A program made the translations under genes and the position numbers. Below the pieces are notes generated by a model, which saw only the letters and a program-made list of their open reading frames with translations, was not told the origin of the DNA and made no database searches. A stretch of DNA of 13,064 bases from Rhodothermales bacterium. GTDB lineage: Bacteria > Bacteroidota > Rhodothermia > Rhodothermales > VXPQ01. Positions 1 through 13,064 of this stretch are shown here, piece by piece. Within the stretch, counting starts at the first letter, position 1, and every line of letters begins with the position of its first letter. The stretch is from assembly GCA_040904565.1 (NCBI GenBank), contig JBBDTI010000058.1, forward strand, positions 97,236 to 110,299, in the 5' to 3' direction.

Positions 1-2
1 CG

Positions 3-878
3 GACGTGGATGGGGACGGTGACCTCGATCTGATCCTCGCGGGAGAATGGATGCCGCTGACCCTGTTCGAAAATCGGGACGGGGAGCTCGTCCGGCGCAG
101 CGATTTTATCACCGCTTCGATGGAAGACCCCGAAACGGTTGTGGAAGGTGCCGGCGGAGACCCTCCTGACGGCACTGAGGGGTGGTGGAACGCCGTCCAC
201 CTGGCGGACCTGGACGGGGACGGCGACGCAGATCTAATCGCGCTGAATCACGGCCTCAATTCCCGCTTTCGCGCTTCGCCCGAAGAGCCCGTCCATATGT
301 GGGTGGATGATTTCGACGGAAATGGATCGACGGAGCAGATCCTGGCCGTCTACCGCGATGGCGGTCCATATCCGATTGCCCTCCGCCACGATCTGATCGA
401 CCAGCTGCCGTTTCTTGAGGCAAAATATCCCACCTATGCATCATACGCCGGCCGGACGGTCTACGACGTCTTCTCGGAGGAGCAGCTTCAGCGGGCCGTG
501 CACCGCCAGGTCGTACAGCTTCAAAGCGTGGTGGGATGGAACGACGGGAGCGGACGGTTTCGCATCGAGCCGCTTCCACTGGAGGCGCAGCTGGCACCGA
601 TGTACGGCATCGAAACCATCGAGACGGAAAGAGGGCCGCTCGTTTTCGCAGGCGGCAATCTATACGAGGCCAAACCGCAGGTCGGACGTTACGACGCCAG
701 CTATGGAGCTGTGTTGCGGGCGGATTCGGCCGGATTGCGGTCGGTTTCTTTCGCGCAGAGTGGGTTCGTGGTGACAGGTCCGATTCGACGGCTTGCCACG
801 ATCGTTTCCGGTGATCGCCGGCTCCTTTTGGTCGGGAGAAACGACGATACCCTGAAGGTATACGCGTATGATGATTGA
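3..878 (+). CDS. FG-GAP/VCBS-repeat (CRTAC1/ASPIC-UnbV-type) protein, C-terminal part; 5'-truncated by the window edge
   Basis: The frame is open from position 3 (DVDGDGDLDL). It has repeated DxDGDG Ca-binding FG-GAP motifs. GEWMP, GWW, LxDQLP and GRYDA motifs are collinear with the C-terminal ~290 aa of the next gene. Confidence 0.9.
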   Translation, partial: DVDGDGDLDLILAGEWMPLTLFENRDGELVRRSDFITASMEDPETVVEGAGGDPPDGTEGWWNAVHLADLDGDGDADLIALNHGLNSRFRASPEEPVHMWVDDFDGNGSTEQILAVYRDGGPYPIALRHDLIDQLPFLEAKYPTYASYAGRTVYDVFSEEQLQRAVHRQVVQLQSVVGWNDGSGRFRIEPLPLEAQLAPMYGIETIETERGPLVFAGGNLYEAKPQVGRYDASYGAVLRADSAGLRSVSFAQSGFVVTGPIRRLATIVSGDRRLLLVGRNDDTLKVYAYDD

Positions 879-3800
879 CGCCTACAGGTCGTGCGAGTCG
901 TCGCAGCGCGGGCCGGTGCCTCCAGGCGCCGTTTCCCCAGGGGGCGTGCTCGCGGCCGCCGTTCTCCTGCTCGCCCTCTCAGCCTGTACCGCGCGCGGGC
1001 CGGAGGACCTTCGCCGCTTTACGCTGCTCGATGCGGGCCATACGAACGTGACGTTCTCGAATCGGGTGGCGGATGAGGAGGCGTTCAACATCCTCGAATA
1101 TCTCTATTTCTACGATGGTGGAGGCGTGGCGGTAGGCGACATAAACAACGACGGCCTACCGGATCTTTATTTCACCGCCAATCTGGGCGTCAATCGGCTC
1201 TACGTCAACCGGGGCGACCTGACGTTTGAGGACGTGACGGAGACTGCCGGCGTGGGCGGCCGCGACGATGCATGGTCCACCGGCGTGACCATGGCCGACG
1301 TCAACGGAGACGGATGGCTGGACATCTACGTGTGTCAGGTAAGCTACAAGTCCGTCCACGGGCGCAACCTGCTCTACGTCAACAATCAGGACGGCACGTT
1401 TACGGAAGCCGCGGAGGCGTACGGACTCGATTTCGAGGGGCTGTCAACACAGGCTGCGTTTTTCGATTACGACCGGGACGGAGATCTGGATCTCTACCTG
1501 CTCAATCACGCCGTACATGGCAGGGAATCGTTCGTGGAGGCGTGGCGGCGCATCATCGACGCCCCGCGCGTGGGCGACAGGTTGTATCGAAATGACGGTG
1601 GGCGCTTCACGAACGTGACGAGCGAAGCCGGCATCTACAGCAGCGCGCTCGGCTATGGCCTTGGCGTGGCCATCAGCGACGTGAATCGAGACGGCTGGCC
1701 GGACATCTACGTCGGCAACGATTTTCATGAGAACGATTATCTCTACCTCAACAACGGAGACGGTACCTTCTCGGAAGACCTCCGGCGCGCGATCGGCCAC
1801 ACGAGCCGCTCGTCCATGGGTAATGACGCGGCCGACATTAACAACGATGGGCTCATCGACATCGTCTCCCTCGATATGCTGCCGGAAGATCTGGCGACGT
1901 ATCGCCGCTCGGGCGGGCCGGATCCGAAAGACCTCGTGCGCATCAAGACGAGCTACGGCTACGCACCGCAGTATGCCCGCAACACCCTGCAGCTCCACCG
2001 CGGGCTCGGCCCGGACGGGCTTCCGCGCTTCAGCGAAATCGGACGCTTCGCGGGCATCCACGCGACGGACTGGAGCTGGTCGGCGCTGCTGGCGGACCTG
2101 GACAACGACGGGTGGAAAGATCTCTACGTGACGAACGGCATCCTCCGGCGTCCCAATGACCTGGATTACGTCGCGCATGTCTCTCGTCCCGATGTGCAGG
2201 ACGTTCTGAGGGAAGGTGCGTTCGAGGATCAGCTCGAAGTCATCCGGCGGATGCCCTCGGTCCCGATCCCCAACTACGCATACCGCAACAACGCCGATCT
2301 GACATTTACGGACCGGGCGTCCGACTGGGGACTCGCCGACGCTGGATTTTCTAACGGGGCGGCGTATGGGGATCTGGACGGCGACGGAGATCTGGAACTC
2401 GTCGTCAATAATATCAATGGACCTGCCTCCATCTACCGCAACAACACGGACTCGCTCGACGCGTCCCGATACCTGAGCGTGAAGTTGGAGGGGGACGGGA
2501 TGAATACGACCGGTAATGGGGCGTCCGTCTCGATCTACGCCGGCGAGATGCACTTTTTTCAGGAGCAGTACCCGACGCGCGGATTCCAGTCGTCCGTATC
2601 CCACGTCCTGCATTTCGGACTGGGCGCGGCCGAGATGGTGGATTCCCTGCTCGTCGTCTGGCCCGACGGACGCTACCAGCGGCTCGACTCGGTCGACACC
2701 GGGCGTCGCCTCGCGCTGCGGCAGAGCGATGCGACGGGAAGCTATGCTTTCGACGACGGTGCGTACGAATCCCCGTTGTTTGCCGACGTAACCGACCTGC
2801 TGGGCGTCGATTTCGTTCACCGGGAGAATGAGTATCTGGATTTCGAGGCGCAGCCGCTGATGCCTCACCGGCTGTCTACGCAGGGGCCCGCTCTGGCCGT
2901 CGGCGATGCGAACGGAAACGGACTCGACGACCTCTACGTGGGTGGCGCGCGTGGACAGTCCGCGAGGCTCTACCTCCAGCAGGTCGATGGCACGTTGCAG
3001 GCCACGGCTTCTCCGTTTGACCGCGATAGGGCGCACGAGGATGTGGATGCTGCTTTCGTCGACGTGGACGGCGACGGTGATCTCGATCTGTACGTCGTCA
3101 GCGGAGGTGGGGAGCATGCACCCGGACACGAGCTGCTCCAGGACCGACTCTACCTGAACGACGGCCGGGGTACCTTCGCACGGGCGGAGGGGGCGCTGCC
3201 GGAGGTACGGGCGGACGGCTGCTGCGTGGCAGCGGGAGACTTCGATGAAGACGGTGACGTGGATCTCTTCGTCGGAAGTCGATCGGTTCCCGGTTCGTAC
3301 GGCAGGTCGCCGCAGAGCTATCTCCTCGAGAATGACGGGACAGGCCGATTCCACGACGTGACCGCGGAGCGTGCGCCGAGCCTGCACCGCGCGGGCATGA
3401 TAACCGATGCCGTGTGGGCGGATATGGATGGAAGCGGGCGCAAAGATCTCGTACTGGTAGGCGAATGGATGCCTGTGACCGTGCTTCGAAACACCCTGCT
3501 TCAGGATGAAGGAGCGCGGCTTGTCGACGCTACGAACGAGTTCGGACTCGCCGAATCGACGGGGTGGTGGAGAAGTGTCGCGGCCGCAGATCTCAATGGA
3601 GACGGGAGGATGGATCTGGTCGCCGGCAATCTGGGCACCAACACGGTACTTCGCGCCTCGAAGGAGCAGCCGCTAACGTTGTACGTGGATGACGTCGACG
3701 GGAACGGTACGTCCGATCCCATCATCGTCGAGTACAGAGAGGGGAGGCCTTATATGTGGGCGCGGAGGGACGAGCTGCTCGATCAGCTTCCCGATTTCCA

Positions 3801-4275
3801 GAAGAAGATACCAACGTATTCATCCTATTCGGATGCCGCGCTGGAAGATCTCGTCGATCCGGAGTTGCTGCGAGAAGCCGGGCAAGAGTACGTGCGGACG
3901 TTCCGATCGTCCGTCTTTCAACAACGAGAAGGTGAGGGCTTCGTCCGGCGTGACCTTCCAGACGTCGTGCAGTGGTCGCCCGTGATGGATGTGCTGGTTC
4001 TCGACATCGACGGTGATGGAGAGATGGATCTGATGACGGCGGACAACTTCTTCGGGGCAGACGATAAGCAGGGACGCTACGATGCCGGGTACGGGACGGT
4101 GCTGCTCGGAGACGGGCGGGGCGGATATGAGGCGGTTTCCCTCGGTCGCAGCGGCTTCCTCGTGGAAGGCGAGGCACGAAAACTGGCCTTGCTGCAGGGT
4201 CCGGAGGGGGGACGAGCGGTCGCTGTCGCCCGTAATGACGCCCCGTTACAGGTCTATCGGTTGTTGCTGGATTAA
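868..4275 (+). CDS. FG-GAP/VCBS-repeat lipoprotein with central ASPIC/UnbV domain (CRTAC1-like), ~1135 aa
   Basis: Many DxN/DxDGxxDL repeats. Central 'RGFQSSVSHVLHFGLG...VVWPDG' is a typical ASPIC/UnbV signature. A hydrophobic stretch ends in the lipobox LALSA-C40. The ATGATG start (868/871) overlaps the end of the upstream gene (stop at 876-878). Confidence 0.9.
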   Translation: MMIDAYRSCESSQRGPVPPGAVSPGGVLAAAVLLLALSACTARGPEDLRRFTLLDAGHTNVTFSNRVADEEAFNILEYLYFYDGGGVAVGDINNDGLPDLYFTANLGVNRLYVNRGDLTFEDVTETAGVGGRDDAWSTGVTMADVNGDGWLDIYVCQVSYKSVHGRNLLYVNNQDGTFTEAAEAYGLDFEGLSTQAAFFDYDRDGDLDLYLLNHAVHGRESFVEAWRRIIDAPRVGDRLYRNDGGRFTNVTSEAGIYSSALGYGLGVAISDVNRDGWPDIYVGNDFHENDYLYLNNGDGTFSEDLRRAIGHTSRSSMGNDAADINNDGLIDIVSLDMLPEDLATYRRSGGPDPKDLVRIKTSYGYAPQYARNTLQLHRGLGPDGLPRFSEIGRFAGIHATDWSWSALLADLDNDGWKDLYVTNGILRRPNDLDYVAHVSRPDVQDVLREGAFEDQLEVIRRMPSVPIPNYAYRNNADLTFTDRASDWGLADAGFSNGAAYGDLDGDGDLELVVNNINGPASIYRNNTDSLDASRYLSVKLEGDGMNTTGNGASVSIYAGEMHFFQEQYPTRGFQSSVSHVLHFGLGAAEMVDSLLVVWPDGRYQRLDSVDTGRRLALRQSDATGSYAFDDGAYESPLFADVTDLLGVDFVHRENEYLDFEAQPLMPHRLSTQGPALAVGDANGNGLDDLYVGGARGQSARLYLQQVDGTLQATASPFDRDRAHEDVDAAFVDVDGDGDLDLYVVSGGGEHAPGHELLQDRLYLNDGRGTFARAEGALPEVRADGCCVAAGDFDEDGDVDLFVGSRSVPGSYGRSPQSYLLENDGTGRFHDVTAERAPSLHRAGMITDAVWADMDGSGRKDLVLVGEWMPVTVLRNTLLQDEGARLVDATNEFGLAESTGWWRSVAAADLNGDGRMDLVAGNLGTNTVLRASKEQPLTLYVDDVDGNGTSDPIIVEYREGRPYMWARRDELLDQLPDFQKKIPTYSSYSDAALEDLVDPELLREAGQEYVRTFRSSVFQQREGEGFVRRDLPDVVQWSPVMDVLVLDIDGDGEMDLMTADNFFGADDKQGRYDAGYGTVLLGDGRGGYEAVSLGRSGFLVEGEARKLALLQGPEGGRAVAVARNDAPLQVYRLLLD

Positions 4276-4363
4276 CGGCGGATGTCGTTGGCCCGCCGCA
4301 ATGCCGCCTCGCATCACGATCCGGGCGATGTCACTCTCGTATCGCCATGGTGGCAAAGGCATT

Positions 4364-4419
4364 GTCGCTACGCCATCGTCGCTACGTCATCGCCTCAACG
4401 CCATCGTCGCAATAGCTTC
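4364..4419. repeat. Four degenerate 14-bp tandem units spanning the GT4 stop codon
   Basis: gtcgctacgccatc / gtcgctacgtcatc / gcctcaacgccatc / gtcgcaatagcttc at 4364, 4378, 4392 and 4406. Confidence 0.6.
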
Positions 4420-5697
4420 GTCATAGTAGTTCGATATATTCTGTAGGGTTTGCGACCAGTCATACGACGCTGCGGCCGCACGAGCACGTCGGCCCATGGT
4501 CTCTCGGAGCGCGCGGTCGCGCACCAGACGCCGTGTGCGATCGTAGAACGCATCCGCATCACGCGGCGGAGCCACGAGCCCCGTCCTCCCGTCGGCGACG
4601 TGCGAGCCGGCGCCGGTCCCCGCGGCGCAGACGACTGGGAGTCCGGATGCCATGGCCTCTACGATCACGTTGCCGAAGGCTTCGCTGTCGCTAGGGAAGA
4701 GGAATATGTCGGATGAGGCATAAGCGGTGGACAGGGCGTCGCCGTCGAGGTGCCCGGTAAAGATCGTTTCGGTAAGGCGTTTCCGGAGCGATTCGCGAAG
4801 CGGCCCATCGCCGACGATGAGACTCCGGACGTTCGAACCATCGCGGTGCAGCCGCTCTATGACGGACGCCGCAACGTCGAGCCCCTTTTCCCGGACGAGC
4901 CGCCCTACGTAGCTCACGACCACGTCGTCCGGCGCGAATCCGTGCCGAGACCGCCATGCGGCAGAACGGCAGGACGGATGGAAGCGCTCGCAGTCGACAC
5001 CGCGACTCCACAGGCGGATCGGTTCGACGATGCCGTGGCGGTTCAGATCGGAAGCCGTCTCCGTCGTGGGAACGTAAAGATGAACGCACCGGCCGTAGAA
5101 CCACTTCAGGTACGCATAAAGCGGACGTTCCATCCAGGCGAAATGGTAGTAACGAAGGTACGTGGGGAAGTGCGTATGGTACGTGGCCACAAGCGGAACG
5201 CCCCGGGCATTCGCCCACGTCATCGCAGCGATCCCGAGTAGATCCGGCGTGGCCACGTGGACGAGGTCGGGGGCAAATCGATCCAGGCGCCGCCGTGCTC
5301 GCCTCGGAAGGCCGAGAGAGAACCGATACTCGGGTCGACCAGGTACCGGAAGAGAGGGCAGCGCTGTAAAGGCGCGGTCCCTTCCGGCAGGCAGAGGCCC
5401 ATCGGGAGCAAACACGTGAAGCTGGTCTCCGCGAGACTCCAGAAAGGTTACCAGGCGTCCCAGCGTGCGGGAGACGCCGTCGGTTACCGTAACGAAATTA
5501 CCGGTAAATAGAGCGATGCGTCGGCCGGACGACGGCGAACGCAGTGGCTGCATCGACACGGGGCCACTGTCGGCCGTACGTATCTTCCGGGACGATGGCG
5601 CGCGTAAAAGGGTCTCCGGTTGCTCGACGGCCGAATCCAGGTTCAAACCGGACAAGGCCGGCGAGGGACGTCCCTCGCCATGTGTTCTGAATGTCAT
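4387..5697 (-). CDS. Glycosyltransferase family 4 (GT-B fold; PimB/MgtA- or SqdX-like subgroup)
   Basis: N-domain 'IALFT...DGVSRTL', 'TYHTHFPTYLRYY' and 'WSRGVD..RFHP'. C-domain 'VGRLVREKG' and the EX7E motif 'EAFGNVIVE'. ATG 5697 has AGGAGG 5 nt upstream; an alternative ATG at 5553 lies nearer the recognisable domain. Substrate cannot be assigned. Confidence 0.9.
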   Translation of the reverse strand: MTFRTHGEGRPSPALSGLNLDSAVEQPETLLRAPSSRKIRTADSGPVSMQPLRSPSSGRRIALFTGNFVTVTDGVSRTLGRLVTFLESRGDQLHVFAPDGPLPAGRDRAFTALPSLPVPGRPEYRFSLGLPRRARRRLDRFAPDLVHVATPDLLGIAAMTWANARGVPLVATYHTHFPTYLRYYHFAWMERPLYAYLKWFYGRCVHLYVPTTETASDLNRHGIVEPIRLWSRGVDCERFHPSCRSAAWRSRHGFAPDDVVVSYVGRLVREKGLDVAASVIERLHRDGSNVRSLIVGDGPLRESLRKRLTETIFTGHLDGDALSTAYASSDIFLFPSDSEAFGNVIVEAMASGLPVVCAAGTGAGSHVADGRTGLVAPPRDADAFYDRTRRLVRDRALRETMGRRARAAAASYDWSQTLQNISNYYDEAIATMALRR

Positions 5698-5700
5698 ACT

Positions 5701-5772
5701 TCCCTCCTGTAGGAATGATGGAATGTGCTCTGGGGCCGCAGGCGCGGACTTTCAGCACATTCTCAGGAGAGA
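5701..5772 (-). promoter_or_regulatory. Predicted nested stem-loop sequestering the GT4 Shine-Dalgarno
   Basis: On the minus-strand RNA, UCUCUCCUG (5772-5764) pairs with CAGGAGGGA (5709-5701), giving 8 Watson-Crick pairs plus 1 G-U. It encloses a perfect 9-bp inverted repeat, gaatgtgct (5721-5729) / agcacattc (5754-5762). Confidence 0.5.
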
Positions 5773-6125
5773 TACACGCAGAGGACCGAAAGGGGATGGG
5801 AAAAGGGGAGGCGATCCGAATCCGACCCCAAAGCGGTGATCGGTCGGCGGCTTGGCGCCGGTACCGACAGCGGCATGTGGAGATGCTCGATGGCCAGAAG
5901 CACGTCGGTACGGCGGTCTCCCACAATCACTGGTTGGAGTACCGGCGCATCGGGAAATAGATCGTCGCGCTCCTCCGCCGGCGGATCGACGCACATTTCG
6001 TAAAACGATGCGGGAGCGTCCGTCCCCGTTGTGCCGGTGCATACGGCCCGCTCAACGCCACCTTCCGGCAAGAGCAATACGCTCGCCAGGAGCATTAGGG
6101 CGATATGCAGTCCTCGTCGCATCAT
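5763..6125 (-). CDS. Hypothetical 120-aa protein with N-terminal signal/TM segment; candidate regulatory leader ORF
   Basis: MRRG plus a hydrophobic core (LHIALMLLASVLLLP), a Pro/acidic linker and a hydrophobic C-terminus (PLSVLCVYLS). It fills the gap between the GT4 gene and the divergent AT-richer spacer. RBS is weak. Confidence 0.55.
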   Translation of the reverse strand: MMRRGLHIALMLLASVLLLPEGGVERAVCTGTTGTDAPASFYEMCVDPPAEERDDLFPDAPVLQPVIVGDRRTDVLLAIEHLHMPLSVPAPSRRPITALGSDSDRLPFSHPLSVLCVYLS

Positions 6126-6178
6126 ATACTAAATACTCTCATTTCCGCCCTTGCGTTTCGTGTTACCTGCGTGCCGTC

Positions 6179-6207
6179 TTGTGCCCACGTCGTTCGCTTT
6201 GTATTGT
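6179..6207 (+). promoter_or_regulatory. Possible sigma70-type promoter for the DyP module
   Basis: TTGTGC (6179-6184), a 17-nt spacer and TATTGT (6202-6207), in a locally AT-richer divergent intergenic region. A second -10-like TACAAT lies at 6217-6222. Confidence 0.25.
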
Positions 6208-6254
6208 TACGTCATGTACAATGGAACGCGGCTAGCGCGAGGTTGGATCGGAAC

Positions 6255-7625
6255 ATGGCGAAGGCAGGCTACCAGAACGGGTTGACGATCGTCACGCCCA
6301 TCTCGGAGGGGAGAATGGATGCCCTCCGGGATACGCTGCAAGTGATCGAGGATGACGTAGAGGAGAACGACCTCGTTCCGCTCTCGAGCTGCGAACGCAT
6401 TCACTTCGCCCGCTGGATCATTTTGGAAGCGTCGACGGACGCCACGGGCCGTCCGACGCCGGCTGTGCTCATTTTCTCGACCAACTTCGACGCACCGCTA
6501 GCGGCGCATCTCGACGAGCTGTACGAGCACGGCGCGTCGGGTCTCGACCGGATTTACAGCTGCTGTGACGGCTATCCGGGGCCGCATGAGCGTACGAAAA
6601 CGCGCGTACTTCAGTATCTGCGCGATCGCGAGGCCGGGTACAACACGCTCTACGTCGGCACGCGTGGATTGACCGTGCCGCGGATCCGGCGCGAGGCGGA
6701 GCTGCGCGACGCGATTGAAGGTTTTCTCGACGATCGGATCACGCAGCCGGATTTTCTGGAGCAGCAACCGGGTGCTATTCGCGAGGCGATCCGCGCGTTT
6801 GTGCAGGGACGGGACGATCTACGCTGGGCGATGGAAGCACCCCCCGAGCCGCGTCGTTTCTGGCCGACGTCGAAGGATGCCTGGATAGCGATCGCGGTGC
6901 TTGTCGTGGTGGGCGCGCCCATCGGTTTCGGTATCGCGACGTCGCCGTCGACCGGATGGGCCACGTTCGGTGCACTCCTGGGGGTGGTCGCGGTCGTACT
7001 TGCAGCAGGGGCTGCCGTGCTGCGCTACAAGGAGAAAAGGGACCGCCAGGATCCGGCAACGACGAACTTCGAACACGTCGCCAGCTTGCTGGAGCGTGAA
7101 GACGTCCGCTCTGAAGGCCGCCCCATCGTCCAAAACCAGATGAGCAGCGTCACGAATATCAAAATCGGCTGGTTTCGGCGTACGCTCCTCCGCGGGGTCC
7201 TGGCGGCGATCGATGTGGCTGGGCGCTATATTTATACAAAAGGAAAACTCGGCTCCATTCCGTCGATCCATTTTGCCCGATGGGTCGTCATCGATGGCGG
7301 CCGCCGGCTCCTCTTCTTCAGTAATTTCGACGGAAGCTGGGAAAATTACCTCGGTGATTTCATCGATAAGGCCGCCAGCGGGTTGACGGCCGTGTGGAGC
7401 AATACGGACGGCTTTCCGCGCTCGCGCTGGCTGGTGGGAGACGGCGCTACGGACGAGCAGCGCTTCAAGGCCTATGCACGCAACAGCCAGACGATCACCG
7501 AAGTGTGGTACAGCGCCTACAAATATCTATCGGTTCAGAATATCAACAATAACGCGCAGCTCCGTGCCGGGCTCGTCGGTTCGCAGACGGAGGAAGACAC
7601 GGCGGCGTGGCTGCGGCGATTCTAG
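6255..7625 (+). CDS. Uncharacterised DyP-associated membrane protein with two homologous IHFARW domains flanking a 2-TM hairpin (~456 aa)
   Basis: Internal duplication: QNGLT..IHFARW..LIFSTNFD..GLDRIYS..GYP versus QNQMS..IHFARW..LLFFSNFD..GLTAVWS..GFP. Two hydrophobic helices at ~6879-7022. ATG 6255 (GGA upstream) is preferred over 6105 because domain 1 starts right after it and 6105 overlaps the divergent ORF. Confidence 0.85.
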   Translation: MAKAGYQNGLTIVTPISEGRMDALRDTLQVIEDDVEENDLVPLSSCERIHFARWIILEASTDATGRPTPAVLIFSTNFDAPLAAHLDELYEHGASGLDRIYSCCDGYPGPHERTKTRVLQYLRDREAGYNTLYVGTRGLTVPRIRREAELRDAIEGFLDDRITQPDFLEQQPGAIREAIRAFVQGRDDLRWAMEAPPEPRRFWPTSKDAWIAIAVLVVVGAPIGFGIATSPSTGWATFGALLGVVAVVLAAGAAVLRYKEKRDRQDPATTNFEHVASLLEREDVRSEGRPIVQNQMSSVTNIKIGWFRRTLLRGVLAAIDVAGRYIYTKGKLGSIPSIHFARWVVIDGGRRLLFFSNFDGSWENYLGDFIDKAASGLTAVWSNTDGFPRSRWLVGDGATDEQRFKAYARNSQTITEVWYSAYKYLSVQNINNNAQLRAGLVGSQTEEDTAAWLRRF

Positions 7626-7736
7626 CGGGTGCGGTCGTGCGGCACCTCTTCGTCGCCGATATCGTCTGCGATGCCGATCCCTGCCGAAAGGCTAATTGCC
7701 GGCAGCAACGTGAAGCCGGTAGCAATATGAACACGA

Positions 7737-9176
7737 ATGGATGCAATGCAACCCATGGCGCAACTCGAACACGACGACATTCAGGGTTTTATCGTACGCG
7801 GCTACGGCAGGCTGCCTGAGGCGTCCTATCTTCTGCTGCACGTCTCGGATACTGCCGGCGCTCGGGAGTGGCTCGGTGAGATGGTCGAGCTCGTCACGCC
7901 GAGTACGACCAAACCGCCTGATGCCGCGTATCACGTCGCCTTTACCTGCGAGGGGCTGCGTGCTCTGGGCGTGCACGAAGACGATCTGAATACGTTTTCT
8001 CTACCCTTTTTCGAGGGGATGGCGGCGCCTCGGCGCACGCGTATTCTCGGTGACATGCACGAGAGCGCTCCTTCGGAATGGCGATGGGGCGGTCCGGACA
8101 CCGACGCCGTCCACGTACTCGTTCTCCTGTTCGGCCGCGACGAGGAGGCGCTCGAGACGGCCTGTGCGAAAGTACGGAATGCCTACCGGGGCGTCACGGA
8201 GCTGGCCCGCCTCGATACGTATAGTTTCGAACCGATACGGGAGCACTTCAGTTTTCGCGACGGCATTGCCCAGCCGATTATCGAGGGACTCAGTCGCACC
8301 GGTCCACCCGAGAACACGCTGCCTCCCGGTGAATTCATTCTCGGCTACGAAAACGCGTACGACAAGCTGCCCGCGAGTCCGACCGTAGCCCCCGAGCGCG
8401 ATCCGGACGTACTTCTCCCGCGCGTCGACGCAGTGACCGATGGAGGGAATGCGTCCGTCGTGGGCGATTTCGGCCGCAACGGCTCCTACCTCGTTTTTCG
8501 GCAGATGAGTCAGGACGTCAAGGGGTTCTGGGACTTCATCAGTAGCATTGCGGAAGACATGTACGGCAGCAGTGACTCGATGACGCGCACGCGGATTGCG
8601 GCCAAGATGGTCGGGCGCTGGCCCAGCGGCGCCCCGCTGGTCATGTGCCCTCATGCCGATGACGAGGAGCATGCGGACAAGGACAACTTCGGCTACGCGG
8701 ACGATCCGCACGGCACGATGTGTCCGGTCGGCTCTCACATCCGACGAACGAATCCCCGTGACGCCCTCGAAGGGTCGGCCGAGGAATCCATCACCGTCTC
8801 CAACCGGCACCGCCTGCTGCGCCGCGGCCGGGCATACGGCGCGCCGATCTCCGACACGATCGATGTGGACGAGATTCTTGGGGCCGAGGAGGAGCATGAA
8901 GAATGCGGGCTGCATTTCATCTGCCTCAATGCTGATCTGAGCCGGCAGTTCGAGTTCGTGCAGCAGACCTGGGTCAACAATGCCAAGTTCGGTGGACTCT
9001 ACACCGATGCCGATCCGCTGTTGGGGAATCACGACGCCTCGGATACCACCTTTACGATGCAGCGTGAACCCGTACGAGAGCGCATTACGGGCATGAAGCG
9101 CTTTGTGGAGGTACGCGGCGGGGCCTACTTCTTCCTGCCTGGCTTACGCGCCCTTCGATATCTCGCCACGTTGTAA
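7737..9176 (+). CDS. DyP-type (dye-decolorizing) heme peroxidase, long cytoplasmic type
   Basis: 'DIQG' N-terminus, EHFSFRDGIAQP (distal Asp motif), NGSYLVFRQMSQDV, KMVGRWPSG, CPVGSHIRRTNPR (proximal His), LLRRGRAYG (distal Arg), GLHFICL..QFEFVQ..W and GGAYFFLPG. The start could be 7737, 7746 or 7755. Confidence 0.93.
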   Translation: MDAMQPMAQLEHDDIQGFIVRGYGRLPEASYLLLHVSDTAGAREWLGEMVELVTPSTTKPPDAAYHVAFTCEGLRALGVHEDDLNTFSLPFFEGMAAPRRTRILGDMHESAPSEWRWGGPDTDAVHVLVLLFGRDEEALETACAKVRNAYRGVTELARLDTYSFEPIREHFSFRDGIAQPIIEGLSRTGPPENTLPPGEFILGYENAYDKLPASPTVAPERDPDVLLPRVDAVTDGGNASVVGDFGRNGSYLVFRQMSQDVKGFWDFISSIAEDMYGSSDSMTRTRIAAKMVGRWPSGAPLVMCPHADDEEHADKDNFGYADDPHGTMCPVGSHIRRTNPRDALEGSAEESITVSNRHRLLRRGRAYGAPISDTIDVDEILGAEEEHEECGLHFICLNADLSRQFEFVQQTWVNNAKFGGLYTDADPLLGNHDASDTTFTMQREPVRERITGMKRFVEVRGGAYFFLPGLRALRYLATL

Positions 9177-9197
9177 ACACACTCTTTCGGACGGACC

Positions 9198-9812
9198 ATG
9201 AAGCTTCGCCAACTCGACCTGCGGACGGACATCCTGCCGTTCGTCATCGCGACGGCCGGCGAATTCGCCGCGCTCTTCTTCTGGCTCAAGTACCTGGACG
9301 AAGGACGTTTCATCTTCGCCAACCTCGTGCTCTGGGCCGGCTTCGCCGTGGAGCGTGCGGCCGTCTATCTCTGGATCCGGTTCATCTACCGGAAGAAGGA
9401 GGGACGCACGGAATCCCAGCCGCTTCTCGTTACACTGGCGGGTCTGTTTTTCATCACCCTGTCAGAGATCCTGATCTGGATTCTCTGGCTCTCCATCGCC
9501 GGCGGCGACATCTCCTGGCTGGCGTCGAGTTTTACGGTGAACTTCACCCTGGCGGGCGTGATCTTAATGGGATTGATGCTCGTCGAGCACAGCGTCGAGA
9601 TGGCGGCGCTGCGACGTACGAAGCCGCTGGCGTACATTCGCAGCCCGAACACCATTCTCTTTACGTTCATGGAAGTGGCTGGGGCCATGGGCTGGCTCTA
9701 TTTTGTTCGCGCGGATCGCCCCGTCCTGGGGGCCGTTTGCCTGCTTGTGGGACTCTCGATCGAGCACGTCCTGCAAGGCAGCGAACTCCGTCCGGATGAG
9801 GTGCCGCTATAG
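9198..9812 (+). CDS. Uncharacterised 6-TM membrane protein with three internal helical-hairpin repeats
   Basis: 204 aa with six hydrophobic segments. TxxE-x6-WL and L-x5-[VI]E[RH] each occur three times. It starts 21 nt after the DyP stop, with a GGA-containing RBS-like sequence. Confidence 0.85.
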   Translation: MKLRQLDLRTDILPFVIATAGEFAALFFWLKYLDEGRFIFANLVLWAGFAVERAAVYLWIRFIYRKKEGRTESQPLLVTLAGLFFITLSEILIWILWLSIAGGDISWLASSFTVNFTLAGVILMGLMLVEHSVEMAALRRTKPLAYIRSPNTILFTFMEVAGAMGWLYFVRADRPVLGAVCLLVGLSIEHVLQGSELRPDEVPL

Positions 9813-9898
9813 GGAACGGCGCACTGCATCGTTACCGGCGCCTTCATTCCGACTCGAGGAACGGAGGATCACGAGCGAGGAGGAATGATGCGGAACGG

Positions 9899-10513
9899 TC
9901 AGTCGAGCGCAAACACGATCCCGAATTTTACGGGGATGAACTGCGTCGGATCGTCATCCGTAAAAATTACGTCATAGTTGATCTCAGCGAACAGGTTCAA
10001 TCCGTCCGCGACCGGAAATTGAGAGCCCACACCCACCAACAGTCCCGGCTTCGTCTCGGAATCCGTTTCGAATGGTGTGGTGATACCTCCTCCGGTGACC
10101 GTGCCTTCGCTGAAGCTGACGCGACGGATACCCCCCTGGGCGTGCACGTACGGAATGTTGGGTGATTCGATGCTGAACTGGTATCGCAGTCCGACAGAGG
10201 CGGAGAGAATGGACATGCCGCCGCCCTTGACCTGGACGTTCAGTCCACCGAGCCCGAGATCGTCCAGCAGGCGGCCCGCGTCAAGCGGCGTCATAGTAAA
10301 AGATACGTCCGCCTCCAATCCGTATTCGGAGGCAAGAACGCGTATACCGGAGAAGCCAACCATGAACCCCGTCGGATAATAGTCCGCCGCCTCTTCGGGC
10401 GCGATCGACCTGTTGAGCCCTCCGTAGGCCTGCAGGAGCGAAGAAGTCGTTTGGGCTCGCAGGGGGATGACGAGGAACGATACCGCGAGGACGGTCAGGA
10501 TGAGCGTTTTCAT
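9899..10513 (-). CDS. Outer-membrane beta-barrel protein (OmpA-TM/OMP_b-brl-like), ~204 aa
   Basis: Signal peptide MKTLILTVLAVSFLVIPLRA-Q from ATG 10513. Amphipathic strands include ASVGLRYQF, PYVHAQGG, GLLVGVGSQF and LFAEINY, with a terminal strand KFGIVFALD. The 89 codons upstream in the ORF track look non-coding. Confidence 0.85.
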   Translation of the reverse strand: MKTLILTVLAVSFLVIPLRAQTTSSLLQAYGGLNRSIAPEEAADYYPTGFMVGFSGIRVLASEYGLEADVSFTMTPLDAGRLLDDLGLGGLNVQVKGGGMSILSASVGLRYQFSIESPNIPYVHAQGGIRRVSFSEGTVTGGGITTPFETDSETKPGLLVGVGSQFPVADGLNLFAEINYDVIFTDDDPTQFIPVKFGIVFALD

Positions 10514-10670
10514 GGTGAGCGTGTTTCGCAAAGGGCGGTCCGGGTGATGGGGAGCGGGCCCTGCAAGGCGGCCCCCGGTCGTATACTCCAGAGGGGCGCG
10601 GCGGTTACAAGCCGGGTGAGACCCCGACATCCGTGTTTGCTCCAGATACCTGGAAAGGCGATATTTGCGC

Positions 10671-10802
10671 ATGGCGATTCCTGCACGAATCCGACCTTTT
10701 GCGGTACTGGCCGTGGCCGTACTCGTTATTTTCAACGGCAGTGCTCCGGTGTCGCCACCCATTGCGACCGATCCGTCCAAACGTTCCCGTCGATTCTACT
10801 GA
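10671..10802 (+). CDS. Possible 43-aa single-TM/signal-like small protein
   Basis: Manual translation: MAIPARIRPFAVLAVAVLVIFNGSAPVSPPIATDPSKRSRRFY*. The stop TGA overlaps the GAGG RBS of the next gene. RBS is weak (GGAAAGG at 10652-10658). Confidence 0.3.
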   Translation: MAIPARIRPFAVLAVAVLVIFNGSAPVSPPIATDPSKRSRRFY

Positions 10803-10810
10803 GGCCGATC

Positions 10811-12178
10811 ATGCACCGGACGATCATCACGTTTCTTCTGCTCATTCTGCTAGCGTCGGGATGCACCACGCCAGGCGATGATGACTCCGTACCGGATCGC
10901 CACGTCGTCGTTATCAGCATCGACGGATTTCCTGCCGAGGCGCTGTGGGACGAGCGGATTCCGCTGCCTACGCTCCGGGCTCTGGCAAACGACGGGGCCT
11001 GGGCGCGCGCGCTGAGTCCATCGACGCCTTCGGTCACGTGGCCCAACCACACGACGCTGGCGACGGGCGTGCATCCCGAGCGACACGGCGTCTTGATGAA
11101 CGGACGCTTCGTGCGATCCGGTCCGGGCGAGCCGGTGAGGAAGCAGAACGATCTCGATCGAGCGGAGATGACAGCGTACCCCAGCCTCTACGATGCGGCC
11201 TACGAGGCGGGGCTCGTGACGGCGGAGGTCAACTGGCCCGTCACACGCGGTGCGGAGACGCTGCATGCGAGCTTTCCGGATGCGCCAGGAGCCGTGGATC
11301 ATATGACGGAGAGCCTGCGGACAGAGCTGGTGGAACTCGGGATTCTTGCGGACGAGTCGGGCGAGTTGTTCGGGCGGATGAGCTACGCCGGTCGCGATCA
11401 CGTGTGGACCTCCGCGGCAGCGCACGTGATCCGCTCGCGTCGACCGAACGTGTTGCTCTTTCACCTCCTGAGTGTGGATGGGACGCATCACGCCTACGGT
11501 GCCGGATCGCAGCCCGCCTTTACGGCGCTCGCTTTCGCCGACGCGCAGGTCAGGTACGTGCTCGACGCGCTGGAAGAAGCCGGCATTCGGGACCGTGCGA
11601 CGATTTTCGTCGTGTCGGACCACGGCTTTATGAATGTGAGCCGGCGGATCTATCCCAACGTGTTGCTCCAGGAAGAAGGATTGCTCGAGGTGGATGCGGA
11701 CGGACAGCCGGTCTCCGCGCGCGTCCACGCGCTCTCGAACGGCGGCTCCGCGATGGTCTTCGCGACGGATCCCGCTACGAAGGACGAGGATCTCGATCGT
11801 GCCCGGCAGCTGTTCGAAGGGGCCGAGGGCATCGCGCGCGTGCTAACGCCCGACGAGTTCGAGGCCTTCGGACTGCCGGATCCCTCGGACAGCGACCAGG
11901 TGGGCGACCTCGTCCTCGGTGCGGCCCAGGGGTATTCCTTCAGTGAGGCCGCCACCGGAGACTACGTCCGCGAGCTCGACGGCCCGAGCGGCGTGCACGG
12001 TTATTTCAGCGATGTCGAGGAGATGGAGGCTCTCTTCATCGCCTCAGGAAGCGGCATCCGTTCGGGTATCGAGCTCGACATCGTCGACAACCGCTCCATC
12101 GCCGCTACGGCCGCCCGGCTTCTCGGCGTCCCGCTCGAGACGGCGGACGGACAGGTGCTGGAGGAAATTCTCGAGTAG
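10811..12178 (+). CDS. Ectonucleotide pyrophosphatase/phosphodiesterase (NPP, alkaline phosphatase superfamily) lipoprotein, ~455 aa
   Basis: ATG 10811 with GAGG upstream and lipobox LASG-C. Motifs: ISIDG, PSVTWPNHTTLATG (Thr nucleophile), DGTHH, SDHG and GVHGY. Confidence 0.92.
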   Translation: MHRTIITFLLLILLASGCTTPGDDDSVPDRHVVVISIDGFPAEALWDERIPLPTLRALANDGAWARALSPSTPSVTWPNHTTLATGVHPERHGVLMNGRFVRSGPGEPVRKQNDLDRAEMTAYPSLYDAAYEAGLVTAEVNWPVTRGAETLHASFPDAPGAVDHMTESLRTELVELGILADESGELFGRMSYAGRDHVWTSAAAHVIRSRRPNVLLFHLLSVDGTHHAYGAGSQPAFTALAFADAQVRYVLDALEEAGIRDRATIFVVSDHGFMNVSRRIYPNVLLQEEGLLEVDADGQPVSARVHALSNGGSAMVFATDPATKDEDLDRARQLFEGAEGIARVLTPDEFEAFGLPDPSDSDQVGDLVLGAAQGYSFSEAATGDYVRELDGPSGVHGYFSDVEEMEALFIASGSGIRSGIELDIVDNRSIAATAARLLGVPLETADGQVLEEILE

Positions 12179-12250
12179 GCATCCGGCTTCCGCCGCGCTT
12201 CCATTCCGGGGCGGGCCACCATTATCCCATCATCGATCAGGAGGTCCATC

Positions 12251-12811
12251 ATGGTAACTCTCTCGTCTCTACTTCTTCCAATCGTGCTCTCGGCCGTATT
12301 CGTCTTCGTCGCGAGCTCCGTCATCCACATGCTCCTACCGTATCACAAGAATGATTTCGCGAAGCTGCCAAACGAAGACGCTGTGCTGAGCACGCTGCGT
12401 TCGGCGGACGTGTCCCCGGGCGAGTACGTGCTTCCGCACGCCTCGGGCTCGGAAGAACGAAAATCGCCGGAGTTCCAGAAGAAACTGGACGCGGGAAAGG
12501 TGGCGTTTGTCACCGTGCTTCCGGGAGGGCAACCCTCCATGGGAAAGAGTCTCGGGCAGTGGTTCGTATACTGCCTCGTCGTCGCGCTTTTCGCCGCGTA
12601 CCTGACCGGGCGGGTCCTGCCGGCCGGTGCCGACTACCTGTCCGTCTTCCAGGTCGCGGGTACGACGGCCTTTGCGGGATTTGTCCTGGCCCTCTGGCAG
12701 GAATCTATCTGGTACGGCCGGCCGTGGGGCAACACGCTGAAGTCGACTGTCGACGGATTGATCTACGCCCTCCTGACAGCCGGGACGTTCGGCTGGCTCT
12801 GGCCGGCGTAG
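12251..12811 (+). CDS. Hypothetical integral membrane protein (~4 TM), 186 aa
   Basis: Strong AGGAGGT RBS at 12239-12245. N-terminal TM, a soluble loop (HKNDFAKLPNED..PGEYVLP), then three hydrophobic segments ending FGWLWPA. Confidence 0.85.
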   Translation: MVTLSSLLLPIVLSAVFVFVASSVIHMLLPYHKNDFAKLPNEDAVLSTLRSADVSPGEYVLPHASGSEERKSPEFQKKLDAGKVAFVTVLPGGQPSMGKSLGQWFVYCLVVALFAAYLTGRVLPAGADYLSVFQVAGTTAFAGFVLALWQESIWYGRPWGNTLKSTVDGLIYALLTAGTFGWLWPA

Positions 12812-12861
12812 CGGCGTCCGAACATCGCGGTGCACGTTTGTGCTGATAATACCTTCATGCT

Positions 12862-12912
12862 GAACGCACGCCTACGTCGAACGCACATCCACGCCGAATG
12901 CACGCCCTCGCC
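12862..12912. repeat. Three 17-bp tandem direct repeats (GAAYGCACRYCYWCGYC)
   Basis: gaacgcacgcctacgtc (12862), gaacgcacatccacgcc (12879) and gaatgcacgccctcgcc (12896), followed by a partial 'gaat'. Confidence 0.7.
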
Positions 12913-12916
12913 GAAT

Positions 12917-12941
12917 ACGCTTTCGTGCCGCACGAAAGCGT
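12917..12941. repeat. 25-bp perfect inverted repeat with 1-nt centre
   Basis: ACGCTTTCGTGC-C-GCACGAAAGCGT. Confidence 0.8.
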
Positions 12942-12964
12942 GGTAAAAACCAGCTATAAAACAG

Positions 12965-13001
12965 AAGCCCTGACCCCTTGATCGACAAGGGGTCAGGGCT
13001 T
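12965..13001 (-). terminator. Intrinsic terminator downstream of tmRNA, probably bidirectional
   Basis: Perfect 16-bp stem aagccctgaccccttg / caaggggtcagggctt with a 5-nt loop. The minus strand continues ...TTCTGTTTTAT and the plus strand continues ...CTTTAT. Confidence 0.85.
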
Positions 13002-13010
13002 TATACAAAG

Positions 13011-13064
13011 TGGAGATGGCGGGAATCGAACCCGCGTCCGAATGGACGCACTCACAAACCTCTA
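13011..13064 (-). ncRNA. ssrA: tmRNA 3' end (partial, runs off the window)
   Basis: The reverse complement reads TAGA...TTCGGAC-GCGGG-TTCGATT-CCCGC-CATCTCC-A. This gives a GAC before the T-arm, a T-arm, and an alanine-type acceptor 3' strand (U70 for G3-U70, discriminator A). No anticodon arm precedes it. Confidence 0.88.

Follow-up and report, generated by a model that had tools for sequence, protein, structure and literature searches.

A DyP subclass designated V4, described as unexplored in the accessible text of PMC9719856, comprises proteins with an N-terminal P450, "some transmembrane regions", and a C-terminal DyP. In EfeUOB, an exported DyP (EfeB) is encoded with a polytopic membrane protein bearing conserved membrane carboxylates. 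Fungal linoleate diol synthase (Ppo) combines a peroxidase-cyclooxygenase domain with a P450, and in dual oxidase a peroxidase domain and a membrane NADPH-oxidase domain are joined in one polypeptide (both according to the accessible text of PMC4420034). Class V DyPs such as 8re2/8re3 ("putative peroxidase"), DyP2 (4g2c), and AnaPX/Alr1585 (5c2i) have been studied as standalone enzymes. Here we describe a locus in which a class V DyP is encoded between genes for two membrane proteins, designated g1 and g3, in a window (i.e., the whole stretch of DNA that was analyzed, 13,064 nucleotides) from a Rhodothermales bacterium (Table 1). The initial annotation of this DNA had recognized no known system of this composition, and no published characterization of a g1–DyP system was found; the fused P450–transmembrane–DyP form, however, is already in print (PMC9719856, accessible text).

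Table 1. Features of the g1–DyP–g3 locus and its surroundings (positions in the window).
Feature	Position	Strand	Description
g1 ORF	6105-7625	+	From ORF listing; start set at Met of 6255
g1	6255..7625	+	456-aa membrane-anchored protein; models as two homologous ABM-type alpha+beta barrel halves
g1 N-terminal ABM-like half	6255..6860	+	Residues 1-202; invariant H50, H85, C104
g1 transmembrane hairpin	6870..7040	+	Residues ~206-262
g1 C-terminal ABM-like half	7107..7622	+	Residues 285-456
Class C/D (class V) DyP-type heme peroxidase	7737..9176	+	479 aa; export signal absent
g3	9198..9812	+	204-aa six-helix integral membrane protein; three hairpin repeats
GT4 glycosyltransferase	4387-5697	-	Divergent neighbor bounding the g1–DyP–g3 block
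OMP beta-barrel gene	9899-10780	-	Convergent neighbor bounding the g1–DyP–g3 block
Non-coding stretch	5698..6254		557 nt separating g1 from the divergent glycosyltransferase gene (ORF map)

The ORF coordinates confirmed the layout given in the initial annotation, i.e., three co-oriented genes with gaps of 111 nt (7626–7736) and 21 nt (9177–9197), bounded by a divergent and a convergent gene. The start of g1 was chosen from an alignment with 21 homologues; because residues 1, 4, and 7 of the DyP are all Met, its true start could be up to 18 nt later. The non-coding stretch upstream of g1 is presumed to be the promoter region of the module; no Rfam family was found in this stretch, and a scan of positions 5600–10100 identified no sigma-70-like site within it, the sole match being a minus-strand site at 8306–8277.

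Among solved structures, 8re3 was the best match to the DyP (E 3.8e-63), ahead of class C/D DyPs from fungi and bacteria. The likeness to the standalone class V DyPs named above lies in sequence family (E 3.8e-63 to 6e-26), a length of ~480 aa, and retention of the FxDG distal Asp, the proximal His, and the distal Arg; in contrast to these enzymes, the clade of the window's DyP is always encoded beside or fused with g1. The match to TIGR01413 (E 1.8e-27, 96.5 bits) was slightly below the cut-off of 100.5 bits. The FxDG motif is located at 173–176, GSHIRRTNPRD at 332, and RRGRAYG at 362; D175 (FxDG), H334, R363, and R365 were invariant in 15 module DyPs, and the conservation of these catalytic residues suggests a putatively active peroxidase. 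No Tat or Sec-like segment could be read at its N terminus, in agreement with the export signal having been reported as missing. While EfeB is exported, this DyP is thus predicted to be cytoplasmic; together with a TIGR01412 score of 29.9 bits against a 428-bit cut-off and the absence of detected EfeU/EfeO (FTR1) families in a family search of the window, this does not fit an EfeUOB context, and an encapsulin context does not fit either, the same search having detected no encapsulin families in the window; both had been discounted in the initial annotation. What the locus does share with EfeUOB is a DyP encoded alongside a multi-pass membrane protein with conserved intramembrane carboxylates.

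Of 80 genome loci, 79 have a DyP gene immediately after g1 in the downstream direction, the single exception (L034) ending inside g1; these loci span at least eight phyla (Acidobacteriota, Gemmatimonadota, Bacteroidota, Planctomycetota, Actinomycetota, Rhodothermota, Pseudomonadota, and a delta-proteobacterial/Polyangiaceae group). Recurrence on this scale exceeds chance. In 17 of the 79 loci the two genes form an in-frame fusion, with the DyP joined to the g1 C terminus (an uninterrupted frame was seen in L007). A further 164 database proteins of at least 799 aa carry g1; of 16 long g1 proteins scanned, ten contained DyP families (three of these also catalase), five overall contained the catalase family (PF00199), one a P450, and one presented no match; the match of the catalase-related domain to 3e4w was weak (E 0.009). 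Judged from this adjacency and these fusions, g1 and DyP are a strict, functionally linked pair, with g1 as the DyP's obligate partner.

The g1 protein had been described as having two transmembrane segments and duplicated His-containing domains, and both features were recovered. Two hydrophobic segments (residues 211–229 and 238–256) correspond to helices predicted at 206–229 and 231–262 in an AF2 model (pLDDT 85, pTM 0.83), and the N- and C-terminal halves are 30% identical over 161 residues (BLASTP, E 4e-17); the sequence IHFARW is present in both halves, and its His (H50 and H339) was invariant in 22 sequences. The C-terminal half is the best-conserved portion, with the motifs IPSIHFARW and SNFDGSWENYLGDFIDKA. 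While 1110 homologues were found at E ≤ 1e-3, no Pfam or NCBIfam family matched g1 at curated cut-offs, and no ABM Pfam match was found. In the model, the two homologous halves, with the transmembrane hairpin between them, form an alpha+beta barrel of the tandem ABM type. Tandem-ABM (SchA-like) fold matches, with alignments covering 197–226 residues, were 9lmn_B (WhiE-ORFI; Z 15.2, rmsd 4.1, 226 aligned), 9ltx_A (the Abx(+)O decarboxylase; Z 11.8), 3mcs_B (Z 10.2), and 3f44_A (Z 10.0); lower matches include the aromatic-polyketide cyclase TcmI (Z 7.4), MhuD (Z 6.7), YgiN with bound menadione (1tuv; Z 6.5), and IsdG (Z 5.9). The tandem-ABM proteins share with g1 two ferredoxin-like alpha+beta halves forming a pseudo-dimeric barrel, but sequence identity to these four is just 6–10%, and g1 differs from them in the hairpin inserted between its halves, in its obligate partnership with a heme peroxidase, and in the absence of polyketide genes from the flanking ORFs scanned. 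The ABM fold typically holds hydrophobic or polycyclic ligands, and quinol monooxygenases and heme-degrading enzymes occur among proteins with this fold; binding of heme or another ligand by g1 is putative.

The model of g3 (pLDDT 92.4) has six helices, and E22, E52, R53, E90, H131, E134, E159, E189, and H190 were invariant in 105 g3 sequences, which bears out the six Glu and two His reported earlier for a protein with six transmembrane helices; a seventh membrane Glu in the window's g3, E130, is not invariant. In the model, the invariant Glu and His residues form a buried cluster, and g3 is a putative metal-binding protein. No Pfam or NCBIfam family and no ferric-reductase/NOX family was detected in g3, no clear solved relative was found (best Z 6.8), and Foldseek returned nothing at E ≤ 1e-3. 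Fusions of g3 with cyclooxygenase-like domains or with DyP (P0379) resemble dual oxidase in placing a heme peroxidase-family domain on a polytopic membrane domain (cf. PMC4420034, accessible text); however, g3 lacks a flavin or NADPH domain and has two conserved His only.

Among the 64 loci whose flanking sequence reached 700 nt or more on each side, g3 was present in nine and absent from 55, indicating that it is unneeded for the core function; g3 is thus an accessory partner, and the three-gene module proposed in the initial annotation is not an obligate unit. Besides the window and the nine genome loci, g3 adjoins g1–DyP in 8 of 24 metagenome loci; in another 8 of these 24, a RoxA-like di-heme peroxidase is located beside or fused to g3, in two cases with a patatin. 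An An_peroxidase domain was found in 10 of 19 scanned multidomain or outlying g3 relatives, and in the single case tested (P0446) it matched PGHS-2 (E 9e-50) better than lactoperoxidase (E 1e-14). The wider g3 family thus accompanies DyP, cyclooxygenase-like peroxidases, and RoxA-like di-heme peroxidases by fusion or adjacency.

Additional partners of the kinds anticipated in the initial annotation (P450, catalase-like, and peroxidase-cyclooxygenase genes) were all encountered. Besides the catalase-related domains and the g3-linked cyclooxygenase-like domains described above, a P450 adjoins the module in 27 of the 80 g1 loci, 16 of these with a GST domain, to which the P450 is often fused; one protein (P0321) is a P450–g1 fusion, and members of an Atlas cluster of ~915-aa proteins, 90% of which contain a P450, match the g1 C-terminal half structurally. 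The DyP-linked P450s retain the Cys loop and the I-helix acid-alcohol pair (G-A-V-D/E-T-T) and therefore resemble ordinary O2-activating monooxygenases; CYP74-type hydroperoxide-rearranging P450s lack the I-helix Thr. P450-containing forms share with V4 the combination of P450, membrane segment, and class V DyP, but no P450 adjoins the module in the window, and the accessible text of PMC9719856 recognizes neither the ABM domains that lie in tandem about the membrane segment, nor the operon form without fusion, nor g3, and leaves sidedness open. Linoleate diol synthase likewise combines a heme-dependent peroxidase or dioxygenase with another heme enzyme (P450 or catalase-related), an analogy drawn in that text as well; it is purely functional. 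The first enzyme here is a DyP, a family not known to have fatty-acid oxygenase activity, and the P450 carries the monooxygenase I-helix motif.

Arg/Lys-rich stretches on both sides of the g1 hairpin suggest, given the established positive-inside rule, that both soluble halves of g1 are cytoplasmic. In P0419, P0445, P0446, and P0494, cyclooxygenase-like domains directly abut the N or the C terminus of g3, and no additional helix is predicted, while in L096 a seventh helix is inserted ahead of a c-type-heme RoxA-like domain fused to g3, consistent with cytoplasmic g3 termini. Charge distribution around the helices and fusion domain order thus fit the cytoplasm-facing arrangement put forward in the initial annotation. 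One cyclooxygenase-like fusion (P0406) presented an N-terminal hydrophobic segment; if this were a signal peptide, the g3 N terminus would be outside.

We propose that the locus encodes a heme peroxidase complex that is tethered to the membrane, faces the cytoplasm, and acts on a lipophilic substrate of the membrane, a reading to which we give about an even chance; the favored chemistry would be that of lipid peroxides or oxylipins. The g1 protein would be a pseudo-dimeric ABM barrel kept at the inner membrane face by its hairpin, on which the signal-less class V DyP may dock where the two are not covalently joined, as they are in some lineages. The target would be a lipophilic substrate residing in or partitioning into the membrane, which g1 may bind, present, or pre-oxygenate and to which DyP would contribute peroxide-driven heme chemistry, while g3 may be a membrane adaptor connecting heme peroxidases or oxygenases to bilayer-resident substrates. 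Unsaturated lipids or their hydroperoxides would be the favored substrate class (for oxylipin-type chemistry or to repair peroxidized lipids), as suggested by the cyclooxygenase-like, RoxA-like di-heme, and patatin partners: cyclooxygenases are fatty-acid oxygenases and patatin is a phospholipase family. Oleate diol synthases PA2077 and PA2078 belong to the di-heme cytochrome c peroxidase family (PMC5155153, accessible text), and P450-DyP fusions have been likened to psi-factor oxygenases by their authors (PMC9719856, accessible text), which also favors lipids. Against a lipid substrate, the P450s have ordinary monooxygenase motifs, aromatic polyketides are the substrates of the proteins structurally nearest to g1, and aromatic or quinone chemistry is equally compatible with the GST, P450, and ABM fold; furthermore, most pointers to lipids stem from remote relatives of g3 (≤38% identity, except L090) rather than g1–DyP loci, and RoxA-like, patatin, and cyclooxygenase-like genes were found within 6 kb of g1 in 0 of 80 loci. 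A DyP with an unstudied membrane partner and a g3 common to two unrelated kinds of heme oxygenase look like an undescribed membrane oxidation system. The initial interpretation is thus partly supported, and the roles it offered (lipid-hydroperoxide handling, tailoring of a lipophilic metabolite, and heme/iron traffic) are putative.

Every recurrent partner is a peroxide-reactive heme protein (DyP, P450, catalase-related, cyclooxygenase-like, or di-heme cytochrome c peroxidase), as would be expected if DyP were instead a membrane-proximal scavenger removing H2O2 or organic peroxides on the cytoplasmic side of the membrane with quinol-pool electrons delivered via g1 and/or a g3 metal center, a functional analogue of membrane-bound quinol peroxidases. 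The menadione-bound YgiN match of g1 is in line with this, as are the invariant Glu and His residues of g3, which we take to resemble the ligands of di-metal carboxylate centers, and H2O2 scavenging has been proposed for P450-DyP fusions (PMC9719856, accessible text). However, a redox cofactor is only putative in g1 or g3, the latter lacking a solved relative; the c-type-heme domain of L096 would lie across the membrane from the g3 termini, which fits poorly with a short electron relay; a GST-P450 would be superfluous; and none of 300 other genomes from the phylum to which the window belongs was found to carry the module, unlike core stress defense, so that we regard scavenging as unlikely. 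Detoxification or tailoring of lipophilic aromatics (quinones, phenolics, or anthraquinone-like compounds) by P450 hydroxylation, DyP oxidation, ABM-type oxygenation or decarboxylation, and GST conjugation in sequence seems similarly improbable. It would explain why the top structural matches of g1 work on aromatic polyketides and why P450s resembling ordinary monooxygenases, often with GST, adjoin the module, and dyes, anthraquinones, and phenols are known substrates of this DyP class (PMC9719856, accessible text); it leaves unexplained the membrane tethering and the pairing of g3 relatives with cyclooxygenase-like and RoxA-like/patatin genes, and no polyketide synthase, other core biosynthetic, or aromatic-catabolic genes were found in 46 further flanking ORFs scanned.

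By analogy with EfeU, g3 could be a Glu-lined metal permease and g1 an IsdG/MhuD-like heme-binding or heme-degrading protein passing heme or iron to or from DyP. The MhuD and IsdG matches, the invariant His on the equivalent strand of both g1 halves, and the buried carboxylate cluster of g3 agree with such traffic, and EfeB is itself a DyP (PMC9719856, accessible text). The heme-oxygenase matches are, however, far below the tandem-ABM and polyketide ones, all components would be cytoplasmic, and no role is left for the P450, GST, and catalase-related partners; with the EfeUOB families and score also lacking, as described above, heme or iron traffic appears very unlikely. That g3 is a bystander, located downstream of a complete g1–DyP system with no shared function, would account for its absence from most adequately flanked loci and is the least probable of these explanations, being hardly credible to us: no terminator-like site was found in the 21-nt DyP/g3 gap, g3 is single-copy in the window's genome, and it is found beside g1–DyP in two distinct regions of the g1 tree, in both orders (g1–DyP–g3 and g3–g1–DyP), as well as fused to DyP in P0379. 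In L055, a P450 gene is located between the DyP gene and g3 (g1–DyP–P450–g3).

The class C/D (class V) DyP peroxidase gene of the window was found to share its locus with g1, a gene encoding a membrane protein with two homologous halves around a transmembrane hairpin, at nearly all g1 loci examined. The g1 alignment was scanned against one genome per species and 80 loci were kept; a DyP orthologue (35-65% identity, tblastn) was located immediately 3′ of g1 in 79 of these, with a median spacing of a few tens of nt, and the contig of the lone exception (L034) ends inside g1. At one locus (L029), g1 and DyP are separated by 1.3 kb (7237-8571) with opposite-strand ORFs, which may represent an insertion. 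The two genes form one continuous frame in 17 of the 79 loci, all from Gemmatimonadota, and in L007 this frame is read through. Database proteins of at least 799 aa containing g1 numbered 164; among the 16 long g1 proteins scanned against Pfam, 10 matched DyP families, and a partial C-terminal catalase match was found in four proteins of ~1300-1400 aa (P0326, P0336, P0344, and P0351), three of which are also among the 10 with DyP. P0322 combines a catalase-like domain with g1, P0321 combines a P450 with g1, and one further long g1 protein had no match. The catalase-related domain is short, follows g1-DyP in the four fusions, and precedes g1 in P0322; the C terminus of P0344 weakly matched (E = 0.009) 3e4w, which we take to be a small catalase-related hemoprotein. 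The variety of fusion architectures argues strongly that g1 and DyP represent one functional unit whose products would cooperate physically; the g1-DyP partnership proposed in the initial annotation is thus upheld by the neighbourhood survey.

In the window, g1 and DyP are followed by g3, which encodes a six-helix membrane protein, and the ORF map reproduces the block of three co-oriented genes between a divergent and a convergent gene that had been described initially (see the table below), with gaps of 111 nt (g1/DyP) and 21 nt (DyP/g3). No terminator-like site was found in either gap by a terminator scan, and in the promoter scan no promoter-like site precedes g1; no RNA family was found in the module at Rfam gathering thresholds, the only Rfam match in the window being the 3′ end of a tmRNA.

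Features of the window and of a second locus in the same genome (positions are those of the window unless a locus is named)
Feature	Position	Strand	Remarks
Two FG-GAP repeat proteins	3-4275	+	Second: 1135 aa, 11 FG-GAP_3 stretches and an ASPIC/UnbV domain
GT4 glycosyltransferase gene	4387-5697	-	Divergent, flanks the module
g1	6255-7625	+	456 aa; ORF 6105-7625, start set to 6255 by alignment with 21 homologues
DyP	7737-9176	+	479 aa
Promoter-like site	8306-8277	-	Sole match of the promoter scan
g3	9198-9812	+	204 aa
Outer-membrane beta-barrel gene	9899-10780	-	Convergent, flanks the module
ORF of the type I phosphodiesterase/nucleotide pyrophosphatase family	10451-12178	+	Listed start overlaps the convergent gene, so the real start is probably later
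tmRNA 3′ end (RF00023)	13008-13064	-	47.9 bits; truncated at the edge of the window
Di-heme cytochrome c peroxidase, P450, patatin-like protein (in this order)	L084:6077-11617		Co-oriented; contig C20 of the window's own genome (G000)

The DyP product matched solved class C/D DyPs in the PDB (8re3, E = 3.8e-63; fungal DyPs, DyP2, and AnaPX, E = 1e-37 to 6e-26) as well as Pfam Dyp_perox_C (22.3 bits; cut-off 20), and its match to TIGR01413 (E = 1.8e-27, 96.5 bits) is slightly below the 100.5-bit cut-off. The GXXDG-type motif, which includes the distal Asp and whose role is treated in passages of PMC9719856, is F173-R-D175-G176 in this protein; F173, D175, and G176 are invariant across 15 module DyPs from related loci. 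The segment GSHIRRTNPRD (332-342) aligns with the same motif of 8re3, and RRGRAYG is found at 362-368; H334, R363, and R365, candidates for the proximal His and the distal Arg, are likewise invariant in the 15 DyPs, and the distal Arg would be either R363 or R365. Because D175, H334, R363, and R365 are all conserved in these relatives, the enzyme looks catalytically competent.

Inspection of the N terminus revealed no export signal, neither a twin-Arg motif nor a hydrophobic stretch. This lack of a Tat signal and a TIGR01412 score of 29.9 bits against a cut-off of 428 led us to reject an EfeB identity; the EfeU (FTR1) and EfeO families are absent among the 12 window proteins (Pfam, E ≤ 0.01), so an EfeUOB context was rejected as well. 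Encapsulin families were found neither among the window proteins nor among 46 flanking ORFs of related loci, and encapsulin cargo was rejected for want of an adjacent shell gene; the initial view that this DyP fits neither setting therefore holds. Class V bacterial DyPs are mostly regarded as orphan dye or lignin oxidisers, and physiological roles of DyPs are established in few contexts only; those named in passages of PMC9719856 are iron uptake, encapsulin cargo, and copper trafficking.

The g1 product showed nothing over the curated cut-off in Pfam (sole match DUF7544, sub-threshold at 16.6 bits versus 27), no match in NCBIfam, and nothing better than E = 0.5 among PDB sequences; 1110 homologues were found at E ≤ 1e-3 among 8000 candidates scored, and all those listed are unnamed or “hypothetical”. 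Its halves share 30% identity across 161 residues (E = 4e-17) and both contain IHFARW and S-N-F-D-G/A motifs; H50, H85, C104, and H339 do not vary among 22 sequences. Two hydrophobic helices (211-229 and 238-256) are located between the halves, and Arg/Lys-rich stretches border this hairpin on either side, which, by the positive-inside rule, would place both soluble halves in the cytoplasm. An AlphaFold2 model built from the 22-sequence alignment (pLDDT 85, pTM 0.83) presents each half as a ferredoxin-like beta-alpha-beta-beta-alpha-beta fold, the two together forming a barrel. Its top match is WhiE-ORFI (9lmn_B; Z 15.2 over 226 aligned residues, rmsd 4.1), followed by Abx(+)O, a polyketide decarboxylase (9ltx_A; Z 11.8), two proteins labelled “putative monooxygenases” (3mcs_B, Z 10.2; 3f44_A, Z 10.0), and many single dimeric alpha+beta barrel (ABM) domains (Z 6-8); Foldseek concurs (9lmn_A, E = 1.3e-4). 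As its best structural matches are tandem ABM-type barrels, g1 is predicted to be a membrane-anchored pseudo-dimeric ABM barrel. An HFxRW motif had prompted the alternative that g1 is a degenerate DyP; this was rejected, as no DyP is present among the fold matches listed and a tandem ABM fits far better. An ESM Atlas look-up for g1 returned only its own family and the fusions of that family.

The g1 family comprises more than 1,100 clusters in at least eight phyla; the 80 loci are from Acidobacteriota, Gemmatimonadota, Bacteroidota, Planctomycetota, Actinomycetota, Rhodothermota, and Pseudomonadota (a Roseobacter MAG) as well as from delta-proteobacterial/Polyangiaceae MAGs. Within the phylum to which the window belongs, g1 was absent from all 300 other genomes sampled (144 genera). 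A quick maximum-likelihood tree built from 69 g1 sequences places the window g1 in a well-supported five-member clade (SH-aLRT 99) that combines Lewinellaceae, Vicinamibacterales, Gemmatimonas, and Salinibacter. The g1-DyP module is patchy in distribution and, going by this tree, which is the whole basis of a horizontal-transfer reading, probably horizontally mobile.

Additional partners of the kinds raised by the initial annotation were found, namely P450s, a catalase-related domain in the long g1 fusions, and An_peroxidase domains fused to g3 relatives. A co-oriented P450 gene was located immediately next to g1-DyP in 27 of the 80 loci (18 upstream and 9 downstream), and two further g1 loci carry a P450 on the opposite strand; a GST domain was found in 16 of the 27 P450 loci, fused in 15 and split in L054. 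Among solved structures, these P450s come closest to ordinary P450s of bacteria (E about 1e-14 to 1e-17), and they retain the Cys loop and, in the I-helix, the acid-alcohol pair (G-A-V-D/E-T-T); [DE]-T-T is present in 24 of the 27, with one position differing in L044, L055, and L076. CYP74-like hydroperoxide-rearranging P450s have lost the acid-alcohol pair of the I-helix; its retention here, together with the Cys loop, argues against a CYP74-like hydroperoxide isomerase, and this reading of the partner P450s was rejected. Apart from P450/GST and g3, nothing recurrent was identified by Pfam among 46 further co-oriented flanking ORFs. In one Planctomycetota locus (L073:3912-6101), a GST-P450 lies 5′ of g1 and its alignment is lost ahead of the Cys loop, which may reflect a frameshift or assembly error. 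An alpha/beta hydrolase (Abhydrolase_11, E = 1e-59; L043:3887-4594, also L056 and L057) and an unnamed ~390-aa protein precede P450-g1-DyP in Pyrinomonadaceae and Blastocatellia loci. A protein of 480-590 aa is encoded directly 5′ of fused g1-DyP genes in Gemmatimonadota (e.g., L018:3655-5415; likewise L009, L017, L019, L027, and L060); it forms a cluster across 8 loci and showed no Pfam, NCBIfam, or PDB match. In Sporocytophaga-like loci (L020:9040-9456, L022, and L026), a LytTR DNA-binding protein that may be a local regulator is encoded just 3′ of g1-DyP.

The third gene, g3, is found in nine of the 80 g1 loci (L005, L010, L045, L051, L055, L058, L069, L070, and L075), which occupy two distinct regions of the g1 tree; the gene order in L055 is g1-DyP-P450-g3. 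Since 64 loci have 700 nt or more on each side and only these nine of them carry g3, g3 is an accessory outside the core, and the initial interpretation, right in outline, gives way on one point: the obligate three-gene module becomes a two-gene core with accessories. The g3 product, with 114 near-length homologues, showed no family match in Pfam or NCBIfam. Its sequence can be read as three hairpin repeats, with E22, E52-R53, E90, H131, E134, E159, and E189-H190 invariant in 105 sequences, and the model from the same-sized alignment is a six-helix bundle (pLDDT 92.4). Against solved structures, the best VIA score was Z 6.8 (noise level for helical bundles; none at 8 or above) and Foldseek found none at E ≤ 1e-3, which indicates neither a novel fold nor the opposite; an ESM Atlas look-up added no information.

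Among 24 metagenome g3 loci, g1-DyP adjoins g3 in eight, arranged as g1-DyP-g3 or g3-g1-DyP (the contig of one of them, L091, holds only DyP besides g3), eight have an adjoining or, in L096, fused RoxA-like di-heme cytochrome c peroxidase, with a patatin-like phospholipase also present in L098 and L105, and the remaining eight were too short to assess. A profile search of 1.84 billion representatives yielded 242 representative clusters of g3 relatives at E ≤ 1e-3. Of 19 multidomain or outlying relatives scanned, 10 contain an animal-heme-peroxidase domain, placed before or after g3, one is a DyP-g3 fusion (P0379), one matched EamA, and seven had no match. The peroxidase domain of P0446 matched prostaglandin H synthase 2 far better than lactoperoxidase (E = 9e-50 versus 1e-14), and we class it as cyclooxygenase-like on this similarity. 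These adjacencies and fusions show that the g3 domain accompanies three unrelated heme peroxidase/oxygenase superfamilies (DyP, cyclooxygenase-like, and RoxA-like di-heme). At either end of g3, direct fusions to DyP or cyclooxygenase-like domains that lack a signal occur (P0379, P0419, P0445, P0446, and P0494), and an extra, seventh helix precedes the c-type-heme RoxA-like domain in L096; such arrangements are consistent with g3 termini in the cytoplasm, a possible exception being P0406, which has a hydrophobic segment at its N terminus. A shorter g3 branch (P0400, P0409, and many others; 160-190 aa) is covered by two profile stretches at positions about 80-185 and appears to be a four-helix form of the hairpin repeat.

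The window's genome contains one copy of g3; an An_peroxidase search of this genome gave no match, as did the control of that search. The closest relative of the DyP-linked P450s in this genome (32-41% identity) is on a different contig, where it is the P450 of the L084 row, between the di-heme and the patatin-like genes. This row looks like a second oxidation module; its di-heme protein has a RoxA-like domain (NF040606, E = 3e-150), and an NTF2-like gene and a kinase/cyclase gene precede the row. Because this row is on another contig than g1-DyP-g3, parts that are clustered in other genomes are divided between two loci here.

From the linkage, the fusions, the folds, and the catalytic residues, we infer as most likely a cytoplasm-facing heme peroxidase, DyP, that would be kept at the membrane by its ABM partner g1 and would act on a lipophilic substrate resident in the membrane. 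For the class of this substrate, a weaker step, we favour a lipid or lipid hydroperoxide, since g3 is otherwise partnered by cyclooxygenase-like enzymes and by di-heme peroxidases, whose family includes the oleate diol synthases PA2077 and PA2078 (PMC5155153), and since patatin is present in some g3/RoxA-like loci. That a peroxidase is combined with another heme enzyme also recalls the fungal diol synthases (PMC4420034), an analogy likewise drawn in PMC9719856. Against lipid chemistry, the partner P450s resemble monooxygenases, the nearest folds to g1 (WhiE-ORFI and Abx(+)O) act on aromatic polyketides, and what points to lipid is drawn mainly from remote relatives of g3, with patatin, RoxA-like, and cyclooxygenase-like genes present in none of the 80 g1 loci. 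The same P450 and fold evidence speaks for a rival in which P450, GST, ABM protein, and DyP would detoxify aromatics or quinones. A membrane-proximal peroxide scavenger supplied by the quinol pool is another rival, and heme or iron traffic a further one; the matches of the g1 model to heme-degrading ABM enzymes (MhuD 4nl5, Z 6.7; IsdG 1xbw, Z 5.9) are at the level of fold only. The catalytic set of IsdG and MhuD is Asn/Trp/His.

A more far-reaching version of the lipid reading, which we consider rather unlikely, would make g3 a new integral-membrane adaptor for DyP, cyclooxygenase-like, and RoxA-like di-heme enzymes, with its buried Glu and His residues extracting or activating a membrane lipid, and g1-DyP an unrecognised, horizontally mobile lipid-oxidising (oxylipin-type) enzyme of bacteria; DyP would then do the job done elsewhere by cyclooxygenases, lipoxygenases, or di-heme diol synthases.

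A full-text literature search found no characterisation of the module and no experiments addressing g1, g3, or this DyP clade; the only mention, in passages of PMC9719856, is of a DyP subclass, V4, that combines an N-terminal P450 and a C-terminal DyP with “some transmembrane regions”. The subclass is described there as unexplored and of uncertain sidedness, and either the scavenging of H2O2 or the joint production of a compound is proposed as its role. Those passages do not recognise the ABM halves, g3, or the unfused operon, which is far commoner. We thus regard the system as an uncharacterised context of a known enzyme family, together with a new membrane domain of wider interest. A whole class V DyP clade gains an obligate partner (g1), an inferred place at the inner face of the membrane, and recurrent co-factors (P450-GST, the catalase-related domain, and g3), which makes the question of its natural substrate testable. 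Through a single membrane domain, the g3 family joins heme enzymes of three unrelated superfamilies and provides a lead into bacterial membrane-lipid oxidation, for which, to our knowledge, few enzymes are known. Cultivable carriers of the g1-DyP module include Agaribacillus aureus, whose strain BMA12 also has g3, as well as Segetibacter aerophilus and Pseudarcicella hirudinis.

Follow-up and report, generated by a model that had tools for sequence, protein, structure and literature searches.

The closest described systems resemble the locus analysed here in different respects. Alternative oxidase, PTOX and the ferritin-like proteins assemble four to five Glu and two His from repeated hairpins, with a Glu on the first helix and a Glu and a His on the second. 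Mitochondrial carriers consist of six transmembrane (TM) helices arranged as three homologous hairpin repeats, and have both termini on the same side of the membrane. In the EfeUOB and Ftr1 systems, a DyP-family peroxidase (EfeB) is encoded together with a Glu-rich polytopic membrane protein (the permease EfeU). The tri-haem QPO and YhjA of E. coli are membrane-held peroxidases that, according to PMC10301912, are thought to take electrons from the quinol pool. A single TM helix and an additional haem c domain characterise these enzymes. In DUOX, as a passage of PMC4420034 describes it, a polytopic redox module in the membrane carries a fused domain of the animal haem peroxidase family. The membrane part of DUOX is of NOX type, a di-haem ferric reductase accompanied by FAD/NADPH domains.

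The locus lies in a 13,064-nt stretch of DNA from a Rhodothermales bacterium (the window, that is, the whole stretch analysed). The protein of interest, which we call TM6, is a six-helix membrane protein encoded by the last gene of a conserved three-gene cassette, after a membrane-anchored double ABM-barrel protein and a cytoplasmic DyP. The cassette genes are:

6255..7625, + strand: orf506, first cassette gene, a predicted pseudo-dimeric ABM/SchA-like alpha+beta barrel (from sequence, hydropathy, alignment A2 and an AF2 model)
7737..9176, + strand: DyP gene, class-V (C/D-type) haem peroxidase of 479 aa, ending 21 nt upstream of TM6
9198..9812, + strand: TM6 gene (open reading frame and translation), 204 aa, stop codon at 9810-9812

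The cassette shares with EfeUOB the pairing of a DyP and a Glu-rich membrane protein, but TM6 has six helices and its acidic motifs are T-x-x-E and E-[RH]. The preliminary description had already remarked that the REGLE-type motifs of EfeU/FTR1 are missing, and indeed no R-E-x-x-E occurs in the 204 aa. Further differences from EfeUOB are that the cassette DyP has no Tat or signal peptide and reaches 29.9 bits against TIGR01412 (EfeB), where the cut-off is 428 bits; that an EfeO-like gene is absent, the third conserved gene encoding an ABM-fold protein; and that the TM6 module also pairs with two further peroxidase families. The layout of QPO and YhjA is comparable overall to that of the fusions of TM6 with di-haem cytochrome c peroxidases. 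QPO/YhjA-type peroxidases are recognised by CxxCH haem domains and an N-terminal TM anchor, whereas TM6 has six helices and no CxxCH, the di-haem domain being a separate partner or a fusion, and it also serves cytoplasmic DyP and cyclooxygenase (COX)-like enzymes. TM6 is unrelated in sequence and fold to the membrane part of DUOX and has no nucleotide-binding domain, and its production of H2O2 is only hypothesised here. The number of Glu and His residues and their placing on first and second helices are shared with alternative oxidase, PTOX and the ferritin-like proteins, but those are soluble or monotopic four-helix bundles with two E...ExxH motifs, and TM6 is fully transmembrane, with an adjacent E...E-H in three hairpins and no significant match (ferritins appear among its Foldseek rows at an insignificant E of 2.6-4). 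Compared with the mitochondrial carriers, the TM6 repeats are about 68 aa long (68-69 aa) and not about 100, there are no matrix helices, the carrier signature PX[DE]XX[KR] is absent from the repeats, Pfam gives no Mito_carr match, and UCP1 aligns with Z 5.8 and rmsd 5.8 over 169 residues.

A six-helix protein made of three hairpins

Six TM segments had been claimed for the product of 9198..9812. Hydropathy, which gives six hydrophobic helices, and an AF2 model (pLDDT 92.2, pTM 0.88; helices at 8-34, 38-68, 76-101, 112-139, 150-171 and 175-197) agree with this. We found 114 homologues, and 124 representatives at 50% identity. The topology is N-in/C-in: in 179 of 182 members the N/C-terminal side is richer in K+R, with a mean of 8.2 on that side against 1.8 on the opposite one. 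TM6 is a genuine polytopic inner-membrane protein with both termini in the cytoplasm, and its family is real, uncharacterised and unnamed.

The six helices are grouped in three hairpins, delimited by hhalign and conservation:

9198..9401, + strand: hairpin repeat 1 (aa 1-68), with T19, E22 and W29 in helix 1 and L45, E52 and R53 in helix 2
9402..9608, + strand: hairpin repeat 2 (aa 69-137), with T87, E90, W94 and W97 in helix 3 and L123, E130 (variable), H131, S132 and E134 in helix 4
9609..9809, + strand: hairpin repeat 3 (aa 138-204), with T156, E159 and W166 in helix 5 and L182, G185, E189, H190 and G194 in helix 6

The two motifs on which the repeat had been proposed are correctly placed, both the one in the first helix of each hairpin (T19/E22/W29, T87/E90/W97, T156/E159/W166) and the one in the second (L45-x5-V-E52-R53, L123-x5-V-E130-H131, L182-x5-I-E189-H190). 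The repeat itself stands beyond chance, but at the profile level only. Single-sequence Smith-Waterman comparisons among the hairpins are weak (z 2.3, 4.2 and 1.6, from 500 shuffles), whereas hhalign of the hairpin sub-alignments gives 95.1% for repeats 1 and 2 (E 3e-8), 98.1% for repeats 1 and 3 (E 7e-14) and 96.6% for repeats 2 and 3 (E 6e-10), with T/E/W and E-[RH] falling in the same columns. Reversed or column-shuffled controls stay at or below 1.2%, and comparisons of first with second helices at or below 7.9%. Repeat 2 carries a loop insertion of about 10 residues (about aa 103-112, from alignment A1) that is present in the closest relatives, of Salinibacter/Rhodothermales type, and in a few others. 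Allowing for this insertion, the spacing from the Glu of the first helix to the Glu of the second is +30 in each repeat, and to the His or Arg +31. The profile comparison indicates that TM6 originated by triplication of a two-helix hairpin.

Conserved glutamates and histidines in a proposed layer

Conservation was counted in 182 TM6 relatives of 170-270 aa, after 50 of 232 proteins had been excluded as fragments or fusions. Among the 182, the conserved Glu are E22 (in 180), E52 (178), E90 (179), E159 (179) and E189 (176), the conserved His are H131 (180) and H190 (177), and the conserved Trp are W29 (180) and W94 (179). The five Glu and two His stay near-invariant in members from several phyla that share as little as about 25-30% identity. 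Conservation of the Glu/His residues in homologues, on which the preliminary description had made its proposal depend, is found for these seven and fails for E130, a variable position with 113 E, 31 Q and 16 L among the 182 relatives. E134, which had not been listed, is kept in 151 of the 182. Position 53 is R in 145 relatives and H in 24, and positions 87 and 156 are T or S.

In all six helices the Glu residues point between -39 and +18 degrees from the conserved face, a test that is partly circular because the Glu residues feed the conservation moment. A single positive charge is kept, as R53 in most members and as K130 in six COX fusions where residue 53 is W, S, Y or T; H53 is often accompanied by a change of E134 to S, T or A. 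This charge-swap covariation (R53, K130, or H53 with the E134 change) fits one common, putatively buried site. From the sequence geometry we infer that the Glu and His residues converge on such a site and lie at equal depth in the three repeats. The predicted layering would place E22, E52, E90, E159, E189, H131 and H190 at the centre of the bilayer together with one cationic residue (53 or 130). A second layer, of three Trp and three Leu, would follow about two helical turns away on the periplasmic side, and a third, of Thr/Ser with E134, one turn away on the cytoplasmic side. A buried acidic layer of this kind would be energetically costly unless it bound a metal or protons.

Searches for known relatives

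TM6 has no match in Pfam (E 0.01) or NCBIfam, and when 73 diverse members are compared with Pfam at E up to 1, only scattered single matches appear, with nothing consistent among them. A profile search of the PDB with alignment A1 returns 0 matches at E 10, and Foldseek of the model against the PDB 0 matches at E 0.001 or better. The best score of VIA-align over 48,161 chains is Z 6.7 (the RdhB-type 8q4h_D, over 88 residues and three helices only) and the best of the re-ranked Foldseek list is Z 6.4 (a rhodopsin, rmsd 5.9), both below the level that is meaningful for helical bundles. In the ESM Atlas, TM6 finds unnamed clusters only, at 0.90-0.92. The expectation that it would match no characterised family thus holds for Pfam, NCBIfam, PDB sequences and folds, and neither the sequence nor the fold searches report similarity to a known quinol site, di-iron protein or cytochrome. 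The module and its cassette are described nowhere in the full texts searched, a coverage outside which the subscription journals fall.

The FTR1/EfeU permease (PF03239) is absent from the Pfam matches of these 73 members at the E limit of 1. Aligned by hhalign to a shallow FTR1 profile of 3 sequences, the TM6 family reaches 0.1%, and the FTR1 model has no match at 1e-10 in the genome that carries the cassette. The HXXEE membrane family (PF13787) is matched by 1 of the 73 members, at E 0.049, and hhalign with 6 PF13787 members gives 0.2%.

Haem peroxidase partners

Three unrelated haem peroxidases are fused or adjacent to members of the TM6 family: class-V DyP, cyclooxygenase-like animal haem peroxidase and di-haem cytochrome c peroxidase. 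Seven fusions were identified among 16 longer or odd-length matches scanned, with a DyP in P0136 and an animal haem peroxidase in P0213, P0214, P0219, P0230, P0231 and P0187. Loci L027 and L030 carry cyclooxygenase-like fusions. A RoxA-like di-haem cytochrome c is fused to TM6 in L019-L021, where the domain of L019 matches NF040606 'di-heme-cytochrome C peroxidase' at 5e-150, and adjacent to it in L006, L023 and L025. Altogether, 25 of 34 genome loci have a fused or adjacent peroxidase (17 DyP, 6 di-haem, 2 COX-like), in a tally that left L022 unscanned, with its 867-aa ORF equal in length to the fusions. So do 19 of 28 metagenome loci (11 DyP, 8 di-haem; scan with alignment A1). The loci without a recognised partner are 8 of the 34 and 9 of the 28, and at least five of those nine are on contigs shorter than 1.9 kb. 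A search for longer (fused) forms with alignment A3, in which none scored, is weak evidence, and a complex prediction for the DyP (A4) and TM6 (A1), with a score of 0.00, was counted neither way.

Judged from their sequences, the partners look competent. The COX-like fused domain retains the distal His and an L-Y-R-W-H stretch that aligns to the COX Y-H-W-H, and the best matches of the fused animal-type domains are prostaglandin H synthases (1e-49 to 2e-60). In the di-haem fusions a seventh TM helix is inserted ahead of the CxxCH domain, which thereby gets to the periplasm; di-haem partners encoded separately have signal or lipoprotein-like N-termini. The cassette DyP has neither a signal peptide nor a hydrophobic segment, by its N-terminus and hydropathy, and is therefore read as cytoplasmic. 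Hence the partner lies on either side of the membrane, and common to both sides is the bilayer, in which quinone and O2 are present. The TM6 family is dedicated to partnering haem peroxidases, which have three unrelated folds, and it probably links them to the membrane.

A candidate membrane redox or metal module

The explanation that we tentatively prefer, as possible rather than probable, is that TM6 is a membrane redox or metal module that couples quinol or O2 of the bilayer to the peroxidase. The Glu5-His2 layer would bind a metal centre, in the simplest case a dinuclear Fe or Mn carboxylate site, and/or quinol, and TM6 would be the membrane redox subunit of a peroxidase complex. It might oxidise membrane quinol and pass the electrons to the peroxidase, as a quinol peroxidase, or alternatively reduce O2 to peroxide that the peroxidase then consumes. 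Four to five carboxylates and two His are the ligand set of di-iron carboxylate proteins, alternative oxidase being one example. A role in redox chemistry or catalysis fits better than that of a permease, given that DyP, COX-like and di-haem peroxidases, located on one face of the membrane or the other, all use the one module. Peroxidases fed by quinol have been described, in PMC10301912 for YhjA and in PMC4899803 for cytochrome bd. Several observations count against the redox reading: TM6 has no CxxCH and just two invariant His; electrons would need a relay from the middle of the membrane to the haem of a soluble domain, evolved with three different folds; the COX-like and RoxA-like enzymes could be dioxygenases, which need no external electron donor; and some genome and metagenome loci have no recognised partner.

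A cation or proton channel or transporter is an unlikely competitor. Its acidic layer would select or bind Fe2+, Mn2+ or H+, and the peroxidase would oxidise or use the ion, as in EfeUOB or Fet3-Ftr1. Five mid-membrane Glu with one compensating Arg/Lys resemble the ion-binding sites of transporters, three hairpin repeats round an axis, free of inverted topology, recall carrier and channel architectures, and the weak top fold matches are helix-ring proteins (rhodopsins, TRIC, UCP1; Z 5-6.4). Mn-oxidising animal haem peroxidases exist. DyPs, too, can oxidise Mn2+, according to a passage of PMC10820274. However, TM6 is unlike FTR1 or any other transporter family in Pfam and hhalign, a single direction of transport is hard to fit to cytoplasmic DyP and COX-like partners and a periplasmic di-haem partner, and the periplasmic half, at its predicted depth, would have a conserved Trp/Leu layer and no polar path. 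An EfeU-like form of the metal transporter that had been suggested from the neighbouring DyP is disfavoured on these grounds, and by the lack of a signal peptide on that DyP.

We consider it rather improbable that TM6 acts on lipids, as an enzyme or gate embedded in the membrane. In lipid, isoprenoid or carotenoid oxidation it would then free, present or further transform a hydrophobic substrate or hydroperoxide on which the haem enzyme works, with Glu/His as acid-base or metal-hydrolase catalyst. The prostaglandin H synthases nearest to the fused animal-type domains are fatty-acid oxygenases, the di-haem partners bear the RoxA-like domain of rubber (polyisoprene) oxygenases, orf506 has the ABM fold of cofactor-free oxygenases and aromatic polyketide cyclases, and a passage of PMC10820274 has beta-carotene among the DyP substrates. 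A lipid-binding groove, though, does not need five buried carboxylates, TM6 is unlike known intramembrane hydrolases or cyclases, and lipid or carotenoid biosynthesis genes are not conserved around the cassette. That TM6 is a mere anchor or scaffold, its polar layer a structural network of hydrogen bonds and salt bridges, seems to us very unlikely: the fusions do show tethering of the enzyme and the R53/E134 and K130 swaps resemble salt-bridge maintenance, but one or two helices are enough for an anchor, a TM hairpin is already present in orf506, and the near-invariance of five Glu and two His far exceeds that of structural anchors. Scarcely credible is a role in haem transport, haem insertion or the binding of b-type haem through H131 and H190. 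Every partner is a haem protein, and two invariant His on neighbouring repeats stand with many conserved Trp; yet a haem pocket ringed by five carboxylates would be unusual, and TM6 is unlike haem-handling families or cytochromes b. Moreover, haem c is attached in the periplasm by systems of its own, and DyP and COX-like enzymes in the cytoplasm can draw haem from the cytosol.

A more specific form of the preferred redox or metal reading, which we hold to be doubtful, gives TM6 a carboxylate-bridged di- or multinuclear Fe/Mn centre in mid-bilayer (Glu5-His2 with one Arg/Lys), which would make it the first protein of its kind, fully transmembrane and pseudo-threefold. Driven by quinol and firmly coupled to haem peroxidases, it would generate oxidant or donate electrons. 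If so, bacteria would in effect have their own version of the 'oxidase plus peroxidase' combination known from DUOX, or else a new quinol peroxidase class, and three peroxidase superfamilies, at the two membrane faces, would each have taken up the module separately.

Most bacterial DyPs, COX-like enzymes and RoxA-like di-haem proteins have been assigned no physiological role, electron donor or source of oxidant. One conserved membrane module recruited by all three kinds of peroxidase is a testable handle on their cellular roles, and the association with TM6 suggests that the partner to look for is the membrane, through its quinone, O2 or lipids. The module has no named family or recognisable fold relative, and its cofactor, once solved, could add a new kind of membrane redox or ion site. 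Experiments are made practical by the natural fusions and by cultivable hosts (records titled Aquimarina, Agaribacillus, Rhodopirellula and Novipirellula).

The cassette neighbours

No conserved neighbours were found outside the three cassette genes, and a promoter and terminator scan of 5600-10000 gave nothing informative. The product of 7737..9176 scores 1.8e-27 and 96.5 bits against TIGR01413, just under the cut-off of 100.5, and matches PDB 8re3 at 3.8e-63, together with other class-V DyPs. The regions of D175 (F-x-D175-G), H334 and R403, which include those of the distal Asp and the proximal His, are invariant in 14 cassette DyPs. By its fold and by its proximal His and distal Asp/Arg regions, this neighbour is a DyP-type peroxidase.

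The frame of orf506 is open from 6105, and homologues align from M51 (nt 6255). Each half has an IHFARW motif, and a TM hairpin interrupts the barrel at aa 257-309 of the 506-aa frame. Although orf506 has no match in Pfam or among PDB sequences, its AF2 model (pLDDT 82.9) is assigned by fold only to the ABM / dimeric alpha+beta barrels, with two ferredoxin-like halves: Foldseek finds 9lmn_A at E 7.8e-5, and VIA gives 9lmn_A Z 14.9 (rmsd 4.5, 228 residues aligned), 9ltx Z 12.0 and 3mcs_A Z 10.6.

Peroxidase partners of TM6

The main new result on TM6, a 204-aa six-helix membrane protein, is its partners: three unrelated haem peroxidases, found on either side of the membrane, pair with it in what looks like an obligate way. 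In the window, TM6 is the third and last gene of a three-gene cassette.

6255..7625 (+), ABM-like gene, no family match
7737..9176 (+), class-V DyP gene, by PDB sequence match
9198..9812 (+), TM6, 204 codons, ATG start 21 nt past the DyP stop (ORF coordinates)

The loci in our tally were found by two peptide patterns from the TM6 family alignment A1; many of them are kin, so the partner counts are descriptive and not independent. A peroxidase partner is present in 25/34 genome loci and in 19/28 metagenome loci (11 DyP, 8 di-haem). DyP adjoins TM6 in 17 of the 34 genome loci, and 16 of these 17 also have the ABM-like gene; records with the cassette are titled Rhodothermales, Salinibacter, Cytophagales-type Bacteroidota, Gemmatimonadota, Chloroflexi and one Roseobacter MAG. 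Four loci (L013, L051, L055 and L056) have the alternative order TM6-ABM-DyP, and the protein P0136 is a DyP-TM6 fusion. The second partner is an animal-haem-peroxidase domain, fused to TM6 in P0213, P0214, P0219, P0230, P0231, P0187, L027 and L030, with the TM6 part at either terminus. Among solved structures, this domain is closest to prostaglandin H synthases (1e-49 to 2e-60), and it retains the distal His and a Tyr-x-Trp-His stretch. The third is a RoxA-like di-haem cytochrome c domain, fused to TM6 in L019-L021 and adjacent in L006, L023 and L025, which matches NF040606 'di-heme-cytochrome C peroxidase' at 5e-150. Locus L022 has an 867-aa ORF resembling the di-haem fusions and is outside the 25 counted. 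Eight of the 34 genome loci have no recognised partner (L024, L026, L028, L029, L031, L032, L033 and L034), and at least five of the nine partnerless metagenome loci sit on contigs shorter than 1.9 kb.

Against PDB, the DyP of the window best matches 8re3, a DyP from Deinococcus radiodurans (3.8e-63); fungal D-type DyPs, DyP2 and AnaPX come next. The regions around the distal Asp and the proximal His do not vary among the 14 cassette DyPs compared. The ABM-like gene is contained in a 506-codon ORF, 6105..7625 (+), whose true start is probably M51 (nt 6255), because 10/10 aligned homologues begin there. The 6255..7625 product is modelled by an AlphaFold-type method (pLDDT 82.9) as a pseudo-dimeric alpha+beta barrel of ABM/SchA-like type, split by a transmembrane hairpin; its fold matches are 9lmn_A (VIA Z 14.9, Foldseek E 7.8e-5) and 9ltx (VIA Z 12.0). 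The protein, a double barrel by fold, is without a named family. It has an internal duplication, with IHFARW and an FSxNFD-like motif in each half, invariant His in both halves and the hairpin between them. L008:3282-5996 (+), whose record title is Aquimarina sp., is a single 904-aa frame that joins the ABM-like gene to DyP with no intervening stop, which suggests that the two proteins act as one unit. Locus neighbourhoods reveal no further conserved cassette neighbours.

The TM6 gene is rare, occurring in 1/201 sampled genomes of its phylum, solely the window's own, and the family appears in records from at least six phyla. Such patchiness fits an accessory cassette that moves horizontally.

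A triplicated hairpin without known relatives

The preliminary description had read TM6 as six transmembrane helices in three hairpin repeats, and both claims hold. Hydropathy gives six hydrophobic segments, and a confident AlphaFold2 model built from 32 homologues (mean pLDDT 92.2, pTM 0.88) has six long helices (8-34, 38-68, 76-101, 112-139, 150-171 and 175-197). All the residues it listed are in place in the translation: in the first helix of each hairpin (helix A) T19/E22/W29, T87/E90/W97 and T156/E159/W166, spaced by 68 and 69 residues, and in the second (helix B) L45-x5-V-E52-R53, L123-x5-V-E130-H131 and L182-x5-I-E189-H190. The repeat signal in the single sequence is weak, with local alignment z-scores against 500 shuffles of 2.3 (R1-R2), 4.2 (R1-R3) and 1.6 (R2-R3) for the three repeats. 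Family profiles make it clear: comparing the three hairpin sub-alignments by hhalign yields 95.1% (E 3e-8), 98.1% (E 7e-14) and 96.6% (E 6e-10), and puts T, E, W, E and R/H of R1, R2 and R3 in the same columns. Reversed or column-shuffled partners reach at most 1.2%, and helix A against helix B at most 7.9%, versus 60-94% for A-A and 78-95% for B-B pairs. The clear profile match and clean controls establish TM6 as a two-helix hairpin in triplicate.

In 179/182 members, K+R residues are more numerous on the membrane side that holds the termini and loops 2-3 and 4-5 (mean 8.2 vs 1.8); therefore TM6 is N-in/C-in. The partner proteins give independent support for this topology. The neighbouring DyP has neither a signal peptide nor a hydrophobic segment by sequence and hydropathy, and in P0136 the DyP domain leads directly into TM6 helix 1. 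Fusions to the di-haem cytochrome c (867 aa, L019) have a seventh hydrophobic helix, 214-247, ahead of the domain with two CxxCH, and the separate di-haem partners in L006, L023 and L025 carry N-terminal signal or lipoprotein-like peptides.

We find no known family for TM6. Pfam and NCBIfam give no match, and 73 members scanned singly at E up to 1 give scattered single matches only. A profile search of all PDB sequences has no match at E 10, and Foldseek with the model has nothing at E 0.001. VIA-align against 48,161 chains has a top Z of 6.7, to a three-helix anchor protein, and the re-ranked fold list a top Z of 6.4, to rhodopsins (rmsd 5.9), both in the tool's range for an arrangement common among helical bundles. 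HXXEE (hhalign 0.2%) and FTR1 (0.1%, against a shallow profile) are unrelated. Sequence searches gave 114 homologues in a 90% clustered collection, whose listed source names are all 'hypothetical' or 'uncharacterized', and 124 representatives at 50% identity; searches of open full-text literature gave no account of the module. The family is therefore without a name, profile or recognisable fold relative in Pfam, NCBIfam and PDB at the depth of these searches.

A conserved layer of Glu and His

Conservation was counted over 182 of 232 proteins, those 170-270 aa long, omitting 50 fragments or fusions.

Conservation of TM6 residues (n=182)
E22, 180
E52, 178
E90, 179
E159, 179
E189, 176
H131, 180
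H190, 177
W29, 180
W94, 179
W97, 167
W166, 168
L45, 177
L123, 171
L182, 166

Among 73 members reaching down to about 25% identity, E90, W94 and H131 are wholly conserved, and T19, E22, W29, E52, E159, E189 and H190 are at least 90% conserved. The preliminary description's Glu/His set thus stands except for position 130, which varies (113 E, 31 Q, 16 L), and it had overlooked a further conserved acid, E134 (151/182). The Arg that it noted in repeat 1 is common but not universal, position 53 being R in 145 and H in 24.

Glu in helix A and Glu in helix B are 30 residues apart, and Glu(A) and His/Arg(B) 31, in repeats 1 and 3, and likewise in repeat 2 once a 10-residue loop insertion is taken out; that insertion is present in the nearest relatives, which are of Salinibacter/Rhodothermales type, and in a few other members. 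With helices A and B running antiparallel, these residues would lie at about equal depth near the middle of spans of about 22 residues, forming one layer. By the same geometry, the helix A Trp (+7) and helix B Leu (-7) should be about two turns towards loops 1-2, 3-4 and 5-6, and the helix A Thr/Ser (-3) and E134 one turn towards the termini. In 6/6 helices the Glu deviates from the conservation moment by between -39 and +18 degrees, a partly circular measure as the Glu feed the moment, which is significant in 4/6. The commonest states at 53/130/134 are R/E/E (94), R/Q/E (19) and R/L/E (12); H53 is often paired with S/T/A at 134 (H/E/S 7, H/E/T 4, H/E/A 2), and the six COX-fused proteins P0213, P0214, P0219, P0230, P0231 and P0187 have K130 with W/S/Y/T at 53. 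Therefore a single cationic residue is retained, shifting between repeats, a charge pattern that points to a shared site. Conserved in this layer are five Glu, two His and one cation, and a central Glu/His site is likely: a single buried mid-membrane site, which Trp and Leu would shut on the periplasmic side and which would be accessible from the cytoplasm via Thr/Ser and E134.

Possible functions

Five carboxylates would be expensive to bury if no metal ions or protons were bound to them. Di-iron and di-manganese carboxylate centres, such as that of alternative oxidase, a quinol oxidase, have four to five carboxylates and two His, and a metal in the TM6 site is plausible from its residues. 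What both kinds of partner share, whether cytoplasmic or periplasmic, is the bilayer, where quinol and O2 are found; our tentative choice is therefore that TM6 may be a membrane redox module, which would oxidise quinol at a putative metal-carboxylate site within the membrane and feed the peroxidase either electrons (a quinol peroxidase) or peroxide (DUOX-like logic). A point in favour of peroxide supply is that it would need no electron-transfer geometry matched to three different folds. Electron donation has precedents in YhjA (PMC10301912) and cytochrome bd (PMC4899803).

The preliminary description had proposed a metal transporter or metalloenzyme. Its conserved site is likely, as said; an EfeU-like permease is unsupported, the tested features of FTR1 being absent along with any profile similarity, and we consider a cation or proton transporter unlikely. 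It is rather doubtful that TM6 serves a pathway of lipid or isoprenoid oxidation, as an enzyme or a gate for a lipid substrate, a reading favoured by the COX-like and RoxA-like kinship of the partners, by the ABM-fold gene in the cassette and by beta-carotene being among DyP substrates (PMC10820274). We hold a plain anchor to be improbable, and a role in haem handling very improbable. TM6 with its peroxidase resembles known pairings of a peroxidase with a membrane partner, yet belongs to none. EfeUOB, the quinol peroxidases and DUOX are such pairings, but TM6 lacks the defining features of FTR1/EfeU and of QPO-type cytochromes, and its system is not a DUOX member. The four-helix bundle and the E...ExxH motifs that define ferritin-like di-iron proteins are also absent.

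Other loci and neighbouring genes

In two Planctomycetota loci, L024:5638-10903 and L029:5968-10971, the TM6 homologue has no peroxidase neighbour, and the gene after it encodes a Ser/Thr protein kinase that also contains AAA_16/NACHT and TPR domains. This synteny may be inherited, or reflect a different use of the module. L032:3595-6609 (+), from an Anaerolineales MAG, is a 1004-aa frame with the TM6 module C-terminal, and the roughly 800 residues ahead of it have no Pfam, NCBIfam or PDB sequence match. This frame could hold a fourth kind of partner, or its start may have been mis-called in GC-rich DNA.

Upstream of the cassette, the window encodes two FG-GAP/ASPIC-UnbV repeat proteins (3..4275, +), one of them 1135 aa long. 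A GT4 glycosyltransferase gene (4387..5697, -) also lies there in divergent orientation; its top NCBIfam match, N-acetylglucosaminyl phosphatidylglycerol synthase, scores 165 bits, well under the 480-bit cut-off. None of the three is kept beside the cassette in other loci. Downstream, an outer-membrane beta-barrel ORF (9899..10780, -) overlaps the listed TTG start of 10451..12178 (+), a 575-aa phosphodiesterase/nucleotide pyrophosphatase ORF. The true start of the latter is probably near nt 10800-10900, because its Pfam domain opens at residue 152.
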